Part shown: positions 1 to 64,000 of the stretch, one piece after another
Layout of the letters: each line of letters opens with the position of its first letter
How positions within the stretch are numbered: position 1 is the first letter of the stretch
Source: Planctomycetaceae bacterium
Lineage (GTDB): Bacteria; Planctomycetota; Planctomycetia; Planctomycetales; Planctomycetaceae
Assembly: GCA_020638955.1 (NCBI GenBank)
Contig: JACKHO010000007.1
Location: forward strand, 246,745 to 310,744
Length of the DNA stretch: 64,000 nt
Direction of reading: 5' to 3'
Program-made: the position numbers and the translations under genes
The notes under the pieces: model-generated
Seen by the model: the letters and a program-made list of their open reading frames with translations, nothing else
Told to the model about the DNA's origin: nothing
Databases searched by the model: none

Positions 1-269
1 AGTTCCTGCAGCTTCGCTTTTTGCTCATCCGAGAGATTCAGTTCACCCTGAACGGCTTCGTCCCGAACTTCCCGGCCCATGGATGTGCCGCCGCGGCCAA
101 AGCCAATTGGTCCGCCAAAACCACGACCGCCGAATCCACCTGGACCGCCAGGACCACCCGGAGGGCCACCGCGTCCTCGACCACCGCCATCAGGTTGGGC
201 CATGAGTTGACCGCCAAGCATTGTGCAGGCCAATGCGAACAGCAGAATGTGTTTCCGAAGTGCATACAT
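1..269 (-). CDS. Partial (C-terminus runs off the window start) secreted Gly/Pro-rich protein with an LTXXQ-like motif. It may be a Spy/CpxP-family periplasmic protein.
   Basis: Reverse-strand ATG at 267-269. Translation MYALRKHILLFALACTMLGGQLMAQ is a signal peptide, followed by GGRGRGGPPGGPGGPGGFGGRGFGG and then LNLSDEQKAKLQEL (L-S-x-x-Q). There is no stop before position 1, so the ORF track did not list it. Confidence 0.5.
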   Translation of the reverse strand, partial: MYALRKHILLFALACTMLGGQLMAQPDGGGRGRGGPPGGPGGPGGFGGRGFGGPIGFGRGGTSMGREVRDEAVQGELNLSDEQKAKLQE

Positions 270-549
270 GGAAGCGGTAACCTGCGTGAAATTACTGGAA
301 CAACTCAATTGTTTCGCCGGATTTGTGATTCGAAAACCGCATTTTGACGAAACCTGACAGAAGGCAAGGGGTTAATCCCTTGAGGAAGGGAATGCAGACG
401 CACATCACATTGGGTCGGCTGTCCAGCAGTTTAAAACCCCGCTGGACTTATTAAGGACCGAAGAAAATGGGCGACTTGCTTAGAACTTACCTCGGGCGCA
501 TGATATGGGTGTCGTTTCGGTTGTACCGGGTTTGAGAATTGGGGCAGTC

Positions 550-1560
550 ATGCCGTATCGCAAAGCAGCTCAACACTTTGTATTCATTACACTTGCGACG
601 TGCCTCTTCTATTCTGAAGCATTCGCCCAGCGGGGGGGATTCTCGCCGGACGAAATGTTTCGCCGGATGGATTCCAACAACGACGGGGTCATTACGGCCA
701 ATGAAACCGAGCGGCTCCCCAGCTTCATGCGGGACGAATTCAAGAATAACGGCCTGGATTTCAATCGAGGCGTCCGACGCGACGAGTTTGAACGTTCGGC
801 CGAGAAAGTGTTTACGACAATCCGGGAACGATTCAGCCGAGGTGGACCTCCGGGTGGACCAGGTGGCCCCCCAGGATCACCAGGCGGACCTCCAGGACGT
901 GGGCCTGATCCAAGGTCCTCAGATGACCGTCGTCGCGAAGATGACCGACGCAGAGAAGAGGATCGACGTCGCGAGGAAGAGAGACGCCGCGAAGAGGATC
1001 GCAGTCGTACTTCGCGCCCGAGTTCCCAACGCGTTGTCGCAAAATCTGATCGAATTACCGTCGACCTGCAGAGCAGCTTCACCGCAGGGGACGCTGATGG
1101 CGATGGCCAAATCGCCTTCTATGAATGGCGAAAGTGGAAACCAACGGAATTGCGTGAATTCCTGCGAATGGACGCGAATCACGACGGCTTCCTGACTCCC
1201 AAGGAAATCAAATACGCGGAAGCGGCCCCGGTTGTGTCGAGTACCCCGACAGGTCAGCCAGCCGCGCCTGTTCCAAGTTCGGCGACGGCAACTCCACAAC
1301 CGACAACTCCCGTTTCGACGAGTCCGCCATCAGTCTCAGCGAACCTGTCGGAAGATGATCGCAATTCCGTCGAAGGGAAACGCGCCACTTTCTATGTGGG
1401 CCGGCTGGACCAGAACAAGAATGGCACCATAGACCCCGACGAGTGGTCTATCAGCACAACCATTAAGCCACAGTTTGAGAAGGGTGGAGTCGACATCAGC
1501 AAACCAATGCCGAGCGACCTGTTCATCGCATACTACATCAAATTCAACCGCAAAGATTGA
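550..1560 (+). CDS. Secreted EF-hand calcium-binding protein with Gly/Pro, D/E/R and Pro/Thr low-complexity segments.
   Basis: Signal peptide MPYRKAAQHFVFITLATCLFYSEAFAQ. Four EF-hand loops: DSNNDGVITANE, DADGDGQIAFYE, DANHDGFLTPKE, DQNKNGTIDPDE. Also GGPPGGPGGPPGSPGGPPG and (DDRRRE/EDRRRE)n. I took the start at the internal Met of ORF 505..1560. Confidence 0.75.
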   Translation: MPYRKAAQHFVFITLATCLFYSEAFAQRGGFSPDEMFRRMDSNNDGVITANETERLPSFMRDEFKNNGLDFNRGVRRDEFERSAEKVFTTIRERFSRGGPPGGPGGPPGSPGGPPGRGPDPRSSDDRRREDDRRREEDRRREEERRREEDRSRTSRPSSQRVVAKSDRITVDLQSSFTAGDADGDGQIAFYEWRKWKPTELREFLRMDANHDGFLTPKEIKYAEAAPVVSSTPTGQPAAPVPSSATATPQPTTPVSTSPPSVSANLSEDDRNSVEGKRATFYVGRLDQNKNGTIDPDEWSISTTIKPQFEKGGVDISKPMPSDLFIAYYIKFNRKD

Positions 1561-1596
1561 CTTGTTAAACCTGCAGTGACCGCGAATTCGGCGCGG

Positions 1597-1962
1597 TTAC
1601 CAGAACCAGCCTCCAAACAGGCGTCTTAGAAACATCCGAAAACGCAGCCCGCCAAGGCGTTTCTCTGCTTCGCGGTCAAACTCGAATTGAGCGGCCGCCA
1701 GCTTTTCGCGGGCATCACCCTCCTGGCTCGTCCCACACTTTGCACAGAAGCTGACGCCGCCCTTTAACGGTGCGTCACAGACACGGCAAACCTCGTGGTC
1801 TTCCTCTTCCCCCAAGGCTGCCAATTCTCTTCTCACTGCTGCTGGAAGCTGAGTTGGCTTTCCACATAGCTGGCACTTGGGAGCACGCCCGCGCTTCATA
1901 ATACGAGACTTGGCGACCTTCTCGGCGTATCCGCAATCACTGCAGACGACACGAACTTGCAT
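1597..1962 (-). CDS. Zinc-ribbon protein with multiple CxxC pairs.
   Basis: CSDCG..CQLCG..CRVCD..CAKCG motifs in a 121-aa ORF. Confidence 0.5.
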   Translation of the reverse strand: MQVRVVCSDCGYAEKVAKSRIMKRGRAPKCQLCGKPTQLPAAVRRELAALGEEEDHEVCRVCDAPLKGGVSFCAKCGTSQEGDAREKLAAAQFEFDREAEKRLGGLRFRMFLRRLFGGWFW

Positions 1963-2219
1963 ACTGACCTCTTATTTGAAGTGCTTCCACTGGCAGATTC
2001 TGCCGAATCAGCCCCGCTGTCGACAAGTCCACCACGACCGCTGCCATCGGAAGCATCGGGAAATCCGGCATCCTGTGAACAATCGTTAGAGTTTGCCAAA
2101 TCCGCATACCGATACTACCGGCAGGTCCATGCCGTGCGCCCAATTCATTGGGGCGTTATGCATGCCCTGTTGAGGTGGACTTTCCCCCTCGCTGGCCCCC
2201 CCAGTTCAAGGATGTACTG

Positions 2220-3782
2220 ATGCGGATTCAGCCCTGGATCAAAACGGCAGTTGGTGCTGTGATATTAATGGCTGTCGGCACGTTTTCCGTTGTGCACGCG
2301 CAGGGTCCTGGTTTTCAGGCCCCCTACTCAACGAACCAGCCGCAGAACATTTACCCTCCCGGTCTGCTGCCACAAAATGCGGCTCCCTGGCCTATGGTCA
2401 GCCCGTACCAGTCGGCCAACATCGGCAGCGACACGACCTATCAAGGACGTGATGGGCTGTGGTATCGCCGTATTTTGAACCGCCGTACCGATTGGATCTT
2501 CTCACTCGAAGGCATTGCAATGCGCTATCGAGACGCAGGTGACGCCACGGTCGGTGCACCGTTTGCGGCACTTCGTACGGACAATGATCAACCACCCGGA
2601 TTCCCTGCGGACCCCTCGGTTGGTGAATTCCCGACCGTCTCAAACTTCACTCCGAACGTCGAAGGATTCTTCCTCGCCGATCCCCGAGTCTTTCCGATTC
2701 CGTTCCTCGATGCAGGTAACGGTGACTTCGACCAAAATGCCATTCGTTTTCGGCCCAGTTCCGGTGCCGCCCTCGGTGATCCAAACGTCGCCGGTGGTAT
2801 CAAAGGAACGACAGGGTTCTTTTCTGAAGACGGAACTGGTGTCATGCTCTCAGGTTTCTGGGCCGACACGGCTGGCGAAGTTTATCACCGCGGGACCGAC
2901 AATTTCTTCGGCGTGCCCATTACCCAGGCTGTGACAACTCAATACGGTGCTCAAAACCTTGCAGCCTATGGTGCTGTACCACTGAATAACGGCGAGTCAC
3001 CTCGTATTGAATTCGGTCCTGGTAGTACAGCGAAATATGACATCCTTTATCACACCGAGTTCTTCACTCAGTCGGCCGGTGCAAACGTCAGCTTCTATCT
3101 ACCGTCGGTCATTGACAGCGACGCAATTCAAATTCGCCCACTCTGGGGAGCACGATACCTGTACATCAACGAGTCCTTCGGATTCCGCGGAATCGACAGC
3201 GGTTTCACGTACGATCTGGCAGACGACACCTTCCGCCCCACTGGTGGTGCCATTGCTTACGATCAGTTTGAAGCAAACCTCCGCAACGAAATCCGTACCC
3301 AACTCGGTGGTCCTGAGGTTGGTTTCCGAATTGACCTGGCGACCAATCGCGACTCTTTCCACGTGTACACAGAGACAACGCTTGCCGTTGCTGCAAATTA
3401 CGAGAAAGCCAGCATGAGTGGACAGAACATTGGTGATCCACTCGTTGATATTCAAATCAACGGACTGGCGACTCCTCGCATGCTGGCACCAGGTGTTGAC
3501 ACACGATTCACCGACAAGCAAGACCGGACACACGTCTCACCCGTCTTCACACAGTCCGTTTTTGCAGACTTCGACCTGTTCAGCCTGCCACCGTTCACTC
3601 GGTTTGACCTGCTTGAGAACACCCGATTCAAAGTCGGTTACACTCTCATCTACGCAGGCAAAGTGGCCCGACCACTCGATTCGATCAACTGGCAGGGTTT
3701 CCCACTCACACCTGAAGTTTCGCTGTCGCATGAAAACTGGTGGGCTCATCAGTGGAGTGCCGGTATCGACTGGACCTTCTAG
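2220..3782 (+). CDS. Secreted beta-barrel outer-membrane protein, BBP7-like planctomycete porin family.
   Basis: Signal peptide MRIQPWIKTAVGAVILMAVGTFSVVHAQ. Gly/aromatic-rich, amphipathic beta-strand-like sequence. C-terminus ends ...GIDWTF with the aromatic terminal residue typical of outer-membrane barrels. Family assignment is from memory. Confidence 0.5.
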   Translation: MRIQPWIKTAVGAVILMAVGTFSVVHAQGPGFQAPYSTNQPQNIYPPGLLPQNAAPWPMVSPYQSANIGSDTTYQGRDGLWYRRILNRRTDWIFSLEGIAMRYRDAGDATVGAPFAALRTDNDQPPGFPADPSVGEFPTVSNFTPNVEGFFLADPRVFPIPFLDAGNGDFDQNAIRFRPSSGAALGDPNVAGGIKGTTGFFSEDGTGVMLSGFWADTAGEVYHRGTDNFFGVPITQAVTTQYGAQNLAAYGAVPLNNGESPRIEFGPGSTAKYDILYHTEFFTQSAGANVSFYLPSVIDSDAIQIRPLWGARYLYINESFGFRGIDSGFTYDLADDTFRPTGGAIAYDQFEANLRNEIRTQLGGPEVGFRIDLATNRDSFHVYTETTLAVAANYEKASMSGQNIGDPLVDIQINGLATPRMLAPGVDTRFTDKQDRTHVSPVFTQSVFADFDLFSLPPFTRFDLLENTRFKVGYTLIYAGKVARPLDSINWQGFPLTPEVSLSHENWWAHQWSAGIDWTF

Positions 3783-3811
3783 TCAGCACTTGCCAGAAAC
3801 AATTGCACTTC

Positions 3812-3858
3812 ACATCTCTCAATCCTGACTTTCAGGAATGAGAGATGTTTTCTTTTTT
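3812..3858 (+). terminator. Rho-independent terminator after the BBP7-like gene.
   Basis: Perfect 10-bp stem ACATCTCTCA / TGAGAGATGT (3812-3821 and 3839-3848), 17-nt loop, then TTTTCTTTTTT (3849-3858). Confidence 0.7.
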
Positions 3859-4315
3859 ACGCCACTACTCTGACGCGGAATGCGATCGAGGCCTTTAAGT
3901 GAAGCTGATTTGGGACTGCTTGCAGGCAATCCCAACGTTCAAGTCGCTGCAGCCTGGATCGACATTGCACTCACACTTAGGCCACTCGGCCAAGTAGCGA
4001 ACCAGGCCGCGGCACCTCCCGGGCAAGCCCCGACAATTGCTTGCACTCAAGCATTCTGACTTGTGAAGCAAAACACCTGACGTCGCCGAACGCCTCGGTA
4101 TCGCCACATGACCGTGATCACGGGAGTTGACGACGCCTGCTGTTGCCGTCTCAACAACTGCTGTTCGTACAAAAGAAACGAGGTCCCACTCTATGAAGGA
4201 GTGCGACCTCTTTGGATGTTGGTGAAGTCATCAGACAGTAGTCAACCAGCGGCTGGCGCGTAGCAGACATTGCAGTTTGTCATATTCTTCCAATGCGAAT
4301 TCGGAACGTCATTGG

Positions 4316-4786
4316 TTACTCCTTTGGTTCCGGTAAATGCTTTGCCACCGGAATGACATGGTGCCAGCGTGTCAGCGGAGTCATCTTGCCGTCCAATTGG
4401 TGAGTGTTCAGCCAAATCTCACCGCGCTCTGCCAGTTCGCGAAGAATGTGAACGCGGCCCCGTCTTTGACCGTTTTCCATTTCCCGCATTTCCATGGAAA
4501 CAACCAAGTCGGCGTAGTAGCCGCCATCAGCGTTCTTCTTCTGGGCTGGAATATAGAACTGTACTTCATCGAGCGGTTTCATCCGGCCTTCGTCTTGCAG
4601 AGTGAAGACCACAGTCACCCGCCCCGTACCGTGGTCTGTGACCTCGACCTCATACTGCAGCTTCAATTCCTCCTTGGATTCAGAGAGGGGAAAACCGATT
4701 GCATTTGCCTGCTGACAACTCCCTGCCACGACCACCAACGCCAGCAGCGAGGCACCCAGAGACTTCCAAATTCCCAACCAGTTCAT
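4316..4786 (-). CDS. Secreted hypothetical protein.
   Basis: ORF 4316..4831. The internal Met gives the signal peptide MNWLGIWKSLGASLLALVVVAGSCQQANA. Confidence 0.5.
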   Translation of the reverse strand: MNWLGIWKSLGASLLALVVVAGSCQQANAIGFPLSESKEELKLQYEVEVTDHGTGRVTVVFTLQDEGRMKPLDEVQFYIPAQKKNADGGYYADLVVSMEMREMENGQRRGRVHILRELAERGEIWLNTHQLDGKMTPLTRWHHVIPVAKHLPEPKE

Positions 4787-4936
4787 GGCACGTCCTCGAC
4801 TCGAAATAACAGTGAAGTGAGATTCCTTCACATGGTAGACGGATCAGCCGACAGATTCTTAGGGGCAATTTCGAATTGCTGGGTGATGCTGACCAATTTA
4901 GTACGACCGGCCTGATTTTCGATTCGAAAAGACTGG

Positions 4937-5004
4937 CCACAAAAAACACAAAAAGGCACGAAAATGAATCACACTGTTTTTGCGCCTTTTTGTGTTCTTT
5001 GTGG
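4937..5004 (-). terminator. Long A/T-rich inverted repeat that acts as a terminator for the upstream minus-strand GH88-like gene.
   Basis: Arms CCACAAAAAACACAAAAAGGC (4937-4957) and GCCTTTTTGTGTTCTTTGTGG (4984-5004) are complementary with one mismatch. On the minus strand the stem is followed by TCTTTTC. Confidence 0.5.
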
Positions 5005-5055
5005 CAACTCCTGTGGGGTAAATGTCTGACGCGAATTCCGATCAAGGCTCTGAGG

Positions 5056-6834
5056 TCACTTGGTTGCCGTCAGCGCTCGTTCCGTGGCGAACATTAACGC
5101 CATTGCGCCGCCGCGTTCGTCTTTGCCCCAGATTGCGGTGCGGTTGAGGTAGTCGTCGAGTGATTTCTGTTTGCCGGTGCCGGTGCAGACGTCCATGAGT
5201 TCGCCGTGGGCTCCCGTTCGGACTTTGACCGCTTGCCAGGCGCGGTCGACGGCTGTTTTGTACTTTTCATCAGTCAGCCAGCCACGGTCGAGGCTGCGCT
5301 GGAGGGCGAAGCCAATCATGCAGGTGGTAGTCATTTCTCGGTAGGCTCTGGGATCATCAATCACCTGTCGCCACATGCCGGTGACGTCCTGATCCTCCAG
5401 CAATGCCGACAAATGCTGCTCCAGCGCGTCGCGGAATTCTGTTCGCAACTCGCGGGCGACGGGATGCAGCTCCGCGCGGTCGGCGTTGGCCAGAATGGAG
5501 TCGAGGTCGGTCAATGAGAGGGCGAGACCGAGAGCCGGGAATCCGTTGCCGCGGCCCCAGGGTGCTTCGCACAGCGGTGAGTGTCGGTATATCCCGTCGT
5601 CACGCTGGCACAACTTCCGCATGAAGCGGAAGTGCCGCCCGGCCATGTCGAGGTATTTCTGCTCGCCGGTCAACTCCGCCGCGGCCGTGAGAATGGGACA
5701 CGCCATAAAGACCGCGTCGCTCATTTCATTGTGGGTGGGCATGGCTTCGAGCGGCTGCCCCTGGTCATCGAATCCACGGTCAGCCGCCGCCTGCACCAGT
5801 TTGATGGCTGCGGCATCTCCCGAATGTCGTGCCCACTCAGCAAACGCCAAATGTCCGGCATACTGACTGCCGTTCCCTAATCCTTTCAGTGCTTCCTTAT
5901 CCCCGGACAGATAAGGATTCAGAATGCGCTGAACCTGCTGCAGTTGTTCGTCATCATGCCGGGAAATCGCCCAGCGATGCCGCGAAAGGACTGCCAGCGC
6001 CGGCTGATACATAACGCTGTTAAGTTGATCGCCATACACGCTCAGAAGTTCGTCGACAACCTGTTCCGGCGTGCGGTCAATGCGGCGCTGGATTTCGATG
6101 CGTGCTTTGGATTGTGGCCCTTCAAGATTCAAGTCGTCTACCCACTTATGCTCCTGTGACCATGCCTGAACCGTGTTTCGATATTCGAGAGTTGCTTTTG
6201 TTCTTCGTAGTGGCATGGGCTTCCGGCTTACGAGCACGGCTCCTAAGCCTGCTAAACTACGTTGTGCTTCAACAGCAAATGAACCGGGATTCCACTCTAC
6301 GTTGGCCTCTTCTCCTGGAACAAACGCACGAGCAAACTCCTGGTAATCCTCCGACTTTTCATTGTGGTATTCCTTGATGATGTCGGGGCCGAACCAAGCC
6401 GCAAACCGCCAAATCGTCGAGGCAGTCACCTGGCCCGACGAGTTGTATGCATCGCCTTTCGGCGGAAACGTCAGCAATCGTGCACGGCCTGGATCGCCAG
6501 GAAGCATGTCGGGAGTAACCAAGACAACCGCACGTGCGGGGTGGGGGGGAGATCCATTATTTCGCAAGGCATCGAGGAGCGAAATCGTCTTGCACGCCCC
6601 TTGAAGCGCCTCTTCGTCGTCACCGACATCAATGTAATACAGATACCGCGTTTGCTCACGGTTGTACTCCCACGCCCCGGGATCAATCAACACCCGAAGC
6701 GGTTCCCCACGGTCGTCGCGACCAATGGTGAGGACATCGCCTTTCCATGACTGAATGGCTTGCTCCAAGACATCGTCCGCCATGAGTGGACTGAGCAAGC
6801 AGAGCCAACAAATAACTGCGAGGCGATAGGGCAT
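5056..6834 (-). CDS. Secreted six-hairpin glycosidase-like protein (GH88/GH105 family-like C-terminal domain) with an unknown N-terminal domain.
   Basis: Signal peptide MPYRLAVICWLCLLSPLMA. The C-terminal half contains APWGRGNGFPALGLA, which resembles the conserved RGNGW block of unsaturated glucuronyl/rhamnogalacturonyl hydrolases. Family call is from memory. Confidence 0.55.
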   Translation of the reverse strand: MPYRLAVICWLCLLSPLMADDVLEQAIQSWKGDVLTIGRDDRGEPLRVLIDPGAWEYNREQTRYLYYIDVGDDEEALQGACKTISLLDALRNNGSPPHPARAVVLVTPDMLPGDPGRARLLTFPPKGDAYNSSGQVTASTIWRFAAWFGPDIIKEYHNEKSEDYQEFARAFVPGEEANVEWNPGSFAVEAQRSLAGLGAVLVSRKPMPLRRTKATLEYRNTVQAWSQEHKWVDDLNLEGPQSKARIEIQRRIDRTPEQVVDELLSVYGDQLNSVMYQPALAVLSRHRWAISRHDDEQLQQVQRILNPYLSGDKEALKGLGNGSQYAGHLAFAEWARHSGDAAAIKLVQAAADRGFDDQGQPLEAMPTHNEMSDAVFMACPILTAAAELTGEQKYLDMAGRHFRFMRKLCQRDDGIYRHSPLCEAPWGRGNGFPALGLALSLTDLDSILANADRAELHPVARELRTEFRDALEQHLSALLEDQDVTGMWRQVIDDPRAYREMTTTCMIGFALQRSLDRGWLTDEKYKTAVDRAWQAVKVRTGAHGELMDVCTGTGKQKSLDDYLNRTAIWGKDERGGAMALMFATERALTATK

Positions 6835-6913
6835 AGCCGAAATCCAGTTTCGAGAATTCATTCTGCAAAGCACAGACAGGAATGATCTGTGCCACCTGAA
6901 ATTGAAGTGACGT

Positions 6914-8047
6914 TTACTTCGCGGGCTGTTTCGCCAGCTCATCAAGTTCCGACAGTTTGAGACGCTCACTCAAAATATACGGCGGCTCGCCTTGAGCCCA
7001 GTGGCCGTAGGTTGTCACCAGGAAGGTGCCGTCGGGCAGGATTTCGACGCCGGGATAAGCGGTGTCGTAACCGTTGGTGTTGTCCTTTAGACGGACGAAA
7101 TACTGGCCGGGCTTGTTTTCAACGAGGTCATCCCACGTGCCGACCCATGCGACCCAGTCCCCTTCGAATGGGCGTTCGCTCCGTTTGGCGGAGGGGGAAA
7201 TGCAGCGGAAGCTGATGAGCAGCCGACCATCAGGTCCGTACTTGCCTGTGTGACGATCACCCGTGAGGGAAAGCGGCACTTCGCGCGGTTCAGACCACGT
7301 GGCCCCTTCGTCGTCGGAGAAAATGATGTGCGAATTCTTACGGCGTGCATTCTCACGCAGCAACACGGCAAGGCGTTTTCCGTCCGGCGAGCGAATGCAT
7401 CCCGGCTCGCACAAATTGACCTCAGATGAATTGAAAACCGCTTCAGGATGCGACCACGTCAGCCCACCGTCTTTCGAGAATGTTTTGTAGAGGGTGAATC
7501 CCGCACCAGCGACGGGCTTGCCGGTGAAGAAGCGGCCGTCATCGTGGAACATGGCGAGGTAGTGTCCTTTGCCTGTCTTGAGCGGTTCGACAAATCCCAT
7601 GACGACAATCCCACCCCAGTCGCCGACCTGTTTCAACTCACTCCAGGTGCCACCATCGTCTTCCGTAACGGCCAGCCGGGCCGGGTAAAGTCCGGACCAC
7701 ATGATGATCCGTTTCTTCCCCTCAGCGTCGATAACGCGGTGGAGCGTGGGAACTTCTCTGCTGGTCGCCCACGACTCAGGAGTTGCGATGCGGTCACTCC
7801 AGTTGAGGCCACCGTCGTTGCTCCGCTTGTAAACAATCCCGCCCCGTCCATGCCCTTTGGGATAGACGCACAACACGGTTTTGCCGTCTTCCAGCAGGCA
7901 AGTTGTGGGATGCCCCAGGTACTGACCCGCTTCACGGTCCACAACCACCTGCCGGGCGGTGTCATTATCGAGGTCGATGAGCACCGGGTCGGCCCCCACG
8001 ACAGTTGCCGAAACAAACAGGAACGAAACCAGCCAAACAGAACGCAT
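6914..8047 (-). CDS. BNR-repeat sialidase-like glycoside hydrolase, secreted.
   Basis: Signal peptide MRSVWLVSFLFVSATVVGA. Four BNR motifs: SNDGGLNWS, TEDDGGTWS, SKDGGLTWS, SDDEGATWS. Confidence 0.75.
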   Translation of the reverse strand: MRSVWLVSFLFVSATVVGADPVLIDLDNDTARQVVVDREAGQYLGHPTTCLLEDGKTVLCVYPKGHGRGGIVYKRSNDGGLNWSDRIATPESWATSREVPTLHRVIDAEGKKRIIMWSGLYPARLAVTEDDGGTWSELKQVGDWGGIVVMGFVEPLKTGKGHYLAMFHDDGRFFTGKPVAGAGFTLYKTFSKDGGLTWSHPEAVFNSSEVNLCEPGCIRSPDGKRLAVLLRENARRKNSHIIFSDDEGATWSEPREVPLSLTGDRHTGKYGPDGRLLISFRCISPSAKRSERPFEGDWVAWVGTWDDLVENKPGQYFVRLKDNTNGYDTAYPGVEILPDGTFLVTTYGHWAQGEPPYILSERLKLSELDELAKQPAK

Positions 8048-8238
8048 GCTTCTCACCTTGCTGAAGTGACAGAGAATCCGAGTCTGATCGTAACCAATTG
8101 ACCATGCCCCGTGCACGGACCGCCGCAAACTTTCAGAGATTCGGTGTGGGCAGACTGATTGGTTTTCCAGTACAACAACGTGCACTCCTTAACCCAAAGT
8201 CACTGTTGCAGCGACTGTGGAGGAAGTCACCGCATTGT

Positions 8239-8348
8239 GGTGGGTTACGTCCGCTTGTCGCCCATCACCGAAACTTTGCCTCCTGATCTTGTTGGATGAC
8301 TTGCCTAACGCACTTTCCGATTTGACGCGAACTTCACCCACCCTACGA
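8239..8348 (+). repeat. Copy a of repeat family R1 (about 110 bp, bounded by GGTGGGTTACGTC ... ACTTCACCCACCCTACGA).
   Basis: Shares its terminal blocks and the internal block TTGC(C/G)TAACGCAC with 43962-44072. The 5' GGTGGGT is complementary to the 3' ACCCACC. It ends 18 nt upstream of the M28 peptidase ATG. Confidence 0.6.
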
Positions 8349-8365
8349 GCGAACGGATTACTCGA

Positions 8366-9598
8366 ATGAGAAGGAACGATCTGCGTTCCACATGTTGGTT
8401 GATACTGATTGCCGGCGTTTTGTTGATATGCAGGCAGTGTGGGATCACATGCGCTGATGAAGCCCGCCCGCCCGCACCGGCGACGCCAATTACTCTCATT
8501 GATTCAGCTATTCGCATTGCTGCCGACGACGTGCGACCGCACGTGCAGTTTCTGGCCAGCCCCGAATTGAAAGGTCGCGGACCGGAAGGGAAACCAGCAG
8601 CGCGTGAATACATCATTGCGCACTTTGAGAAACTGGGACTGAAACCGCTGTTTGACGGTGACTTTCTTCAGCCGCTCCCCGGCCAAGTCGATGAAAACGG
8701 TAATCCGACCTACGTCGGTGCCAACATTGGAGCCTATCTCCCGGCAGACAATGCTGCGGGAGCCAAAGAGTGGATTGTGCTGAACGCTCACTACGACCAT
8801 CTCGGCATTCGGAATGGTCGCATTTATCCCGGTGCTGACGACAACGCCTCGAGCATGTCGATGCTGCTGGAAACGGCACGGCAACTGGCCAATTTAAAGC
8901 AACGTCCCCAACGCAACATTGCCTTCGTCGCGTTTGATTTGGAGGAGCAACTCCTGTGGGGATCACGCTGGTTTGTCGCGCATCCTCCCTGCGAACCGGA
9001 GCAGATAAAATTCTGCATGACAGCCGACTTGCTGGGCCGTTCACTCGGCAACCTCCCCATGCGAACCGTGTTCATTATGGGTACGGAGCGAACACCTGAG
9101 TTTCGCAAGTACCTCACCGCGGCCAATCCCAGCGGCTCGCTTGAACTCGGTTTTCTAGGAGCCGACATGGTGGGCACGCGGAGCGACTACGGTCCGTTTC
9201 GCGACCAGGAAATTCCATTCCTCTTTTTCTCCACGGGCGAGCACCCCGACTATCACACACCGAATGACACACCGGACAAAATCGATTACGAGAAACTCGC
9301 CGAAATTTCGACAATCATGGCGCGCCTGTGTGCTCATCTAGGTGAACTGCCGGAAGTCCCAACGTGGAAGTCACCCGATCCCACTGATCCCATCGATGCG
9401 AAAACCATGAACCGCGTCACCGAGGCACTACTCAAGGCCGATGACACAGGTAAAATCCAGTTGAGTGGTTTTCATCGCACGTTTGTTTCGCAACTGCAGT
9501 CGAAAACTGGCGGTGCAATGCGGCGTGGCCGGATTTCGGCTGAAGAACGTGTCTGGCTCATTAGAGCCTCTCAATTCCTGTTGATTTCCGTATTCTGA
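8366..9598 (+). CDS. M28-family zinc peptidase (aminopeptidase-like), secreted.
   Basis: HYDHLG, GADDNASS, DLEEQ, SDYGPF and EHPDYHTPND metal-ligand blocks. N-terminal hydrophobic signal. Confidence 0.8.
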   Translation: MRRNDLRSTCWLILIAGVLLICRQCGITCADEARPPAPATPITLIDSAIRIAADDVRPHVQFLASPELKGRGPEGKPAAREYIIAHFEKLGLKPLFDGDFLQPLPGQVDENGNPTYVGANIGAYLPADNAAGAKEWIVLNAHYDHLGIRNGRIYPGADDNASSMSMLLETARQLANLKQRPQRNIAFVAFDLEEQLLWGSRWFVAHPPCEPEQIKFCMTADLLGRSLGNLPMRTVFIMGTERTPEFRKYLTAANPSGSLELGFLGADMVGTRSDYGPFRDQEIPFLFFSTGEHPDYHTPNDTPDKIDYEKLAEISTIMARLCAHLGELPEVPTWKSPDPTDPIDAKTMNRVTEALLKADDTGKIQLSGFHRTFVSQLQSKTGGAMRRGRISAEERVWLIRASQFLLISVF

Positions 9599-9611
9599 CC
9601 GCGAGTTCCCG

Positions 9612-9902
9612 GTGACAGCCGAATCAAATTCCTCCGAGAACGAACCAGCGGACGATGGCAAAACGCCAGACGATGCGCCCGATCCGGTGTGGCTTGTCCA
9701 ACTGGAATGGTACTTCATTTTCTTCATGATGTACTGTCTTTCCATTGGCCCGATGTACTGGAGATGGTACCTCGGCAAATTCACTTCAGCGGGATCGGAC
9801 TGGGTTGCCGTCTTTTACGAACCGCTGTGGCGTCTCGCCCAACTCATCCCACCCTTTGGCGTCTGGCTGGACGCGTACGTCCACTGGTGGATCTTGGGAT
9901 AG
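9612..9902 (+). CDS. Small hypothetical membrane protein.
   Basis: 96-aa ORF with two hydrophobic helices (YFIFFMMYCLSIGPMYW; LAQLIPPFGVWLDAYVHWWIL). Confidence 0.4.
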   Translation: MTAESNSSENEPADDGKTPDDAPDPVWLVQLEWYFIFFMMYCLSIGPMYWRWYLGKFTSAGSDWVAVFYEPLWRLAQLIPPFGVWLDAYVHWWILG

Positions 9903-9967
9903 CGGATGGAACCGGGGGATGGACTTCGATTTTCGGGCACTTACGTCCTGCAAACGACGTTCGGTGT

Positions 9968-10423
9968 TCACGACTTCGGTGGGAGGACGACGACGGTGAA
10001 GTAGAAGTTCGTAATGCCCTGGATAACGTGCAGGAACTGGTTGAAGTCGACCGGTTTGGTGGCGTAGGAGCTGCACTTGAGTTTGTACATGCTCAGTACG
10101 TCGTTCTCGTCGGAGGAGGTTGTGAGAATCATGACCGGAATTTGTTTCAGGTCGTCGTCTTTGACCAGTTCGGCAAGCACTTCCCGTCCATCCATAATGG
10201 GCATGTTCAGGTCCAGCAGAATGAGGTCCGGTGTGGGAACTTCGGAATAGCCCTCCTCCTTCCGGAGAAACTTCAGGCACTCTTCGCCGTTTTCGACGTG
10301 GTGCAGGTTCACGACGAGGCTCGATTTGTCAAAACCAATCCGGGTCAGTACGACGTCGTCTTCGTTGTCCTCGACCAGGAGAATTTCTGCTGGTCGACTG
10401 CCTCTCCCATCCATGACCTGCAT
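9968..10423 (-). CDS. Single-domain response regulator, CheY-like receiver.
   Basis: ILLVEDNEDD ... DLILLDLNMP ... the T-S-S and K-P receiver signatures. Confidence 0.85.
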   Translation of the reverse strand: MQVMDGRGSRPAEILLVEDNEDDVVLTRIGFDKSSLVVNLHHVENGEECLKFLRKEEGYSEVPTPDLILLDLNMPIMDGREVLAELVKDDDLKQIPVMILTTSSDENDVLSMYKLKCSSYATKPVDFNQFLHVIQGITNFYFTVVVLPPKS

Positions 10424-11002
10424 GCTGCCGCTCCACTGTTGTCGTTACTTAGAGGTCTCATCACTTGGAGGAAAGGGGAATTGTAAAATAGAACGTCGTT
10501 CCCTTACCGGGTTCCGATTCTAGCCAAATCCTCCCACCGTGGCGATTCACGATACGGCGGCAAACTGCCAGACCAATGCCGGTACCGGGGTACTTATCCT
10601 GGCCGTGCAGACGCCGAAAGATTTCGAAAATCTTCTCGTAATGTTTTTCGTCGATGCCAATGCCGTTGTCGCGCACCGAAATGGTCCACTCGATTCCGTT
10701 GGACTCCGCTGCAATGAAAACCTGGGGAGGGGCATCACCGTGATATTTCAGACCGTTACCAATGAGGTTCTGCAACAACTGCGACAATTGCGATTCATCT
10801 CCCATGACGGTTGGCAGTTCGCCATGCGTGACCTCGCCATCGGCGTCTCGAATTTCGGCGTACAGCAGCGTGATGACGTCATCGACGACGGCATTCAGGT
10901 TTGTCGGCTCGAACGGTCGCGACCGGGACTCGACACGTGCATAAGTCAGCAGATCATTAATCATGGCAATAATATACTTGACTCACCACACCTGTCAAGT
11001 AG

Positions 11003-11043
11003 CAATGAAACAAAACAGCCCACGCAGAGGTTTCTGCGTGGGC
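11003..11043 (-). terminator. Intrinsic terminator just inside the left inverted repeat of the IS1595 element.
   Basis: Hairpin GCCCACGCAGA-GGTT-TCTGCGTGGGC (11018-11043). On the minus strand it is followed by TGTTTTGTTTCATT. Confidence 0.5.
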
Positions 11044-11420
11044 CACACCACTAACGTGGGCGACGATTGGTTTTATTTCCCAAATACTGGGAATCGAAAC
11101 GGCTTTCCATCGCGTCGGCGAATGTACTTCCGTGCACGCCAATGCCACACGGTCCAGCACACAACCCAACGCACAATGCGCCGTTTCTTCGTTCGGACAT
11201 GAGAAGTACTCATTTCGTCCTCCGGAAAAAGGATTTGCAAAATTCCCCGGAGGAACTATTCTAGAACCTCCGGGGTGTCCAAGCACAAATGACGCTCGGT
11301 GATACTTGCGGCAGGGGAATAGCAGTCCCCTGTCGCTTTCTCTTTTCAGTATCTGGGCTCCGAGCCGACCGCCTCTATCTTCTCATGGGCACACCCTCCG
11401 TTGGTTTGTGAAAAACGGGA

Positions 11421-12047
11421 CTAAGTAGCTCGGTCAACGAATGAGTCGATGCTGCTGACTGGATTTTCACCGTCAAGCGTGCTTTCAGGAGGCTTTGTCG
11501 GTGAGAACGGGTTATTCACTGCATGCGGTGAGCCAATCGCTGTGTAACCCGCCCGCCTGGCTTTTGAGATGCGCCCTGCCTTCACAAGGTTGGAAAGGCT
11601 GGCGCTGACAGCACCGTTGAAGTTCTTGGCGTTGGAGTACACCTTTCCTGCGAGTGCCTTCGTTACTTCGGATAGCCGGAACACACGATTTGGCGCGCTG
11701 TTTATGAGTTCGGCAGCCGCCTCAAGAATTGTTGGGCGATCATCATCCGGTTGCGGTTGATCCGCGGCGGCTGGAGTAGGCGTCACATCATCAGCAGTGA
11801 GCCTGTCAAGATATTCAACTCGGCTCATGTTGGTGACTCGTTCGGCCATTCGCTCCACAGCGGAAATCTGTGCCTCAATCTCCGCCACCCGCTTCTTGGC
11901 ATCGTTCAAGTCAAATCGTAGGACCTCGACTACATCCGCAATTGTCACTGATTTCGCTTGATTTTTGTCAGACATTTCAGTACCTTGGCGCGTAAGAATA
12001 GCGTTGCCCCGCATATCGCGGCGTTTCGTTGTTCGGATTGAAGCCAC
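11421..12047 (-). CDS. Passenger gene of the IS1595 element: 208-aa hypothetical protein with a coiled-coil N-terminus and a possible winged-helix-like C-terminus.
   Basis: Lies inside the inverted repeats, downstream of the transposase and on the same strand. GGAG sits 4-7 nt upstream of the ATG at 12047. I recognise no family. Confidence 0.55.
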   Translation of the reverse strand: MASIRTTKRRDMRGNAILTRQGTEMSDKNQAKSVTIADVVEVLRFDLNDAKKRVAEIEAQISAVERMAERVTNMSRVEYLDRLTADDVTPTPAAADQPQPDDDRPTILEAAAELINSAPNRVFRLSEVTKALAGKVYSNAKNFNGAVSASLSNLVKAGRISKARRAGYTAIGSPHAVNNPFSPTKPPESTLDGENPVSSIDSFVDRAT

Positions 12048-12349
12048 TCTGGAGACGAATCTTGCCGGATTACTCCACAGTGGCTCGTTTTATAGGGTAC
12101 AACCCACAAGTACACAATCACAATCCAAAGGATTTCGGACGGATTCGGGAAATAGTTGATGCTGTGTACCACATCGTGAGTTTGCAATGCCGCCAAGACA
12201 TGCCAAAGACTCGCCTAAATCGCACCCATTTGATGCGGTTCCAGAGTTCCGGAAAGCACTTAATTGCCTAGCGAAAGTGCCAAAAAGCGAGATAGAGAAG
12301 AGGGAACAGGAACTGAAACAGCCTCGCAAGCCAGCGAGTGATTAGCTAA

Positions 12350-13315
12350 CTATCTGTTCAGTTCAACCAAATCGGTGTATGTGAGCCTATTGCCAACAAC
12401 ACCGGCCATCGCCACGTCAAAACGCTCGCCGTCCGAAAGCTTGCGTTCATTGAATCGAAAGACTTGCTCGTCAACATACCGGCACAAGTGCCACGGCATG
12501 ACGCTGATGTAAGTTCCGTTCAAGCATCGCTTTAGCAGGCTCCAGAAGTTCTCCATCCCATTGGTGTGCACATCACCACGGACATACTCCTTTGCGTGGT
12601 CAACGGTGTCGTGAAGGTATTCGTCTTCCAGCCCTTCGTAGGACCGTAGTGCGTCTGTGTAAATACTTGCACCAGCCTCCACAGAAGCCCGCACATTTGG
12701 TTGTAGCGTCTTGCGTTTGGAATCCTGGACAACGCCTGCGATGACCATACCTCCCCGCTGCAAAACCCCCTGCACAATCGTTTTGCCAACAGCTCCGCGA
12801 CCTTTGATTTTTCTGGCACGCTCGGCTTTATGCATGTTCTTCGCCTTGCCGCCAACGAAGGTTTCGTCGGCTTCTACAGTTCCAGACAGCTTTCCTGAGA
12901 AGTTGCCAGCCGACAATGCAACACGAATACGGTGAAGCATGTGCCACGCGCTCTTCTGTGTGATCCCCAGTGCCCGGCTGAGTTCGTAGCTGCTTATGCC
13001 GTTCTTGGCCGAAGTTATGCACCACACAGCCACAAACCACTTGTCGAGCCCCAACGGGCTGTCTTCAAATATTGTGCCCACTTTGTAGCTGAACTGCTTA
13101 CGGCAGCCCTTGCATCGAAGCATCTTGCGAGTTTTGATTTCGCCGATTCGCTGTCCGCCACACTTTGGGCACGCAATAGCACCGTCAGGCCATTTGATGC
13201 CCTTCATGTACTCGTTGCAGCGGTCCAGATCGGAGAAGAACCGAACAGCTTCAATCAGTGTCTTTGGTGTGGCGTCCATCGTGCTGGCTCCGGGTTTGTT
13301 CTCGGTACAGCACAA
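12350..13315 (-). CDS. IS1595-family (ISXO2-like) DDE transposase.
   Basis: N-terminal zinc ribbon CPKCGG...CKGCRKQF, then the DDE_Tnp_IS1595-like core (DETFVGG ... YTDALRSY ... HTNGMENFWSLLKR). Confidence 0.9.
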   Translation of the reverse strand: MCCTENKPGASTMDATPKTLIEAVRFFSDLDRCNEYMKGIKWPDGAIACPKCGGQRIGEIKTRKMLRCKGCRKQFSYKVGTIFEDSPLGLDKWFVAVWCITSAKNGISSYELSRALGITQKSAWHMLHRIRVALSAGNFSGKLSGTVEADETFVGGKAKNMHKAERARKIKGRGAVGKTIVQGVLQRGGMVIAGVVQDSKRKTLQPNVRASVEAGASIYTDALRSYEGLEDEYLHDTVDHAKEYVRGDVHTNGMENFWSLLKRCLNGTYISVMPWHLCRYVDEQVFRFNERKLSDGERFDVAMAGVVGNRLTYTDLVELNR

Positions 13316-14712
13316 TTCTAGCTCTACCCCATTGGTGAGTCAAGTATATTATTGCCTTAATCATGGTCTGCATACGTTTGCAGCCGTTGACAATCCGGTC
13401 GATTTGGTCGTCCGCGTTCTGGTCGAGTTTCCCCCGATAGTCCTGCTTCAGGAATTGAGCAAAACCAGCGACCGCCCGTAGCGGCGACTGCAGGTCATGC
13501 GAGGCAATGTAGGCGAACTGTTGCAGTTCCATGTTGCTCTGTTCGAGAAACTCATTCTTCTCGTGCAGTTCGCGCGTCATTTCCATGACGCGGTCATTCA
13601 GGCTGGTACTCAGTTGCTTCAGGTTCTTCGTAAAATCGGCAAGTGCCTGTTGCTCGCGCATTTCCGTGAGGACAACAAACCAAAGTGCCACGCCGTATGC
13701 CATGAGCCGCAGCAAGTGCCAGCCCCACCAGGGTAAATCCCACAACTGCGACTGCTCGAACATGACCGCCGCCGCGCCGAACAGCGAACAGTGGAGAAAG
13801 AACAGCAAGTCATCGACGTTTTTGGTCTGACGGTAGGTGGTTACCAATCGTACCGCGGCGGCAATGAGGAGTACTCCACCCACAACATTGAGACTCTTGG
13901 CCCACAGGCTGAAGACCTTCTCCCCCTGCTCGTTGACGAACAACATGCGAGGAGTTGCGCCGGGATACGCCAGTGACAGAATGCCGAACAGAAAAACGAC
14001 ACCAAATACTGCCCAAGGCCACCACGCCAATAAGCGTCGCCCCCAGCTCTTGGGCACCCAAACCATTGCAAACAGTACGCCGCCGACAAATGTCGCAGTG
14101 CTATGCAGCCAGACGAATTCCTGGCCAGCGTAGACGAGCGCATGCAGGCCATCGAGCAGCCCCATGCCAATCATGGCCCCGGCAATCCAGACGTTATAGC
14201 TCGTTCCCGCGTTCCGCCATTCCAGAGACAACAGCATCCACGCGACCCAGACGGCAATAAGTCCGCCGGACATCTCCACGGCAGCATGGACTGGATGATG
14301 TGGCCAACGCCACTCGCGCATGAGGGTATGCCCCAGAATCAGGCACACCACGTGAATAACGAGACTGACGCCAATGACCACCCACAAAGTCCGCCCCAGG
14401 CGTGGGGGAGGGCGAACGACGACATCAATCCCCAACGGCAGAGCAGCCGCCGGAAGTGGTTGCCGTTCACTGTCAGTGTGTGGCACGGAGTCGTTCATTG
14501 GAAGTGAAAGCCAACTGACGTGGTGGGCCAGTAGCCGTTCCAAGTGCCCCTCCCTGTGGGGCCGCGGAACCTGCCGCTGCATCCCCTTCGTCTGCCAGAG
14601 AACTCGAGCAAACAGATTGTTTCACAGAACCTCTCGCCATTACTGCAAAGATTCCATGAAACGCTCTGTTCCGACTTTCGCATCGAAGCGTGCTGGTGTC
14701 AAGCCCTTGCGG

Positions 14713-15636
14713 TTACAGCAGTGCACTCAATTGATCGATGTATTTCGGAATTTCCGTGCGGGGATCTTCCTTCTCTTCGTACTCAAGTACCACGTAGCCG
14801 CGGTAGCCAGCCGACTTGAGCATGTTGACCACCCGTTTCAAATCGGTCGGTTCCTTCTCGCCACCATTCGGTGACACAGCGACTTTGATTTGAGCATTGA
14901 CCGCGAGTGGGGCAATCCGTTCGAGGTCGCGGTAGGGATCATCGGTGCGGAAGTTGCCGCTGTCGAAGTTGATGCCGAACCAGGGTGACGGAGTGACCCG
15001 TTCGACAATTCCGAGGAGTTGATCCGGCGTCGATGTGATTCCGCCGTGGTTTTCCAGGGCGAGCACCACACCTTTCGTAGCGGCGTACGCAACCGACTCA
15101 TTGATTCCCTCAGCACAGCGCTCCAGTGCGACCTCTTCGGCTTCCCCCTTCGGAGTTTTGCCAGCGAAAATTCGAATCACCGGGGCGCCCATGAACGCGG
15201 CGTAATCAATCCAGTCGCGCGTCATTTTCAATTGTTCATCCCGCTGCGGTCCGGGAGCGACGCAGAAATCATTGCCAATGGCGGTGCCGGAAATGTCGAG
15301 ACCTGACAGAAAGGTTCGCTCTTTGATTTTCAGCAGGTACTCGTCGGTCACATTGGCCGGGAAGTAGTAACTCGTCAGTTCGGTGCCAGCGAGTCCCAAC
15401 TCGGCGCAGTAGTCGATGAAGTCGAACAGCGTCATTTTTCCCGGCTCGTCCTGCTCGGGGCGTCGTGCCAACTGACGATTAAAGGAATACGCGGCCAGCG
15501 ACAGTTTCATCGGTCCGGTTCCTTTGCGAACCGCCGGAATGTCGCCAATCCCTCCCTGCTGGGCGACCGCTGCACCACCCACTGCCAGGCTTGCGGAGGC
15601 CGCAGCTGCGGCCATGAACTCACGTCGCGAAATCAT
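14713..15636 (-). CDS. Sugar phosphate isomerase/epimerase (xylose isomerase-like TIM barrel) with a TAT signal.
   Basis: MISRREFMAAAAASASLAVGGAAVAQQ twin-arginine signal. Remaining sequence is TIM-barrel AP-endonuclease/XylA-like (VLALENHGG...). Confidence 0.8.
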   Translation of the reverse strand: MISRREFMAAAAASASLAVGGAAVAQQGGIGDIPAVRKGTGPMKLSLAAYSFNRQLARRPEQDEPGKMTLFDFIDYCAELGLAGTELTSYYFPANVTDEYLLKIKERTFLSGLDISGTAIGNDFCVAPGPQRDEQLKMTRDWIDYAAFMGAPVIRIFAGKTPKGEAEEVALERCAEGINESVAYAATKGVVLALENHGGITSTPDQLLGIVERVTPSPWFGINFDSGNFRTDDPYRDLERIAPLAVNAQIKVAVSPNGGEKEPTDLKRVVNMLKSAGYRGYVVLEYEEKEDPRTEIPKYIDQLSALL

Positions 15637-15906
15637 CCTGTGTACTCCCCTGCTGTTACGTAACCTCAACCAGTGTCTACAGCTTGGTGATTCGACACAG
15701 AAAAATCCAGCGACGTCAACGCAACGCAGGCTCATCGAAACTTTACGGCACGTGCAGATTGTGCCGAATTTCAGCCGAACGTGAGCAGCGGTCGCGAATC
15801 CCGGTTAAGTTTCTGTTGTTGTTGGCTTGTCACCCGTTGCTCCATTCGATATTTTCCCTTCCGCAATGGCACCGGTGTCCCCGCAAGGCGCTGGATGTTG
15901 TTAGCC

Positions 15907-15980
<74 letters not shown>

Positions 15981-16200
15981 CTTCTTTTCCCCTCACCCGG
16001 CATTGCTCTTCTGAGGGATGGGCTGAATCCGCAAGACGTTTCCTTGTGGTCGTTCTCTATTCGCCAGCGGAAATGCTGTAGATCCTCACCCGAGATTCTC
16101 CCCGACATTGGCCGAACGATCCCACGGTGGCATTCGAATGGCCGTAAGCGGTACTCTTGTTTCATCAACAGTTGCCAATTTGATGAGAGTAAGGACTGCC

Positions 16201-17700
16201 ATGCCCCGACGATTTTTGCCTGTGCTGCTCTGTTCGCTGATGCTGGGACTATCTGCGACTTTACATGCGGCTGATCGACCGAACTTTCTGTTTATTCTGG
16301 TCGATGATCAATCGCCCTTCGATTTGAAGACATACACGCCGGACTCTCCCCTCGACACGCCGAATATCGACCGGCTCGCTGCGAATGGGATGGTGTTTGA
16401 TACCGCCCATCACATGGGGTCGTGGTCTGGCGCTGTTTGTACGCCGTCGCGTCACATGATTATGAGCGGCCGGACCGTGTGGCACATTCCTGGACAAGGG
16501 CGTAAGAACTCGCCAAATCCAAATAGTGCGAACCCCCAGCTTGTGCCGCCCGATTTGCCGCAGCAGACCATGGGGGCAGTTTTCAACCGTGCCGGGTACG
16601 ACACCATGCGGACCTGCAAGAAGGGGAACAGCTATGCGGCGGCCAACCAGTTGTTTACCGTTGTGCACGAAGCGAGCAAACGGGGCGGCACTGATGAAAC
16701 GGGCAGTGCATGGCATGCGGAACGCGTGCTGGATTATTTGAATGATCGAGAGTCGAGCAAAGATGAAGACCCGTTCCTCATCTACTTCGGCTTCTCACAT
16801 CCTCACGACACGCGCGATGGCAAACCGGAACTGCTGGCGAAGTACGGGGCGGTGAACCACGCCGACAAAGAGACGCTGCCGCCTGCGAATCCCAAGCAGC
16901 CTCCCCTGCCGCCGAATTATCTTTTGGAACATCCCTTCCATCACGGCCATCCTGGCTTGCGCGACGAAGTTGCCGTCAGCGGAGTATGGGAGCGACGGGA
17001 CGAAGTCACCATTCGAAACGAAATTGGACGCCAGTTTGCCTGCAGCGAGAACATCGATATCCAAATTGGTCGCGTGCTGCAGAAACTCGAAGCGATGGGG
17101 GAACTCGACAACACGTACATCATTTACACCTCAGACCACGGTATGGCCATTGGTCGTCATGGCTTACAGGGGAAACAGAATTTGTACGAGCACACCTGGC
17201 GTGTGCCGTTCATCATCAGTGGACCTGGAATCCCACACGGAAAACGAGTGCCCGGCAACATCTACCTGCTCGACGTCCTCCCGACGTTGTGTGACCTGGC
17301 TGGCATCGAAATCCCAGCAACCGTTGAGGGCAAGAGCTTTCGACCAGTGCTGGAAGGGAAGCAGCAAACGGTTCGTGAAGTGCTCTACGGCGCGTACTGC
17401 GGCGGGACCAAACCGGGGCTACGCTGCGTGAAGAAGGGAGACTGGAAGCTCATTAAGTACGACGTCATGGATGGTGCGGTTCACGAAACCCAGTTGTTCA
17501 ACCTCGCAGAGAATCCACACGAATACCTCGCGCAGCACCAGCGGCCTCACGTCCTGCAGACGAATCTGGCCGACAACCCGGCTTTTGCCAAACAGCGGGC
17601 CGAACTCGAAGCCTTGCTGTTGGAAGAAATGCGACGATTGGATGATCCTTACCTGCTGTGGGATCAACCAATCGAAGACGCTGCGGACGACAAGAAATGA
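16201..17700 (+). CDS. Cys-type sulfatase (arylsulfatase family), secreted.
   Basis: Signal peptide MPRRFLPVLLCSLMLGLSATLHA. LFILVDDQ ... CTPSRHMIMSG (C-x-P-x-R formylglycine motif) ... SDHGM. Confidence 0.85.
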   Translation: MPRRFLPVLLCSLMLGLSATLHAADRPNFLFILVDDQSPFDLKTYTPDSPLDTPNIDRLAANGMVFDTAHHMGSWSGAVCTPSRHMIMSGRTVWHIPGQGRKNSPNPNSANPQLVPPDLPQQTMGAVFNRAGYDTMRTCKKGNSYAAANQLFTVVHEASKRGGTDETGSAWHAERVLDYLNDRESSKDEDPFLIYFGFSHPHDTRDGKPELLAKYGAVNHADKETLPPANPKQPPLPPNYLLEHPFHHGHPGLRDEVAVSGVWERRDEVTIRNEIGRQFACSENIDIQIGRVLQKLEAMGELDNTYIIYTSDHGMAIGRHGLQGKQNLYEHTWRVPFIISGPGIPHGKRVPGNIYLLDVLPTLCDLAGIEIPATVEGKSFRPVLEGKQQTVREVLYGAYCGGTKPGLRCVKKGDWKLIKYDVMDGAVHETQLFNLAENPHEYLAQHQRPHVLQTNLADNPAFAKQRAELEALLLEEMRRLDDPYLLWDQPIEDAADDKK

Positions 17701-19370
17701 TTCGTCAGCCTCGTTGCGTCAATTGGGATTTTGGTCAGAGTGCCGCCGTATTTCTCGTTTACTCGACGATTCTCGTCGGCCATGCATTCGGCGCCGAAAC
17801 CTCGCCGCCGAACGTGTTGTTCATTCTGGCCGATGACCTCGGCTATGGAGATTTGGCGTGCTACGGCAATCCCGTCGTTGAAACGTCCGCCATTGACTCG
17901 TTGGCACGAAGCGGTGCGAGGCTCACTCAGCATTATGCGCCATCGCCACTTTGCGCCCCGTCTCGGGCGGGGTATTTGACCGGTCGGTTTAACCATCGGA
18001 CCGGCGCTGTAGATGTTCCGAGTAACCGGGGGCTCGACCGTATTGCCCTTTCGGAACTCACATTCGGCGACTACTTTCGCCACGCCGGTTACCGCACCGC
18101 ACTCATTGGGAAATGGCACAACGGTCTGTACTGCCGCGACTATTTGCCGCACCACCGCGGGTTTGATTTGTTCTTCGGCTTCCCCAACGGCGGACAGGAT
18201 TACTGGAAATGGAACTTGTTGCGGAATGACATCCATGTCCCGCACGATGGACGTTACCTGACCGACGCCTTCAACGATGAAGCCATTGAATTCGTTACGC
18301 GGTGCTCGAAAGGGAAACAGCCGTTTGCGTTGTTCCTGGCCCATCACACACCGCACATGCCGTTTCAGGCTCCCGAGCCTCTTGTGGAGAAGTATCGCCA
18401 GAAGCTTGGTGATGCGTCCCTCGATAACGTCGCCATCATTTACGCCATGATTGAAGCCATGGACCTGGGACTCGCGCGACTGTTTCAGAAGCTCGATGAA
18501 TTGGGAATCCGCGACGACACCATTGTCGTGTTCACCAGCGACAACGGCGCTCAGTTTGGGAAAGTTGATGGTCTGACAACGCAGCGGTTCCACGCTGGGC
18601 TCTCGGGCAACAAGGGTGATGTCGGCGAGCAAGGAATTCGGGTTCCGGCCATTGTGTCGTGGCCGGGGCACATCCCGAGTGAGCGGGTCATCGACACACC
18701 CCTTCACGGATGCGACTGGTTGCCCACGTTATTCGCGCTGACCGGAAGTAAACTTCCACCCAAAGCGAAGCCATTCGACGGACGAAATGTTCTCCCGATT
18801 CTCCGCGGCGAATCAGATTCACAAATGCTTGAATGGCCGCTCTACTTTCAAAAGAACCGCTACCTGCCGGTCGAACATAGCGATGCGGCCATTCGACAGG
18901 GAAAGTGGAAACTCGTCTGGCCGGGCATCTCCAGCACCATGCGGAAGGATTCTGGCCGCGACAATCCTTCGTACCTGCGTGGCATTACGAATCCACACTG
19001 GGAAATGCCCCTCGACCGCGAACTGGCCGAACCGGACGAGAGCGATGCCCCCAGACCAAAATTGTTCAACCTGAATGTTGATCCCGCTGAACGCTTCGAT
19101 GTCGCGTCACAGCATCCTGAAATGGTGCATCGGCTCAGCAGCGAATACGACGCCTGGTTCGCTGAAGTCATGTATGAGTGGCAGATGTCGCGACAGGAAA
19201 TCCTGGAACATGACCGCACGTATTGGAACGACCGTACGTCGCCCGATCCACGAGCATTGTTCGACGACTATTGGCTCTGGCGAGACGCGCCGGCGGGAGC
19301 AAATCCTCAGACGACCGATCCGCTGAAGGTGTTTCGCGGATACTGGTCGAATGAGGAAATGTCGCGGTAA
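17697..19370 (+). CDS. Second Cys-type sulfatase, translationally coupled (ATGA overlap) to the upstream sulfatase.
   Basis: VLFILADDLGYGD ... CAPSRAGYLTGR ... HTPHMP ... SDNG. Confidence 0.85.
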   Translation: MIRQPRCVNWDFGQSAAVFLVYSTILVGHAFGAETSPPNVLFILADDLGYGDLACYGNPVVETSAIDSLARSGARLTQHYAPSPLCAPSRAGYLTGRFNHRTGAVDVPSNRGLDRIALSELTFGDYFRHAGYRTALIGKWHNGLYCRDYLPHHRGFDLFFGFPNGGQDYWKWNLLRNDIHVPHDGRYLTDAFNDEAIEFVTRCSKGKQPFALFLAHHTPHMPFQAPEPLVEKYRQKLGDASLDNVAIIYAMIEAMDLGLARLFQKLDELGIRDDTIVVFTSDNGAQFGKVDGLTTQRFHAGLSGNKGDVGEQGIRVPAIVSWPGHIPSERVIDTPLHGCDWLPTLFALTGSKLPPKAKPFDGRNVLPILRGESDSQMLEWPLYFQKNRYLPVEHSDAAIRQGKWKLVWPGISSTMRKDSGRDNPSYLRGITNPHWEMPLDRELAEPDESDAPRPKLFNLNVDPAERFDVASQHPEMVHRLSSEYDAWFAEVMYEWQMSRQEILEHDRTYWNDRTSPDPRALFDDYWLWRDAPAGANPQTTDPLKVFRGYWSNEEMSR

Positions 19371-19378
19371 TTCACCGA

Positions 19379-20296
19379 CTACTCGAGGTCGTAAAGTTGA
19401 TCCTGGAGAGCAGAATCACCCAAGGTTCCCTGAGTGGTGTAGCCCAAGCGTTTTTCTTCCATGAGGGCCGCCTGTTCGGGTGAGATGAAGTTGTTTCCTG
19501 GAACATTAATCAGGAATTCCCGGGTCATGGTTTCGACGTGTCCATCGAGGAATGCAACGTTCGCACTATCTCCACCGTGCCGAAAATGTGTCGTGGGATA
19601 ATTATTGCTCGGCGGTTCCAACAGCCAGCACTCTTCAAATCCGAGTTGAGGATAACCCACCGCCTGGGCACAGTCGGCGAACGCAATTGTGCGCGTCATT
19701 TGTGTGACATCGCGGAAGCGATGAGTAAGTGGCTGTGTACTCGGGCCAGGAGCCCACGTGGGTGGCAGCCATTCAATCGCTGAAGTTCGTGACAGGAAGT
19801 AACCGTTGAATCCGTAACCACTGGCGGGCTTGCCGAAGTGGATGTTGTCCATTTGTGATGGACCGAAATTGGGGCACTGAAACGCCATGTAGCTGGTTTC
19901 GATATACGGTGCCAGTGGCCCCTTGGTGTAATCGAGCTGCATTGCGGGATTCGGTTCGTCGTAGTTCACCAGACCAAACCAGAATTGGGCCTTCCCCTGT
20001 GGGCCGCTGAAGGTTGAGAGGTATTGAGTACGCTGAACATCTTCGACGACATAGGGCACCATATGCTCGTAGTGGGAGTCGGCATAGTTGTGCATCGCCA
20101 GCACGAGCTGCTTCAAGTTATTGCGGCATTGGGTGCGACGTGCCGCCTCGCGCGCCTGCTGGACTGCCGGAAGGAGCAAAGCAACGAGCACGGCAATAAT
20201 GGCGATGACCACCAGCAGCTCAATGAGTGTAAACGCCCGTCGCCGTCTGGGTGGTTGATGCTCCGCGCAGCCCTGACCACAATTCAAAATCCACAT
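19379..20296 (-). CDS. DUF1559-family protein with a prepilin-type N-terminal cleavage/methylation segment (planctomycete type II pseudopilin-like).
   Basis: [47 protein letters not shown]-terminal ...[10 protein letters not shown]. The start could instead be further upstream (MPRHPV at 20404). Confidence 0.8.
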
Positions 20297-20830
20297 GACA
20301 ATCTCCGTTGCCTGATGCCGCAATTCCCCAATATGAATGGCGGAAATGGGCGATTGCGAATGAGAAGCCGCGCGAAGCAAGAAACGGACCGGATGCCGAG
20401 GCATCCTGCCGGACCGAGTCTGTTCTCCGCAGACTTTCATTCAGTTGACTGACCACAAGGCAGGTCTTCTGGCTTCCGGATTGTCCTACTTGCCGCGCCT
20501 TCCCTCACACGTTTGTGAAGTGGCGAGTGCGGCGTTCGTCCCCGGTTACAGCGGCGGGACCGCGACGGATTTACACCGTCTTCCCTATTCTTCCACCAGG
20601 AACACCCTGGCGGACACCTCGGTCAGCTGGAATCGTGACGCGGCGTGGTTCGATTGTCAAGGAATTCAAACTCGCCACGAATTGTGAGAACCGCAACGTT
20701 TTCTCATCAGTCACAGAAGGTCTTGGGGGGATTCGTCCAAGTCGCTATCTTCTCAGTCATTACAGCAACGGAAGCTCCCTAAATCGCTTCCGGTCATCGT
20801 CCCCATTGCAATTGCAGAATACCCATTCCC

Positions 20831-22381
20831 ATGTCCCTGCGCGTTTACAACACCCTCACTCGTGAAAAAGAGACGTTTCAACCACTCGAACCTGGCAAGG
20901 TTTCGATGTATCTGTGCGGGCCGACGGTCTACAAGCCGGCGCATATTGGACACATGGTGGGACCTGTCATTTTCGACACCGTCAAACGCTTCCTGCAGTA
21001 CGTCGGGTACGATGTCACATTTGTCATTAACATCACCGACGTCGACGACAAGCTCATCAACAAAGCTCACGAACTGGGAATGACCGTTAAGGCGCTCGCT
21101 GAGCAAATGACGGAAGACTACTTTGACAACTTGCGTTTGATGGGCGTCGATTCCGTCGACAAGTTTCCGTACGCCACCGACCACATCGGCGACATGCTGG
21201 AAATGATTCAGCGTCTTGTCGACAACGGTCACGCGTATCCCCTCGATGGCGACGTTTATTTCTCGGTGACGGCCGATGACGACTACGGCAAACTGTCTCA
21301 CCGCAGCGTGGAGCAAATGCTGGCCGGTACACGTGTGGAAGCGAACAACCGCAAGAAGAATCCTGCGGACTTTGCCCTTTGGAAATCATCGAAGGCAGAT
21401 GAACCGGCCTGGGAAAGTCCCTGGGGACCGGGTCGACCCGGCTGGCACATTGAATGCTCCGCCATGTCGTCCAAGTTGCTCGGCGATTCCATCGACATTC
21501 ACGGTGGCGGCCTCGACCTGATGTTTCCGCACCACGAGAACGAATTGGCTCAGTCCGAGTCGGCCTCGGGGAAGTGCTTCGTACGTTACTGGATGCACAA
21601 CGGCCTCATGCAATCGGGCAAGAACACCGGCAAGGTCGGTGGCCAGCACGACAAGCACGGCGATACGTCGGCGGAGGATCAAATCGCCGGAAAACTCGCT
21701 GGCTCCGCAGGTGCAGAGTCGGTGAAGACCGCCGTGTTTGCTCACCAGCATCCCGAAGCCGTCCGCTTCTTTTTGTTGTCGACCCATTACCGCAGCCCCA
21801 TCGATTTCTCTTTGGAAAACATTGCGAACACGGCGAAGGGACTCGAAGGCATTTACCGTATGTTCGAAACAGTCGAACGAATTTGCGGCACCTGCCCCTA
21901 CTCCATCGAAGTTCCGACGTCTGGTGAGAACACGACGGACTTGTCGGCACTCCCTGCGGAAACAGCTGCCGAACTGACCGCCTTGCGAGGTCGCTTCCTC
22001 GATGCCATGAACGACGATTTCAACACCGGCGGTGCCATTGGCAACCTGTTTGAAATGCGCAAGTGCATTAATGGATTCATTGCTCACAACAAACTCGATC
22101 AACAGGCGACAGCAGAACAAAAGGCTGGTCTCTTGGCTGCCATCACATTGTTCCGCGAGTTGGGACAACTCGTGGGCGTATTCCGAAAGCCCATTGAGAA
22201 GACAACTGCCGCCGATGACGGACTGGTCGGCGGTTTGATGGATCTCATTCTCGAACTCCGGGCCGACGCGCGCAAGGAAAAGAACTGGGCAGCCGCCGAC
22301 AAAATCCGCGACCAGCTCAAAGCCCTTAACATTACCGTCGAAGACGTCAAAGACGGTCCGGCGCGCTGGCAACGCGGGTGA
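20831..22381 (+). CDS. cysS: Cysteine--tRNA ligase.
   Basis: HIGH motif (PAHIGHMVGP), CSAMSSKLLGDSIDIHGGGLDLMFPHHENE, and the anticodon-binding C-terminal domain. The KMSKS region is atypical (see findings). Confidence 0.9.
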   Translation: MSLRVYNTLTREKETFQPLEPGKVSMYLCGPTVYKPAHIGHMVGPVIFDTVKRFLQYVGYDVTFVINITDVDDKLINKAHELGMTVKALAEQMTEDYFDNLRLMGVDSVDKFPYATDHIGDMLEMIQRLVDNGHAYPLDGDVYFSVTADDDYGKLSHRSVEQMLAGTRVEANNRKKNPADFALWKSSKADEPAWESPWGPGRPGWHIECSAMSSKLLGDSIDIHGGGLDLMFPHHENELAQSESASGKCFVRYWMHNGLMQSGKNTGKVGGQHDKHGDTSAEDQIAGKLAGSAGAESVKTAVFAHQHPEAVRFFLLSTHYRSPIDFSLENIANTAKGLEGIYRMFETVERICGTCPYSIEVPTSGENTTDLSALPAETAAELTALRGRFLDAMNDDFNTGGAIGNLFEMRKCINGFIAHNKLDQQATAEQKAGLLAAITLFRELGQLVGVFRKPIEKTTAADDGLVGGLMDLILELRADARKEKNWAAADKIRDQLKALNITVEDVKDGPARWQRG

Positions 22382-22543
22382 CATCCGCCAGCGTAACCAT
22401 CGAGCGGACGCACTCAGCACGAATTCGCGCTGAGTGCCAGGTCGAAGGTTGATGACTCGGTTTGTACTATGGTGGTTTTCGTTGCACAGTCCTGCCAATG
22501 GCATCGACTAAGTGACAACTCACCCCCTGCGTACAATCGGACC

Positions 22544-23971
22544 ATGTCTCGAATCATCACTCTCCTGCTGGCACTTGCGACGCCTGGATTCCTGCGCGCT
22601 GCCGAAACATCAATCCGCGACGACAGGCCGCGGGTAATTGTCACCACCGACGGAGAGGCCGATGACCGTTGCTCCATGATTCGGTTTCTGCTGACATCCA
22701 ACGAATTTGAAGTCGAAGGAATTGTGAACAGCAGTTCGCAGTTTCACTGGGAAGGTGGGCAGGGATGGAACGCGTTTCATCCCGTGACGTGGGTGCGTGA
22801 TCAAATCCAGTTGTATGCTCAGGTGTATGACAATTTGAAATTGCATGATCCCAACTATCCCACGCCCGAGTATTTGCTGAGTCGCTGGAAGGTGGGAAAC
22901 ATTAGTGGCATCGGCGAAGACGAAATTCGCACCGAGGGAGCAGAATGGATTGCGGAAGTCCTTCTCGACGAAAGCAATTCCCGACCCGTCTGGGTTCAAG
23001 CGTGGGGAGGATGCAACACAATTTCGCGGGCTTTGAAAATCATTCAGGACGACCATCCCGACCGTATGCAGGAAGTGGCCGACAAGCTGCGGCTGTTTCT
23101 CATTTGGGAACAGGACGAAACTTACCAGTCATCCATTCGACCCAACTGGGAACATCTGGGAGTGCCGACAATCATCGCCGATCAATTCGACTGCATGGCC
23201 TACATTTGGCCCAAGGTGTTGCCCGAGGAAACGAAGACATACTTCCAGGCCGACTGGATGGGCAAGCACATTCTGCAGGGGCACGGTCCCCTCTGTTCAG
23301 CGTACGAGCACAAGGACGGCGCGTTCCACGCGGAAGGCGACACGCCCGCATTTCTCTACTCCATTCCGAATGGACTCAGGAACATGGAGTCGCCCGGTTG
23401 GGGAGGGTGGGGCGGGCGCTATGTGAAAGTCCGCAACAACGTGTGGCTCGACCCTCCACCCGCAACGGACTGGAAACATCCCGAGGGCCGCTGGCACTTC
23501 GGCAACAGTTGGTCCAAGCAACTCGAAAACGTCAACAGCCCCGCAGAGCAACAAATGCGCACGGCCTACTTCAAACCAATGTGGCGCTGGATGCCCGCCG
23601 TACAGAACGATTTCGCCGCCCGAGCCGACTGGTGCGTGAAAGACTATGCTTCGGCCAACCACCATCCTGTCGTGCGATTGAAGGAGACGCCCCTCGACAT
23701 TGAAGCCGAGCCCGGCAAAGCCATTCTCCTCGACGCTACTCCGACGACCGATCCCGACCGAGATATCCTCAGCTTCCGCTGGTGGCACTACATCGAAGCG
23801 GGCACCTATGCCGGCAAGCAATTGCCGGAATCAAGTCAACCGAAAGCAACTCTTGCCATCCCGCTCGATGCCCAACCCGGCAACCAAATTCACATGGTGT
23901 GCGAAGTCACTGACAACGGTGAACCGCCGCTGACTCGCTACCAACGCGTCGTCGTGCGTATACGAGATTGA
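22544..23971 (+). CDS. Secreted DUF1593-like protein (nucleoside-hydrolase-like N-terminal domain plus a C-terminal beta domain).
   Basis: Signal peptide MSRIITLLLALATPGFLRAAE, then VIVTTDGEADDRCSMIRFLL, which resembles an IU-nucleoside-hydrolase-like fold. Family call is from memory. Confidence 0.55.
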   Translation: MSRIITLLLALATPGFLRAAETSIRDDRPRVIVTTDGEADDRCSMIRFLLTSNEFEVEGIVNSSSQFHWEGGQGWNAFHPVTWVRDQIQLYAQVYDNLKLHDPNYPTPEYLLSRWKVGNISGIGEDEIRTEGAEWIAEVLLDESNSRPVWVQAWGGCNTISRALKIIQDDHPDRMQEVADKLRLFLIWEQDETYQSSIRPNWEHLGVPTIIADQFDCMAYIWPKVLPEETKTYFQADWMGKHILQGHGPLCSAYEHKDGAFHAEGDTPAFLYSIPNGLRNMESPGWGGWGGRYVKVRNNVWLDPPPATDWKHPEGRWHFGNSWSKQLENVNSPAEQQMRTAYFKPMWRWMPAVQNDFAARADWCVKDYASANHHPVVRLKETPLDIEAEPGKAILLDATPTTDPDRDILSFRWWHYIEAGTYAGKQLPESSQPKATLAIPLDAQPGNQIHMVCEVTDNGEPPLTRYQRVVVRIRD

Positions 23972-24051
23972 CGTTATTATTCTTCCTGTCGCTCTCACCT
24001 TCCTTCTGGTTGAGCACCGACCATCAACTTTATGTTGAAAAGGATGATTTG

Positions 24052-25185
24052 ATGCCTGTTGTTTTGAACCTCGATGGGAAACACCCGAAGTGCAGAATTC
24101 CGAACAACACGTGGCGGATATCTCTCGACTCCAACGACCGTGAGCTGGTCGAGGCGTATTGGGGGCTTTCCTATGCAGCGGGGCCGTTGGACTGGTCGCA
24201 GCTTTCACGGCTCAAAGAGTTGAAGGACGTCACGTACACCGGGCGCGACGCAACGGTTCTCGACTATCTCGCGTCTCCGAAATGTACGGTCTCTACATTC
24301 TCCTGGCACGAAAGTGGTCGCAGTCGTTTTGACTTCTCGAACGCCAAGGCGCTCGACAACATTGGAATTGAAGTAACCGGTAAATTACTGCATATCAAAT
24401 TGCCCACGCATGGCCGCTTTGAATATTTGAGAATCCTGCAACCTCCTAAGGGATGCCGTGCCACGGTCGTTTGCCCCAATCGGGGCGAAGGAGTGACGCT
24501 GATGATTTACGGCCCGACCTTCCTCGCCATTCCCGGCCTGAAGCAAATTCGACGACTACAACTCTTCGACTGCCGGGATGTTGACCTGTCGAACATCGCG
24601 AAGGCGTACCCGCACCTCGAGTCACTCGACATTTCCGGGAAGGCAGTGACGTTGCGGCACGAGGAATGTCTGACAAAGCTCAAATCCTTAGAGGAACTGT
24701 GCATTCAGAACTGCTACACAATGGATGTCACTGCGTTCCCAGACCCCACTCATCTTCGTGCGCTGGAAAGTCTTGACATCGATGGACTGCGAGCCGACGA
24801 CGCAGAGGCACTCAAAGCGAAGTATCAGAGTCTCGAAGAACTAAGTTTGCGCGGAAAGCGAACGGCTGAGTGGATCGCCAATAATTTGGACAATCCCTTC
24901 CGTGACTGGAGCGACTACTTCGGAGCCGCCGCCGGCAAGAAAGCAATGTCCGCCTGGAACACCGCTAACAATGACCTCACCAAACTCGGCAAAAAGGTCA
25001 ATGCAAAGAAATCGGCCACCATCCTCAAGGCGTTCGTCGAGGTGTTTAACCAGCTCGAAGCCAAGTCGGGGTTGGAAACCGACCAGCGGGAAACCATCTA
25101 CGACGCCTTCATGACCCTGACGAAAAAACTCCCCAGCGGAATGGTTTCCGAAACTCACTATTACGACTGGGCGGCGTTCGCGTAG
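24052..25185 (+). CDS. Hypothetical cytoplasmic protein with leucine-rich-repeat-like segments.
   Basis: ATG at 24052 chosen over the TTG at 23968. Repeated L-x-x-L-x-L-x-x-C/N patterns (LESLDISGK, LEELCIQNC, LESLDIDGL). Confidence 0.45.
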   Translation: MPVVLNLDGKHPKCRIPNNTWRISLDSNDRELVEAYWGLSYAAGPLDWSQLSRLKELKDVTYTGRDATVLDYLASPKCTVSTFSWHESGRSRFDFSNAKALDNIGIEVTGKLLHIKLPTHGRFEYLRILQPPKGCRATVVCPNRGEGVTLMIYGPTFLAIPGLKQIRRLQLFDCRDVDLSNIAKAYPHLESLDISGKAVTLRHEECLTKLKSLEELCIQNCYTMDVTAFPDPTHLRALESLDIDGLRADDAEALKAKYQSLEELSLRGKRTAEWIANNLDNPFRDWSDYFGAAAGKKAMSAWNTANNDLTKLGKKVNAKKSATILKAFVEVFNQLEAKSGLETDQRETIYDAFMTLTKKLPSGMVSETHYYDWAAFA

Positions 25186-25376
25186 ACAGCGTTGCGATCA
25201 ACCCCAGTGCCGTACCCCCAACTCATCTCCGTCGTGCAGAATGTGCGGCAGGAATAGCAATTACGCGAAAGATTGAGAAAAATCTCCAACGAAGTAGGCT
25301 CCCGGGGAGTACGTCCGGTGGAAACTGTAGTCACAAATGGATACGCAGTAATCGTCGAAACCAGGAGGACGCTTCC

Positions 25377-26615
25377 ATGCGGCCAGAACACTTCTTCAGT
25401 ACCCGTGGGATGTACACCGCCAGCTTGGTTATGCTGTTGGCGGTACCAGCTTCCAGTTGGGCACAGCCAACTCAGTCGCGCAGCGAAACGTCGGATGATT
25501 TGACTGTGCGTCTTGTCGACGCTGAATCAAATCCGATCGCTGGCGCTCGAATTGGATTCGAGGCTTCCTTCGGAGACAATTCATTCGAAGCACCGTCCTG
25601 GGTGTTTGTCCCAGATCCAGCGTCTCTGGAGCGTCTGCCGACCGAAGTCATCAGTGACGAGCAGGGCATGGCCACGTTCAAAGGGGGCAAAACAATTGCG
25701 AGCAAATACCGTGTGGCCCTCGTCGCACGACAAGAAGAACTGCACCTTGCTGGCGTCACCAATCTAAGCCGCGAGGGAAATGACGACGTCAAAATGGTTC
25801 TCTACCCGGAATGCAGGATTACCGGAAACTTGCAGTGCGGCGAACTTGAATCAAAAGGACTCGAACTTCATCGCAACTGGGTGGGGGTCAATTTCAACAA
25901 ACAACTCTGTATCGAGCACTATTCGAATACGTCCGGTTTTGAAATGTACCTTCCGCCGGGGGAGTATTCTCTCTTTGCCGTTGGAGGCGATGGCGGAACA
26001 CTGAAAGCGGAGCGTTCTCTTGTCGTTCCGGTAGGAGTGGCCGAGATAGAATTATTTCCCATCGAACTGTCGCTCAAGCCATCAAGAGGATTGGGTGGAC
26101 GTCCAGCACCCGAACTCACAGATGTCATCGCCTGGAAGGGAGACGGGCCAAAATCGCTCAAGGACTTGAAGGGAAAGGTTGTCCTCCTCGACTTCTGGGG
26201 CTACTGGTGCCAGGCGTGCATAGCCAAAATGCCCAGGCTAATCGAACTCGACAATCTCTACCGGCAACACGGCCTGGTCATTCTCGGACTGCACATCGAT
26301 ACGGGCGAGAAAATCACATCGCTCCCCGAGTACGACGCGTTTATGGAAAGGCTGAAGGAGAAAGCTCTCGGCGGAAAAGAGGTGGCGTACCCCGTAGCGC
26401 TCATTGCGGAAAAAGAAACGCCTTTCGCCGGTAATTCCGCGAAAGCTGCCATGTGCAAAATCGCGGCCGCCTACGGAGTTGACCGCTACCCGACCATGAT
26501 TCTCATCGATCGCAACGGAAACATCGTCGGCGAATTTCACGACACACCTGAAGACCTCGCCACGCTCAAGAAGCTTCTCGGCCTTCCTGATGGCTCAGAT
26601 GAATCAAAGCCCTGA
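25377..26615 (+). CDS. Secreted TlpA/ResA-like thiol-disulfide oxidoreductase fused to an N-terminal beta-sandwich domain.
   Basis: Signal peptide. The C-terminal thioredoxin fold has VVLLDFWGYWCQAC (CxxC) ... YPTMILIDRNG. Confidence 0.75.
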   Translation: MRPEHFFSTRGMYTASLVMLLAVPASSWAQPTQSRSETSDDLTVRLVDAESNPIAGARIGFEASFGDNSFEAPSWVFVPDPASLERLPTEVISDEQGMATFKGGKTIASKYRVALVARQEELHLAGVTNLSREGNDDVKMVLYPECRITGNLQCGELESKGLELHRNWVGVNFNKQLCIEHYSNTSGFEMYLPPGEYSLFAVGGDGGTLKAERSLVVPVGVAEIELFPIELSLKPSRGLGGRPAPELTDVIAWKGDGPKSLKDLKGKVVLLDFWGYWCQACIAKMPRLIELDNLYRQHGLVILGLHIDTGEKITSLPEYDAFMERLKEKALGGKEVAYPVALIAEKETPFAGNSAKAAMCKIAAAYGVDRYPTMILIDRNGNIVGEFHDTPEDLATLKKLLGLPDGSDESKP

Positions 26616-26655
26616 TGGCCCCCCAAGACAGCCGATACGGAACCGCGAAATCGGC

Positions 26656-28422
26656 CTACCTGCGAATTCCGCGTGCTAAGGCTGAATGGATCATTAGCTC
26701 GTCGCGCGTCGCCTCAACCTCCGTGTTTTCGGGAAAGACTCGGATTCGAATCGACTTATCTCCCACGGCGACGATAATCGCACTACTCCAACCTCCGTTG
26801 TTCCTGTATTTCACAGGAAGGTTCTTTCTCAGCGGTAAGTCTTCTGCGACAACTTCGTGACCAGGAGGTACACCGGAGTCGAATGTTCCGACGCCGTTTC
26901 GCATTGGGTCGGGCACCGGGACTGGCTCCGGCTGCATCGAGTTGAAAAATGCTTCGGGATCGGCCATTGCTTCCTCAAACTTGGCCATTTCTTCATCAAG
27001 CTTGGCAAATTCTTTTGGACGGATGATCAAATCTGTTCGGTTGACGGTGTTCTCAAAATTGGTCTCTGTTTGCCGCACTGTCACCATTCGCGGTCCGTCG
27101 ATTTCAATGACTTCGGCATCTTTCCATTGCTGGGCAAATAGGATCTTTACGCTTGTCCCAATCTCAAGCCGTGTCCTCGAATCTACCCGGCGATAGCTGC
27201 CGGGAATACTCGGCCCGTCAAAGGGCGACGTGCGACCGGGAAAAGGTGGCGGTGCAAAGGCAGAAAGATCTGGCACGTTATCAGCAAGATCTGGCATGCT
27301 GTGTTTCGACGCTTCATGTTTTGCAATTTCGCTTCGAATGAAATCGGGTTTCGTCGCCAGCAAATCGAGCACTTCCAGTGAAACAATTAACTCTGATCGC
27401 GGAACTTGAGCGTCAAAGGCTGCAGGAAATCCATGACGATGCACCTTAACAAGGTCGGAATTCTCCTTGGAAGGTGTTCGCAAAACTTCGACATCGTACC
27501 AATTCTCAAGCTCACCCCATTTGAGTTGTGCTCCCCGCACCAGCGGCGTCTCAGCAGTGACTTGCAAGTAGCCTTCGGGCATCACTCGGGATGCAACACG
27601 CTCGGCTACTTCTTTCTCCCAGGCAGCTTTGCGAGCGGCTTCTTCCTCTTTGGTGGGACGCCGAATGGCTGCTGTAATGCTCGAATTCGCACCGTATGTC
27701 AGAGAATTGGAGACCTTAAACTTCTGTCGATTGAAATCTTCAACAATGCAGTACATCTCGACACCCGCATCCCAGTTCAGATATTGGTCCTTCGAAATAT
27801 ACGGATTGATGCCGGGTGCCGAGGCCACACCAAATGTCCCTTTCTTTTCCAAGGACCACAGGCTGCTGGTGATAATTTCACCATCGGACTTTCGTATCAG
27901 CAGTGTGATGGAGGGCGAACCGCCATCAAATTCTACGGTGTAGTCAATCGCCATCCCTTCCTGGCCAAAGTGGTCCTTTTCAATCCGAGGATTCGACAGG
28001 CGAATTAATGGGTCGGTGCGGCGACGTTCGTGAGGGGTTCCATACGGGGCATTCCCGGCCTCGACGGTTGCTTCCCCAATTGACTTGTCGTACTCCGGCT
28101 TCTGGCCAAGCTCCCTCTGGCGGTTGAGCATGTCCCTTGCTGGCCCCATAAACAGATAAACCCCGCCCCCAACAACCACGCCCACCAACAACACTCCACC
28201 GCCAATCGCCAGCAGTGACATCAGCCAGTTTGCACCCTTTTTCCGACCAGACGACTTGCCTTGCCGCCTGCTGCCGCCGCGTCTTGGCCCCGTTGGCGTG
28301 CGGTAACATCGAATTCGACCGAGCCCAGCGCCTCCGGCTGTCGGATTGTGCTGACCAGCAACAACGCCATCAATGATTGCGTCATTTGCCAGGCATGATG
28401 GTTGAGACTGACGGCGATTCAT
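26656..28422 (-). CDS. Single-pass membrane protein with an Arg-rich cytoplasmic N-terminus and a large periplasmic region containing repeated small beta-domain-like segments.
   Basis: Start MNRRQSQ. TM helix LMSLLAIGGGVLLVGVVVGGGVYLFMG. No recognised catalytic motif. Confidence 0.5.
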   Translation of the reverse strand: MNRRQSQPSCLANDAIIDGVVAGQHNPTAGGAGLGRIRCYRTPTGPRRGGSRRQGKSSGRKKGANWLMSLLAIGGGVLLVGVVVGGGVYLFMGPARDMLNRQRELGQKPEYDKSIGEATVEAGNAPYGTPHERRRTDPLIRLSNPRIEKDHFGQEGMAIDYTVEFDGGSPSITLLIRKSDGEIITSSLWSLEKKGTFGVASAPGINPYISKDQYLNWDAGVEMYCIVEDFNRQKFKVSNSLTYGANSSITAAIRRPTKEEEAARKAAWEKEVAERVASRVMPEGYLQVTAETPLVRGAQLKWGELENWYDVEVLRTPSKENSDLVKVHRHGFPAAFDAQVPRSELIVSLEVLDLLATKPDFIRSEIAKHEASKHSMPDLADNVPDLSAFAPPPFPGRTSPFDGPSIPGSYRRVDSRTRLEIGTSVKILFAQQWKDAEVIEIDGPRMVTVRQTETNFENTVNRTDLIIRPKEFAKLDEEMAKFEEAMADPEAFFNSMQPEPVPVPDPMRNGVGTFDSGVPPGHEVVAEDLPLRKNLPVKYRNNGGWSSAIIVAVGDKSIRIRVFPENTEVEATRDELMIHSALARGIRR

Positions 28423-29107
28423 CGTTGGATTCTCATACGAGCGAGGTCGGCGATACCAGACTTTCTTCGGTGTTATTTGGGCACAAGCGAATTCTACAAG
28501 TTCAAGCAAATCGGTGCGATGGCACACGGCGAAGCGACCAGTGAACTCGAAGCAGATTTTCCAGGGAAAAGGCCAAGGACAGCATGCGGGGAATAACACC
28601 AACCAATACTCCCTCACTTGGGTGATGCCCGAAATCAAACGAGCCACCCTCGTCATCACCAACACCGCCGAAAGCCAGGCCTTCACAGCCTGCGACGCGG
28701 CGACAAGTGTTTTGACGAAGAGCGACGAATTTCGGTAACCAACGTGTAGGGTCCGCTGTGCGGACCGTGCTGCGACGTAACATCGAATTGTCCACCTCTG
28801 TTATACGAACGTTGAAGAGGCAATTCTCCAAATGATCATTGCCAATGCCAGGTCCAGTGCGGTTATCAGAATAGTCCGTCTGCGCCACATTCGATTTGCC
28901 TCCGAGTGTCCGTTGAGATGATGTCTTCGCGGCTCAAGGGAGGCAGCTCAGTTCTCGCGAGCCGCATCAGTAAAGTCACATTCTGTTGAAACAGGCCTCC
29001 ATAACTCCTTTACCGGGATGAAGCGAGTTTCGACCGCAAAACAGAATACTGGGTCATCAGGCAGTGAAATCGCTCACACCTGAGATTTTTCAGTTCGGAC
29101 GAGTCCC

Positions 29108-30703
29108 GTAGGGTCCCGCTAACAGGCTGTGAATTTTTGTTTGGTGGTTTTGCAGAACGAATTAGACTCCCTCGGGTCGTGACTGAAGATTGGTGTTTCG
29201 GTTTGGGAGTCGTTATGGAACAGACTGCGAAGGATCCTGCCGTTCGGTATCAGCGAGCCGAACGGCGGCAAATCGAGTGGCGACCGTTGTCGTTGGATCA
29301 ACTTCTGCCGGAGGATCACACGGCCCGGTTGATTTGGGCGTATGTGGAAGCGCTTGATTTGAAAGAGTTGTATAAAAAGATTCAGGCCCATGAGCATGGT
29401 CCTGGTCGAAATCCGATTGATCCGAAGATTCTGCTGGCATTGTGGCTGCTGGCCACAATTGATGGATTCAGTTCGGCACGGCGTCTGGACAAGCTGTGCA
29501 AGGAGCATTTGGGGTATTTGTGGCTGTGCGGTGGTGTCACGGTCAATTACCACACGTTGGCAGACTTTCGCGTGGAACACGTCGAGGTTCTGGATGGACT
29601 GCTGACGCAAAGCGTGGCGACGCTCTTGCATCAGGGGTTGGTCGAACTCACACGTGTGGCTCAGGATGGCATGCGGGTACGAGCTTCGGCGGGGAGTGCG
29701 TCGTTTCGACGTCACGCAACATTGCAGGAATGCCTGAAGGAAGCCCAAGAGCACCTGGAAGAACTTCAACGCGAAGCTGAGTCGGGAAGCGAAGACCGCC
29801 GTGTGCGTGCTGCAAGAGAGCGTGCTGCACGCGACCGCAAGGAACGTATCGAAGCAGCACTGGCCGAACGGGAGTCGCTGGTTCCCAAGATGGAGCGACG
29901 TAAGAAAGGGTCTGGCGAAAACGCTCGTGCTTCGATGACTGATGCACAAGCCCGCAAGATGAAGATGGGCGATGGAGGTTTTCGTCCCGCTTACAATGTG
30001 CAATTTGCGACCGCAACCGATTCGCTGGTGATCGTCGGGGTGGACGTGGTCAACGCAGGAACCGATGGCGGCCAGATGAAACCGATGGCCGATCAAATAC
30101 AAAAGCGATACGGCAAACGTCCCGACGAGTATCTGGCAGATGGGGGCTTTGTCAATCTCGAAGACATCACCGTTCTGGAACGAGCTGGTATGACGACGTA
30201 TCTCCCAATCATGGAACAGGAGCAGAAACGGGCCAAAGGAATTGACCCATTCGCCCCCATCAAAGGAGACAGTGAGGAGGTCAAGAACTGGCGGTCTCGC
30301 ATGGGGACCGAAGTCGCCCAAACGATCTACAAACAGCGCACAGCAACCGCGGAGTTTCCCAATGCCGGTTGTCGCAACCGTGGCTTAAATCAATTTCGAG
30401 TGCGAGGTCTGTTCAAAGCCAAAGCCGTGAGCCTGCTTCACGCCCTGGCCCACAACTTTCAACGGATGTTGGCACTCTCCTCGCCGGCATAATCGAGGAT
30501 CACCTGGCCAAACACAACTTTCGTAGCCCTGAACGTCTCAACTGGACCGGCTGGCACCGCCTGCCTGAAACATCCAGCAAAGAAAAACTCGGCCAAAACT
30601 CACAACTAGACACGACTCACCCCGGTCACTCAAAAAATGACCCGCCGGTATCGAAAAGAATTCCCTCCACGACATAAATTCACAGCCTGACAGCGGACCC
30701 TAC
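29108..30703 (+). mobile_element. IS1182/IS5-like insertion sequence (about 1.6 kb).
   Basis: Imperfect terminal inverted repeats: GTAGGGTCCCGCTAACAGGCTGTGAATTT at 29108-29136, and the reverse complement of 30675-30703 is GTAGGGTCCGCTGTCAGGCTGTGAATTT. Single transposase ORF with the DUF772-type N-terminus. Confidence 0.75.
29215..30492 (+). CDS. IS1182/IS5-family DDE transposase.
   Basis: N-terminal LSLDQLLPEDHTARLIWAYVEALDL (transposase InsH N-terminal-like), a central coiled-coil, and a C-terminal DDE region with PAYNVQ ... DGGF. Confidence 0.8.
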   Translation: MEQTAKDPAVRYQRAERRQIEWRPLSLDQLLPEDHTARLIWAYVEALDLKELYKKIQAHEHGPGRNPIDPKILLALWLLATIDGFSSARRLDKLCKEHLGYLWLCGGVTVNYHTLADFRVEHVEVLDGLLTQSVATLLHQGLVELTRVAQDGMRVRASAGSASFRRHATLQECLKEAQEHLEELQREAESGSEDRRVRAARERAARDRKERIEAALAERESLVPKMERRKKGSGENARASMTDAQARKMKMGDGGFRPAYNVQFATATDSLVIVGVDVVNAGTDGGQMKPMADQIQKRYGKRPDEYLADGGFVNLEDITVLERAGMTTYLPIMEQEQKRAKGIDPFAPIKGDSEEVKNWRSRMGTEVAQTIYKQRTATAEFPNAGCRNRGLNQFRVRGLFKAKAVSLLHALAHNFQRMLALSSPA

Positions 30704-30943
30704 CCAGCTTCTGGGGTGGGCTCAATCAACAGAGTGCCCAGCTGGTGAGGGCAATTTTGTATGGGGAAGGCGCTCCACCGGAACGATCATGATCGAACAG
30801 GCAGAGGGTATGTTCAACCGTCCATTGTGGACAGGGGCCGCTACACTTGTATTCATCGACACATGACTTCAGGGCGACCACTGCTGGCGAGCCAGCAGTG
30901 GCACCCTTCGAAGCATCGCCACTTGTCAATCGTAGCCGGACTC

Positions 30944-33058
30944 CTAAGGCGTCGCCTTACCTTTGCCACCGACGTCAGCCGAGCCTTCAAGTCCCAGTGC
31001 TGCGACTTTCTTATCCATTAGCCCAGCCGATTTCAGGTACTTCTGAATCCGTTTGAGTGTGGTGGTGGTAGTGTCGTCGTCCGATTCCATGAGCAGTTTG
31101 CCGATGAGGGCGGCGACGGAGAGGTCTTTGACATCTTCAAAGCTGAGGTTGAATTGTCCCATGAACTGCTGGAGTGACTGCGAGAAGTCGGCACCGTCTC
31201 CACCGCCGAAGAATGTGTTCTTCACATCGGTGATGACGCGGGAGTTGTCGACCCAGCGGTCGACCGACTTGCCAGCCTGGATCGAGTCGACAATGGTTTC
31301 AAAGAACTTGGTCTCGCCACCGACAATGTCGATGCGGGCGTTGCCCAGTGCGGCGCCGACCACTTCGGCCTGCTCGCGGGCAATTTCCTGTTGCGCGGCA
31401 ATGGCAGCCAGTTCGATGTCCTTGTCCTTGGTAAGACGCAGTTTGAATTCTTCGTGCTCGCGTCCGACACCGTCGAAGAGCTTCATGGCGTTGGCCTTCT
31501 CTTCGATACCCTGAGCTTCGGCGTGGAACTTCTGCTGCAGCACAGAGGCTTCGGCCAAACCTTCCTTCTCGATGGCTTCGGCATGGGCTTTCTGACCTTC
31601 GGCCTGAGCGAACGCCTTCTTCTGAATGACGTTGGCTTCGGCGGTCCCTTCTTTCTCGACAGCAACCGCTTTCGCTTCCTGCACCTGAGCTTGAGCCAGA
31701 CCATCTGCGGCGGCTTCCGCCTGACGTGCTTCGGCCAGCATTTTCTTGGCAGCGGTTTCTCGTTCGGCAGCGGCACGACGTGCATCGGCCTCGATGAGCA
31801 CCTGCTCGGCTTCGAACTCTGCTGACTTCTTGCGAGCTTCTGCCGCTTTGATTTCTTTGACCAAAGCCTCTTCCGCGTCTTTCTCGGCGGCGGTCACGGC
31901 GACGCGCTTGCTACGGTCGGCAGTGGCGAATTCTTCGGTGTCTTTGATTTTCTGTTGTTCTTCGACGACGGTCCGTTCGACGGTCACACGTTCCCGAATG
32001 ACGTCCTGAATGTTCCGCTTTTCGACTTCAATGGCCTTCTCTTTTTCAATTTCAGCCAGGCCGACAATGCGTTCACGTTCGGTGACTTCCAGCATGCGGT
32101 CTTTTTCGACCCGTTCCTTCTCGACGGCATCGGTCCGTTCCTTGTTCCGCTGAGCGACGATGACCTGCCGCAGTTTATTCTGTTCTGCAACCTGCAGTTC
32201 TTCTTCCGTGACAATGCGAGCCCGCTCTGATTTCAGGCGCTCTTCTTCCTGCACCTTGGCTGCTTCCGCATTCTGGCGGGCAGTGATTTCCGCGATTTCC
32301 CGCTTCTGCTTTTCGACAGCATCAACGCGCTGCTTCTCCAACTCCAGAATGGTTTCCTGCGCCTCGACGTCCTGCTTCTTGATGATCTTTTCCTTCTCAC
32401 GTTCAATTTCGTTCGCCAGCACATGCTCGCGCGACGTGAGTTCGGTAATCTTCTTGATCCCTTCCGCATCCAGGATGTTCATCTTGTTGAGCAGCTCAAT
32501 GGGAGTTTGCTCCAGGTAATCGATCGCACAGTCGTCGAGGACATAGCCGTTCAGGTCAGTCCCAATGACCTTCAGGATTTCTTCTTTGAATCGATCGCGC
32601 TCGTTGTAGAGTTCGACGAAATCAAACTGCTTACCAACTGTCTTCAGCGCTTCTGAGAACTTGGCATCGAACAGTTCGATGAGGGCGTCTCGCGTGCTGG
32701 CGCGCTTACATCCGAGGGACTGAGCAACGTTGAGAATGTCGTCTTTCGTGTTATTCACACGGACGAAGAATGCCACTTCGATATCGGCTCGAATGTTGTC
32801 CTGGCAGATCAGGCCCGCCTCGCCGCGCCGCTGGATTTCGATGCGCTTTACCGACAGGTCCATGAGTTCTGGACGATGCATGACCGGAATGACAATCATG
32901 CCGCGACCGGTGGCGACCTGCAGTCCACCAATACCGGTGACTACCAAGGCCTCTTCCGGACCGACTTTGCGGTAGAACTGGTTCAGGACAAACAGGAATC
33001 CCCCAACCGCCAGAACAATTCCACCAATGATGGAAACAACCGTAATGAACGCGGCCAT
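30944..33058 (-). CDS. Flotillin-like SPFH/band-7 protein (YqiK-like) with a very long Glu/Lys/Ala coiled-coil.
   Basis: N-terminal TM helix, SPFH domain (RKVGPEEALVVTG...), then several hundred residues of E/K/A/R-rich heptads. Confidence 0.85.
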   Translation of the reverse strand: MAAFITVVSIIGGIVLAVGGFLFVLNQFYRKVGPEEALVVTGIGGLQVATGRGMIVIPVMHRPELMDLSVKRIEIQRRGEAGLICQDNIRADIEVAFFVRVNNTKDDILNVAQSLGCKRASTRDALIELFDAKFSEALKTVGKQFDFVELYNERDRFKEEILKVIGTDLNGYVLDDCAIDYLEQTPIELLNKMNILDAEGIKKITELTSREHVLANEIEREKEKIIKKQDVEAQETILELEKQRVDAVEKQKREIAEITARQNAEAAKVQEEERLKSERARIVTEEELQVAEQNKLRQVIVAQRNKERTDAVEKERVEKDRMLEVTERERIVGLAEIEKEKAIEVEKRNIQDVIRERVTVERTVVEEQQKIKDTEEFATADRSKRVAVTAAEKDAEEALVKEIKAAEARKKSAEFEAEQVLIEADARRAAAERETAAKKMLAEARQAEAAADGLAQAQVQEAKAVAVEKEGTAEANVIQKKAFAQAEGQKAHAEAIEKEGLAEASVLQQKFHAEAQGIEEKANAMKLFDGVGREHEEFKLRLTKDKDIELAAIAAQQEIAREQAEVVGAALGNARIDIVGGETKFFETIVDSIQAGKSVDRWVDNSRVITDVKNTFFGGGDGADFSQSLQQFMGQFNLSFEDVKDLSVAALIGKLLMESDDDTTTTTLKRIQKYLKSAGLMDKKVAALGLEGSADVGGKGKATP

Positions 33059-33064
33059 GTGTGC

Positions 33065-33727
33065 TTATCCTTCCAGATGTGAGTCGACTTCTATGTCGCT
33101 CAGACCACTTACGTAAAACATTCTCTTGTCAGGTGTGTGCCCCACAATGCGGGCGGTGGTTCCCTTCTTCAGGGCGTCCCCTTCCGTTCGCACGTGCAGT
33201 TTCAGCGGGGCTCCTTCTCCGTTGGAGAATTCGGCCTGACCGAAATCTGCTGTGACTTCACTCGATGTAATTAACACTTCCCTGCCAATCATTTCCTCGG
33301 CAGGATTCGGTTCTTTATGTTTGAACTGCCCTTTGATGGGCTGTGTCAAAAACTTGGCGGCAAATACCCCGACCGCAACGGTACGCAGTATCGCCAGGGC
33401 ATACGCCCCATTTGTTCCGCCTTCAATGGCGAGGTCCCGGTCGACGAACATCGCCAGTCCCCACGCGGAAATCGTGAAGGCACTGGCCCATGCCATGAGC
33501 GGCACGTCGCCGAGATTAAACCACTTCAGGCTGACCAGTCCCCAGTCCACGACCGACGTTTCCACATCAGGGATGTCTGCATCGACGTCGAAATCCAGGT
33601 CGAGGTCCAATCCATCAATATCCAGGGCGCCGAAGATGACAATGACCCAGTACACCACACAGAGCATGCCCAGTACCGTAAACGGCACAACCGGCATACT
33701 CGTGCAAATCTGGAGAAACTCGTTCAT
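33065..33727 (-). CDS. NfeD/YqiJ-like membrane protein, partner of the flotillin.
   Basis: MNEFLQICTSMPVVPFTVLGMLCVVYWVIVIFG... with an acidic DIDGLDLDLDFDVDAD stretch and a C-terminal OB-fold-like region. Sits immediately upstream of the flotillin gene, as in the yqiJ-yqiK arrangement. Confidence 0.7.
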   Translation of the reverse strand: MNEFLQICTSMPVVPFTVLGMLCVVYWVIVIFGALDIDGLDLDLDFDVDADIPDVETSVVDWGLVSLKWFNLGDVPLMAWASAFTISAWGLAMFVDRDLAIEGGTNGAYALAILRTVAVGVFAAKFLTQPIKGQFKHKEPNPAEEMIGREVLITSSEVTADFGQAEFSNGEGAPLKLHVRTEGDALKKGTTARIVGHTPDKRMFYVSGLSDIEVDSHLEG

Positions 33728-34035
33728 CGTTCGTCGTAACCTGAACTGTGTTGTCAGTATGCAACACGGGTGGACTCGTTTCAGACGGAAACGCATAAGT
33801 GGGAGGCGAGGATCAAAGAAAACGCCCGGAATTCTGCCGGTTTTTCGGTTAGACCGATTGGGCTGGCAGTGAAGCCGCAAGCTGGACGCTGATTTCAAGG
33901 ATGACACGCGGGCGAGTGATGCTTGCTTCCCGGTCAGGTTTGGTGAATTCTGGATGTGCCCCTTAGCAAGCAACGATTGTTTCCCTACAGTGCCTCCCTG
34001 ACCAGATTCTCAAATCAACACCAATCAAACAGATC

Positions 34036-35713
<1,678 letters not shown>

Positions 35714-35820
35714 TCTCGTCAGGGTCTCGCATTCCAGTTCGGTGAATATCCTGTCAACCCCCCGTATGGTCGTGCGTGCTTTGTGCACCATGCCCGCCAG
35801 GGGGCCTGACCTGCGGTTGC

Positions 35821-36360
35821 TTAGCCATCCGAAAGCAGACGTGAAAGTGCCGCGACCGTATTGTAGTTTCGGGCAGTCGCCGATACGCCCAGTTTCTTCT
35901 CCGCCGCAGTAGCCAACTTGGACCTGCCAATACCCTCAGGGGCATGGAGGTAGAACACATCATCAATGAGACGATACTCCTCCGCCCCCGTAGCCAACTT
36001 TGAAATCGCGTCAAGGTCGGGATTACTGGGCGTCGAGTCGAGAAAGAAGAAGTGAAGAGTTTTGGGGGCTGTCACTGCTTCGACGAAGGGGTTGTTCTCA
36101 ATTGCAGAACGAAACTGAGTTGGCGAGAGCAATAAGCAGCTTGGACGGAATCCGAACGAATCTTCAATTGCAACCATGATTCTGCGACCGAGGGTTGCCC
36201 TGGATTTGACGCGCGACCCAAACACGAAATTGCCACTCTGGATATATGTTTGAACGTCGGTGCAGCCAATCGATTCCAGCCGCTCAGTCAGTTGGGCCAT
36301 CGGCATTTTGTTCCTGCCGCCGACGTTCACTCCACGCAGAAGTCCAATCCATTGAGGCAT
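35821..36360 (-). CDS. DUF1697-family protein.
   Basis: MPQWIGLLRGVNVGGRNKMPMAQL... matches the conserved N-terminus of DUF1697 (from memory). Confidence 0.65.
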   Translation of the reverse strand: MPQWIGLLRGVNVGGRNKMPMAQLTERLESIGCTDVQTYIQSGNFVFGSRVKSRATLGRRIMVAIEDSFGFRPSCLLLSPTQFRSAIENNPFVEAVTAPKTLHFFFLDSTPSNPDLDAISKLATGAEEYRLIDDVFYLHAPEGIGRSKLATAAEKKLGVSATARNYNTVAALSRLLSDG

Positions 36361-36568
36361 TGCTTCTTACTCACCCGCATAATGTTCGCTGATTTGGAGC
36401 AACTCTTCTGCAACAGGCCTAATCATAATGGCATGATCGATGTTGCCCCAAGTCTGTGTAAGTCCGACGGTTCGCTGGAGGCAAATGGCTGAATTGGACC
36501 CCAGCAACTCACTTGGCGTGATCAACAGTTTGCCCCCAGTAAGTTGAGTTTATACCTCTCCCTGTGGG

Positions 36569-36694
36569 CAATCTGGCGGTCAAGCCGAACACAAAGGTAA
36601 CGCAAATCCCGCCAGATTGACCATAGTTCGGTAGGTCAGGCTGAGCCTGACGCACTTGTCGCACATCAGTCGAAGTCAGGCACAGCCTGACCTA
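36569..36694. repeat. Compound inverted-repeat element of two adjacent hairpins.
   Basis: Hairpin 1: CAATCTGGCGG (36569-36579) pairs with CCGCCAGATTG (36609-36619). Hairpin 2: GTAGGTCAGGCTGAGCCTGAC (36631-36651) pairs with GTCAGGCACAGCCTGACCTAC (36674-36694), with one or two mismatches. Each arm also contains the palindrome CAGGCTGAGCCTG. Confidence 0.5.
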
Positions 36695-37316
36695 CGGTTA
36701 CTGTCCCAATTAATGTAATCGGCTCATCCGCAGTCGCCGTGTCCGTTGCAACGCTCCCACAAAGCAAGACGAATAACAATGCCATGACTGGATCAAGACG
36801 TCGCATTTCTGTTCTCCGGTTCGAGTGAGTTGGGCGTCTACGGAAATAGACGTAACAAGGCGTGATTTCTTAGCCGGAATCCGTGACTTTTCGCGGATGG
36901 CGGCCAAGGAAACCGGGCGGCGAGGTTACGCGCTGATTTCAGCTATTCCCGGCAGGGAGGACCCTGCCCTACATTGACTGTTTGAGTGTCGTCAGAATGG
37001 CCGAGCTGGAATACTCGGCAGTCGTCGGCCAAAACAGCAAATGGACGAGCTCCGGCAAAGTGACACAACTTCACAAATGCAAATTGTGAGTCTTACGTGC
37101 CAGATCGATGGCTTCAATCATCTAGGCTCTGGACTTGTCTTTGCGCAGAAACGGTTACCGCCGAAAACAGGAGAACGTCAAGAAATGCGCGTGCCCTACT
37201 TCGTTCCAACGTCGACATGTCTTTCGATGTGGTGGCATTGAGCTTCCCCGCGATTTGATGCCGCATGGTGGCTCCAGCATGCACAAACCCGAACGAACAT
37301 GCCACCCGCCAGGTTG

Positions 37317-38027
37317 TCAATCAGCCAATGGTACTCGTCTAAGCACGCCAGCCGAATTGTCAAGCCGGAGTTTACTTATGATGACGTCAGTGGTTTTCTC
37401 TCTCAATACATCCTGAATCGCCATTTGCGTGTGTTCATCGGCAGTCAACCCCAAGATTACCTCGCGAAGGCAAGGGTTTGGCATGGGCGTGCCGAGATTT
37501 AGTGATTTGCCCCGAGATGGGGAGTCGAGCGGGGAATGGTAACGATAGAGTAGTCGCCATTCCTTTTCATATTCCCATACATTTGTTTTGGTTCTGAGTG
37601 CGTCGCCAACATCGGAAAAACTTGTTGGCATTGGATTAACGTAGGTCACACGAACAAGACTTCCGATATCAGATGATGAACCGGTTGTATTGACACGATG
37701 CGCAACGAGTTCAGTCAACTTTTGCGCGTCGTAGCAAAGGCAAACCCCAGAGTATGTTGCATAGTGCGCCCACATGGCCGGATTGTCCCAAATCTCGGAG
37801 AAACACGCAGCCGCCCATCGCTGCTTAGCGACCACTCGGTAGTCGTAGCCGCCCGGCATTGGAATCTGACGTCGCACATCTTCGACAGGTACGGTTGCAA
37901 GACCGTCAAACGGATCGTTGAGAAACTCCGCGTTGGAACACCACAGCAAGCCACGAACCTCAGACAGCAAGTAGCCCAGCGATGATCCGGCAGAGCGATA
38001 ACGGTAGAGCCGGTCAGGAATCTGCAT
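37317..38027 (-). CDS. DUF2971-family protein.
   Basis: N-terminal LYRYRS ... FLNDPFDG resembles the DUF2971 signature (from memory). It is isolated between long AT-richer non-coding flanks. Confidence 0.6.
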   Translation of the reverse strand: MQIPDRLYRYRSAGSSLGYLLSEVRGLLWCSNAEFLNDPFDGLATVPVEDVRRQIPMPGGYDYRVVAKQRWAAACFSEIWDNPAMWAHYATYSGVCLCYDAQKLTELVAHRVNTTGSSSDIGSLVRVTYVNPMPTSFSDVGDALRTKTNVWEYEKEWRLLYRYHSPLDSPSRGKSLNLGTPMPNPCLREVILGLTADEHTQMAIQDVLREKTTDVIISKLRLDNSAGVLRRVPLAD

Positions 38028-38449
38028 TTCTTTATCGCAGAACTAATCGTTAGACAGAAATCTCTTCTGTGTAACGGGGAAAGGGTTTCTGTGTAACACT
38101 TCCCGTACGGTAATCGGTATTGGCGTTCTGGGCAAGGATTTTCTCGTCGTATGTACTCGTCAAACCTTCAGGTTTGCCACGTGGATTCTCAACGCAATGT
38201 GAGGCAGCGCCATCGGTTAGCAGTTCTACTGATTTGTCGCTGAACGAACCTACTGACGAAAGTCGGCAACTGCCTTCCGACTGAAGGCGTGTATGCACCG
38301 ACGGGACAAAGGCAGATGCACGGTCACATCACATCGTCTGGTAACTGTTGAGGTGACATTAGTTACGTTCAATCTGCCTTTCCCGGCACGATGCCAAGTT
38401 ACCGTTCACAGACAAGAATGTCTGTGCCACCGTCATTTTGTGATACTCA

Positions 38450-39814
38450 TTACACCTTCACGTGCAGCCACTTTTTGCTCCAGTAGCGGGTGGCGTTGAG
38501 GATCCAGCGGAAGCTGATGTCGATGGTCATGCCAATCCACACGCCGAAGAAGCCCATTCCCAGCACGAAGCCGAAAAAGTATCCCACCGGAATGCGAATG
38601 ACATAGGTGGTGATGATGGCAATGACAACGGGATACCGCGTGTCGCCCGCGCCGCGGAGGCAGTGCGCGTAGACAATGGCCAGCATGAGCGGGATTTGAA
38701 ACGCACCCAGCAACCGCAGAGCAGGAACGCCCAATTCGCGTACCGAGGTTTCGTTGTGCATGAGGGCGAATACGAGGTCGGACCGGACAACGAACAGCAG
38801 TGTGGTCAGCACTCCAAACAGGCCGCACTGCATGGCCGCTTCGTGGCCTGCTTCCCAGGCGCGGTCTGGTTTGTTTGCTCCAATGGACTGACCGACCAGC
38901 GTGGCCGCGGCCGATCCCCACGCAACGGCGGGCAGGTACGAAATCGCCTCGACTCGCACGCCAATGATGTGCGCGTTGTAGGCGGTCTCACCAAGTCGGC
39001 CAATCATGGAGAGAAAAATGACGTGTCCAATCCAGGTGAGAAGTCCTTCGCCAGCGGCGGGTGTACCGACCGAAAGAATGCGCCGCACCGTTTCGCCGCG
39101 CAAACGCCAATCGGAGAGTTTGAGGACCAGTCCCATTCTCTCGAATGACAAATACGCCAGCAGGAGTACGCCGCCGAGGATCCGGGATATGGTGGTGCCC
39201 ATGACAATGCCGTCAACGCCCCATGGTTCGAGAGGTCCCCACCCGTAGACCATCGCGGTCGACATAATGACGTTCAATACGTTGATAATTCCCAGGATAA
39301 CCATGGGGGTACGCATATCGCCGCAGCCGCGTAATGCGGCGGAGGCTACGAGCGTGACGCTGGCGAACATGAGTCCGATGGCATCGATTCTCAAATAGCG
39401 CACGGCAATGGGTAGGGAATCTCCCTCAACTCCCATGACTCGGGCGACGTGCGAAGCAAAGAACTGCATGAGCAACAGAAAGACAATCCCAATAATCCAG
39501 GAAAGGGCGATGGATCGATTGAGCACCTTGTTCGCATGTTCGCGATCACCCGCACCCCATGCCCGCGAAATCAGGGCTGTGGTACCAGTCCCCACGAGAG
39601 AGAACACAAGCGAGGCCAGCCAGCCGATGTACGCCGCAGCCCCAACTGCTGATACTCCCTGCAGGCTGGCATCATCAGGCAGGTTCCCCGCGAGATAGAC
39701 ATCAACCGTCCCCACCAGAAAGTTGAGAAACTGCTCACCCAGCACCGGGAGTGCCAGCAGAATGACCGTTCGCCGAATCGGAGCTGTCAGCAGCGGATTC
39801 GATTCGGGAGACAT
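38450..39814 (-). CDS. MATE-family multidrug efflux transporter (NorM-like).
   Basis: 12-TM profile. N-terminal PIRRTVILLALPVLGEQFLNFLVGTVDVYLAGNL is typical of MATE. Confidence 0.85.
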   Translation of the reverse strand: MSPESNPLLTAPIRRTVILLALPVLGEQFLNFLVGTVDVYLAGNLPDDASLQGVSAVGAAAYIGWLASLVFSLVGTGTTALISRAWGAGDREHANKVLNRSIALSWIIGIVFLLLMQFFASHVARVMGVEGDSLPIAVRYLRIDAIGLMFASVTLVASAALRGCGDMRTPMVILGIINVLNVIMSTAMVYGWGPLEPWGVDGIVMGTTISRILGGVLLLAYLSFERMGLVLKLSDWRLRGETVRRILSVGTPAAGEGLLTWIGHVIFLSMIGRLGETAYNAHIIGVRVEAISYLPAVAWGSAAATLVGQSIGANKPDRAWEAGHEAAMQCGLFGVLTTLLFVVRSDLVFALMHNETSVRELGVPALRLLGAFQIPLMLAIVYAHCLRGAGDTRYPVVIAIITTYVIRIPVGYFFGFVLGMGFFGVWIGMTIDISFRWILNATRYWSKKWLHVKV

Positions 39815-40096
39815 GGGATTTCACAGTTCGGAGCGCAGGCAGGGGCTGATTGGGACATCAAGGGGACACACTGTACGGCAAATTGTTCGGACGGGCCAAC
39901 GTGAGACTCGCTTGTCCGGGTGCTTCCGCTTCGCGGGGCGCACGCCGCCACCCTACGCCACCCTATTGGGCAGAAGCTACCACGCTATTGTGTCCTTGCC
40001 GTGCAAACGGAGGCTCTGTTCCGCTAGTATTCAAGTCGACAGGCGTGCAGCGTGAGCCGCCTGAGGTTGGTTAGCGTGGATGGAGAGTGAATCACC

Positions 40097-41407
40097 ATGG
40101 GTGCAACGAAGAACGAGAAAACGAGTCGCCGGGATTTCATGGCTGCCGTGGCTGCTTCGGTGGCATTTACGGCTGTGGCGGGGAGTGAGACGCTCAGTTA
40201 TGCCCAGGGGAGCACCTCACCCAACGAGCGACTGAATTTGGGCGTCATTGGGATTGGCCCCCGCTGCACTTACGACTTGACCGCAATGCTCAAGTTCGAC
40301 GACATCCGTTGCATTGCGATTGCCGACGTGCAGGAGTCGCGTCGTAACGCAGGTAAGAAGCTGGTCGATGAAGCCTATGGCGACACCAAACTCGAATTGC
40401 ATCAGGATTTCCGCGAAGTGCTGGATCGTAAAGATGTGGACGCTGTCCTCATTGCAACCGGCGACCGCTGGCACGCGGCTGCGTCCATGCTCGCGGCCAA
40501 GGCCGGGAAAGACGTGTACAGCGAGAAGCCATGCGGTATTACGATTGCTGACTGTCAGGAACTTGCCGATACGATTCATCATGAAAAGCGGGTGTTTCAG
40601 GCGGGAACGCAACGTCGCAGCGTGCCGAACTTTCAGTTGGCTGTCGACATGGCCCACAGCGGCAAACTCGGCAAGGTGCATACGCTGCATGCCTCAGTCT
40701 ACTACCCGACGCTCGACAACACATGGTTGCCTGCAGAACCAACGCCTGCCCCCAACGTGGTCGACTGGAATATGTGGCTCGGCCCAGCGGCCTGGCGTCC
40801 ATACAACAGTAAGTACGTGCAAGGACGGTGGCGTGGTCAGTGGGACTTCGATTCCGGTGCCCGTCTGCTGGACTGGGGTGCCCACACCGTCGATTTGTGT
40901 CAATGGGCGAATCAGGCCGATGACACCATGCCGGTGACGTATGAACCGCACGAAGACAAAATTGTCTGCATGTACGCGAACGGCGTGAAACTGGTCATCG
41001 ATTTCCTCAAAGATCCCTTCGGCAACCGCGATCCTCACTACACCACGCGGCTCGGTACGTGTCCGGTCCGCTTCGTCGGCGATAAGGGTTCGGTCGAAAC
41101 GGGCGACGAAGGAGAAATTCTGGCCTCGACCGAGGAACTGCGGAAGGAACTCCCCGACGCCAGCAAGCGCGTGCGGGGGCTCGATGTTTCCGCACATGCC
41201 CGCAACTTCTTCGATTGCATTCGGTCCCGCAAAATGACGGCCGCGAATCAGGACGTCATGCGCCGTTCACACATTGCGTCACACGCTGCCGCCATTGCCT
41301 GGATTCTCGGCCGTAAACTCGAAATCAATCCCAAGACGGAAGAGTTTGTGAATGATCCCGAAGCCAATATGCTGCGTGCCCGTGCCCGACGGAATTGGGC
41401 CGTTTGA
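40097..41407 (+). CDS. Gfo/Idh/MocA-family oxidoreductase with a TAT signal.
   Basis: SRRDFMAAVAASVAFTAVAG twin-arginine signal. Rossmann GIGPR plus the C-terminal domain typical of this family. Confidence 0.85.
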   Translation: MGATKNEKTSRRDFMAAVAASVAFTAVAGSETLSYAQGSTSPNERLNLGVIGIGPRCTYDLTAMLKFDDIRCIAIADVQESRRNAGKKLVDEAYGDTKLELHQDFREVLDRKDVDAVLIATGDRWHAAASMLAAKAGKDVYSEKPCGITIADCQELADTIHHEKRVFQAGTQRRSVPNFQLAVDMAHSGKLGKVHTLHASVYYPTLDNTWLPAEPTPAPNVVDWNMWLGPAAWRPYNSKYVQGRWRGQWDFDSGARLLDWGAHTVDLCQWANQADDTMPVTYEPHEDKIVCMYANGVKLVIDFLKDPFGNRDPHYTTRLGTCPVRFVGDKGSVETGDEGEILASTEELRKELPDASKRVRGLDVSAHARNFFDCIRSRKMTAANQDVMRRSHIASHAAAIAWILGRKLEINPKTEEFVNDPEANMLRARARRNWAV

Positions 41408-41536
41408 GAGGAGTTAGGAGTCAGGATTCAGGAGCCAGGAAGTTGTTGCCGTGCTGCTGACCTTGCTCTGTCCGTTCGACCTTAGACCCTCAACCTTCGA
41501 CCACACCCCCACGACAACAGGACGATTGTCTCAGAC

Positions 41537-41980
41537 ATGCAGCGTTACAAGAACCACGGAATTGCTTTCCAGTACCCAGAGGACTGGATGCTTGAGGAAG
41601 AGAACAATGAAGGGGACACCACCATTACGGTGACTGATGGGGAAACCTCCTTCTGGTCACTGCATCTCATGCGGGAGCGGCCGCAAGTCGAAGAGGTCAT
41701 CGAGGAAATCGAAACGGCGTTCAAGGGTGAGTATGACGAAGTCGACGTCGAGCGTTCGATCAAGCAGTTGGCACGTCGGGAGGCCGAAGCTCGTGAAATC
41801 AGTTTCGTCTGTCTTGAGCTGGTCAACACGGCATTTGTGCGCGTCTTTCGAACGGGCCGGTTCACGGTCATGATTCTCTGTCAGGCGACGGATCACGAAC
41901 TGGAAGACGCCCGATCGAATTTCGAGGCCATTGCCGACTCCTTAGATGTCGATTTGGATGGCGACATTCTTATATCCTGA
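41537..41980 (+). CDS. Hypothetical acidic cytoplasmic protein.
   Basis: 147-aa ORF with compositionally normal coding sequence. No recognised motif. Confidence 0.4.
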   Translation: MQRYKNHGIAFQYPEDWMLEEENNEGDTTITVTDGETSFWSLHLMRERPQVEEVIEEIETAFKGEYDEVDVERSIKQLARREAEAREISFVCLELVNTAFVRVFRTGRFTVMILCQATDHELEDARSNFEAIADSLDVDLDGDILIS

Positions 41981-42054
41981 CTACCCTTTGGGGTACTTTC
42001 CGTCTGCCGTGAGAGGCGGCTTTCGAATTCCTTCCTTCAGTTTGGCACTTCCAA

Positions 42055-43053
42055 ATGGCTATCGACTGGCAACCATTCATCGACGTGGTGCACAGTGCCG
42101 AACGTTTTGTTATTTCCAGCCATGTGCGACCCGATGCGGACGCCATTGGATCGGCGCTGGGACTGGCGGGAATTCTGGAGTCGCTGGGTAAAACTGTGCG
42201 CATCATTAATCCCTCGCACACGCCAGATCATCTTGGCTTCATGGATCCTGAAAAGCGGATTCAGAAAATCAAGGCCGATGTCAGCATCGAATCGGCCTGC
42301 GATACCGACGTGCATGTCATTGTCGATACCTCGGCCTGGCAGCAGTTGCAGGATGTAGGGCTCGTCCTGCAGCAGACATCTGCCAGAAAGGTCGTAATTG
42401 ATCACCACGTCAGTTCCGATGACTTAGGGGCTCTGGAATTCAAAGACACCTCGGCCTCGGCCACGGGAGTACTCATCACGGAACTCGCCGAAGCGATGAA
42501 CATTTCCGTGACGAAGGAAGAGGCCGACGCGTTGTTTTGCGCTGTTGCTACCGACACGGGTTGGTATCGATTCTCCAACTCCGATGCACGTACGTATCGC
42601 ACTGCAGCCCGGCTTATCGATGCTGGTGTGGAGCCGCACGTCCTTTACCAGCAATTGTACGAACGCTCGTCGCTGGCCCGGCTCAAGTTGCAGTCGGTGG
42701 TACTCGGTCGGGTGGAACTGGCGCACAAGGCGCAACTGACTCACACGTTCGTGACGCGAAAAGATTTTTCGGAAACGGGAGCACACCCCACCGACACCGA
42801 AGGTCTCGTCAACAGCGGCCTGGCCATTGATGGCGTTCTGGCTTCATTCATCCTCGTTGAACAAATCGATGGACGCGTGAAAGCGAGTTTGCGAAGTCGA
42901 GAGCCTGTCGACGTCGCGACGATTGCCGAAAAGTTTGGTGGAGGCGGTCACAAGCAGGCGTCGGGTGCTATGCTAGCGGGCCCTGTGAACGAGGCATGTG
43001 CTCGACTCTTGAAAGAGTTTGAACGCGCATTTGAAAATGGCAATGCGTCCTGA
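42055..43053 (+). CDS. nrnA: DHH-family phosphoesterase (NrnA-like bifunctional oligoribonuclease / pAp phosphatase).
   Basis: HVRPDADAIGS, DHHVSSD and GGGHKQASGA (DHH and DHHA1 motifs). Confidence 0.8.
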   Translation: MAIDWQPFIDVVHSAERFVISSHVRPDADAIGSALGLAGILESLGKTVRIINPSHTPDHLGFMDPEKRIQKIKADVSIESACDTDVHVIVDTSAWQQLQDVGLVLQQTSARKVVIDHHVSSDDLGALEFKDTSASATGVLITELAEAMNISVTKEEADALFCAVATDTGWYRFSNSDARTYRTAARLIDAGVEPHVLYQQLYERSSLARLKLQSVVLGRVELAHKAQLTHTFVTRKDFSETGAHPTDTEGLVNSGLAIDGVLASFILVEQIDGRVKASLRSREPVDVATIAEKFGGGGHKQASGAMLAGPVNEACARLLKEFERAFENGNAS

Positions 43054-43284
43054 GTTCTCAGTTCCGTGAATGTAATTCATCGACCAGAGGCGCAACACAT
43101 CAAATGTCTCAAGGCGGCATCGGCAAAAAAAGCCTCACCCGCGTCTGTTATCGAAATTCCTGCATATTCCGCCTTCACCCCAGCGACGAACCTCTGTTAA
43201 CATTCGTCGACAGCTCTCCGGCTGGGACGCTGCCGTTGTCTTGATTGGATAACGGTTTGTGGCTGGAGAACTGGCAACAAAGGA

Positions 43285-43857
43285 TTGACACTCGCGTTGA
43301 AACGTGGCACGGAGGCCATTGTGAGTTCTGGATCAACACCGAAACAAAAAACCGAAACGCAAATCCGCTGGCTTATTCGCCGGGACATGCCGGAGGTGCT
43401 TCAAATCGAACAGGAAAGTTTCCAGTCCCCCTGGACTGATGAAGACTTTCTTTGCTGTCTCCGCCAGCGAAATTGCATTGGCATGGTTGCCGAGCAGGAC
43501 CAACGGATTGTGGGGTTCATGATTTATGAACTGCACAAAACCCGCCTGCACATTCTGAATTTCGCCGTTGCGAAAGACTTGCGCCGCAGCGGTGTCGGCG
43601 GACAAATGGTCCTCCGTCTCATCGACAAACTTTCGCAACAGCGCCGCAACGAAATTCTATTGGAAGTCCGCGAACGGAATCTCGACGCACAGCTCTTCTT
43701 CCGTGAACAGAACTTCCGGGCGATTAGCGTGCTGCGTTGCCATTACGACGACACCGACGAAGACGCCTACATCTTGCGTTTCCGTCTCGACGCCACACAC
43801 GACGCGACCTCCCCGTACTCCCCTCGGAATCGCATTTCCGAATACGATGCTGCGTAG
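43285..43857 (+). CDS. rimI: GNAT N-acetyltransferase, RimI-like.
   Basis: IRRDMPEVLQIEQESFQSPW ... LAVAKDLRRSGVGGQMVLRLI (acetyl-CoA-binding Q/RxxGxG/A motif). The true start may be downstream of the first Met. Confidence 0.7.
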   Translation: MTLALKRGTEAIVSSGSTPKQKTETQIRWLIRRDMPEVLQIEQESFQSPWTDEDFLCCLRQRNCIGMVAEQDQRIVGFMIYELHKTRLHILNFAVAKDLRRSGVGGQMVLRLIDKLSQQRRNEILLEVRERNLDAQLFFREQNFRAISVLRCHYDDTDEDAYILRFRLDATHDATSPYSPRNRISEYDAA

Positions 43858-43961
43858 CGCATAGCCCAACTGACACTTCCTCGGATTGCGTCCCCGATGT
43901 AACGGCATCGTATCGGTATGGCTCCCTTTTGTAGGGTGTGTGCAGCAAGTCGCCGGAATTT

Positions 43962-44072
43962 GGTGGGTTACGTCAGCGAATCACGCGTCACGGAAATGGC
44001 GCCCCGATTGTCGCAGCGAACGACTTGCGTAACGCACCATCCTGATTGTCGCCGACTTCACCCACCCTACGA
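43962..44072 (+). repeat. Copy b of repeat family R1, 30 nt upstream of truA.
   Basis: Same termini as copy a (GGTGGGTTACGTC ... ACTTCACCCACCCTACGA) and the shared internal block GACTTGCGTAACGCAC. Confidence 0.6.
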
Positions 44073-44101
44073 ATCATTTGATGTAGCGGCACCATACCGT
44101 C

Positions 44102-44914
44102 ATGGCCCAGCGAAACATCAGGCTGACACTCTCCTACGACGGAACTGACTTTGCGGGATGGCAGGTTCAACCGAATCGCCGCACGGTCCAGGGAGTCGTC
44201 GAGCACGCCATTCTGAAAACGTCTGGCGAATCACTCCGAATTCTCGCCGCCGGGCGTACCGACTCCGGTGTGCATGCACTGGGACAGGTGGCGAACTTCC
44301 GGACCGAGTCAGACATCCCGGCTGATCGCTGGAAGCTCGCGCTCAGGGCTCACTTGCCCGACGAGGTGGTGGTCGTCGAAAGTGAAGAAGTCGACTACGA
44401 GTTCCATGCGACTTTCTCTGCCAAGACGAAACGGTATCGCTACGTCATTTACAATCACGTCGTCGAGTTCCCCTTTCTCAAAAACTACGCGTGGCGTATC
44501 CCGCAGGAACTCGATGTCGCCGCCATGCATGCAGCAGCACAGGAACTCGTTGGCAAACACGATTTTCGCAGCTTCGAATCACACTGGCCGAATAAAGCGA
44601 CGAGCATTCGGACAGTGAACCAGGTCTCGGTAAATCGCGTCGCAGAGTGGCCCGCTTGGTCACCCGTTGCGACCGCTGGTGAGAGAGTTGACGGAGAAAG
44701 CACACCCACTGCTCCGTTTATTGTGCTGGAAATTGAAGCGGACGGATTTCTCTACAACATGGTCCGGACCATTACGGGAACGCTGCTCAACGTGGGGCGT
44801 GGCAACTGGACTGGCAAAGATGTAAGACGGATTCTCGAAGCCATGAATCGAAAAGAAGCGGGCGGAACGGCTCCGGCTCATGGACTTTATCTCGTATGCG
44901 TGCATTACGGCTGA
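44102..44914 (+). CDS. truA: tRNA pseudouridine(38-40) synthase.
   Basis: LTLSYDGTDFAGWQVQ ... RTDSGVHALGQV (catalytic Asp motif). Confidence 0.9.
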   Translation: MAQRNIRLTLSYDGTDFAGWQVQPNRRTVQGVVEHAILKTSGESLRILAAGRTDSGVHALGQVANFRTESDIPADRWKLALRAHLPDEVVVVESEEVDYEFHATFSAKTKRYRYVIYNHVVEFPFLKNYAWRIPQELDVAAMHAAAQELVGKHDFRSFESHWPNKATSIRTVNQVSVNRVAEWPAWSPVATAGERVDGESTPTAPFIVLEIEADGFLYNMVRTITGTLLNVGRGNWTGKDVRRILEAMNRKEAGGTAPAHGLYLVCVHYG

Positions 44915-45052
44915 CGGTCCATCGCGAAATGGCCGCACTGCTTGCAGTCGCCGCACGAATTCCGGTAGCGTTGGTGAAATTCTCCACAAGATCGTCCTTC
45001 CGGCAGCGAATGGCGATATGAGTACGACTCCGTAGCAGTTTGGTCGGCATCA

Positions 45053-46252
45053 ATGTTTGAGTTTCTAAAGCAGTGGTGGCAGGGAGATTCGCTCTCCGAG
45101 GACGAATACGTCCGGCGACGCGCGCAGCTGCTGGGGAAAGCTCCCATTCCGACATTCTGGCTGCTGGGAAAGACCGGCAGTGGGAAGTCGTCGATTATCC
45201 GGTACCTCACCGGAGTTGAGTCAGCGGAAATCGGGAACGGCTATCGCCCGCAGACGAAGACATCGCAGCGGTACGACTTTCCCGACTCAAAAGACCCGCT
45301 GATGACGTTTCTCGACACGCGGGGATTGGGTGAAGCGGGATACGATCCCACCGAAGACTTGGAATCATTCTCCGATTCTACCCAACTTGTGCTAGTCACA
45401 GTCCGAGTACTGGATCATGCACTCGATGAATTGATCGCAAGTTTGAAGACCATTCGAGCCGCCGCTCCAGAACGCCCAATCCTGCTGGCACTCACCTGTC
45501 TTCATGAAACAGTACCGGGGAGCGACATCAGCGAACGAGATTTGTTTACTTCCGAGGTGCCCGTTCCTGGCGAACTTCCCGATGATTTGAAACGTTCTCT
45601 GCAGCATCAAATCGAACTGTTCGCGGGGCTGGCGGACGCCGTTGTTCCCATTGACCTGACACAGCCCGCAGAAGGTTTTGCCCATCCCAACTTCGGTGGT
45701 GACCGGCTCAAGGCGGCAATTCTCGAACTGCTCCCATCTTCCTACCGACAAACCCTGCTGCACCTGGAGGAATTGGTCAGTCCGCTGAAATCACTGCAGC
45801 AACGTCGCGCACAATCGGCCATTCTGTCCGCGAGTACCATTGCGGGAACGGCTGCCGCTGTACCTTTGCCCTGGGTCGACATTCCGGTGGTTTTCGCCAT
45901 TCAAACGCACTTGGCGTATCGTCTCGCAGCCATTTACGAATTGGAACTCACAACAGCACAGTGGGCTCAACTGACGGGTGTCGCAGGTGGTCGGATTGCC
46001 GTTGGCATGGCAGTGCGGGAAATGTTGAAAGTTATTCCGTGGGTGGGCATGGCAGCCAATGCTGCCGCAGCATTTGCTTACACCTTCGCCACGGGGATGG
46101 CCTGGAACTGGTACTTTCTGGAAGTGAAGCAGGGGCATGTCCCTTCGGCTGATGAACTGCAAAAAGTCTTTCAGGAACAGCTTTCGCGCGGTGCGGCACT
46201 CTGGAAGGAGACCGACCAGCAACCCGCCAGCAGTGAGGAGGCGCCTTCGTGA
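45053..46252 (+). CDS. P-loop GTPase with a C-terminal DUF697-like hydrophobic domain.
   Basis: G1 GKTGSGKSS, G3 DTRG. The C-terminus AVPLPWVDIPVVFAIQTHLAYRLAAIYE ... IPWVGMAANAAAAFAYTFATG matches the DUF697 consensus as I recall it. Confidence 0.65.
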   Translation: MFEFLKQWWQGDSLSEDEYVRRRAQLLGKAPIPTFWLLGKTGSGKSSIIRYLTGVESAEIGNGYRPQTKTSQRYDFPDSKDPLMTFLDTRGLGEAGYDPTEDLESFSDSTQLVLVTVRVLDHALDELIASLKTIRAAAPERPILLALTCLHETVPGSDISERDLFTSEVPVPGELPDDLKRSLQHQIELFAGLADAVVPIDLTQPAEGFAHPNFGGDRLKAAILELLPSSYRQTLLHLEELVSPLKSLQQRRAQSAILSASTIAGTAAAVPLPWVDIPVVFAIQTHLAYRLAAIYELELTTAQWAQLTGVAGGRIAVGMAVREMLKVIPWVGMAANAAAAFAYTFATGMAWNWYFLEVKQGHVPSADELQKVFQEQLSRGAALWKETDQQPASSEEAPS

Positions 46253-47817
46253 AGTTTCGTCAACTCGTCATCATCGCACTGCTGGTTCTGCCCGTTTTCG
46301 TATATCTCGCGTTTGGCATTTATGCGCTGTGGGAAACTGGCTGGCTGATTTGGATTGGCTGGACGCTCCCCGTTATCTGGATTGCCACGTGGGGATTGTC
46401 GCGTGTTTGGAAGGACACCCCTTCCTCAAGTCCGGCGGCCGCGGCTTCTCCAATTGAAGTGCCGGGACACTGGACGCAGCAGGATGAAGCGGGGCTGAAA
46501 ATTGTGGCGCGGCATCAGGAACTGGTGAGTGAAGTAACTGCCGAAGACCTGATTGATCCTCACCACTATCTGAATGCGGCACTCAGTCTAGCCGGAGATT
46601 TGGCCAAACACTTTAACCGTAGCCAGGAACACCCCGTCGATGGTGTTACCGCCACCGAAGCACTCGCAGCCATGCGACTCGCCTTGGACGACACGGAACG
46701 GTGGGTCATTGCCAATGTGCCGGGAAGCCAACTGGTCACCATTGGCCAGTGGAAAATGCTGGCCCGTGCGTCGAAGTGGGTTGAACCGGCGACCAAAGCG
46801 GGATGGTTGGCATCGTCGATTTTCAATCCGGTGAATGCCGTTAACTACTTCATTTCAAAGGCGACTTTGGGGCCCGTCATTTCCGATGTGCAGCGCGAGC
46901 TACTGGCAACGGTCTTCGTCCGTTACATCAGACAGGTCGGTTTTTATCTCATCGAAATGTATAGCGGGCGACTCAAAGGGGGCGCCGACGTCTACCGCAA
47001 CACGTTTGGTCGCAAGTCGGCAGCGGCTGATCCGACTGAGGGTAGTCATCAGGAACTCGAACTGAAGTCCCTGCAAATCGCACTGCTGGGCCAGGTGAAA
47101 GCAGGAAAGTCGAGTTTGATTAATGCCCTGCTGGAACAGCAACAGGCCACCACCGATGTCCTGCCGCAAACTCGTAGTGTCAGCCGTTACTCCTGGACTC
47201 TGCCGGGCACGGAGGAACAACTCACGCTGCTCGACACACCCGGTTATGCCGAGGCGGGGGCAACCAGTGCCCAGGTTTCTGAGATCGAAACCGCCGTAGC
47301 CGAGGCAGATGTCGTGCTACTTGTTCTGGCTGCCAACTCACCCGCCCGATCTGCCGACGTTGAACTCCTCAAGCAACTGCAGGCCCACTATGCCGGACGC
47401 CAGCATTTGAAGCTGCCGCCGGTCATTGGTGTGCTGACGCATATCGATTTGCTCAGCCCCGTGCGGGAGTGGAATCCCCCGTACGACTGGCGGTCGGGGC
47501 AATCCCCCAAAGTTGAGAGCATTCGGGGTGCAGTCGGCTATGCCCAGGAAGTCTTTGGAAACGCGGTCGCTGACGTTGTCCCGGTCTGCACCAGTGACGA
47601 CACCAGTCGACGCACCGGCGTCATGAATGACCTCGTACCAGCCATCATTTCGCAGGTCGAAGCAGGCCAATCTGCGGCCCTGTTGAAAGCATACCACGAC
47701 CGGCTGAACAGCGACCGGCTGAAAACGTTCCTGGGCCAGCTGACCTCCGCGAGCGGATCAATGCTCCGCTGGTGGGTCGAAGAACGGTTCCTGCCGTCAA
47801 TCAACAAGGGCAAATGA
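46249..47817 (+). CDS. Membrane-anchored P-loop GTPase, paralog-like partner of the upstream GTPase. GTG start overlaps the upstream stop (GTGA).
   Basis: Two N-terminal TM helices. G1 GQVKAGKSSLINALL, G3 DTPG, G4-like THID. Confidence 0.6.
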   Translation: MKFRQLVIIALLVLPVFVYLAFGIYALWETGWLIWIGWTLPVIWIATWGLSRVWKDTPSSSPAAAASPIEVPGHWTQQDEAGLKIVARHQELVSEVTAEDLIDPHHYLNAALSLAGDLAKHFNRSQEHPVDGVTATEALAAMRLALDDTERWVIANVPGSQLVTIGQWKMLARASKWVEPATKAGWLASSIFNPVNAVNYFISKATLGPVISDVQRELLATVFVRYIRQVGFYLIEMYSGRLKGGADVYRNTFGRKSAAADPTEGSHQELELKSLQIALLGQVKAGKSSLINALLEQQQATTDVLPQTRSVSRYSWTLPGTEEQLTLLDTPGYAEAGATSAQVSEIETAVAEADVVLLVLAANSPARSADVELLKQLQAHYAGRQHLKLPPVIGVLTHIDLLSPVREWNPPYDWRSGQSPKVESIRGAVGYAQEVFGNAVADVVPVCTSDDTSRRTGVMNDLVPAIISQVEAGQSAALLKAYHDRLNSDRLKTFLGQLTSASGSMLRWWVEERFLPSINKGK

Positions 47818-48029
47818 CCGAATTCCGGTTCATTTTCATCGCAGCAATTTCCTGATATAACACGGCGATAATGCCGGGCTCGTTTTGTGCCGCTTTGGGC
47901 AATTACGTCCGCGGTACCGGTTGGATTTTGCAGGGATGCAGTGGCGATGGCCGACTTGGAGGCGGTCGCCGTAGTCTGGTTGCTCGCTTACCAGACAAAT
48001 TCTCAAGGTGCATCCTACTTACTGGTGAC

Positions 48030-49277
48030 ATGGCAAGACTGTTCTTACTCACAATTCTCGTCTCGGGAACGGTTTACGCCGACGACTGGAATCAGTTTCG
48101 GGGAACGACCGGCAGCGGTGTGATCGAATCTCCACTGCCTGACTCATGGGCGATGGATTCCGGAATTCAGTGGTCCGTCGAACTGCCCGGCCGCGCGAAC
48201 TCGTCACCCGTCGTTACGGAACAACGGATCGATGTCACGACCCAAACGGACGATGGCGGCCTGTGGGTGCTCTCGTTTGATCGTGCCAAAGGGAAGAAAA
48301 TTCGGGAAACCCGAGTTGGTACCGGTCAATTGAAGGCGAAGGGGGCACGCGAACTTTGGGCACACCGCCACAACGCCGCCACGCCTACTCCCATTGCCAC
48401 GGAAGACTCCATTTGGGCCTTCTTCGGCAATGGTTTGCTCGTTCGAGTCGATCCAGCCACCGGAGACGTCATCTGGAAGAAGGATCTGGAGAAGGAATAC
48501 GGGGCGTACGACATTACGTTCGGGATGGGATCATCCCCGCGTCTGGTCGGCAACCATTTGCTGGTTGCCTGCATGACCAAAGGGGCTTCGTATTTGCTCG
48601 CACTCGATGCGAAAACCGGACAGCAGTTGTGGAAGTCAGATCGAAAATACAACGTCGCTGATGACCATCCCGACTCGTACTCGTCCCCCATCATTTGGAA
48701 TCGCGGGGATTCGGTCGAAGTACTGCTGAGTGGCGCTGGCCATCTCGATGCTTATGGAGTGAAAGACGGGAAGCGGCTCTGGTCGCATCCGGGGCTGAGC
48801 ATCGACAGCCCTTACGGTCGCGTCATTGCTTCGCCGGTGCCAGCGGGGGATCTCGTCATAGGTACATCACCGAACCCAAGCGGGGGCGGTCGCGGTCGCA
48901 TTGCCGCGTTTTCAGCGGAAGGTGAGAAATGGTCTTACGAACGCTCACTGCCGGACTCATCAACTCCCGTGGTTGTCGGCGACTTACTATTTATGGTTTC
49001 GGACAATGGTGTTGCTTCTTGTCTCGAAACGACAACCGGTAAACTGGTGTGGCAGAATCGACTTGGCGGTGGTCCTTACCATGCGTCGGTCATTGCTGGA
49101 GATGGGAAGGTTTACTTCCAGGGAATCGACGGTGTATGCACCATCATGAAGGCCGGTCGCGAAAAGGAAGTGGTTGCACGCAATACATTGCCGGGCACGT
49201 TTTACGCGACTCCGGCGGCAGCACCGGGAACGCTCTACTTGCGGGCTTACGAACGACTTTATGCAATTGGAAATTGA
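48030..49277 (+). CDS. Secreted PQQ-like beta-propeller repeat protein (BamB-like fold).
   Basis: Signal peptide MARLFLLTILVSGTVYA. Repeated W-x-blade motifs (WNQFRG, LWVL, VIWKKDL, QLWKSD, RLWSHP, LVWQNRLGGG). Confidence 0.7.
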   Translation: MARLFLLTILVSGTVYADDWNQFRGTTGSGVIESPLPDSWAMDSGIQWSVELPGRANSSPVVTEQRIDVTTQTDDGGLWVLSFDRAKGKKIRETRVGTGQLKAKGARELWAHRHNAATPTPIATEDSIWAFFGNGLLVRVDPATGDVIWKKDLEKEYGAYDITFGMGSSPRLVGNHLLVACMTKGASYLLALDAKTGQQLWKSDRKYNVADDHPDSYSSPIIWNRGDSVEVLLSGAGHLDAYGVKDGKRLWSHPGLSIDSPYGRVIASPVPAGDLVIGTSPNPSGGGRGRIAAFSAEGEKWSYERSLPDSSTPVVVGDLLFMVSDNGVASCLETTTGKLVWQNRLGGGPYHASVIAGDGKVYFQGIDGVCTIMKAGREKEVVARNTLPGTFYATPAAAPGTLYLRAYERLYAIGN

Positions 49278-49316
49278 CATTCTGTCCCTGCGTCCTTCGT
49301 TTCAGCACGCCGCATT

Positions 49317-50243
49317 ATGCCACTGATTACCGGTTTCACAGCACCTTTTGCCTATCGTGGCGGGTACGTTTCGATTGGCAACTTCGATGGAGTCCATCGA
49401 GGCCATCGAGTCATTGTGAACCAAGTTGTCGAACGTGCTCGTGCGGCCTCAGTCCCTGCTGTTGTGGTGACTTTTGAACCGCACCCCGTCGCTGTTCTGG
49501 CGCCGCATCGACAGCCGCCGCGGCTGACCCGACTGGAGTATAAAGCCCACCTGTTGGAAGAGTGTGGCATTGATGTCGTGCTCGCCATCGAACCAACGCG
49601 TGAGTTACTCGCCATGTCGCCACGCGAGTTCTTTGAAACAATTCTCGTAAGCGAAATGCAAATTGCCGGAATTGTGGAAGGCCCAAATTTCTGCTTCGGT
49701 CAACATCGCGCCGGCACGACGGAAACGCTCGTCGCCCTCGCAGATGAACACAGCATTGACGTGAAGATCGTGTCGCCGGAAACGTCTGGTGAAGACCTCG
49801 TTTCCTCGACCGCAATACGACAGGCGTTACAAGCTGGCAACATCGAACTGGCGACACAGTTGCTGGGCAGAATGCATCGTGTCCGTGGTGTGGTTCGAAG
49901 TGGTGCAGCCCGCGGACGGACTATTGGCTTCCCCACAGCAAACCTGGCAGATGTCGCGGAAATGCTCCCATGCGATGGCGTCTACGCGGGCATTGCAACG
50001 GTCGGCGACCGCGTATTCAGCGCGGCCATTCAACTGGGAACGAATCCCACGTTTGATGGATCTGAGAGAAAGCTCGAAGCACATTTGCTCGATTTCTCTG
50101 GCGACATTTACGGGCAAGAGACTGATGTCGACTTCCGACACCGATTGCGCGACGTCGTTCGATTTGACAGCACCGATCAGCTCGTTCGACAGCTCAACAT
50201 CGACATCGAACAAACTCGGCAACTGTGCGACATAGCCCGCTAA
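49317..50243 (+). CDS. ribF: Bifunctional riboflavin kinase / FMN adenylyltransferase.
   Basis: GNFDGVHRGH (adenylyltransferase HxGH) ... GFPTANL ... the kinase C-terminal domain. Confidence 0.9.
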   Translation: MPLITGFTAPFAYRGGYVSIGNFDGVHRGHRVIVNQVVERARAASVPAVVVTFEPHPVAVLAPHRQPPRLTRLEYKAHLLEECGIDVVLAIEPTRELLAMSPREFFETILVSEMQIAGIVEGPNFCFGQHRAGTTETLVALADEHSIDVKIVSPETSGEDLVSSTAIRQALQAGNIELATQLLGRMHRVRGVVRSGAARGRTIGFPTANLADVAEMLPCDGVYAGIATVGDRVFSAAIQLGTNPTFDGSERKLEAHLLDFSGDIYGQETDVDFRHRLRDVVRFDSTDQLVRQLNIDIEQTRQLCDIAR

Positions 50244-50264
50244 CATACGGATTGGACTTCCGTT

Positions 50265-50879
50265 CTATTCAAACCGCACGTCTCGTTCTTGCAAATGCGT
50301 CTTGAGCGTCTCCGCATTCTGAAAAACTTCGGCCTGCAAACCGTACGTACGTCCGGCCTCGACATACTCGGAGATGTCGTCGGTGTAGAAGCACTCGTGG
50401 GGCTCGCACTGAATCATGGAAAGTGCGCGGTGATAAATCCCCGGTTCTGGTTTAATGGCATCGGCCTCGTACGAGACGGTGAAGTCGTCGAAGTGTTCCA
50501 GGATGCTGAATCGCTGCTGAATCCAGTTGAAGTGTGAAATCGAAGTGTTCGACAGGAGCACGAGCCGATAATTGTTCTGCTTCAGGCCTCGCAAAACCGG
50601 TTCGATTTCATCGTGTGCTTCGAAAATGTCCGAAGCAGCTTTCCGAAGCGCGTCGAGCTCGAATTCGTGTTGGACTCTTTCAGAGAGGCTCGCCCGGAAT
50701 TCCTCTTCCGTCAGGCGGCCTCGCTCGAATTCCCATTGCAAATCGCTCCCCATGAGCAACTTGCGAACTTCGGTCGCCGACCGACCGCACAGTTCCCCAA
50801 TTTGTCGACACATCCGCTCGTGTGAGAAAAACACGAGCACGTTTCCCATGTCGAACAGCAGCGTCTTGATTGTACTCAT
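50265..50879 (-). CDS. HAD-superfamily hydrolase (subfamily IA).
   Basis: LLFDMGNVL (motif I DxG) ... LLSNTS ... K ... DD motifs. Start taken at MSTIKTLLFD. Confidence 0.7.
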   Translation of the reverse strand: MSTIKTLLFDMGNVLVFFSHERMCRQIGELCGRSATEVRKLLMGSDLQWEFERGRLTEEEFRASLSERVQHEFELDALRKAASDIFEAHDEIEPVLRGLKQNNYRLVLLSNTSISHFNWIQQRFSILEHFDDFTVSYEADAIKPEPGIYHRALSMIQCEPHECFYTDDISEYVEAGRTYGLQAEVFQNAETLKTHLQERDVRFE

Positions 50880-50920
50880 CGTTGTGTCAATTGTGGGTGA
50901 ACAGTCCGGTGGGAATGCAT

Positions 50921-51502
50921 TTAGTCGGCAGAACGTTGTCCGCCTGGTACCCACAGGACGTCATCATTCCCGCCGTTATTGGCCATGCGGGCCATGACGA
51001 ATAACAAATCAGACAAGCGGTTCAGGTACTTCAGGACTTCGTCATTGATCGATTCCTGCTCTTTCAGCCGACAGACGGCGATTTCCGCGCGTCGACAGAC
51101 GACTCGTGCCTGGTGAAACAGCGCGGCAACGGGAGTTCCGCCGGGCAGAATGAAACTTCGCAGCGGTGTGAGCGCAGAAGTTTCGTCGTCGATCCAGGTT
51201 TCCAGTTGCTGTACCTGCTCAGATCGAACGGCAAGACGTGAGGAATTCTCACCCTCCTTCGATTCCGGCACACACAAATCGGCTCCCAAATCGAACAGGT
51301 CGTTTTGCACAACGAGCAATCGTTGTTTCATGCGGTCGGCACAGGTTCCCAGTGCCAGCACAACGCCGAGTGCGGCGTTGAGTTCATCGACAATACCGTA
51401 TGTCTCCACTCGTAAGGCAGTCTTCGGTACGCGCGTGCCATCACCCAGGCTTGTCTCACCTGCGTCCCCGGACTTTGTGTAAATTCGATCGAGGTAAACC
51501 AT
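50921..51502 (-). CDS. PduO-type ATP:cob(I)alamin adenosyltransferase.
   Basis: MVYLDRIYTKSGDAGETSL ... ETYGIVDELNAALG, the conserved N-terminus of the MMAB/PduO family. Confidence 0.8.
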   Translation of the reverse strand: MVYLDRIYTKSGDAGETSLGDGTRVPKTALRVETYGIVDELNAALGVVLALGTCADRMKQRLLVVQNDLFDLGADLCVPESKEGENSSRLAVRSEQVQQLETWIDDETSALTPLRSFILPGGTPVAALFHQARVVCRRAEIAVCRLKEQESINDEVLKYLNRLSDLLFVMARMANNGGNDDVLWVPGGQRSAD

Positions 51503-51528
51503 GTCTGCTCTGTTTGCGATAAAGGCGT

Positions 51529-52425
51529 CTACGGAAGCGTCACGCGAATACGGGCGCTGGACCGTTGTCGGGCGACTTCTTCATCCCACAACTGCTGCGC
51601 CAGAACCGACAGGACTTGCGTGCGCACATCTTCGAGACTCAGCTGTCCGGGAATACGTTCATGAACTCGTATGACGTACGCGGCTTGCGGCGTGAAGATG
51701 ATGTCGCTCGTCTCGCCAATGTTCATCGAAAATGCTTCTGCCGTCACGGGGCGCGGTAACTTTCCAGCGAATTCTGTCGTCACGCGCTCCCCCAGGTCAC
51801 CCTCAGTGATGGCAGCCTTGAGCTGACTGGCTGCACGCTCCGTTTCCCCGTCTGTCGCGTTGTCAGACAATTTGATGAACTTATAGGTCAGCACCACGCG
51901 CGTTCCGTCCAGTTCCTGCTGATGTTCTTTGAAATAGTCGCGGTACTGTTTGTCGATGAGGGTCTGCTGGGCATGCTTCAGCCAGGTAAGGGAAAGTCGC
52001 ACTGTCCGCCGAAGCGATTCCTCGTCGTGTCCCAATCGATCCAGAGCTGCTTCTTCTGAACCCGCGGCTTTGCTGGCTCGTGCCAGAACGGCTTTGGTCC
52101 GAGCGGCGACAATTTCGTCTTCGATTTCAACGCGGCGCTTCTTCAGGAAATCCTCAATGAGAACCCGGTCCACACATTCCTGAACATAAGCCTCCAGTGC
52201 TCGGGGAGCCAACTGCTCAGGCTGCGGTGCTGACAGCATTCGAGCACGCACTTCAGCTCCAGTGATCTTCTTCCCATTTACCTCAGCTAAAACAACGCTG
52301 GGCTCAGGTAATGCGTCTTGTAGCGCATGGGGAATTTCTGTGACATCCTGCGCCGTGACAGATGCAGACATCAGCACGAGCAACAACGCCAGCCTGAGTA
52401 CCATCAATTTCTGAAAACTGTTCAT
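51529..52425 (-). CDS. Secreted SurA/PrsA-like chaperone with a parvulin-type peptidyl-prolyl isomerase domain.
   Basis: Signal peptide. The C-terminal FSMNIGETSDIIFTPQAAYVIRV resembles the parvulin core. Confidence 0.55.
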   Translation of the reverse strand: MNSFQKLMVLRLALLLVLMSASVTAQDVTEIPHALQDALPEPSVVLAEVNGKKITGAEVRARMLSAPQPEQLAPRALEAYVQECVDRVLIEDFLKKRRVEIEDEIVAARTKAVLARASKAAGSEEAALDRLGHDEESLRRTVRLSLTWLKHAQQTLIDKQYRDYFKEHQQELDGTRVVLTYKFIKLSDNATDGETERAASQLKAAITEGDLGERVTTEFAGKLPRPVTAEAFSMNIGETSDIIFTPQAAYVIRVHERIPGQLSLEDVRTQVLSVLAQQLWDEEVARQRSSARIRVTLP

Positions 52426-52754
52426 CGAATCCCTTCACCGTGAACTACTCGAACTTCAGTAATCCTGGTCGCATCTGAGCTACTTCAAGTCCCGTTTGCA
52501 AGGTTGCTTCTCGTCGACAATCATCAAAAGGCGTGGTCCACCTGTAGCGAATGTATCGTTAACGCAACCCAGTGAATGGGTTGAATGACTGCAATCGCAG
52601 CGTTTTGCATCGGTTTCATGTAAACTTCTTGTGTTTGGTCCCGATAGCAAATATCGGTCGTAGTGCTGTTGTTGGGAGCAAAAGCGGCTCTCCCAATAGT
52701 TCGCAGACTTGACGCGGGTCGAGTGGCGTAGGCACCGGTGCGGGAGATTGGAAA

Positions 52755-53861
52755 ATGCGCAATTGGCTTCTGGGAATCCTGCTGCTCGCAGGATGTCATT
52801 CCCCTTCAAATGATGTGGTTGTTTCTCATTCAGACGGTGGACGCCAGGCGACCGAACTCCCTCCCAAACTCACCAGCGAACTCAAAGCGGAACGCTCCTC
52901 GGACAGACTCAGCCTCGCCGTACCAGTTCGAAACGACTCGGACAAAGCTCGCGATTTGGTTTTTCGGCAGACGGGGTGCAGTTGTTATACCGCCAAGTTT
53001 GGTGATGAATTGCTGAAGTACGATGACCGAACCACTTTCCAGCCCAATGAAGAAAAGCTGCTCACTGTGTTGGCTGAGATTGGAACAGTTGAGCGCTCCT
53101 CCCAGTATGAAGTCTGGTTCAATTGGGAAGAAGGAGAGAACCGGACTGAGCAGGTCGTCTCCGCGTCAGTGCAGACTTTCGAAGATGCACGTGTCACTTC
53201 ACAAATCATCACGAAAGTTCCGCCGGAACAACTTGGTCAGCGGTTCACACGCATCATTGAGGTTTCGCGCATTGGACGCGATCCGAAGGTTATCCAGCAA
53301 ACGCCATCCCTCGACAGTCCCGTTGACTATATGACGCTCGATGGCGTGGAACCGCAGGGCGATCCTCAGGAAATTGCGCCGGGAATCTGGCGACAGATGT
53401 GGACACTGACGCTGGCGATTGTCCCTCCGAAGGATCTGAGTGCCGACCAACCGGCCTTCGTGTTCTCAGCCGTTTGTCCGGCGAAGGAAGGAGAGATTCC
53501 CTTTTTCGCCAAGTGCCAGGCACTTATTCAACTCGAAACTCCCATTCAGTTTCCCTCTCATGTGGCCGTTGGCACCATTCCTGTGGGGATAGCTCGCACG
53601 CGCCGAATTCTCATTCGGTCGGCCAGCGGCACGACGTTCTCGCTGGGGCCGTCTCCCGACAACAAGACGGAAACCATTCAAGTTGTCACTGAGAACGAAC
53701 GTCGCGCCGAACATTGGGTGGAATTGACCGTCACGCCCAACCAAGTCGGACCACTGAACGAGAAATACGTGTTCGAAACAGACAACCGGCTCATGCCTCA
53801 GTTCGAAATCATGGTCACGGGAGCAGCCATCGCGTCTGAGCCCGCCGCAACCGAGAACTGA
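52755..53861 (+). CDS. Hypothetical lipoprotein.
   Basis: Lipobox LLLAGC (Cys 14). Beta-rich sequence with no recognised catalytic motif. Confidence 0.5.
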   Translation: MRNWLLGILLLAGCHSPSNDVVVSHSDGGRQATELPPKLTSELKAERSSDRLSLAVPVRNDSDKARDLVFRQTGCSCYTAKFGDELLKYDDRTTFQPNEEKLLTVLAEIGTVERSSQYEVWFNWEEGENRTEQVVSASVQTFEDARVTSQIITKVPPEQLGQRFTRIIEVSRIGRDPKVIQQTPSLDSPVDYMTLDGVEPQGDPQEIAPGIWRQMWTLTLAIVPPKDLSADQPAFVFSAVCPAKEGEIPFFAKCQALIQLETPIQFPSHVAVGTIPVGIARTRRILIRSASGTTFSLGPSPDNKTETIQVVTENERRAEHWVELTVTPNQVGPLNEKYVFETDNRLMPQFEIMVTGAAIASEPAATEN

Positions 53862-53976
53862 CACCGATACGGCATTCGCGAAGGGGCTGTGCGCTGGTTT
53901 GCTCTCGGCAGCCATATTCGTCACAGTTCACGCCCGTTAACTCTAAATTCTTCGTCGATTTGCCCCAATTGTTCTC

Positions 53977-55860
53977 ATGGAACATTTACTCACCGCTTCG
54001 TCATTCATCCTGTTCACGGCTCTGGTCGGTGTCATTACCTGGTGGCTCACCCGGAAGGATGACCATGAAAGCTCGGGCGGGTACTTTCTTGCTGGTCGGT
54101 CATTGACGGGGGGGTACATTGCGGGATCACTGCTACTGACAAACCTTTCGACCGAACAACTCGTCGGACTCAACGGTTCGGCCTACGTCGACGGGATATG
54201 TGTGATGGCATGGGAAGTCGTGGCCGCCATTTCGCTGGTTGTCCTCGCGCTCATTTTTCTGCCACGCTACTTAAAGAGCGGCATTGCAACGGTGCCACAG
54301 TTCCTCGAAGAGCGGTTCGACAAGCGGACCCGCACCATTACGACACTCATTTTTCTGTTCGCCTACACCGTCATTCTGCTCCCCATGATTCTCTACACGG
54401 GAGCACGCGGAATGACGGGAATCCTCGATTTGCATGGCATGACCGGAATTGAGAACGACACCGCCCTCATTTGGATTCTGGTGTGGCTCATTGGCATCCT
54501 TGGTTCGATTTACGCCATTTTCGGTGGACTGCGAACTGTGGCCGTCTCTGACACGCTCAACGGGTTCGGGTTGCTCGTTGGCGGTATTCTCATTGCCGTT
54601 CTCGGTCTGCAGGCGCTTGGTGGCGGGGCGCAGGAAGGACTGCTGTTGCTGAAGAACGCACACCCCGAGAAGTTCAACTCGCTCGGCAGTCCCACGTCCT
54701 CTGTTCCGTTCTCGACCCTGTTCACCGGCGTGTTGTTGCTCAACTTGTTTTACTGGACGACCAACCAGCAAATCATTCAGCGGACGTTCGGCGCGAAGAG
54801 CCTCGGTGAAGGCCAGAAGGGCGTACTCATCGCGGGCATTTTCAAAATGCTGGCGCCCATCATCCTGGTCATTCCCGGCATGGTGGCGTTTCATCTTTAC
54901 GGCACATTCGAAGTAAACGACGAACTCGTTTCCGTACACGATTTCACTACTGAAGCGGTGGCCGTGGTGTACAACGGCGACAAGGGGCCCGTCATTATTC
55001 ACGGAGATGATGTAAAGAAGACGCTGAAAGATGTCGCCCCGGCTGTTGGTGCAAAGTTCAACGAGGAAAACGGGACGGAGCGAACGGTTGATCATGTATT
55101 GGGGCCTGGTGTGGTCATCACGAAGTCGGCCGATGGACTCAGATTCCACGAGGGGCACGAGAAAGCCGAAATCATTCCGCCACGCGATCGGGACAAGGCG
55201 TACGGTCGACTGGTTCAGAAGGTCCTCCCCTGGTACCTGCGGGGATTCTTTGCCGCCGTGGTCATTGGAGCCATTCTCAGTTCGTTCAACTCCGTGCTCA
55301 ACAGTTCCGTCACGCTGTTCAGCCTCGGTGTCTACCGCGACATGCTGCACGCCGATGCTACCGACAAAGACGTCATCGATTCCGGCAAGTATTTCGGCAC
55401 CATTGTCGCCGTGGCCTCCATGCTCATGGCCCCCATGCTCATTGGTCAGGAGAGCATTTTCGGTTACCTGCAAAAAATGAACGGGCTGTACTTCATCCCA
55501 ATTCTGTCGGTCATGGCCGTCGGCATGTTCACAAAACGCGTCCCGGCCAAGGCCGCTCAAATCGGACTCGTCCTCAGCTTCCTGACCATCATTCTCGTGT
55601 ATTTCGTACCGCCCGTGACGAAGCTCTTCTCACCCATTCACGACTTCCACTTCCTCGGCCTCGTCTTCGCCTGCACCGTCGGCCTGATGCTCGTCATCGG
55701 GCAAATCTCACCCAGCCCGGAGCCATACGTGCAGAAAGACGTCAACGTCGTCGACATGACCCCCTGGAAACCCGCCTGGTACGTCGGCATCGCTCTGGTC
55801 GCCATTGTGCTGACGATTTACATCGCGTTGGCAGATTTCTCGGTGGTGTTTGGCGGGTAG
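53977..55860 (+). CDS. Sodium:solute symporter (SSS family) with a soluble insertion of about 100 aa between TM helices.
   Basis: GGYFLAGRSL and the characteristic SSS TM pattern. The insertion EVNDELVSVHDF...RLVQKVLP is hydrophilic. Confidence 0.85.
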   Translation: MEHLLTASSFILFTALVGVITWWLTRKDDHESSGGYFLAGRSLTGGYIAGSLLLTNLSTEQLVGLNGSAYVDGICVMAWEVVAAISLVVLALIFLPRYLKSGIATVPQFLEERFDKRTRTITTLIFLFAYTVILLPMILYTGARGMTGILDLHGMTGIENDTALIWILVWLIGILGSIYAIFGGLRTVAVSDTLNGFGLLVGGILIAVLGLQALGGGAQEGLLLLKNAHPEKFNSLGSPTSSVPFSTLFTGVLLLNLFYWTTNQQIIQRTFGAKSLGEGQKGVLIAGIFKMLAPIILVIPGMVAFHLYGTFEVNDELVSVHDFTTEAVAVVYNGDKGPVIIHGDDVKKTLKDVAPAVGAKFNEENGTERTVDHVLGPGVVITKSADGLRFHEGHEKAEIIPPRDRDKAYGRLVQKVLPWYLRGFFAAVVIGAILSSFNSVLNSSVTLFSLGVYRDMLHADATDKDVIDSGKYFGTIVAVASMLMAPMLIGQESIFGYLQKMNGLYFIPILSVMAVGMFTKRVPAKAAQIGLVLSFLTIILVYFVPPVTKLFSPIHDFHFLGLVFACTVGLMLVIGQISPSPEPYVQKDVNVVDMTPWKPAWYVGIALVAIVLTIYIALADFSVVFGG

Positions 55861-56111
55861 CGCAATTCACTCGCCAGTGATTCTTAATTCAGCCCTATGG
55901 CACGGGTGATCAGCCAGCCTTGACGACACTGTGCTAGAACGCTGGCACGCCATCTGAATGACGAGATTCTTGCAATGCCCATGCCGCGGAACAGCACGGG
56001 CATTTTCGTGTCGTCTGCGTGTTGTGTGTCGCGTCCTGATATTGCTGCAAATCGGGAGTTTTTGGTATGCCGTCACCAAGCGAATAAGCCACTCATCGAC
56101 CAGGAGGGAAC

Positions 56112-57182
56112 ATGTCCAAGTCCACACATCTGCTAATTGCTGCATTGATGTCCCTCCTCGCAATCCCGGGCTACGGCCAGGACACGAGGGACAGTGCAGC
56201 GTTGGGCGTCCTTCAGAAACTCAAAATTCCAGTTCACCTTGAGTTCACCGAAACGCCCCTCAAAGACATTTTGAAGTCTATCTCGGAACAAGCAGGTGTT
56301 GAAATCGTTGCCGATGAAGCGGACTTGGCTGACGAGGGTGTCACGCCGGAGACGCCAGTCTCCATTGAAGTTGACGGCATTCATGCCCGGGCGGCACTCA
56401 GTCTAGTTCTACGTCCTCTCGAATTCGACTGGTGGGTCGCTGGCGGTAAGGTGATCGTTCTGCCATACGATGACACACACCACCGAATGCGTGGTCCTTA
56501 TTCGACGAAAGTGTATGAAATCGCAGACCTCATCGGCGTCGGAAAAGACGGGGACGAGTACGAAATCAGCAATCGGGGCGAGAAGTTCGTCAGTCGGCTG
56601 ATGGAATTGAATGGATTGCCGAACTGGGAGGTTGCCGGTGGTGTTGGGAAGGCCAACTTTCATCCTGAGTCTCAATCGGTGGTCGTTTATCAGCATGAAC
56701 TCGGCCACAAAGAGATTTCCCAACTCCTGTCGCAAATTCGACAGATTGTCACGCGCCGCATCCGAGTCGATATGGAAGTTTTGGAATTTGACGGCACTCC
56801 CGAATGCACACTGCAAATCAATGGCACCCTTGTCGATGCCGAAATGGTCGAGTCCTTGAGGGAACTTGCTGACCTTTCTCGATTTGGCCGAGCCAGTGCC
56901 TTGCCTTCGGTGACGATACTGAATGGCAGAACCACTACGCTCAAACGCGGCTTTGACACACTCATTTCGGCCCTGGCTGTAGACGGGGAGGACAGAATCA
57001 AATTAACCGTCCAATCCAATCAGCAGCATGGCTGGTTCGGTGACTTCGCACTGACCCAGTCCAATCTTGTTCCTGCTGACGCGACCATGGCCTTTGTTCT
57101 CAGCGGGCCCGATCCAAACTTTAAGGACAATGGCACAACAACCGTCCTGTTGTTGACGCCACATGTCGAAATAGCTGAGTGA
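56112..57182 (+). CDS. Secreted protein with secretin-N/STN-like alpha/beta repeats and no secretin pore domain.
   Basis: Signal peptide MSKSTHLLIAALMSLLAIPGYGQ. LKDILKSISEQAGVEIVAD ... IEVDGIHARAALSLVLRPL resembles the secretin N0/N1 domains. Low certainty. Confidence 0.4.
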   Translation: MSKSTHLLIAALMSLLAIPGYGQDTRDSAALGVLQKLKIPVHLEFTETPLKDILKSISEQAGVEIVADEADLADEGVTPETPVSIEVDGIHARAALSLVLRPLEFDWWVAGGKVIVLPYDDTHHRMRGPYSTKVYEIADLIGVGKDGDEYEISNRGEKFVSRLMELNGLPNWEVAGGVGKANFHPESQSVVVYQHELGHKEISQLLSQIRQIVTRRIRVDMEVLEFDGTPECTLQINGTLVDAEMVESLRELADLSRFGRASALPSVTILNGRTTTLKRGFDTLISALAVDGEDRIKLTVQSNQQHGWFGDFALTQSNLVPADATMAFVLSGPDPNFKDNGTTTVLLLTPHVEIAE

Positions 57183-57245
57183 CAAGCCGAGGGGTGGCCC
57201 AGATCAAATCTGAGCGGCGAAGCCGTTCAAGGCTGCGGATTGGTC

Positions 57246-57377
57246 AACCATCCGGGCAGTCGCGTTGAATCTCTGTTTGACGGAAGAGAATCACTACGGA
57301 GTCACGGAGGATACAGAGCTGGCGTAATGTCGGCGGCCTCCTGAACAATTCTCAGTGCCCTCCGTGCCTCCGTGGTT
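57246..57377 (+). repeat. Copy a of repeat family R2 (about 135 bp, terminator-like structured element).
   Basis: About 85 percent identical to 57990-58120. It contains the long imperfect stem CTACGGAGTCACGGAGG / CCTCCGTGCCTCCGTGG around a loop of about 45 nt, followed by TTTTCTC. Confidence 0.6.
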
Positions 57378-57500
57378 TTCTCAAAACAAACATTCCCACG
57401 CTATGGCGAGACTTGGGAAAAACGCAGACTTGAATTGACCTCGGAATTCCAGTCCAGGCACCGAGACAGTTCTTGTCGATCACACAGTGCATGACGTACG

Positions 57501-57956
57501 ATGAATTGGCTGAACATCAGCCTGAAATCTCACAAGATGCTCGGGGGTGGCATGTATCTCCTGACAATGCTCGTCAATGCAGTTGTCGCGCTTTCCATAG
57601 GAACTCTGCTGTGGATTGGATGCCAGAATTCCGGTCATACCCCAGATTCTCTTAACGTCATTGTCGGCGTGGTGCTCATTGCAATCCCGGGCGTGGCGTT
57701 CTCCGCTGTCGCGTTCGTTACACGCAAGCACCGCTGGCTGGCTTTAGTGACTCTGTGTGCCTCAATATTCGTCGGGGGATTGGCCGTTTGGATTCTGGGA
57801 ACGAACACCCCCTTCGCACGCATTCCGCCGGGTGATCTTTATGAAAACCCGGCCCCGCCCATTGTTTTGTTCGGTCAGACTGTCCTGACGGCAATTTGCA
57901 CGACGCTGATTCTGCTACGGTACGGCTTTGCCGGCATGTATTCGCAAAAACGCTAG
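57501..57956 (+). CDS. Hypothetical four-helix membrane protein.
   Basis: Hydrophobic segments LLTMLVNAVVALSIGTLLWIG, VIVGVVLIAIPGVAFSAVAFV, LALVTLCASIFVGGLAVWIL, LFGQTVLTAICTTLILL. Flanked by the two R2 copies. Confidence 0.45.
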   Translation: MNWLNISLKSHKMLGGGMYLLTMLVNAVVALSIGTLLWIGCQNSGHTPDSLNVIVGVVLIAIPGVAFSAVAFVTRKHRWLALVTLCASIFVGGLAVWILGTNTPFARIPPGDLYENPAPPIVLFGQTVLTAICTTLILLRYGFAGMYSQKR

Positions 57957-57989
57957 CAACTCAACTGAAATTGGGGCGGCGAATTCGTC

Positions 57990-58120
57990 GACCAATCGGG
58001 CAGTCACGTTGAATTTCTGATCGACGAAAGAAAATCACCACGGAGTCACGGAGGACACGGAGCTGGCGTGATGGCGCCGTCACCTGAACAATTCTCACTG
58101 CCCTCCTTGTCTCCGTGGTT
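57990..58120 (+). repeat. Copy b of repeat family R2.
   Basis: See copy a. Its T-tract is weaker (TTATTCG). Confidence 0.6.
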
Positions 58121-58162
58121 ATTCGTCGCCGTCCTGATTTTATCTGGGCCACCCGAGGCTTT

Positions 58163-58432
58163 TCACCAGCGTACGGTGAACATCCCGAAGGTCAAAAGCG
58201 ATGCCACAATGTTGAAAATGATATTGGGGACGAAATAGGCAGAATAGCGGTCTGGATGATGTCGGCGAATATGGTTGCCGCGTGTAGCAATGCGACCGGC
58301 CAGAACGACGAACATGGCCGCTCCTCCAACGACGCCGAACCAAAAGCCATTTCCCGTCATGAAGCGAATGAATGCGAGCGGCACGAACACCACCAAGAAG
58401 AGGTAGACATTGTGCAGATCGACACGCGACAC
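58163..58432 (-). CDS. Possible small membrane protein downstream of the enolase-superfamily gene.
   Basis: The C-terminal part of ORF 58163..58699 is hydrophobic (LFLVVFVPLAFIRF; FGVVGGAAMFVVLAG; IIFNIVASLLTFGMF). A GTG sits 5 nt after the enolase stop. An ATG at 58360 is an alternative start. Confidence 0.3.
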   Translation of the reverse strand: MSRVDLHNVYLFLVVFVPLAFIRFMTGNGFWFGVVGGAAMFVVLAGRIATRGNHIRRHHPDRYSAYFVPNIIFNIVASLLTFGMFTVRW

Positions 58433-58437
58433 TCTGA

Positions 58438-59541
58438 TCACTCCGTCGTCCAAACCGGATCTCCCAGCACATCCCAATTTGGTTCGATGCCGAGTCCTGG
58501 CTTGGTAGGGGCTGACATGCGGCCGTTCACTCGTTGTGGGGCTCCGTGAGCATTTTGCACGGTGACATAGCTGTTGAAGTCGGTGCAGGTGAAGAGGTAA
58601 TCGGTGGGGGTGCTTTGTGCGAGATGCGAAATTGCCGCCGTGATGATGTCGCCGCCCCAACTGTCTTCGAGTGTCATCACGACGCCGAGGGATACGCACA
58701 GGTCGCGGGCCTGTTTGGCTTTGGTCAGTCCACCGAACTTACTGATTTTGATATTCACGACGTCCATCGCACGGTCGTTCGCGGCGCGGACCAGGACGTC
58801 GATGCCGTCGATGACTTCATCCAGCACGAACGGCAGCGGAGTCCGCTGACGAATTGTCAGACACTGCTCATACGTCGCACAGGGTTGTTCGATGTACACA
58901 TCCAAATCGCGGACGGCATTCACGACGCGTGCGGCCTCGTGCATGGTCCAGCCGGTGTTGGCATCGGCCACGAGGCGGTCGGTGGGGGCCAGGATTTCAC
59001 GAGCGGCCCGAATGCGTTCGATGTCTTCATTGGCATTGCCGCCCACTTTCAACTGGAACCGCCGATAACCGGCGTCCCGGTATTCCTTCACATTGGCCGC
59101 CATTTCCGCGGGGGGCCGTTGAGAAATGGCCCGGTAGAGCACGACGTCCTCACCGTAACGTCCGCCGAGTAATTCGCAGACGGGCAGTCCGCTGAACTTC
59201 CCGAGCAAATCCCAGCAGGCCATGTCGATGGCGGACTTCACATAGGGATGCCCCTTCAGCTCGTAGTCCATCATGCGGTTGAGTTTGGCCAGCTCCAACG
59301 GATTCGCACCGACCAGCTTGGGAGCCAGTTCACACAGGCCAGCCCGAACCCCTGCGGCGTAAGCTGGCAAATAAACCGGGCCCAGTGGGCAGCATTCGCC
59401 GTAGCCGACGAGACCTGAATCGGTCTGGATTTCGACAACCGTCGAGTCGAAAACGTCGACGCTTTTTCCCTCCGACCAACTGTAATTCCCTTCGTGGAGG
59501 GGGAGGTCGACCTGATAGACGCTGATCTTTGTGATTTTCAT
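58438..59541 (-). CDS. Enolase-superfamily enzyme (mandelate racemase / muconate lactonizing enzyme family).
   Basis: [15 protein letters not shown]... and metal-ligand blocks (KVGG..., ADANTGW, LEDSWGG). The start is the internal Met of ORF 58438..59583. Confidence 0.8.
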
Positions 59542-59715
59542 GCCCGTATCATAGCCGACCGCCTCGAACTGGGAACTGATCACCTTTTTCAGTCCAAATT
59601 GACGTCAATATCCAGCACAGCTTGACCCCTTTTCGTGGCCCCCGTATTCTTCTTGCTCAATTTGACCGGGGGGCGATTTCATCGGCTGCCCCGAAAAGTG
59701 TACGTTTACGACCTG

Positions 59716-60744
59716 ATGAAACATTCAGGCATTGCAGGGAATGGTCCCCTTATGTCGACGGATAGCCCCCCAACAGCTCCCGAACATCACTATCAGCACG
59801 ATCCCGAGCGGACGGAGTTAGAGAAGCTCCTGCACTCCGGTTCCAAGTCGCTGGAGCCGTATTTCAACTACATCATCGCAGGTGTGGTGATTGTGGCCGT
59901 CGTTTTGGCTGGCTGGATTTACATGTCCCGCAGCTCAAACTACATCAGCACTGAAGGTTGGGACGAATTCGCCACCTTCGAAACGCCTGCTGATTTCCAA
60001 TCGCTGGCGGACAAGCATCCCGATGCCCCAGTCGCCAACTGGGCTCTGCTGGAAGCGGGCCGTCTCTACACCAGTGAAGGCATGGCGGAGGCGTTGACGA
60101 ATCGCGAGGCGAGCGACGAAAGCCTGGGCGAAGCCAAAGCGGCTTTCAATAAAATCCTCGACAAAGGGAACGCCGTACCTGCCGAGATTCGGGAGGAAGC
60201 GTTGTTCGGGCTCGCCAACTGCCTGGAAGCACTCTCGGGCGATAACACTTCTGAGGCCGTGGAAGCCTACGAAACCCTGTTGAGCGAATTCGACAACTCG
60301 CGCCACAAGAAGTGGGCGGAAGCACGGGTCAAGGAACTCCAGAAAGAGGAAACCAAAGACTTCTACGTCTGGTTCCGTGAACAAGACCCGTCTCCCGCCG
60401 ACCGTTTGCTCCCGCGCGACTTGCTGCCGCCCGGGCATCCCATGCTTCCTCCGCCACCTTCCGATGGTGGTAGCCTGATTCCGCCGCCACCTTCGAGTGA
60501 TTCCGTTCCACCGCCACCGTCCGGCACGACTGAGGAAGGGACCAAGCCGGAACCTCCCGCCGAAGGAACGGAACCCGCAGCTCCGGAAGAGGGTAAGGAA
60601 GGTACTCCTGAGTCACCGGCCTCGACGGAAGAGAAGAGCGAGCCAACAACCGAAACTCCTGAGACTCCCGCAACGGAAACCCCTGCGGCCCCGGCTACCG
60701 AGACATCTGAGTCGCCTGCTGAGCCTGAAGGTGGCAAAGAGTAA
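59716..60744 (+). CDS. Single-pass membrane protein with a TPR-like periplasmic region and a Pro/Glu/Thr-rich low-complexity C-terminal tail.
   Basis: TM helix YFNYIIAGVVIVAVVLAGWIYM. The tail is PPPPSDGGSLIPPPPSSDSVPPPPSG...TETPETPATETPAAPATE. Confidence 0.5.
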   Translation: MKHSGIAGNGPLMSTDSPPTAPEHHYQHDPERTELEKLLHSGSKSLEPYFNYIIAGVVIVAVVLAGWIYMSRSSNYISTEGWDEFATFETPADFQSLADKHPDAPVANWALLEAGRLYTSEGMAEALTNREASDESLGEAKAAFNKILDKGNAVPAEIREEALFGLANCLEALSGDNTSEAVEAYETLLSEFDNSRHKKWAEARVKELQKEETKDFYVWFREQDPSPADRLLPRDLLPPGHPMLPPPPSDGGSLIPPPPSSDSVPPPPSGTTEEGTKPEPPAEGTEPAAPEEGKEGTPESPASTEEKSEPTTETPETPATETPAAPATETSESPAEPEGGKE

Positions 60745-60767
60745 ATTCGGTTCGAGTCTTACCGTGC

Positions 60768-60789
60768 CACGTGTGAGACGTGCTTTTTT
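60768..60789 (+). terminator. Possible intrinsic terminator.
   Basis: Short stem CACGT-GTGAG-ACGTG followed by CTTTTTTC. Confidence 0.4.
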
Positions 60790-60834
60790 CAAAACCTCAA
60801 TTCCAGCGCGTCATCTCGTGCTGATGCAGTCGTC

Positions 60835-62073
60835 ATGCCCACGCTTTCACCGGTCGCTTCTGCCCTTGTTCCTGTCGATTCCGCAGCAGCCGAGGCAATT
60901 AGTGCCCCGAATTACGACGAGTTTCAAAGCGATTTGGAAGTGTGGGAGATTCTGCAGCGACAGCCGAAGTCACTGCTGACCGTCACCATGTCGCACTGCC
61001 ACGTCGGCGACCTCAAGGATGCACCTTCAGAAGGTGGCGAGGTCGCACTGCAGCATGCCGCAGCCGAAATGCAGAAGCTTATTGACGACGAGCAAACGCG
61101 GACAATCGAGGGTTTGTTGTGGGTGTATGAGATTACCTCTCCGAAGCGTCCGAACGCTCCCCAACTTGGGGTTGGTGGCCACGGAGCCACTGCGGAAATT
61201 CGCACTGACGAGAACCCTGCAGGAAACATCATCCGCAATGAAGGCATTCGGCCCGAAAAAATGCAGGGCCGTGCCGATTTGCTGAACGCCATTAGTGCGG
61301 ACACGGGATTCGTGAATCTGGCAGTGCAGGACAAGTCTGGTCAGCTTCTGGATGCACTCAACCAGGTGGCAGCCTCACGAGCATGTGACCTGGAAGTGAT
61401 CGACGAAGACAAGAACCGCCACCGCGTCTGGTTCCTCACCGATGCAGCTCAGCAGCAGAAGTTCGTCGACCTCATCCAGGCCGAACCAGCCGCCTATGTG
61501 GCTGACGGAAACCACCGCAGCGCCGCGGCTGCCCAGCTCGGCAAGCCGCACTTTCTGTCCGTCTTTTTCCCAACCGGACGTCTGGGACTCGAGCCGTACA
61601 ACCGCCTTTTGCCACTCAATGGATTGTCAGCGGAAGAGTTCCTGGGAAAAGTGCAGGAGCAGTTTGAACTGGAGTCGCTCGGAGCCGTCGATACATATCG
61701 GCCCGACGCTGTCAACAAGTTCGGCCTTTACATTGGTGGGAGCTGGCATTCGCTGACACCCAAAGCTGGCAGTTTTAATCCCGACGATGCTGCCGAAGCC
61801 ATTGACGCCGCCATCATTCAGCAACACATCATTGATGGTCTGCTGGGAATGTCCGATGCCCGCGACAAACGCATCAACTACGTCGGCGGCAACAAAGACG
61901 CAGCGTATCTGAAAGCCCGCGTCGACGCTGGCGATTACGACCTCGCCCTTTCACTGGCTCCAGTGACCATGGATCAGTTCGTCGCGGTGTGCGAGCAAAA
62001 CAAGTTCATGCCACCGAAGTCGACCTGGTTCGATCCCAAAATCCGCACAGGACTGGTCATTTCGCTGCTGTAG
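60835..62073 (+). CDS. DUF1015-family protein.
   Basis: ADGNHRSAAA resembles the ADGHHR signature of DUF1015 (from memory). 412 aa, with no signal peptide. Confidence 0.65.
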   Translation: MPTLSPVASALVPVDSAAAEAISAPNYDEFQSDLEVWEILQRQPKSLLTVTMSHCHVGDLKDAPSEGGEVALQHAAAEMQKLIDDEQTRTIEGLLWVYEITSPKRPNAPQLGVGGHGATAEIRTDENPAGNIIRNEGIRPEKMQGRADLLNAISADTGFVNLAVQDKSGQLLDALNQVAASRACDLEVIDEDKNRHRVWFLTDAAQQQKFVDLIQAEPAAYVADGNHRSAAAAQLGKPHFLSVFFPTGRLGLEPYNRLLPLNGLSAEEFLGKVQEQFELESLGAVDTYRPDAVNKFGLYIGGSWHSLTPKAGSFNPDDAAEAIDAAIIQQHIIDGLLGMSDARDKRINYVGGNKDAAYLKARVDAGDYDLALSLAPVTMDQFVAVCEQNKFMPPKSTWFDPKIRTGLVISLL

Positions 62074-62090
62074 TTGGCGGAGACAGTCTT

Positions 62091-63353
62091 ATGGATCAAT
62101 CTACCGACCACCAACCGCGCCACTGGAAATCAGGGCTCATTGGGATGGTCGTTGTCGGTGGGTTGGCCACTGCGATTGCTCTTTCGATTGGCTTCTCGGC
62201 AGAGCTGCGGGAAAAAACCATTGCCCGGCAACTGCAAGACGTGCCGACCGATGACTTTCGAGCACAAGCTGCAGTTGTTGCGATCCGATATGAATCTCTA
62301 CCCAGGCTATGGGTGCGATATGCACTGCGTCCGACTCTCCTGGGATTGCTGAGTGGGCTACTTTTCTCCCACCTGTTCCTGCAGCGGGACAACATGTCGT
62401 CCCGCACGAGTGGTGCAATTCTGCTTGCACTAGCAATTGCCCTTGCCGCCAGCTACTGGTTCCCAGATTCCAACGGGCTCATTTACATCGACAGTCGAGA
62501 CCAGTTTCAATGGGCGGAAGACCTGCGAGCGGACCAACCCACCACACGCGAAGCCGCAGTTCACGCTGCTGTCGAACTGCTGAAGTGCCCACCGTTTTTC
62601 GGTCGAGCGTCACTCATTCATTCGCTCGGTGTCCTGGGCGATGAAGCTCAACCGGCAATTCCGGTGCTGAATTCGCTGAAGCATGATCCCGAACAGGACG
62701 TACGCGACGCCGCGGAAATGGCGCTGGAACAAATCACGGAGTCATGGGAACTGCAAATCGACGCCGTGCGCGGCGGTGTATCCCGCCGTATCGATATTTC
62801 ATTTCATGACGTCAATGATCACCAGCTTCTCGCGTTGAAAGAAGATTGCACCGCACTCGAAGTCTTGCAGCTTGAGCGGACGAACATCACGACACCTACA
62901 CTCGCAGAAGTCGTTCCCGGCATCCCGGCATTGAAACGCTTGAAACTCGGCGGGCCAGTGGATGCGGCGGCGTTCGAATCGATCGCACATCTGGAACACC
63001 TCGAAGTTTTGAACCTGCCGCAGGCCGAGTGTCCCACGGCCTCACTTCAGCAACTGGCGAAGCTGCCGCACCTCAATTTGCTGAGAATTGCTTCTGGCGA
63101 CATTGATGATGCTTCGCTCGAATGTCTCAAAGAGTTCCCGAGCCTGAAATATCTGCATCTCATCGACACTTCGATTTCAGACGACGGCCTTGCAGTCATT
63201 GCGAAGTTGCCAAACTTGCAGTCCTTCTACGTCGATGGCGGCCACTGCACCGAACGCGGCCTCGCTACGCTGCTCGAAGAGAATCCCCACCTGCACATTC
63301 ACTGGAACGACCTGCACCTCGACAACGACAGGTCAGGGCACACGCACGAGTGA
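62091..63353 (+). CDS. Membrane protein with HEAT-like and leucine-rich-repeat regions.
   Basis: Start MDQSTDH. Three TM helices, then an LGVLGDEAQPAIPVL HEAT-like segment and LRR-like LEVLQL/LKRLKL/LEVLNL/LNLLRI/LKYLHL repeats. Confidence 0.5.
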   Translation: MDQSTDHQPRHWKSGLIGMVVVGGLATAIALSIGFSAELREKTIARQLQDVPTDDFRAQAAVVAIRYESLPRLWVRYALRPTLLGLLSGLLFSHLFLQRDNMSSRTSGAILLALAIALAASYWFPDSNGLIYIDSRDQFQWAEDLRADQPTTREAAVHAAVELLKCPPFFGRASLIHSLGVLGDEAQPAIPVLNSLKHDPEQDVRDAAEMALEQITESWELQIDAVRGGVSRRIDISFHDVNDHQLLALKEDCTALEVLQLERTNITTPTLAEVVPGIPALKRLKLGGPVDAAAFESIAHLEHLEVLNLPQAECPTASLQQLAKLPHLNLLRIASGDIDDASLECLKEFPSLKYLHLIDTSISDDGLAVIAKLPNLQSFYVDGGHCTERGLATLLEENPHLHIHWNDLHLDNDRSGHTHE

Positions 63354-63448
63354 ATTGTTCGGGAGGGCGAGGCTCCGGCCGAGCCGCATTTCCGGATGCG
63401 GCCTTGAACCACCTTCGCGGCTCAGCCGGAGCTTCGCCCTCGTGGTGT

Positions 63449-63896
63449 CTAATTCGACTCGTCAGATTCCGCGTCGTCGATTTTGTAGAAATCAAACCTG
63501 AGATTGATGCGGAGTTCTGCGAGGGATGCCAGAAGTTCATATGGGTATGATTGGTCGCAAAGCCGATCAGCAAAGATTCCAATGAAGCACTCGATTTCAC
63601 CTCCCTCATCGGAAATATGTTCAAGGTAACCTCGATGAGGAGACAGCAACGCGATAACGCATTCGAGGAACGTCGGCAAATCATCGCCGTCACGGACGGG
63701 CAGTTCACACATCCAATGAGAGAAGTCGTAAACACGCCCCGGAATATTTCGGTCAGTTTGGCCAGCACCGGAGGTTCTCGAGGGTTCAATCCCCAAACAT
63801 GCTGTGACGTCCTCGGGGTTGATACTGGGATGAAGAATGTGCAGGGTGGCACAGTATTCGAAAGAATTGAGGCCAGCAGCATGCTTGGCTTTCTTC
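63449..63896 (-). CDS. DUF4279-like small protein.
   Basis: ATLHILHPSINPEDVTACLGIEP resembles the N-terminal block of DUF4279 (from memory). The ORF extends to 63970, but MKKAK is the more plausible start. Confidence 0.4.
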
Positions 63897-64000
63897 ATGG
63901 AGTTCGTGCATTCGCCGGCAGATTGAGTTTTGTTCGGTAAAGACAAACCTGCCACACCAGCAGCTGCCAACGCAGCAGACCAGCGAGCAGGGTCTTGTAA

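Follow-up and report, generated by a model that had tools for sequence, protein, structure and literature searches.

A probable REPIN-type palindromic repeat with interleaved hairpin arms in Planctomycetaceae

Introduction

The stretch of Planctomycetaceae DNA analysed here, 64 kb in length and referred to below as the window, carries two copies of a repeat in the same orientation, each lying just upstream of the start codon of a gene, which raises the question of whether the repeat is a regulatory RNA that serves the genes behind it or a mobile element that came to rest in front of them. A sequence-only reading of the same DNA had described an element of about 110 nt with complementary termini and had left the choice between a structured cis-regulatory RNA and a miniature mobile element carrying a promoter or an untranslated region. 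The analysis presented here argues with good confidence for a mobile origin: both copies are most probably non-autonomous palindromic repeats of ~145 nt belonging to the GTAG-tagged REP/REPIN kind.

Extent and organization of the two copies in the window

Both copies were found at the positions given in the sequence-only reading, in the same orientation and with exact shared ends. The common start block GGTGGGTTACGTC matches exactly at 8239 and 43962, the common end block, the 18-mer ACTTCACCCACCCTACGA, matches exactly at 8331-8348 and 44055-44072, and the internal block TTGC(C/G)TAACGCAC is present at 8301 and 44025. The 18-mer occurs twice in the 64-kb window, compared with 0.01 matches expected, and none of 100 shuffles reached two. 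Regarding the size of the element, the 3' end proposed from the sequence was retained while the length of ~110 nt and the 5' terminus had to be revised, as the similarity runs ~33-40 nt further in the 5' direction (pairwise alignment and a repeat finder gave 73% identity between 8200-8273 and 43923-43996). The unit is therefore ~145 nt long, extending from 8206 to 8348 in copy A and from 43929 to 44072 in copy B, both on the plus strand, and the formerly proposed 5' end is an internal arm (the 5' arm of the hairpin designated REP-B), not the element terminus. A profile built from 25 homologous copies (alignment A2) matched only these two copies in the window.

Copy A (8206-8348) was detected with the A2 profile at 8206-8352 (nhmmer, E=2.5e-32) as well as by pairwise alignments. 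Its foot and REP-A 5' arm occupy 8208-8229 (A2 columns 14-35), with the foot at 8208-8211, the core at 8212-8218 and the distal part at 8222-8229, followed by the REP-B 5' arm GGTGGGTTACGTCCGCT at 8239-8255 (A2 columns 47-63; helix H34), which is what had been taken for the start of the element. The REP-A 3' arm TGACTTGCCTAACGCACT at 8297-8314 (A2 columns 108-125; helix H12) corresponds to the internal block, and the REP-B 3' arm at 8326-8342 is followed by CTAC at 8343-8346, this region (8326-8346; A2 columns 141-161) containing the exact 18-mer. Copy A is partly decayed: its 5' foot has the sequence GCAG in place of GTAG, and its REP-A core arm is degenerate. Copy B (43929-44072; nhmmer 43928-44079, E=1.2e-42) is well preserved and has the same parts in the same A2 columns and helices: an intact GTAG foot and REP-A 5' arm at 43931-43952 (foot 43931-43934, core GGTGTGT 43935-43941, distal part GCAAGTCG 43945-43952), the REP-B 5' arm GGTGGGTTACGTCAGCG at 43962-43978, the REP-A 3' arm CGACTTGCGTAACGCACC at 44021-44038, and the REP-B 3' arm at 44050-44066 with CTAC at 44067-44070 (44050-44070 in all, again with the exact 18-mer). 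It also has a conserved 3' extension, GAATCATTTG, reaching about 44081. The CTAC at the 3' end of either copy is a GTAG foot read on the minus strand (8346-8343 and 44070-44067).

Copy A is located in a divergent intergenic region (8048-8365) between a gene encoding a BNR-repeat protein on the minus strand (6914-8047) and the M28 peptidase gene on the plus strand (8366-9598); the start of the BNR-repeat gene at 8047 was inferred from its orthologue of 377 aa in the congeneric genome JAWKUB01, described below, and from alignment A4. Copy B is located in a co-directional intergenic region (43858-44101) between a GNAT acetyltransferase gene, which ends at 43857, and truA (44102-44914). The identities of all four flanking genes (BNR-repeat, M28 peptidase, GNAT acetyltransferase, and truA) were confirmed using Pfam. 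As had been noted from the sequence, the copies lie just 5' of start codons, ending 17 nt before the ATG of the M28 peptidase gene (8366) and 29 nt before that of truA (44102).

Nothing suggests that the element carries a promoter, as the sequence-only reading had proposed for the mobile option: neither a sigma-70-like promoter nor an intrinsic terminator was found inside copy A or copy B. Searches against Rfam returned no match at the elements, whether the whole window was scanned at the gathering thresholds or each copy was searched by itself at E<=10. Elsewhere in the window are a full-length cobalamin riboswitch on the minus strand (20442-20634; RF00174, 122.5 bits, E=2.9e-30) and a tRNA gene on the plus strand (15907-15980; RF00005, 70.3 bits). 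The window also contains a second, unrelated repeat family of ~150 nt, whose two copies (57231-57377 and 57975-58120) are 744 nt apart, share 83-87% identity and have an internal inverted repeat, ACCACGGAGTCACGGAGG … CCTCCGTGCCTCCGTGGT; an ORF encoding a membrane-like protein of 151 aa (57501-57956) is situated between them, with one copy upstream of it. An 18-nt tandem periodicity at 921-992 (AGATGACCGTCGTCGCGA-like, family D4) is probably a coding repeat.

Distribution of the family and genomic contexts

The distribution of the repeat was investigated by scanning genome contigs, one genome per species, for the exact 18-mer, which yielded 47 loci (individual loci are referred to below by number). 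Of these, 21 are from one MAG, Planctomycetaceae bacterium ABC1.128 (JAWKUB01, hereafter JAWKUB), and the others include loci from Planctomicrobium and Planctomyces MAGs. JAWKUB is congeneric with the organism of the window, with protein identities of 96% for TruA and 88% for the M28 peptidase and a DNA identity of 89-92%. Eighteen of its 21 loci align across the whole 145 nt and three are deletion variants; two more copies, which do not have the exact 18-mer, bring the number in this genome to at least 23, all of them between long ORFs and with both orientations represented. The repeat is thus dispersed and multi-copy, with a density of ~3 per Mb that is low compared with the hundreds of copies typical of classic REPINs. 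Two of the deletion variants (L009 3898-3963 and L020 2093-2147) consist of a mini REP-A, GTAGGGTGCGTAACGCACC, fused to the REP-B 3' arm, and the third (L045 2242-2353) is without the REP-A 3' arm.

An extra outer inverted repeat of the form CCCGGATTATTC…(about 10 nt)…GTAGGG … CCCTAC-GAATAATYCGGG was observed in a subset of copies (L034 3150-3330, as well as L002, L016, L038, and L041), while most copies, including copy B of the window, have its 3' part only (GAATNATTYGG). This could represent either a full-length master element of ~185 nt or an insertion into a palindromic target.

Twenty-one copies from JAWKUB and related MAGs could be classified with respect to their neighboring genes, on the basis of crude longest-ORF calls, as sense co-directional (eight copies), antisense co-directional (six), convergent (five), or divergent (two). 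For most copies the closest flanking ORF is no more than about 30 nt away, and in some cases the copy nearly fills the intergenic gap. The genes that flank the copies have no functional relation to one another.

Orthologous sites in a congeneric genome

In JAWKUB, the orthologous intergenic region between the BNR-repeat and M28 peptidase genes does not contain copy A, which thus represents a presence/absence polymorphism. The spacer between the two genes is 170 nt long there, compared with 318 nt in the window; the indel of ~148 nt coincides with copy A, and outside copy A the two spacers are ~90% identical, with the conserved part lying upstream of the copy. The flanks of the indel are unalignable over about 35-45 nt, and its boundaries are accordingly approximate; it may be an insertion or a deletion. 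Copy B, on the other hand, is shared with JAWKUB at the orthologous truA site (L052 9827-9978), where the four arms are almost unchanged and substitutions occur mainly in the loops; the 30 nt downstream of the copy are also conserved before truA. Target-site duplications were not detected at any boundary offset tested, the best match between flanks being a 2-mer in 32% of the copies.

Two further differences were observed in the JAWKUB locus that carries the truA site. Its positions 13720-14491, compared with position 47821 of the window, hold an extra segment of ~770 nt with an ORF of 191 aa (13840-14415) that is not in the window, and its positions 4159-5827 map inverted onto window positions 22377-20709, showing that local synteny between the congeners has been rearranged.

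Covariation and folding of the interleaved hairpins

Alignment A2 comprises 25 full-length planctomycete copies, in which the arms follow the order A5', B5', a variable stretch of ~45 nt, A3', and B3', so that the loop of each hairpin, at ~70-80 nt, encloses one arm of the other. The doublet has the same orientation in all copies (REP-A forward and REP-B inverted in 25/25), and the GTAG foot is represented by G in 22/25 copies at column 14, T in 18/25 at column 15, A in 24/25 at column 16, and G in 23/25 at column 17. In Chloroflexi, Hydrogenedentes, Phycisphaerae, and other groups, the same heads occur in the canonical layout of two compact side-by-side hairpins with a spacer, which is not that of the planctomycete element. 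A scan of metagenomes using a planctomycete-specific 22-mer recovered three loci only, none of them of the interleaved type.

Two models of pairing were compared, an interleaved model in which A5' pairs with A3' (H12) and B5' with B3' (H34), and a nested model in which arms 1 and 4 form the outer helix and arms 3 and 2 the inner one. With the interleaved model, 91.7% of cells were paired and 13 pairs, comprising 34 cells, were changed on both sides, compared with 6-8 pairs in slid controls and with 0/500 shuffles, the shuffle statistics overstating the significance because copies in the same genome share ancestry. With the nested model, 82.4% of cells were paired and four pairs, comprising four cells, were changed on both sides, which is equal to the slid controls.

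The distal stem of H12 has double changes at seven of its eight pairs. Its usual form, GCAAGTCG / CGACTTGC, is replaced by GCAGGTCG / CGACCTGC in L013 and L024, by GCAAGCC / GGCTTGC in L038, and by GTACGCG / CGCGTAC in L003. Similarly, the usual distal stem of H34, GTCCGCG / CGCGGAC, is replaced by GTTCGC / GCGAAC in five copies and by GTCTGCG / CGCAGAC in L022, the core of this helix being unable to vary because it is fixed by the 18-mer search pattern. The pairing of GGTGGGT with ACCCACC that had been predicted from the sequence is real, being that of helix H34, and is backed by compensatory changes. The sequence-only reading had named a family of just two copies without compensatory changes as the outcome that would speak against it; the family has many copies and does show compensatory changes, which agree no less well with DNA hairpins than with RNA.

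The nested long hairpin was rejected as the selected structure, given that its covariation equals that of the controls. It is physically possible and is often the MFE structure (DNA parameters) because it allows two helices at once, while H12 and H34 together on one strand need a pseudoknot. Thermodynamics thus gave no decision between the interleaved and the nested model, and the MFE z-scores from single-sequence folding, ranging from -0.9 to -1.5, were unremarkable. A G-quadruplex, which had been considered owing to papers on the c-MYC G4 that share the motif, was dropped, as neither strand has four G-runs.

Regarding wobble pairs, H12 read on the plus strand contains 33 G·T and 10 A·C combinations, compared with two and seven, respectively, in the part of H34 outside the search pattern. 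The asymmetry between the two helices has a Fisher p of 0.003, or of 0.06 without one fixed pair, in copies that are not independent of each other. It thus seems that wobble is permitted in each hairpin on whichever strand bears its own GTAG foot, a suggestive pattern that fits strand-specific hairpins of single-stranded DNA and is unlike the expectation for a single sense RNA.

REP design of the element and association of its heads with RAYT genes

REP-A has the form GTAG-GGTGTGTG…AACGCACC, with its GTAG foot on the plus strand, and REP-B, which is inverted, has the form GGTGGGTT…CACCCACC-CTAC, with its GTAG foot on the minus strand. The design found across phyla among the matches to the 18-mer is GTAG-GGTGGGTG-(loop)-AACCCACC, a spacer, and GGTGGGTT-(loop)-CACCCACC-CTAC; judged by its sequence, this is a pair of GTAG-footed predicted hairpins inverted relative to each other, the arrangement by which a REP doublet or REPIN is defined. 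The heads fall into two recurrent subtypes, type A (GTAGGGTGGGTG(C/T)AGC…) and type B (GTAGGGTGGGTGAAGT…). The planctomycete element bears both, with GTAGGGTGTGTGCAGC… at the 5' side (type A) and the reverse complement of GTAGGGTGGGTGAAGT… at the 3' side (type B), and is thereby a member of this head family.

Genes encoding RAYTs were detected next to such heads in other phyla. In a Dehalococcoidia locus (L023), the 18-mer is located 25 nt upstream of an ORF of 180 aa (6926-7465) that was assigned to NCBIfam NF047646, 'REP-associated tyrosine transposase' (185.6 bits, cutoff 80), and that also matches PDB 4ER8, the TnpA-REP of E. coli (E=2.7e-36). A type-B REP is present before this gene and two inverted type-A REPs after it, and the same arrangement was found in three further loci (L055, L057, and L058), the RAYTs of which have 62-73% protein identity. 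In all four loci, GTAGGGTGGGT…ACCCACC is situated 10-25 nt before the ATG and GGTGGGT…CACCCACCCTAC just past the stop codon, and the flanking heads of these Chloroflexi-type loci are of the GTAGGGTGGGTG type. A single REP with a GTAGGGTGGGTG head adjoins a partial RAYT gene in a Nitrospirales MAG (L039), and in L049 a RAYT start truncated by the contig end (MSDYRRAY) is 45 nt from a short-loop REP-B with the same stem as H34.

Ordinary adjacent REP doublets with a GTAGGGTGGGTG head, comprising subtypes A and B, are present in Chloroflexi/Dehalococcoidia, Hydrogenedentes, Phycisphaerae, and Desulfatirhabdium. The loci concerned are L001, L007, L010, L012, L014, L017, L025, L028-L030, L036, L050, and L051. 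In one of these, from a Chloroflexi MAG (L007 3835-4516), two REP doublets bracket an ORF encoding a small MNT-like nucleotidyltransferase (4048-4350), not a RAYT.

Using regex, tblastn and a broader HUH/Y-motif scan, no RAYT or other Y1/HUH gene was detected in the 64-kb window and about 230 kb of planctomycete loci, nor did a tnpA or tnpB gene adjoin any of the copies studied. When the Chloroflexi RAYT was used as the query of a protein search, the best 120 of nearly 8,000 matches were close relatives of the query; among these 120 matches, all of those with a taxon name were from Chloroflexi or Dehalococcoidia, so that this search did not lead to a planctomycete RAYT. REP-RAYT systems are usually lineage-specific and vertically inherited, and near-identical heads across phyla are unexpected for such systems.

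Proposed mechanism and alternative explanations

Of the two options left by the sequence-only reading, the miniature mobile element is supported by the dispersed multi-copy pattern in the congener, by the absence of copy A from its orthologous site, and by the heads shared with RAYT-flanking REPs, together with the interleaved covariation of the arms and the insertion sites free of target duplications. By analogy with the TnpA-REP of E. coli and the TnpA of IS200/IS605, a Y1/HUH transposase would recognize the GTAG foot together with its hairpin on single-stranded DNA, which would be the active form of the element, and would then cut and rejoin it without a target duplication. In this organism, too, the enzyme responsible for mobilization may be a RAYT. 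Interleaving could be tolerated because each strand would need its own hairpin only, REP-A on the plus strand and REP-B on the minus strand; alternatively, a pseudoknot might bring the two GTAG feet together. The cognate Y1 gene would be expected to be flanked by GTAGGGTG(G/T)GTG hairpins.

If this mechanism applies, the closeness of the copies to the start codons of the M28 peptidase gene and truA would reflect where they landed and were tolerated, filling intergenic space, and their effects on the mRNAs of these genes, if any, would be secondary. The copies of the window are probably contained within the 5' UTR or leader of the M28 peptidase gene and within the GNAT-truA intercistronic transcript, apparently as a consequence of landing there and not as their purpose.

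As far as could be checked, the interleaved order of arms has not been described before. Rather more tentatively than the assignment to the REP/REPIN kind, we suggest that A5'-B5'-A3'-B3' could be a genuinely new REPIN architecture found across several lineages of Planctomycetaceae, in the form of a single-stranded DNA pseudoknot or of strand-specific overlapping hairpins, served either by a RAYT or by a planctomycete-type Y1 enzyme; this is a serious possibility, though not one on which we would insist.

Among the alternative explanations, the one that survives best, while still being unlikely, is that of an immobile REP-derived element co-opted by the host, for example as an mRNA stabilizer, a terminator or pause site, or a nucleoid or topoisomerase site. 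Such host roles have been described for the REPs and BIMEs of E. coli. A co-opted element would accord with the low copy number, with the tight filling of intergenic gaps, with the RAYT-free DNA searched here (the window and about 230 kb of planctomycete loci), and with copy B, which has remained at the same site since the species split with its arms conserved and its loops diverged; however, the host function is purely putative, copy A is dispensable in the congener, and some members of the family carry deletions or have decayed (L009, L020, L045, and copy A). This explanation is compatible with that of a REPIN and does not exclude it.

The repeat is very unlikely to be a MITE that descends from a DDE-type insertion sequence and owes its mobility to terminal inverted repeats. 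Inverted repeats of ~14-17 nt are indeed present at the termini (TTGTAGGGTGTGTG and CACCCACCCTACGAA), and the element is small, dispersed, and present or absent at an orthologous site, but a target-site duplication was found at no tested offset, the hairpins at the termini have GTAG feet and are identical to the ones on either side of RAYT genes, the internal arms show hairpin covariation, and a parent insertion sequence with the same termini was not seen in the loci examined.

The other option of the sequence-only reading, a structured cis-regulatory leader RNA (riboswitch- or attenuator-like) governing the downstream genes, can scarcely be upheld, since, although both copies of the window are sense and end 17-29 nt before start codons, the long-range helices have compensatory changes, and copy B is conserved together with the 30 nt downstream of it before truA in the congener, 11 of the 21 copies that could be classified lie either antisense to the neighboring genes or between convergent ones, the neighbors are functionally unrelated, the M28 orthologue of JAWKUB has no element while its truA orthologue does, no Rfam family was matched even at E<=10, the MFE z-scores are only -0.9 to -1.5, and the wobble pattern differs between H12 and H34, unlike that of a single sense RNA.

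Implications of a REPIN-type repeat in Planctomycetaceae

The assignment of the repeats to the REP/REPIN kind removes a false lead, namely that of a new riboswitch-like leader, and provides the annotation of a repeat family in the Planctomycetaceae, which are poorly studied. Confirmation of the interleaved layout would mean that RAYT-type elements do not need compact adjacent hairpins, and the repeat family would then provide a naturally occurring test of the strand and the hairpin read by the transposase. The REP head shared by RAYT genes in distant phyla gives a handle on the spread of REP-RAYT systems. Heads shared across Chloroflexi, Planctomycetes, Hydrogenedentes, and others would, if this holds true, imply that one RAYT/REP system either has spread horizontally or is very deeply conserved, and would run against the picture of REPINs and RAYTs as lineage-specific and vertically inherited. 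With copy A in front of the M28 peptidase gene in the window and an empty site in JAWKUB, the two genomes constitute a natural experiment on the influence of such insertions on the expression of a neighboring gene.

Comparison with known systems

Regarding IS200/IS605 ends and the class 3 TnpA-Y1 proteins (PMC6006769), the element would by analogy share recognition through a hairpin and foot on single-stranded DNA, and like them it is without target duplications. Class 3 TnpA-Y1 genes, around which 'atypical secondary structures' were reported, are enriched in Planctomycetes and also occur in Acidobacteria (PMC6006769). The class 3 foot, however, is CnGA and not GTAG, and the copies studied here have no tnpA or tnpB next to them.

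According to the text of the survey of the GTAG-tagged REP superfamily (PMC3733652), GTAG REPs and tyrosine transposases occur in Planctomycetes (Rhodopirellula baltica, GTAG-20/21) and in Chloroflexi (Thermomicrobium roseum, GTAG-23). As far as the text of that survey describes them, the features held in common are a stem-loop with GTAG at one end, an occurrence in PVC and Chloroflexi, the formation of dimers, and the link with tyrosine transposases. The planctomycete repeat may be identical with one of the 24 GTAG families of that survey; GGTGGGT does not appear in its text or in the supplements searched, and its family consensus sequences stand in a figure (PMC3733652). A description of the motif GTAGGGTGGGTG as a REP was not found in the literature searched.

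The REPINs of Pseudomonas fluorescens SBW25 (PMC3116915) resemble the element in consisting of two inverted REP hairpins with a GTAG foot and in being extragenic, multi-copy, and non-coding. As in RAYT-mobilized REPINs, the same heads flank RAYT genes as 'REPtrons', and the whole element can be folded into one long hairpin. In contrast to these REPINs (PMC3116915), the planctomycete arms are interleaved and not adjacent, the loops measure 70-80 nt instead of a few nt, the copy number is low, and no RAYT was found here in the window and about 230 kb of planctomycete loci.

Compared with the REPs and BIMEs of E. coli, the planctomycete element differs in its sequence, in its much longer distal stems, and in its interleaved arrangement. 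The likeness to the E. coli system lies in the RAYT found beside this type of REP, which is homologous to TnpA-REP (PDB 4ER8, E=2.7e-36), and in the pairing of subtypes A and B in doublets, as is the case for the Y and Z REPs of E. coli BIMEs.

What the first reader, a model, noticed from the sequence alone, without database searches (positions are those of the whole stretch)
10957..13364. IS1595-family element precisely interrupts a sensor histidine kinase just upstream of its response regulator
The element has perfect 23-bp terminal inverted repeats (10965-10987 and 13334-13356). The 8-bp direct duplication TTAATCAT flanks it on both sides. The kinase reading frame continues across the duplication: the upstream part ends ...CKRMQTMI and the downstream part begins MINDLLTYARV. 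The reverse complement of the duplication, ATGATTAA, supplies an in-frame ATG. A free HATPase_c fragment could therefore still be translated, and the cognate receiver (9968-10423) is left orphaned. The clean duplication, the identical inverted repeats and the intact transposase together suggest a recent, possibly still active insertion.
Basis: seen in the sequence. Interest (0 to 1): 0.7.

Follow-up and report, generated by a model that had tools for sequence, protein, structure and literature searches.

The report
Cargo-carrying IS1595 element splits sensor kinase
A 2.4-kb mobile element of the IS1595 family, carrying three extra small genes besides its transposase, has inserted cleanly into a bacterial sensor-kinase gene and split it in two, which is an ordinary kind of event.

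Summary
A 2,392-bp element (10965-13356) has perfect 24-bp inverted repeats. It is flanked by the 8-bp duplication TTAATCAT, which occurs nowhere else in the window. Removing it in silico restores one 573-aa MASE3-HisKA-HATPase_c kinase that is colinear with homologues. The transposase is an intact IS1595-family enzyme.

It carries three further ORFs:
- a 52-aa 'VPK-motif' ORF;
- a 184-aa coiled-coil plus winged-helix protein;
- a 46-aa basic ORF followed by a terminator.

It belongs to a clade found in Planctomycetota, Acidobacteriota and other phyla. The clade shares conserved ends, AT-rich 8-bp duplications and variable cargo, largely toxin-antitoxin, abortive-infection and restriction-type genes. 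The VPK ORF occurs once in 49 of 54 mapped elements and never in their flanks.

A near-consensus outward promoter at the distal end points at the ATG of the HATPase fragment and the intact downstream response regulator. Its activity is untested.

Every independent assembly found has the filled site. No empty site and no second copy was found, so 'recent/active' is plausible but unproven.

Verdict: a real but ordinary insertion, and a new member of a known kind.

The parts
10957..10964 (.). Left copy of the 8-bp target-site duplication TTAATCAT. On the minus strand it reads ATGATTAA, giving M407-I408 of the kinase and the first codons of the C-terminal fragment.
   Evidence: It is one of only two occurrences in the window.
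10965..10988 (.). Distal terminal inverted repeat, at the end far from the transposase: GGCAATAATATACTTGACTCACCA.
   Evidence: a perfect 24-bp reverse complement of 13333-13356. The same motif, with at most 2 mismatches, bounds the related elements in L004-L008. Similar ends bound most of the relatives in L010-L089.
10971..10998 (-). Outward-facing sigma-70-like promoter candidate. The -35 is TTGACA (10998-10993), the spacer is 16 nt, and the -10 is TATATT (10976-10971, inside the inverted repeat). The predicted start is about 10964, the A of the ATG.
   Evidence: 11 of 12 consensus matches. A TTGnnn at the same place occurs in about 12 of 38 relatives. Function is not tested.
11005..11046 (-). 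Intrinsic-terminator-like hairpin (GGCCCACGCAG-AAAC-CUCUGCGUGGGCU followed by a U run). It ends minus-strand transcripts of the element just before the outward promoter.
   Evidence: The 116-nt region has an MFE of -43.1 kcal/mol and a z-score of -3.9.
11073..11213 (-). ORF46, a 46-aa basic, Trp-rich ORF (MSTSHVRTKKRR...PFRFPVFGK) preceded by GGAGGA. Function unknown.
   Evidence: One homologue (55% identity over 38 aa, E 5e-10) sits at the same relative position next to the distal repeat of a Pirellulales element, L024 10075-10209. No Pfam, NCBIfam or PADLOC match.
11308..11336 (+). Terminator-like hairpin on the plus strand, between ORF184 and ORF46. Role unknown.
11421..11975 (-). ORF184, a passenger protein with an N-terminal long helix (coiled coil) and a C-terminal winged-helix domain. 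Alternative upstream starts give 197 or 208 aa (to 12014 or 12047).
   Evidence: The AF2 model gives pLDDT above 90 for roughly residues 80-140. The best Foldseek hits are the linker-histone H1/H5 globular domain, the Rok DNA-binding domain and Fur/Zur DNA-binding domains (E about 0.02, target TM-score 0.65-0.7 for the linker-histone hits). Among 5.8 billion proteins only near-identical copies were found.
12187..12345 (+). 'VPK-motif' small ORF of 52 aa, convergent with the transposase. It is the conserved second gene of this IS clade.
   Evidence: An HMM hits exactly one ORF in 49 of 54 mapped elements and none in 420 kb of flanking DNA. It is the only hit in the window (E 1e-17). At the conserved F, V, P, K and E codons, positions 1 and 2 are 87-100% conserved and position 3 only 34-60%. 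The AF2 single-sequence model is a helix, a VPK turn and a second helix. No Pfam, NCBIfam, PADLOC or PDB match.
12350..13279 (-). IS1595-family transposase, 309 aa from the ATG (321 aa from the TTG at 13315).
   Evidence: It keeps all residues invariant among 15 homologues, including CxxC...CxxC, D138, D209, N240/E243 and K250.
13315..13343 (-). Transposase promoter candidate. The -35 TTGACT lies inside the proximal inverted repeat, the spacer is 17 nt, and the -10 is TAGAAT.
   Evidence: 10 of 12 matches.
13333..13356 (.). Proximal terminal inverted repeat, at the transposase end.
13357..13364 (.). Right copy of the 8-bp target-site duplication TTAATCAT.
13251..14582 (-). N-terminal kinase fragment: 408 aa of MASE3 sensor plus most of HisKA, including the H-box, fused to a 35-aa tail encoded by the element. 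Its end overlaps the transposase start by 29 nt.
   Evidence: NCBI annotates it as a 411-aa hypothetical protein (P0001).
10461..10964 (-). C-terminal kinase fragment: 167 aa comprising the last 13 residues of the HisKA match (M407-V419), the linker and a complete HATPase_c domain.
   Evidence: It is annotated as a separate CDS in the public assemblies.
9968..10423 (-). Intact single-domain response regulator of 151 aa, 37 nt downstream of the kinase stop codon.
   Evidence: The homologous kinase in L094 is also followed by a single-domain receiver.

Best explanation
A 2,392-bp IS1595-family 'transporter IS' transposed into an AT-rich 8-mer inside a MASE3-HisKA-HATPase_c sensor kinase gene of a Planctomycetaceae bacterium. 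A transporter IS carries passenger genes between its terminal inverted repeats in addition to its transposase. Staggered cleavage and repair duplicated the 8-bp target TTAATCAT.

The insertion cuts the kinase after residue 408, 11 residues before the end of the HisKA (dimerisation/phosphotransfer) match. It separates the sensor and H-box from the ATP-binding catalytic domain. The kinase is therefore most probably inactivated (inferred).

The element's own minus-strand transcripts should stop at a terminator 50 bp inside its distal end. Immediately downstream of that terminator, a near-consensus outward promoter is predicted to start transcription at the element's boundary. That position is the AUG of the catalytic-domain fragment. 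The promoter could keep that fragment and the intact downstream response regulator expressed (predicted, not shown).

Besides the transposase, the element encodes the clade's conserved 52-aa helical-hairpin 'VPK' protein. It also carries two cargo ORFs: a coiled-coil plus winged-helix, probably DNA-binding, protein and a 46-aa basic protein. The functions of all three are unknown.
For: Anatomy: perfect 24-bp inverted repeats, an exact 8-bp duplication that occurs nowhere else in the window, and restoration of a 573-aa ORF on excision.

Kinase: the restored ORF has HisKA and HATPase_c domains plus a sub-threshold MASE3 match, and it aligns with 7 homologues without an indel at the junction. About 130 invariant columns are kept in both halves, including H362, N472, DNGIG and GTGIG.

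Transposase: Pfam and NCBIfam IS1595 models score far above their cutoffs, and all residues invariant among 15 homologues are present.

Independent assemblies show the same junctions: two NCBI MAG contigs, a Logan contig spanning both junctions at 100% identity, and an ENA contig across the left junction at 100%.

The clade: 38 related elements with refined ends share the terminal repeat motif. Of these, 31 have perfect 8-bp duplications with a mean GC of 25%. Only 1% of the window's 8-mers are as AT-rich as the target used here. All 54 mapped relatives carry 0.7-4.9 kb beyond the transposase.

Promoters and terminator.

VPK gene.

Passenger fold.

Literature: passenger-carrying IS (tIS) and IS1595 as the family at the IS/transposon frontier (PMC4611040 and PMC7986276, both citing Siguier et al. 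2009; PMC9330008). Complete outward promoters in IS termini (PMC9330008).
Against: No empty site was found. The nearest full-length kinase homologue is only 67% identical. The exact empty-junction 23-mer is absent from the JGI metagenome contigs. Insertion is therefore inferred from anatomy, not from a before/after pair.

Only one genomic context of this element was seen, so there is no direct sign of current mobility.

The promoter and terminator are consensus matches in a planctomycete, whose promoter rules are poorly known. There are no expression data.

ORF184 and ORF46 have almost no relatives, so their coding status rests on thin evidence. ORF184 has a remote family sharing its C-terminal domain and a confident fold. 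ORF46 has a single homologue.

The subgroup assignment (ISNwi1-like) rests on my memory of the ISfinder end consensus and could not be checked.
Confidence: 0.9

Rival explanations
1. The two kinase pieces still work together. The N-terminal sensor-DHp fragment and the separately expressed catalytic fragment, made from the element's outward promoter as a leaderless mRNA, reassemble non-covalently. Alternatively, the N-fragment alone acts as a phosphatase or scaffold. On either version the pathway is rewired rather than destroyed.
For: The cut lies close to the DHp/catalytic-domain boundary, at residue 408 of a HisKA match spanning 353-419. Both halves keep every conserved motif. The near-consensus outward promoter predicts a transcript starting at the AUG of the C-fragment. 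From memory, not checked here: the separated EnvZ DHp and catalytic domains reconstitute kinase activity in vitro (Park, Saha and Inouye 1998).
Against: The last 11 residues of the HisKA match are removed from the N-fragment and replaced by a 35-aa foreign tail. There is no Shine-Dalgarno sequence before the ATG. The promoter is only predicted. The undecayed sequence is equally well explained by a recent insertion.
Confidence: 0.07
2. The insertion is old and the element is an immobile, fixed relic. It is not recent or active.
For: Every assembly that covers the site is filled. No empty site was found. No second copy or other context was found. The element assembles inside a 458-kb contig, as a single-copy sequence would.
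Against: The inverted repeats are identical at 24 of 24 positions, whereas most relatives show 1-2 mismatches between their two ends. The duplication is identical at 8 of 8 positions. The transposase keeps all invariant residues. Neither kinase half has acquired a stop codon, a frameshift or the loss of a conserved residue.
Confidence: 0.25
3. The junctions are an assembly or binning artefact: a mobile element from another genome was joined into the kinase gene by the assembler.
For: The sequence comes from a metagenome-assembled genome, and repeats are a common cause of chimeric joins. The element's GC content (52.3%) is slightly below the window's (55.3%).
Against: A chimeric join would not create an exact 8-bp duplication of the target or restore a perfect reading frame on excision. 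Assemblies made from different data sets with different assemblers give identical junctions.
Confidence: 0.02

Closest known systems
IS1595 family insertion sequences, passenger-carrying members (ISfinder's '+' subgroups, or tIS; Siguier, Gagnevin and Chandler 2009, cited in PMC4611040 and PMC7986276)
   Same: A DDE transposase with the IS1595 catalytic domain and an N-terminal zinc ribbon. Short terminal inverted repeats beginning with GG. An 8-bp target duplication. Extra genes enclosed between the repeats.
   Different: No copy at 90% identity or above was found outside this organism. The closest transposases are 86% identical in metagenomes, 78% in the genome collection and 44% on plasmids. 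The cargo (ORF184, ORF46) has no annotated relatives. I have not seen the conserved 52-aa VPK-motif ORF described as part of the family, but I could not consult ISfinder.
IS elements with complete outward-directed promoters (ISEcp1, ISAba1, IS1237, and pOUT of IS10; reviewed in PMC9330008)
   Same: A full -35/-10 pair close to one terminus that faces out of the element towards the neighbouring gene.
   Different: It is only predicted here. The review lists such promoters for the IS3, IS4, IS5, IS6, IS481, IS982, IS1380 and ISL3 families, and not for IS1595. The -10 lies within the terminal repeat, so the predicted start is the first flanking base.
Gene inactivation of regulators by IS insertion, for example mgrB disruption in Klebsiella (general knowledge, from memory)
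   Same: A clean insertion with a target duplication inside a signalling gene, leaving the partner gene intact.
   Different: No phenotype, selection pressure or empty-site comparison is available here. The organism is an uncultured planctomycete.
Rok of Bacillus subtilis and linker-histone H1/H5 globular domains (winged-helix DNA binders)
   Same: ORF184 is predicted to have an N-terminal coiled coil and a C-terminal winged helix. Its best structural matches are H1/H5 and the Rok DNA-binding domain.
   Different: Sequence identity is 16-24% and the Foldseek E-values are about 0.02. Many unrelated winged-helix regulators score almost as well. This is a fold resemblance only.

Membership tests
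IS1595 family | Transposase with the IS1595-type DDE catalytic domain | tested here: met
   PF12762 matches at 1.7e-40 over the full model. NF033547 scores 191.5 bits against a cutoff of 75. All residues invariant among 15 homologues are present.
IS1595 family | N-terminal zinc-ribbon DNA-binding domain | tested here: met
   PF12760 matches at 4.3e-11. C37, C40, C56 and C59 are invariant.
IS1595 family | 8-bp target-site duplication | tested here: met
   TTAATCAT lies on both sides. Of 38 relatives with refined ends, 31 have perfect 8-bp duplications.
IS1595 family | Short terminal inverted repeats starting with GG | tested here: met
   The 24-bp perfect repeat GGCAATAATATACTTGACTCACCA.
IS1595 family | Classical IS content: transposition genes only, about 0.7-1.1 kb | tested here: not met
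   The element is 2,392 bp and has three further ORFs between the repeats. It therefore fits the passenger-carrying (tIS) variant of the family, not a plain IS.
IS1595 family, ISNwi1 subgroup | Subgroup-specific end consensus (ggnnatTAT, from my memory of ISfinder) and transposase phylogeny | not testable with these tools
   ISfinder is not available. The ends GGCAATAAT (this element) and GGTAATTAT (relative L005) resemble the remembered consensus. Public annotations say only 'IS1595 family transposase'.
Transporter IS (tIS) | Passenger genes lie inside the terminal repeats and move with the element | tested here: met
   The ORFs at 11073-11213, 11421-11975 and 12187-12345 lie between the repeats. 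The whole 2,392 bp is identical in independent assemblies. Relatives carry other cargo inside equivalent ends.
HisKA-type sensor histidine kinase (the interrupted gene) | H-box in a HisKA domain, followed by an HATPase_c domain with the N, G1 and G2 motifs, in one polypeptide | tested here: met
   This is met only after in-silico excision. HisKA matches at 4.2e-14 (residues 353-419) and HATPase_c at 4.5e-30 (461-571). H362, N472, DNGIG and GTGIG are conserved. In the actual sequence the two parts are separate ORFs.
Rok/H-NS-like nucleoid-associated silencer (considered for ORF184) | An oligomerising N-terminal domain plus a C-terminal domain that binds AT-rich DNA | tested here: inconclusive
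   The architecture and fold are compatible, but the matches are weak and generic for winged helices. DNA binding cannot be tested here.
Type I toxin-antitoxin (considered for ORF46 plus the plus-strand hairpin) | A small hydrophobic membrane toxin and an overlapping antisense RNA with its own promoter | tested here: not met
   ORF46 and its homologue are basic and not hydrophobic. No plus-strand promoter-like site was found in the region. There is no Rfam match.

The most novel reading that the evidence does not exclude
The 52-aa 'VPK-motif' ORF is a so far undescribed second core gene of a widespread IS1595 subgroup found in Planctomycetota, Acidobacteriota and other phyla. It would be a helical-hairpin protein with a basic tail that controls transposition or cargo expression. 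This subgroup would serve as a dedicated vehicle for small conflict modules (toxin-antitoxin, abortive-infection and restriction genes). In the window copy the cargo would instead be a Rok/H1-like coiled-coil winged-helix DNA binder.
Probability: 0.35. Interest if true: 0.55.

Novelty: new member of a known kind. Interest (0 to 1): 0.3.

Why it matters
The insertion itself is routine. It documents the loss or rewiring of one two-component pathway in an uncultured planctomycete, and it is a clean, fully delimited example of a passenger-carrying IS1595 element.

The wider value lies in what the comparison turned up. This IS clade has conserved ends and, in almost every member, a conserved but unannotated 50-aa gene next to a highly variable cargo. 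That cargo is rich in toxin-antitoxin, abortive-infection and restriction-type domains. If this holds up, it adds a very small transposon type to the known carriers of defence genes in phyla where mobile elements are poorly described. It also gives annotators a signature (terminal repeat plus VPK ORF) for delimiting such elements.

Tried and rejected
1. Empty site. A search with the restored kinase found only the organism's own truncated fragment, and then homologues of 67% identity or less. The exact 23-nt empty junction is absent from the JGI metagenome contigs. A look-up of the exact receiver protein returned only filled or uninformative contigs.

2. Other copies. A 36-nt string specific to this element's distal end is absent from the JGI metagenome contigs. 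The exact transposase is seen only in this context. There is no other copy in the window.

3. RNA families. There is no credible Rfam match in or around the element.

4. Function of the passenger ORFs. Pfam, NCBIfam and PADLOC gave nothing beyond a sub-threshold coiled-coil hit. A PDB profile search with the VPK motif found only chance matches at E above 4.

A single-sequence model was used instead.

6. dN/dS for the VPK ORF. The pairs are saturated and my first codon mapping was faulty. I replaced it with per-codon-position conservation.

7. Type I toxin-antitoxin reading of ORF46: rejected, because the protein is not hydrophobic and there is no antisense promoter.

8. Inversion of the cargo module in this element: rejected. 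The arrangement 'transposase followed by a convergent VPK ORF' is one of two common layouts in the clade.

9. Subgroup naming. The ISfinder papers are not held and plasmid annotations are generic.


Full report

Yes. The 8-mer TTAATCAT lies at 10957-10964 and at 13357-13364. It occurs nowhere else in the 64-kb window. Directly inside these two copies lie reverse-complementary ends, GGCAATAATATACTTGACTCACCA at 10965-10988 and its complement at 13333-13356. The element is therefore 10965-13356, 2,392 bp long, with 52.3% GC against 55.3% for the window.

Deleting the element and one copy of the duplication joins the two minus-strand ORFs into a single 573-aa protein. That protein has a MASE3 membrane sensor (below Pfam's cutoff), HisKA (residues 353-419, 4.2e-14) and HATPase_c (461-571, 4.5e-30). 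Aligned with seven homologues of 50-64% identity, it shows no insertion or deletion at the junction (...KRMQTMI|NDLLTYARVE). It keeps about 130 invariant positions spread over both halves, including the phospho-accepting His362 and the N, G1 and G2 boxes.

The junction follows residue I408. The duplicated 8-mer encodes M407, I408 and two bases of N409, so both fragments carry these codons.

**2. What the element is.**

The ORF at 12350-13279 (309 aa from the ATG) matches the curated IS1595 models far above threshold: Pfam DDE_Tnp_IS1595 and Zn_ribbon_IS1595, and NCBIfam NF033547 at 191.5 bits against a cutoff of 75. It keeps every residue that is invariant among 15 homologues of 62-86% identity. 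These include the CxxC...CxxC zinc ribbon, D138, D209, N240/E243 and K250. A promoter-like site has its -35 (TTGACT) inside the proximal repeat, followed 17 nt later by TAGAAT, upstream of the gene.

The transposase and its leader account for only about 1.0 kb. The remaining 1.36 kb (10989-12349) holds three ORFs.

- A 52-aa ORF on the plus strand (12187-12345), convergent with the transposase.
- A 184-aa ORF on the minus strand (11421-11975). Gene callers also chose a start giving 197 aa.
- A 46-aa basic ORF (11073-11213) with a GGAGGA ribosome-binding site.

The 46-aa ORF is followed by a strong terminator-like hairpin at 11046-11015 plus a U run.

**3. Relatives from elsewhere.**

The window comes from a Planctomycetaceae MAG. 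The exact transposase and the truncated kinase are on a 457,968-bp NCBI contig. A second assembly, GCA_020426185.1, has the same region.

Related transposases of 53-86% identity are numerous in Planctomycetota, Acidobacteriota and other phyla. I mapped ends in 54 related loci. They share the terminal motif GG(C/T)AAT(A/T)ATATACTTGAC... Among the 38 with refined ends, 31 have perfect 8-bp duplications with a mean GC of 25%. In this window only 1.0% of 8-mers have one G/C or fewer, as the target here does. The site of insertion therefore fits the clade's AT-rich target preference.

None of the mapped elements is a plain IS. They measure 1.65-5.9 kb and carry 0.7-4.9 kb beyond the transposase. 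Passenger-carrying IS ('tIS') are an accepted category, and IS1595 is the family in which the IS/transposon frontier was first discussed (PMC4611040 and PMC7986276, both citing Siguier et al. 2009; PMC9330008).

**4. A conserved second gene.**

Clustering the cargo ORFs showed that the 52-aa ORF is the only widely shared one. A profile built from it finds exactly one ORF in 49 of 54 mapped elements. It finds none in the 420 kb of flanking DNA. It also finds one ORF just downstream of the transposase in 18 further loci whose ends I could not map. In the window it hits only 12160-12342 (E 1e-17).

The motif is F-(D/E)-x-A-(M/L)-R-K-L-V-x-V-P-K-x-E-(I/V), followed by a Lys/Arg-rich tail. At the conserved F, V, P, K and E codons, the first two positions are 87-100% conserved and the third only 34-60%. 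This is the signature of selection on a protein.

A single-sequence AlphaFold model gives a helix (14-29), the VPK turn and a second helix (33-44), with pLDDT about 90 in the core.

The ORF sits either directly after the transposase or about 65-95 nt from the distal repeat. The two smallest elements (about 1.66 kb) contain only the transposase and this ORF. In a few elements the motif forms the C-terminal tail of a larger protein: DUF7689, or a 325-aa protein whose N-terminal part I read by eye as peptidase-like.

It has no match in Pfam, NCBIfam, PADLOC or the PDB. A weak look-alike follows the transposase of a distant IS1595 element on a Methylocystis plasmid, where it is not annotated.

**5. 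The cargo.**

I surveyed 100 cargo ORFs of at least 110 aa from the mapped elements. Those with Pfam matches were mostly conflict-system domains: SocA/Panacea (5), DUF3800 (5), HipA_2 (4), DNA methylase (2), Mrr (2), AbiEii-like AAA_21 (2), AAA_15 (2), AIPR (1) and PIN (1). There were also a few nested IS.

The window's own cargo is different and nearly unique. ORF184 has only near-identical copies among 5.8 billion proteins. An exhaustive HMMER search added a small family of roughly 190-aa proteins that share its C-terminal 65 residues. The AlphaFold model has a long N-terminal helix and a confident winged helix, with pLDDT above 90 for roughly residues 80-140. Its best structural matches are the linker-histone H1/H5 globular domain, the Rok DNA-binding domain and Fur/Zur domains, at weak E-values. 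I read it as a dimeric DNA-binding protein. Anything more specific would be speculation.

ORF46 has a single homologue, at the same position next to the distal repeat of a Pirellulales element.

**6. Consequences for the kinase and the receiver.**

*Shown:* the kinase gene is split into two ORFs. One is a 443-aa ORF, made of 408 kinase residues plus 35 residues encoded by the element. The other is a 167-aa ORF comprising the end of HisKA, the linker and the whole ATP-binding domain. The 151-aa receiver 37 nt downstream is intact. A homologous kinase is likewise followed by a single-domain receiver, so the pairing is conserved.

*Inferred:* autophosphorylation needs the catalytic domain tethered to the DHp helices, so the kinase is most likely inactive.

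*Inferred:* transcription entering from the kinase promoter would run through the transposase and the cargo and stop at the terminator at 11046-11015.

*Predicted:* just beyond that terminator lies TTGACA, then 16 nt, then TATATT (11 of 12 consensus positions), facing outward. Its -10 lies inside the terminal repeat. The usual 7-nt spacing places the transcript start at 10964, the A of the ATG of the catalytic fragment. That would make a leaderless mRNA which continues into the receiver gene.

There is no Shine-Dalgarno sequence, and an in-frame TGA lies seven codons upstream in the repeat (sequence). This promoter is therefore the only evident route to translating the fragment. About a third of relatives have a TTGnnn hexamer at the same place at the distal end, and few have one at the proximal end.

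Outward promoters in IS termini are well documented for other families. They can also serve to drive the transposase from a circular intermediate (PMC9330008). None of this has been tested here, and planctomycete promoters may differ from the consensus.

**7. Recent? Active?**

*For:* the repeats are identical, whereas most relatives differ at 1-2 positions between their ends. The duplication is identical. The transposase is intact. Neither kinase half has decayed.

*Against, or missing:* every assembly that covers the site is filled. These are two NCBI contigs, a Logan contig spanning both junctions and an ENA contig over the left junction, and across the element and its flanks they are 100% identical to the window. 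No empty site was found and no other copy was found.

One oddity remains. The Logan contig starts exactly 30 nt (k-1) before the first base at which filled and empty alleles would differ. A graph branch between the two alleles would produce that. Its other end does not fit the same pattern, so I leave this unexplained (and the notebook).

**8. Verdict.**

The event is an ordinary IS insertion, and the element is a new member of a known kind: a passenger-carrying IS1595-family element.

The more interesting by-products concern the clade rather than this insertion. One is the conserved, unannotated VPK-motif gene. The other is the conflict-system cargo.

Noticed in passing
window 12187-12345 (+); L004-L089, one per element: A roughly 50-aa ORF carries the motif F-D/E-x-A-M-R-K-L-V-x-V-P-K-x-E-I followed by a basic tail. 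It is present exactly once in 49 of 54 mapped IS1595-clade elements and never in 420 kb of flanking DNA. No database annotates it.
   Followed up: yes
L004-L089 cargo regions (for example L005 4946-6583, L046 1324-2169, L048 3811-4728, L013 3285-6125): The cargo of this IS clade is highly variable. The ORFs with Pfam matches are mostly toxin-antitoxin, abortive-infection and restriction-type domains: SocA_Panacea, DUF3800, HipA_2 with DUF3037, HEPN, AIPR, PIN, AbiEii-like AAA_21, and methylase with Mrr. Some elements contain nested IS21, mutator or DDE_Tnp_1 transposases.
   Followed up: partly
window 11073-11213 (-); L024 10075-10209 (+): The 46-aa basic ORF next to the distal repeat has a single homologue (55% identity) at the same relative position in a Pirellulales element. 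That element's other cargo is unrelated.
   Followed up: partly
L002 (Logan SRR12358676 contig) = window 10937-13425: The left end of this contig lies exactly k-1 = 30 nt before the first base that distinguishes the filled from the empty allele. This would be expected if both alleles were present in the sample. The right end does not fit the same pattern.
   Followed up: partly
window 10989-10998 with 10978-10984: The outward -35 box and the inward TTGACT of the terminal repeat form a 7-bp-stem palindrome (ACTTGAC...GTCAAGT). Similar palindromes occur at the distal end of L005, L046, L048 and L058. This could be a second transposase-binding site or a regulatory hairpin.
   Followed up: no
window 20442-20634 (-): Cobalamin riboswitch (Rfam RF00174, 122.5 bits).
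   Followed up: no
window 15907-15981 (+): tRNA-Asp (GTC), about 1.3 kb upstream of the kinase's start codon.
   Followed up: no
window 8200-8348 and 43923-44072: Two copies of a roughly 150-bp intergenic sequence, 73-82% identical and 35.7 kb apart. The first lies just upstream of the M28 peptidase gene. The sequence is not identified.
   Followed up: no
window 57192-58154: A roughly 960-bp segment bounded by imperfect 29-nt inverted repeats. It contains two internal 105-150-nt direct repeats (57231-57377 and 57975-58120) and a 151-aa membrane-like ORF. It may be a non-autonomous mobile element.
   Followed up: no
window 17853-18232: Of the 26 differences between this contig and the sister assembly GCA_020426185.1 over 10.9 kb, 25 cluster in these 380 bp. 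In the sister assembly this stretch lies in the region annotated with sulfatase genes. The rest, including the whole IS and its flanks, is identical.
   Followed up: no
L094 1850-5116; L095 1419-4629: In homologous loci the MASE3 kinase is preceded by a response-regulator/SpoIIE (PP2C) phosphatase gene. That gene is absent upstream of the kinase in the window, where an AP_endonuc_2-family gene lies instead.
   Followed up: no

Follow-up and report, generated by a model that had tools for sequence, protein, structure and literature searches.

A 2.4-kb IS1595-family element in a contig of a Planctomycetaceae bacterium carries a passenger gene beside its transposase, which raises the question of whether this gene is genuine cargo and what its product might do for the element. 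The reading developed here, given a probability of roughly 45%, is that the passenger is a real cargo gene of an intact transporter IS and that its product would bind DNA as a dimer to regulate the cargo side of the element. All coordinates refer to the window, the whole stretch of 64,000 nucleotides that was analysed.

An intact transporter IS in a kinase gene

The element spans 2392 bp (10965-13356, minus strand) between exact 23-bp inverted repeats. Its features, including two likely genes overlooked by the sequence-only reading (12187-12345, plus strand, and 11073-11213, minus strand), are arranged as follows.

10957-10964, no strand: target-site duplication TTAATCAT, right-end copy (direct-repeat search and sequence reading)
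10965-10988, no strand: right (distal) terminal inverted repeat GGCAATAATATACTTGACTCACC(A) (inverted-repeat search)
10971-10998, minus: outward promoter-like TTGACA-16-TATATT across the right repeat, aimed into the kinase 3' fragment (prediction, consensus scan 11/12)
11015-11046, minus: hairpin and TTTGTTT resembling an intrinsic terminator, 3' of the 46-aa ORF (scan: 14 pairs, 8 G-C)
11073-11213, minus: 46-aa ORF, net charge +14, Trp-rich hydrophobic core, GGAGG 5 nt before its ATG (sequence reading, tblastn relative)
11245-11275, minus: hairpin CCCCGGAGG...CCTCCGGGG followed by a T-rich stretch, between passenger and 46-aa ORF; possible passenger terminator (inverted-repeat search)
11308-11345, plus: terminator-like hairpin and T-run on the opposite strand (scan: 11 pairs, 8 G-C)
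11421-12014, minus: passenger gene, 197 aa (ATG 12014) or 184 aa (ATG 11975), at most 208 aa (GTG 12047) (gene calls, homologues, predicted fold)
12043-12084, no strand: 12-bp inverted repeat GCCACTCTGGAG-N18-CTCCACAGTGGC in the passenger leader; candidate operator or 5' hairpin (motif scan, RNA fold)
12089-12117, minus: weak promoter-like TTGTGT-17-TATAAA 5' of the passenger (by eye, 8/12 consensus, under the scan threshold)
12187-12345, plus: VPK-motif small gene, 52 aa (F-x9-VPK-x-E and a Lys/Arg tail) (conservation in related loci)
12350-13279, minus: IS1595-family transposase, 309 aa, intact (Pfam and NCBIfam matches)
13315-13343, minus: promoter-like TTGACT-17-TAGAAT 5' of the transposase, its -35 in the left repeat (prediction, consensus scan 10/12)
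13333-13356, no strand: left (transposase-proximal) terminal inverted repeat (repeat search and motif count)
13357-13364, no strand: target-site duplication TTAATCAT, left-end copy (direct-repeat search and sequence reading)

The 23-bp repeat occurs at 10965-10987 and, inverted, at 13334-13356, giving two matches in the window where 0 are expected by chance; the arms reach 24 bp, and the 8-bp duplication borders both ends. The transposase aligns over its full length with its relatives and matches the Pfam models DDE_Tnp_IS1595 (1.7e-40) and Zn_ribbon_IS1595 (4.3e-11) as well as NCBIfam transpos_IS1595 (1.6e-56, 191.5 bits, cut-off 75), and the NCBI records MCA8991033.1 and MCB9953108.1 name it 'IS1595 family transposase'. 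A DDE transposase with an N-terminal zinc ribbon is thus combined with terminal inverted repeats and an 8-bp duplication, bearing out the identification of a 2.4-kb IS1595 element from sequence alone. The ISfinder end consensus of the ISNwi1 subgroup, ggnnatTAT, would allow a possible placement there: the window element end GGCAATAAT fits this consensus at 8 of 9 positions, and the ends of many relatives (GGCAATTAT, GGTAATTAT) fit it at 9 of 9. Plasmid annotations of such transposases read 'IS1595 family transposase', with no subgroup given.

The insertion interrupts a sensor histidine kinase gene, and in-silico excision of the element together with one duplication copy gives back an uninterrupted kinase ORF of 573 aa. 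The element, intact and recently inserted, is a transporter IS of the IS1595 family. Three further copies (L083, L089, L090) share the site and the insertion and are 99.9-100% identical; a search for copies at other sites, in which the passenger might be present or absent, recovered the same insertion alone. A plasmid search yielded no DNA match to the element, the closest plasmid transposase being that of Methylocystis (44% identity), whose element has different ends and no VPK-motif gene. Rfam finds no match in the element, and ARAGORN no tRNA.

As a separate observation, a two-component sensor kinase is disrupted by an insertion in a natural Planctomycetaceae population.

Transporter IS (tIS), passenger-bearing members of the IS1595 groups ISNwi1, ISPna2 and ISNha5, have been described since 2009 (Siguier, Gagnevin and Chandler 2009, as cited in PMC11891212; TnCentral preprint 10.1101/2021.05.26.445724), and these sources already place transcription regulators among IS1595 passengers (ISNha5). 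The window element resembles them in its IS1595-type DDE transposase with an N-terminal zinc ribbon, in repeats starting with GG, in the 8-bp duplication and in the extra genes inside, of which there are three between 10989 and 12349 (passenger, VPK-motif gene and 46-aa ORF). It is a further case of this category, useful and unsurprising, and differs from known tIS in that its passenger family is undescribed in the papers and libraries within reach of the search.

The passenger gene and its predicted product

The passenger ORF extends on the minus strand from GTG 12047 to 11421 (208 aa), between the repeats and in the same orientation as the transposase, as first described. The GGAG that had been proposed as its Shine-Dalgarno sequence has to be given up, because it lies at 12073-12070, 22 nt upstream of the GTG and too far away to serve as a ribosome site. 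It belongs instead to the 12-bp inverted repeat of the leader (arms 12043-12054 and 12073-12084), one arm of which contains the GTG itself. Gene callers start at ATG 12014 (197 aa; NCBI, ENA) or at ATG 11975 (184 aa; Logan, ENA), the latter with AAGG 7 nt upstream, and one of these two is likely the translation start. Since a convergent gene separates passenger and transposase, their simple co-transcription is unlikely. The possible terminator downstream of the passenger (11245-11275) is not flagged by the terminator scan.

Assignment to a known family failed, in agreement with the original statement, there being no curated match in Pfam, NCBIfam, PADLOC or PHROGs. Pfam gives coiled-coil noise only (best E 0.0016, below the cut-off), NCBIfam a best E of 0.011 (16 bits, cut-off 85), PHROGs a family of function unknown (E 0.008), PADLOC no match and a PDB sequence-profile search nothing significant. 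None of the profile searches matches a known IS1595 accessory protein, while distant homologues and a confident fold back the coding status of the gene. As the repeats and the target duplication of this intact IS1595-family element enclose the passenger, it would be carried along when the element moves, which supports the mobility originally proposed.

The protein is laid out as a long helix, an acidic Pro-rich linker, a winged helix and a disordered tail. In the AlphaFold2 model a helix spans residues 25-73, backing the N-terminal coil read from the sequence, and a helix-strand-helix-helix-hairpin domain spans residues 96-160 with a pLDDT of 91-96. The N-terminal helix probably mediates coiled-coil dimerisation. 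The domain comprises, in the predicted structure, a helix, a strand, a second helix, a recognition helix and a β-hairpin wing, so that the C-terminal part is modelled as a winged-helix DNA-binding fold, with a net charge of +7, a pI of 10.7 and acidic flanks. Nucleic-acid binding is putative and is suggested by the charge of the domain. The basic, DNA-binding C-terminus first envisaged therefore survives, by model and charge, in the winged helix and not in the last 37 aa, which are acidic and predicted to be disordered. Winged helices also mediate protein-protein contacts.

In Foldseek the domain matches both linker histones and the DNA-binding domain of Rok with a probability of 1.0 and an E-value of only about 0.02, and these fold matches are generic. 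The likeness to the globular domain of linker histone H1/H5 and to the Hop2 winged helix is one of fold only (identity 7-18%); both are eukaryotic and of unrelated context, the match meaning a winged helix and nothing further. Closer in architecture are Rok of Bacillus subtilis and the H-NS-like silencers, often found on mobile elements, which share the order of coil, flexible linker and C-terminal DNA-binding domain. The passenger could accordingly be a nucleoid-associated silencer analogous to H-NS, Rok or Lsr2, oligomerising via its coil and coating DNA to lower the cost of the element or of foreign DNA. The predicted architecture fits this idea, and among the top fold matches are both the Rok domain 5zuz and globular domains of linker histones, the latter at a TM of about 0.67-0.69 on the target. 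Similarity to Rok, H-NS, Lsr2 or MvaT is nevertheless absent from Pfam, NCBIfam and the PDB sequences, leaving no profile relationship, and the Foldseek E-values are weak. Moreover, the relatives described below combine two winged helices in fixed three-gene sets, unlike known silencers, and an abundant architectural protein would hardly be expected from an IS gene present in one copy, making a silencer very unlikely.

Relatives in IS1 and IS1595 elements

A word-indexed protein search with the passenger finds a 99%-identical copy as its sole match. Exhaustive HMMER searching recovers relatives of 180-265 aa aligned on the winged helix (P0004, 1.6e-9; P0006, 2.2e-7; and others), and phmmer against 1.84 billion proteins places winged-helix relatives at E-values from 1.6e-9 to 4.2e-4, amounting to about ten relatives among 1.84 billion representatives. 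A metagenome scan with alignment A2 yields one locus. Passenger and relatives have the winged-helix motif GKV..SA.NF.GAV..TLS.L.K.G.I in common, with invariant columns at A129, N131, V136, L140, S141, L143 and Y157, and several relatives show weak matches to the MarR, DprA_WH, TrmB and ArsR models. The top-scoring matches of the exhaustive search below the 99%-identical copy (P0002, P0003, P0005, P0008, P0010; E down to 1e-26) were rejected as compositional artefacts, being long, repetitive, adhesin-like proteins that align through many weak repeats, of 3-14 bits apiece, of the linker motif P-DDDRPT.

The family is very rare and repeatedly linked to IS1 and IS1595 transposases. In five loci (L081, L082, L084, L085, L087) the relative adjoins an IS1-family transposase (NCBIfam 3.9e-30). 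The gene before it encodes a ribbon-helix-helix protein by similarity in the first four and gives a weak NikA-like match in L087; the gene after it is Cys-rich in all except L081, where it carries a NYN domain. In L084 inverted repeats and an 8-bp duplication GAAATTGG enclose the whole gene set, and in L086 the relative has no transposase nearby. The conserved spacer of the IS1-type elements has no Rfam match.

These coil and double-winged-helix proteins of IS1 elements (P0004, P0006, P0007, P0009, P0011-P0017) resemble the passenger in a homologous C-terminal winged helix, an N-terminal coil, a size of 180-200 aa and a place within transposons of the IS1/IS1595 superfamily. The passenger differs from the P0004 type in lacking the central winged helix (motif SHRLRK), which is replaced by its Pro/Asp linker, and in having a 37-aa tail. 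It also lacks the upstream ribbon-helix-helix gene, the conserved spacer of roughly 470 bp and the downstream Cys-rich gene, tblastn detecting no relative of either gene in the window element, and it travels with an IS1595 instead of an IS1 transposase. With that central domain and the two partner genes missing, its role may differ from that of its relatives.

The same losses, together with the extreme rarity of the family and the one known insertion of this element, would suit a functionless hitch-hiker, a stripped-down fragment of the IS1-type three-gene set that was captured by recombination and is heading for decay. The intact ORF and the retention of the invariant family residues in a winged helix with pLDDT above 90 speak against it. 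In L077, an IS1595 element from another phylum, a 155-aa protein of coil, linker, winged helix and tail adjoins the VPK-motif gene (BLASTP E 6e-6), and because it shows the same shortened architecture independently, it argues for a functional single-domain form. A decaying fragment is therefore highly improbable.

The association with transposases could also mean that the passenger is a transposition accessory factor, binding the element ends or target DNA and modulating transposition in the manner of IS1 InsA or Tn7-type accessory proteins. In IS1-family elements the family supplies a conserved backbone gene, while the other cargo changes from one element to the next (NYN, PemK, proteasome-like); L084 contains the transposase, the ribbon-helix-helix gene, the family protein, the Cys-rich protein and nothing more; and the family is present in two IS1595 elements, those of the window and L077. 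In IS1, InsA is encoded by the N-terminal portion of the transposase frame, and its binding sites are the terminal repeats. The passenger shares with InsA the putative character of an element-encoded DNA-binding protein of the IS1/IS1595 superfamily that could control the expression of its own element, but is a separate, unrelated gene with no site found at the element ends: a half-site scan places no leader half-site in or beside the terminal repeats. Furthermore, about 52 of the 54 sister IS1595 elements delimited at both ends have no relative of the passenger, yet most show perfect target duplications, so that the passenger seems dispensable for transposition by this transposase. A transposition factor is thus quite unlikely.

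Clade cargo and a candidate regulator

The sister elements also set the scale for the cargo. The window copy, at 2.4 kb, had been regarded as an oddity of its family; the cargo is indeed present, but such a size is the norm in the clade, where all 54 delimited relatives are 1.66-4.6 kb long and share the same terminal repeat. The clade, of at least 54 elements with cargo in all, is spread over Planctomycetota, Acidobacteriota and other phyla, and the more distant relatives of the element carry other cargo than the passenger. Sister cargo includes HipA-like, HEPN, SocA/Panacea, AIPR and GmrSD-HNH proteins, an Mrr-fused methylase and type IIG restriction-modification, most of it defence or toxin-antitoxin genes. 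As much of the clade's cargo is of this kind, very small transposons may be a route by which immune genes spread.

The VPK-motif gene, which runs towards the transposase gene and away from the passenger, is the second conserved gene of the clade. Relatives occur in 74 of 80 related loci, and in 54/54 delimited elements it is single-copy and lies inside the element. Its codon-position entropies are 1.47/1.22/1.77, and it has invariant residues with freely varying third positions. Profile-library searches give no family match for the protein, and this near-universal gene, absent from the accessible, searchable literature and libraries, further sets the clade apart from known tIS.

For the 46-aa ORF, which has no family match, a relative is encoded in L015 (8090-8203; tblastn E 3e-10, 55% identity), likewise directly before the right repeat and followed by a comparable hairpin and T-run, the two showing no detectable similarity at the DNA level. 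This cationic, Trp-rich peptide could be the toxic effector of an addiction or defence module in which the passenger serves as sensor, antitoxin or repressor; such a module would help the element to persist or defend its host. The predominance of defence and toxin-antitoxin genes in sister elements favours such a module, as do the strong positive charge of the peptide and the ribosome site before it. In L077, too, a hairpin lies behind the gene of the passenger analogue, and next come a strong ribosome site and the coding sequence of a hydrophobic 48-aa peptide; the predicted opposite-strand hairpin at 11308-11345 would end a transcript antisense to the 46-aa ORF. The arrangement is unlike an operon and unlike a type II toxin-antitoxin pair, however, with 207 bp and two hairpins separating passenger and peptide and neither gene in a known family; PADLOC, Pfam and NCBIfam match neither product. 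The peptides of L077 and the window have no sequence kinship, and the peptide relative in L015 has no such protein upstream. An addiction or defence pair is accordingly unlikely.

The reading preferred here remains that of a regulator of the cargo side. For the passenger we infer dimerisation, DNA binding, an operator and any regulatory target as a connected scheme: the protein would dimerise via its N-terminal helix and occupy the 12-bp inverted repeat of its leader, within the 139-bp divergent region between passenger and VPK-motif gene, and the bound protein would set how strongly its own gene and the adjacent ones are expressed, perhaps among them that of the 46-aa peptide. The position of the repeat, adjoining the weak promoter-like site on its downstream side, with arms of 0 and 1 mismatch, counts for this scheme. 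Against it, an RNA hairpin or mere chance could explain the repeat equally well: the repeat forms the main stem of the RNA fold in a region with a z-score of only -1.2, and its half-sites number 10 in the window against 5.7 expected, within chance overall. The promoter-like site, too, is weak and unflagged by the scan.

A wider proposition is that coil and winged-helix proteins form a dedicated, exchangeable component of cargo-carrying IS1 and IS1595 elements, a DNA-binding one controlling cargo expression or transposition, and that the IS1595 clade is, instead of a single-gene IS, a small multi-gene transposon, with the VPK-motif gene as its second universal gene, mainly ferrying single-gene defence systems. 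This is rather doubtful. Because a rare DNA-binding family accompanies both IS1 and IS1595 transposases, the question of what transposon-borne regulators do for the transposon is now testable with a protein of 184-197 aa and an element of 2.4 kb.

The window element and its insertion site

The element in the window is a transporter insertion sequence (IS) of the IS1595 family, and its passenger gene comes from an uncharacterised, transposon-associated winged-helix family. The sequence-only reading, which had noticed a passenger of unassignable family in an oversize IS1595 copy, is real in its finding and right in outline in its interpretation.

Features of the window element (coordinates in the window, strand, description)
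10965-13356, minus: IS1595-family element, 2392 bp
12350-13279, minus: IS1595-family transposase, 309 aa, full-length family match
12187-12345, plus: VPK-motif gene, 52 aa, convergent with the transposase and divergent from the passenger
11421-12047, minus: passenger ORF
11073-11213, minus: 46-aa ORF, GGAGG 5 nt before its ATG

The ends are marked by GGCAATAATATACTTGACTCACC (23 bp), found at just two places in the 64-kb window, 10965-10987 and 13334-13356, in inverted orientation and with no occurrence in shuffled sequence. The terminal inverted repeat arms reach 24 bp and are flanked by the 8-bp direct repeat TTAATCAT (10957-10964 and 13357-13364). NCBI names the transposase 'IS1595 family transposase' and the passenger 'hypothetical protein KDA88_03605'.

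The element cuts a sensor kinase gene between its HisKA and ATPase domains, leaving an upstream part with MASE3 and HisKA and a downstream part with HATPase_c (13365-14582 and 10461-10964, minus strand). In-silico excision of the element with one repeat copy yields a single 573-aa kinase ORF reading ...CKRMQTMINDLLTYARVES..., which marks this as a clean, recent insertion. The source is a metagenome-assembled genome of a Planctomycetaceae bacterium. The exact element is also found in a second NCBI assembly (L089), a Logan contig (L090) and an ENA contig (L083), 99.9-100% identical and inserted identically in the kinase gene; the disrupted allele is present in two NCBI assemblies and in L090, where the flanks are preserved. 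All copies found represent one insertion.

Across the far repeat, a strong outward promoter-like site (TTGACA-16-TATATT, 10971-10998, minus strand, 11/12 matches) points into 10461-10964 and 9968-10423. At the insertion junction, the duplicated TTAATCAT supplies an ATG with which the HATPase_c fragment begins, and the next gene encodes a response regulator. The element may therefore drive the truncated kinase and its regulator.

Sister elements and their second conserved gene

In a scan with one genome per species, 511 transposase relatives were found, and the best 80 of these (53-78% identity) were analysed. The window repeat locates both ends in 54 of the 80 loci, 43 with perfect 8-bp duplications. 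All 54 delimited elements measure 1656-4604 bp and none is as short as a plain IS of ~1 kb. Carrying cargo is therefore normal here, and the window element, although larger than a plain IS and loaded, is typical of its clade. The ends of the window element (8 of 9 positions) and of many relatives (9 of 9) resemble ggnnatTAT, the ISfinder consensus for ends in the ISNwi1 group, to which the element may belong.

Cargo varies among the sisters, and its recognisable part is mostly related to defence or toxin-antitoxin systems: HipA-like kinase, HEPN, SocA/Panacea, DUF3800, AIPR, GmrSD plus HNH, an N6/N4 methylase fused to a Mrr-type nuclease, and an Eco57I/MmeI-type enzyme. At 2-4.6 kb, the sister IS1595 elements resemble vehicles for single-gene immune systems.

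Examples of sister cargo (locus, coordinates)
L052, 6033-7679
L061, 2028-3800
L065, 5103-6728
L004, 3285-6128

This clade agrees with the published notion of transporter IS, a category reportedly confined to the IS1595 and IS66 families (TnCentral preprint, 10.1101/2021.05.26.445724); passengers of ISNha5 include transcription regulators (PMC11891212; 10.1101/2021.05.26.445724). Cargo in IS1595 is unsurprising to a mobile-DNA specialist; what merits follow-up is a clade that is always loaded and rich in defence genes, its second conserved gene, and the recurrence of a putative DNA-binding family in elements of both IS1 and IS1595. One sister element is present twice on contig CBDDCF010000027.1 (L050 and L053), the copies lying ~50 kb apart with exchanged target-duplication halves, CTAACATA/CAAATGAG versus CAAATGAG/CTAACATA, which is the signature of inversion via recombination between copies.

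The VPK-motif gene was overlooked in the sequence-only reading. Its profile matches 74 of the 80 loci, and each of the 54 delimited elements holds one copy, directly behind the transposase or directly ahead of the far repeat, on one strand or the other. The products (50-60 aa) share an invariant F-x9-VPK-x-E and a Lys/Arg-rich tail, and have no match in the libraries or among the solved structures searched. Mean codon-position entropies are 1.47, 1.22 and 1.77 (62 distinct sequences); at the invariant residues (F, VPK, E), entropy is near zero at positions 1 and 2 and near maximal at position 3. This codon pattern indicates a protein-coding gene under selection and, combined with near-universal presence, makes it look like a second core gene of the clade. 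In the window, its stop codon and that of the transposase converge 4 bp apart (12346-12349) without a terminator, so that either transcript would continue into its neighbour as antisense RNA. The equally tight layout in ~16 sisters makes interference with transposase transcription possible.

The passenger protein and its relatives

The passenger ORF is present as claimed, in the orientation of the transposase. The GGAG proposed as its ribosome site precedes the GTG by 22 nt, too distant for that function; a 12-bp inverted repeat (12043-12054/12073-12084, 18-bp spacer) has this GGAG in one arm and the GTG start in the other. Gene callers start the passenger at ATG 12014 (197 aa) or ATG 11975 (184 aa), the latter with AAGG 7 nt upstream and in agreement with the start position in passenger relatives.

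AlphaFold2, with the relatives as alignment, predicts a helix at residues 25-73 (197-aa numbering), a low-confidence linker, a compact domain of winged-helix topology at 96-160 (pLDDT 91-96) and a disordered tail. The winged-helix domain carries a net charge of +7, and coil, linker and tail are acidic. Model and charge profile bear out the proposed coiled-coil N-terminus and putative DNA-binding C-terminal part, but the last 37 residues, thought basic, form an acidic tail. Taken together, its fold, charge and coil suggest a protein that would bind DNA as a dimer.

Beyond this predicted fold, we infer the role throughout. A weak promoter-like site (TTGTGT-17-TATAAA, 12117-12089; found by eye, under the scan threshold) precedes the 12-bp repeat, and both lie within the 139-bp region common to the passenger and the divergent VPK-motif gene. 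The leading reading, tentative and with a probability of about 0.45, makes the passenger an autoregulated, repressor-type regulator of the element's cargo side. An architectural protein of the H-NS/Rok kind, whose layout the passenger matches but to which it has no sequence link, is improbable; a decaying hitch-hiker is slightly more so.

Every curated library searched leaves the passenger unrecognised. A word-indexed search of 5.8 billion proteins returns one match, a 99%-identical copy, and an exhaustive HMMER search of 1.84 billion representatives returns 14 proteins. Eight of these (180-265 aa; P0004, E 1.6e-9; P0006, 2.2e-7) align on passenger residues ~95-175 and share GKV..SA.NF.GAV..TLS.L.K.G.I with it. 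Five long, repetitive adhesin-like proteins, which accumulate weak matches to the linker motif PDDDRPT only, were rejected.

Genomic contexts were obtained for seven distant relatives. In L081, L082, L084, L085 and L087, the relative adjoins a divergent IS1-family transposase (NCBIfam transpos_IS1, 3.9e-30, above cut-off). Upstream lies a ribbon-helix-helix gene (68-70 aa, by similarity) in the first four and, in L087, a 53-aa gene whose NikA-like Pfam match is weak; downstream lies a Cys-rich gene (87-114 aa), replaced in L081 by an NYN-domain gene. At L086, a C5 methylase and Vsr take the place of the transposase, and the L088 contig is too short for gene context to be judged. Outside the core set, cargo differs (NYN, PemK, a proteasome-like gene).

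In L084 (3036-6149), 25-bp inverted repeats beginning GGTACTG and the 8-bp duplication GAAATTGG bound the four-gene set, whose three non-transposase genes encode ribbon-helix-helix, coil plus double winged-helix, and Cys-rich proteins. It is therefore itself a complete, 3.1-kb cargo-carrying IS1-family element; the TnCentral preprint (10.1101/2021.05.26.445724) lists cargo-carrying IS solely for IS1595 and IS66.

A ~470-bp spacer separates the ribbon-helix-helix and coil/winged-helix genes in L084 (4431-4903), L081, L082, L085, L087 and L088, with DNA identity (75-90%) exceeding that of the proteins encoded on either side (41-74%). The initial ~95 nt fold into a closed structure of several stems, in which some changes are compensatory, and on the transposase strand they resemble a degenerate long-arm tRNA (acceptor GGAGAG, CUUAUAA loop, T-arm GGGTTCGAGTCCC in L081); neither ARAGORN nor Rfam makes a tRNA or RNA family call.

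The conserved place in IS1-type elements would suit an accessory factor of transposition, yet ~52 sister elements transpose without a passenger relative, and such a role is rather unlikely beside that of cargo regulator. None of the 80 sisters holds a close relative. In L077, an IS1595 element of a Bryobacterales genome, a 155-aa protein shares the passenger's own shortened layout (short coil, acidic linker, single winged helix, tail; BLASTP E 6e-6, profile comparison E 1.5e-4). With homologues in IS1-type elements and L077, the family is thus rare but recurrent inside IS1/IS1595 superfamily transposons.

The 46-aa ORF

The second overlooked gene, the 46-aa ORF, encodes a product of net charge +14 with a Trp-rich hydrophobic core, and an intrinsic-terminator-like hairpin (11046-11015) follows immediately before the far repeat. 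In the equivalent place, L015 (8078-8262) holds a 44-aa relative (E 3e-10) and a terminator following it, without DNA similarity. The product might serve as a small peptide toxin or regulator.

The passenger could be the regulator in a small addiction or defence module formed with this peptide, as the defence-rich cargo of the clade and L077 would suggest; there, the analogous gene directly follows the VPK-motif gene and precedes a hairpin and a gene, equipped with a strong ribosome site, for a hydrophobic peptide of 48 aa. However, a 207-bp gap and hairpins separate passenger and 46-aa ORF, and the relative in L015 is solitary, which leaves this pairing unlikely, though not negligible, next to the repressor-type regulator.

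No promoter for an antisense transcript over the ORF was identified in the window element; on the opposite strand, a terminator-like hairpin with a T-run (11308-11345, plus) would stop such a transcript and suggests a possible cis-antisense RNA.
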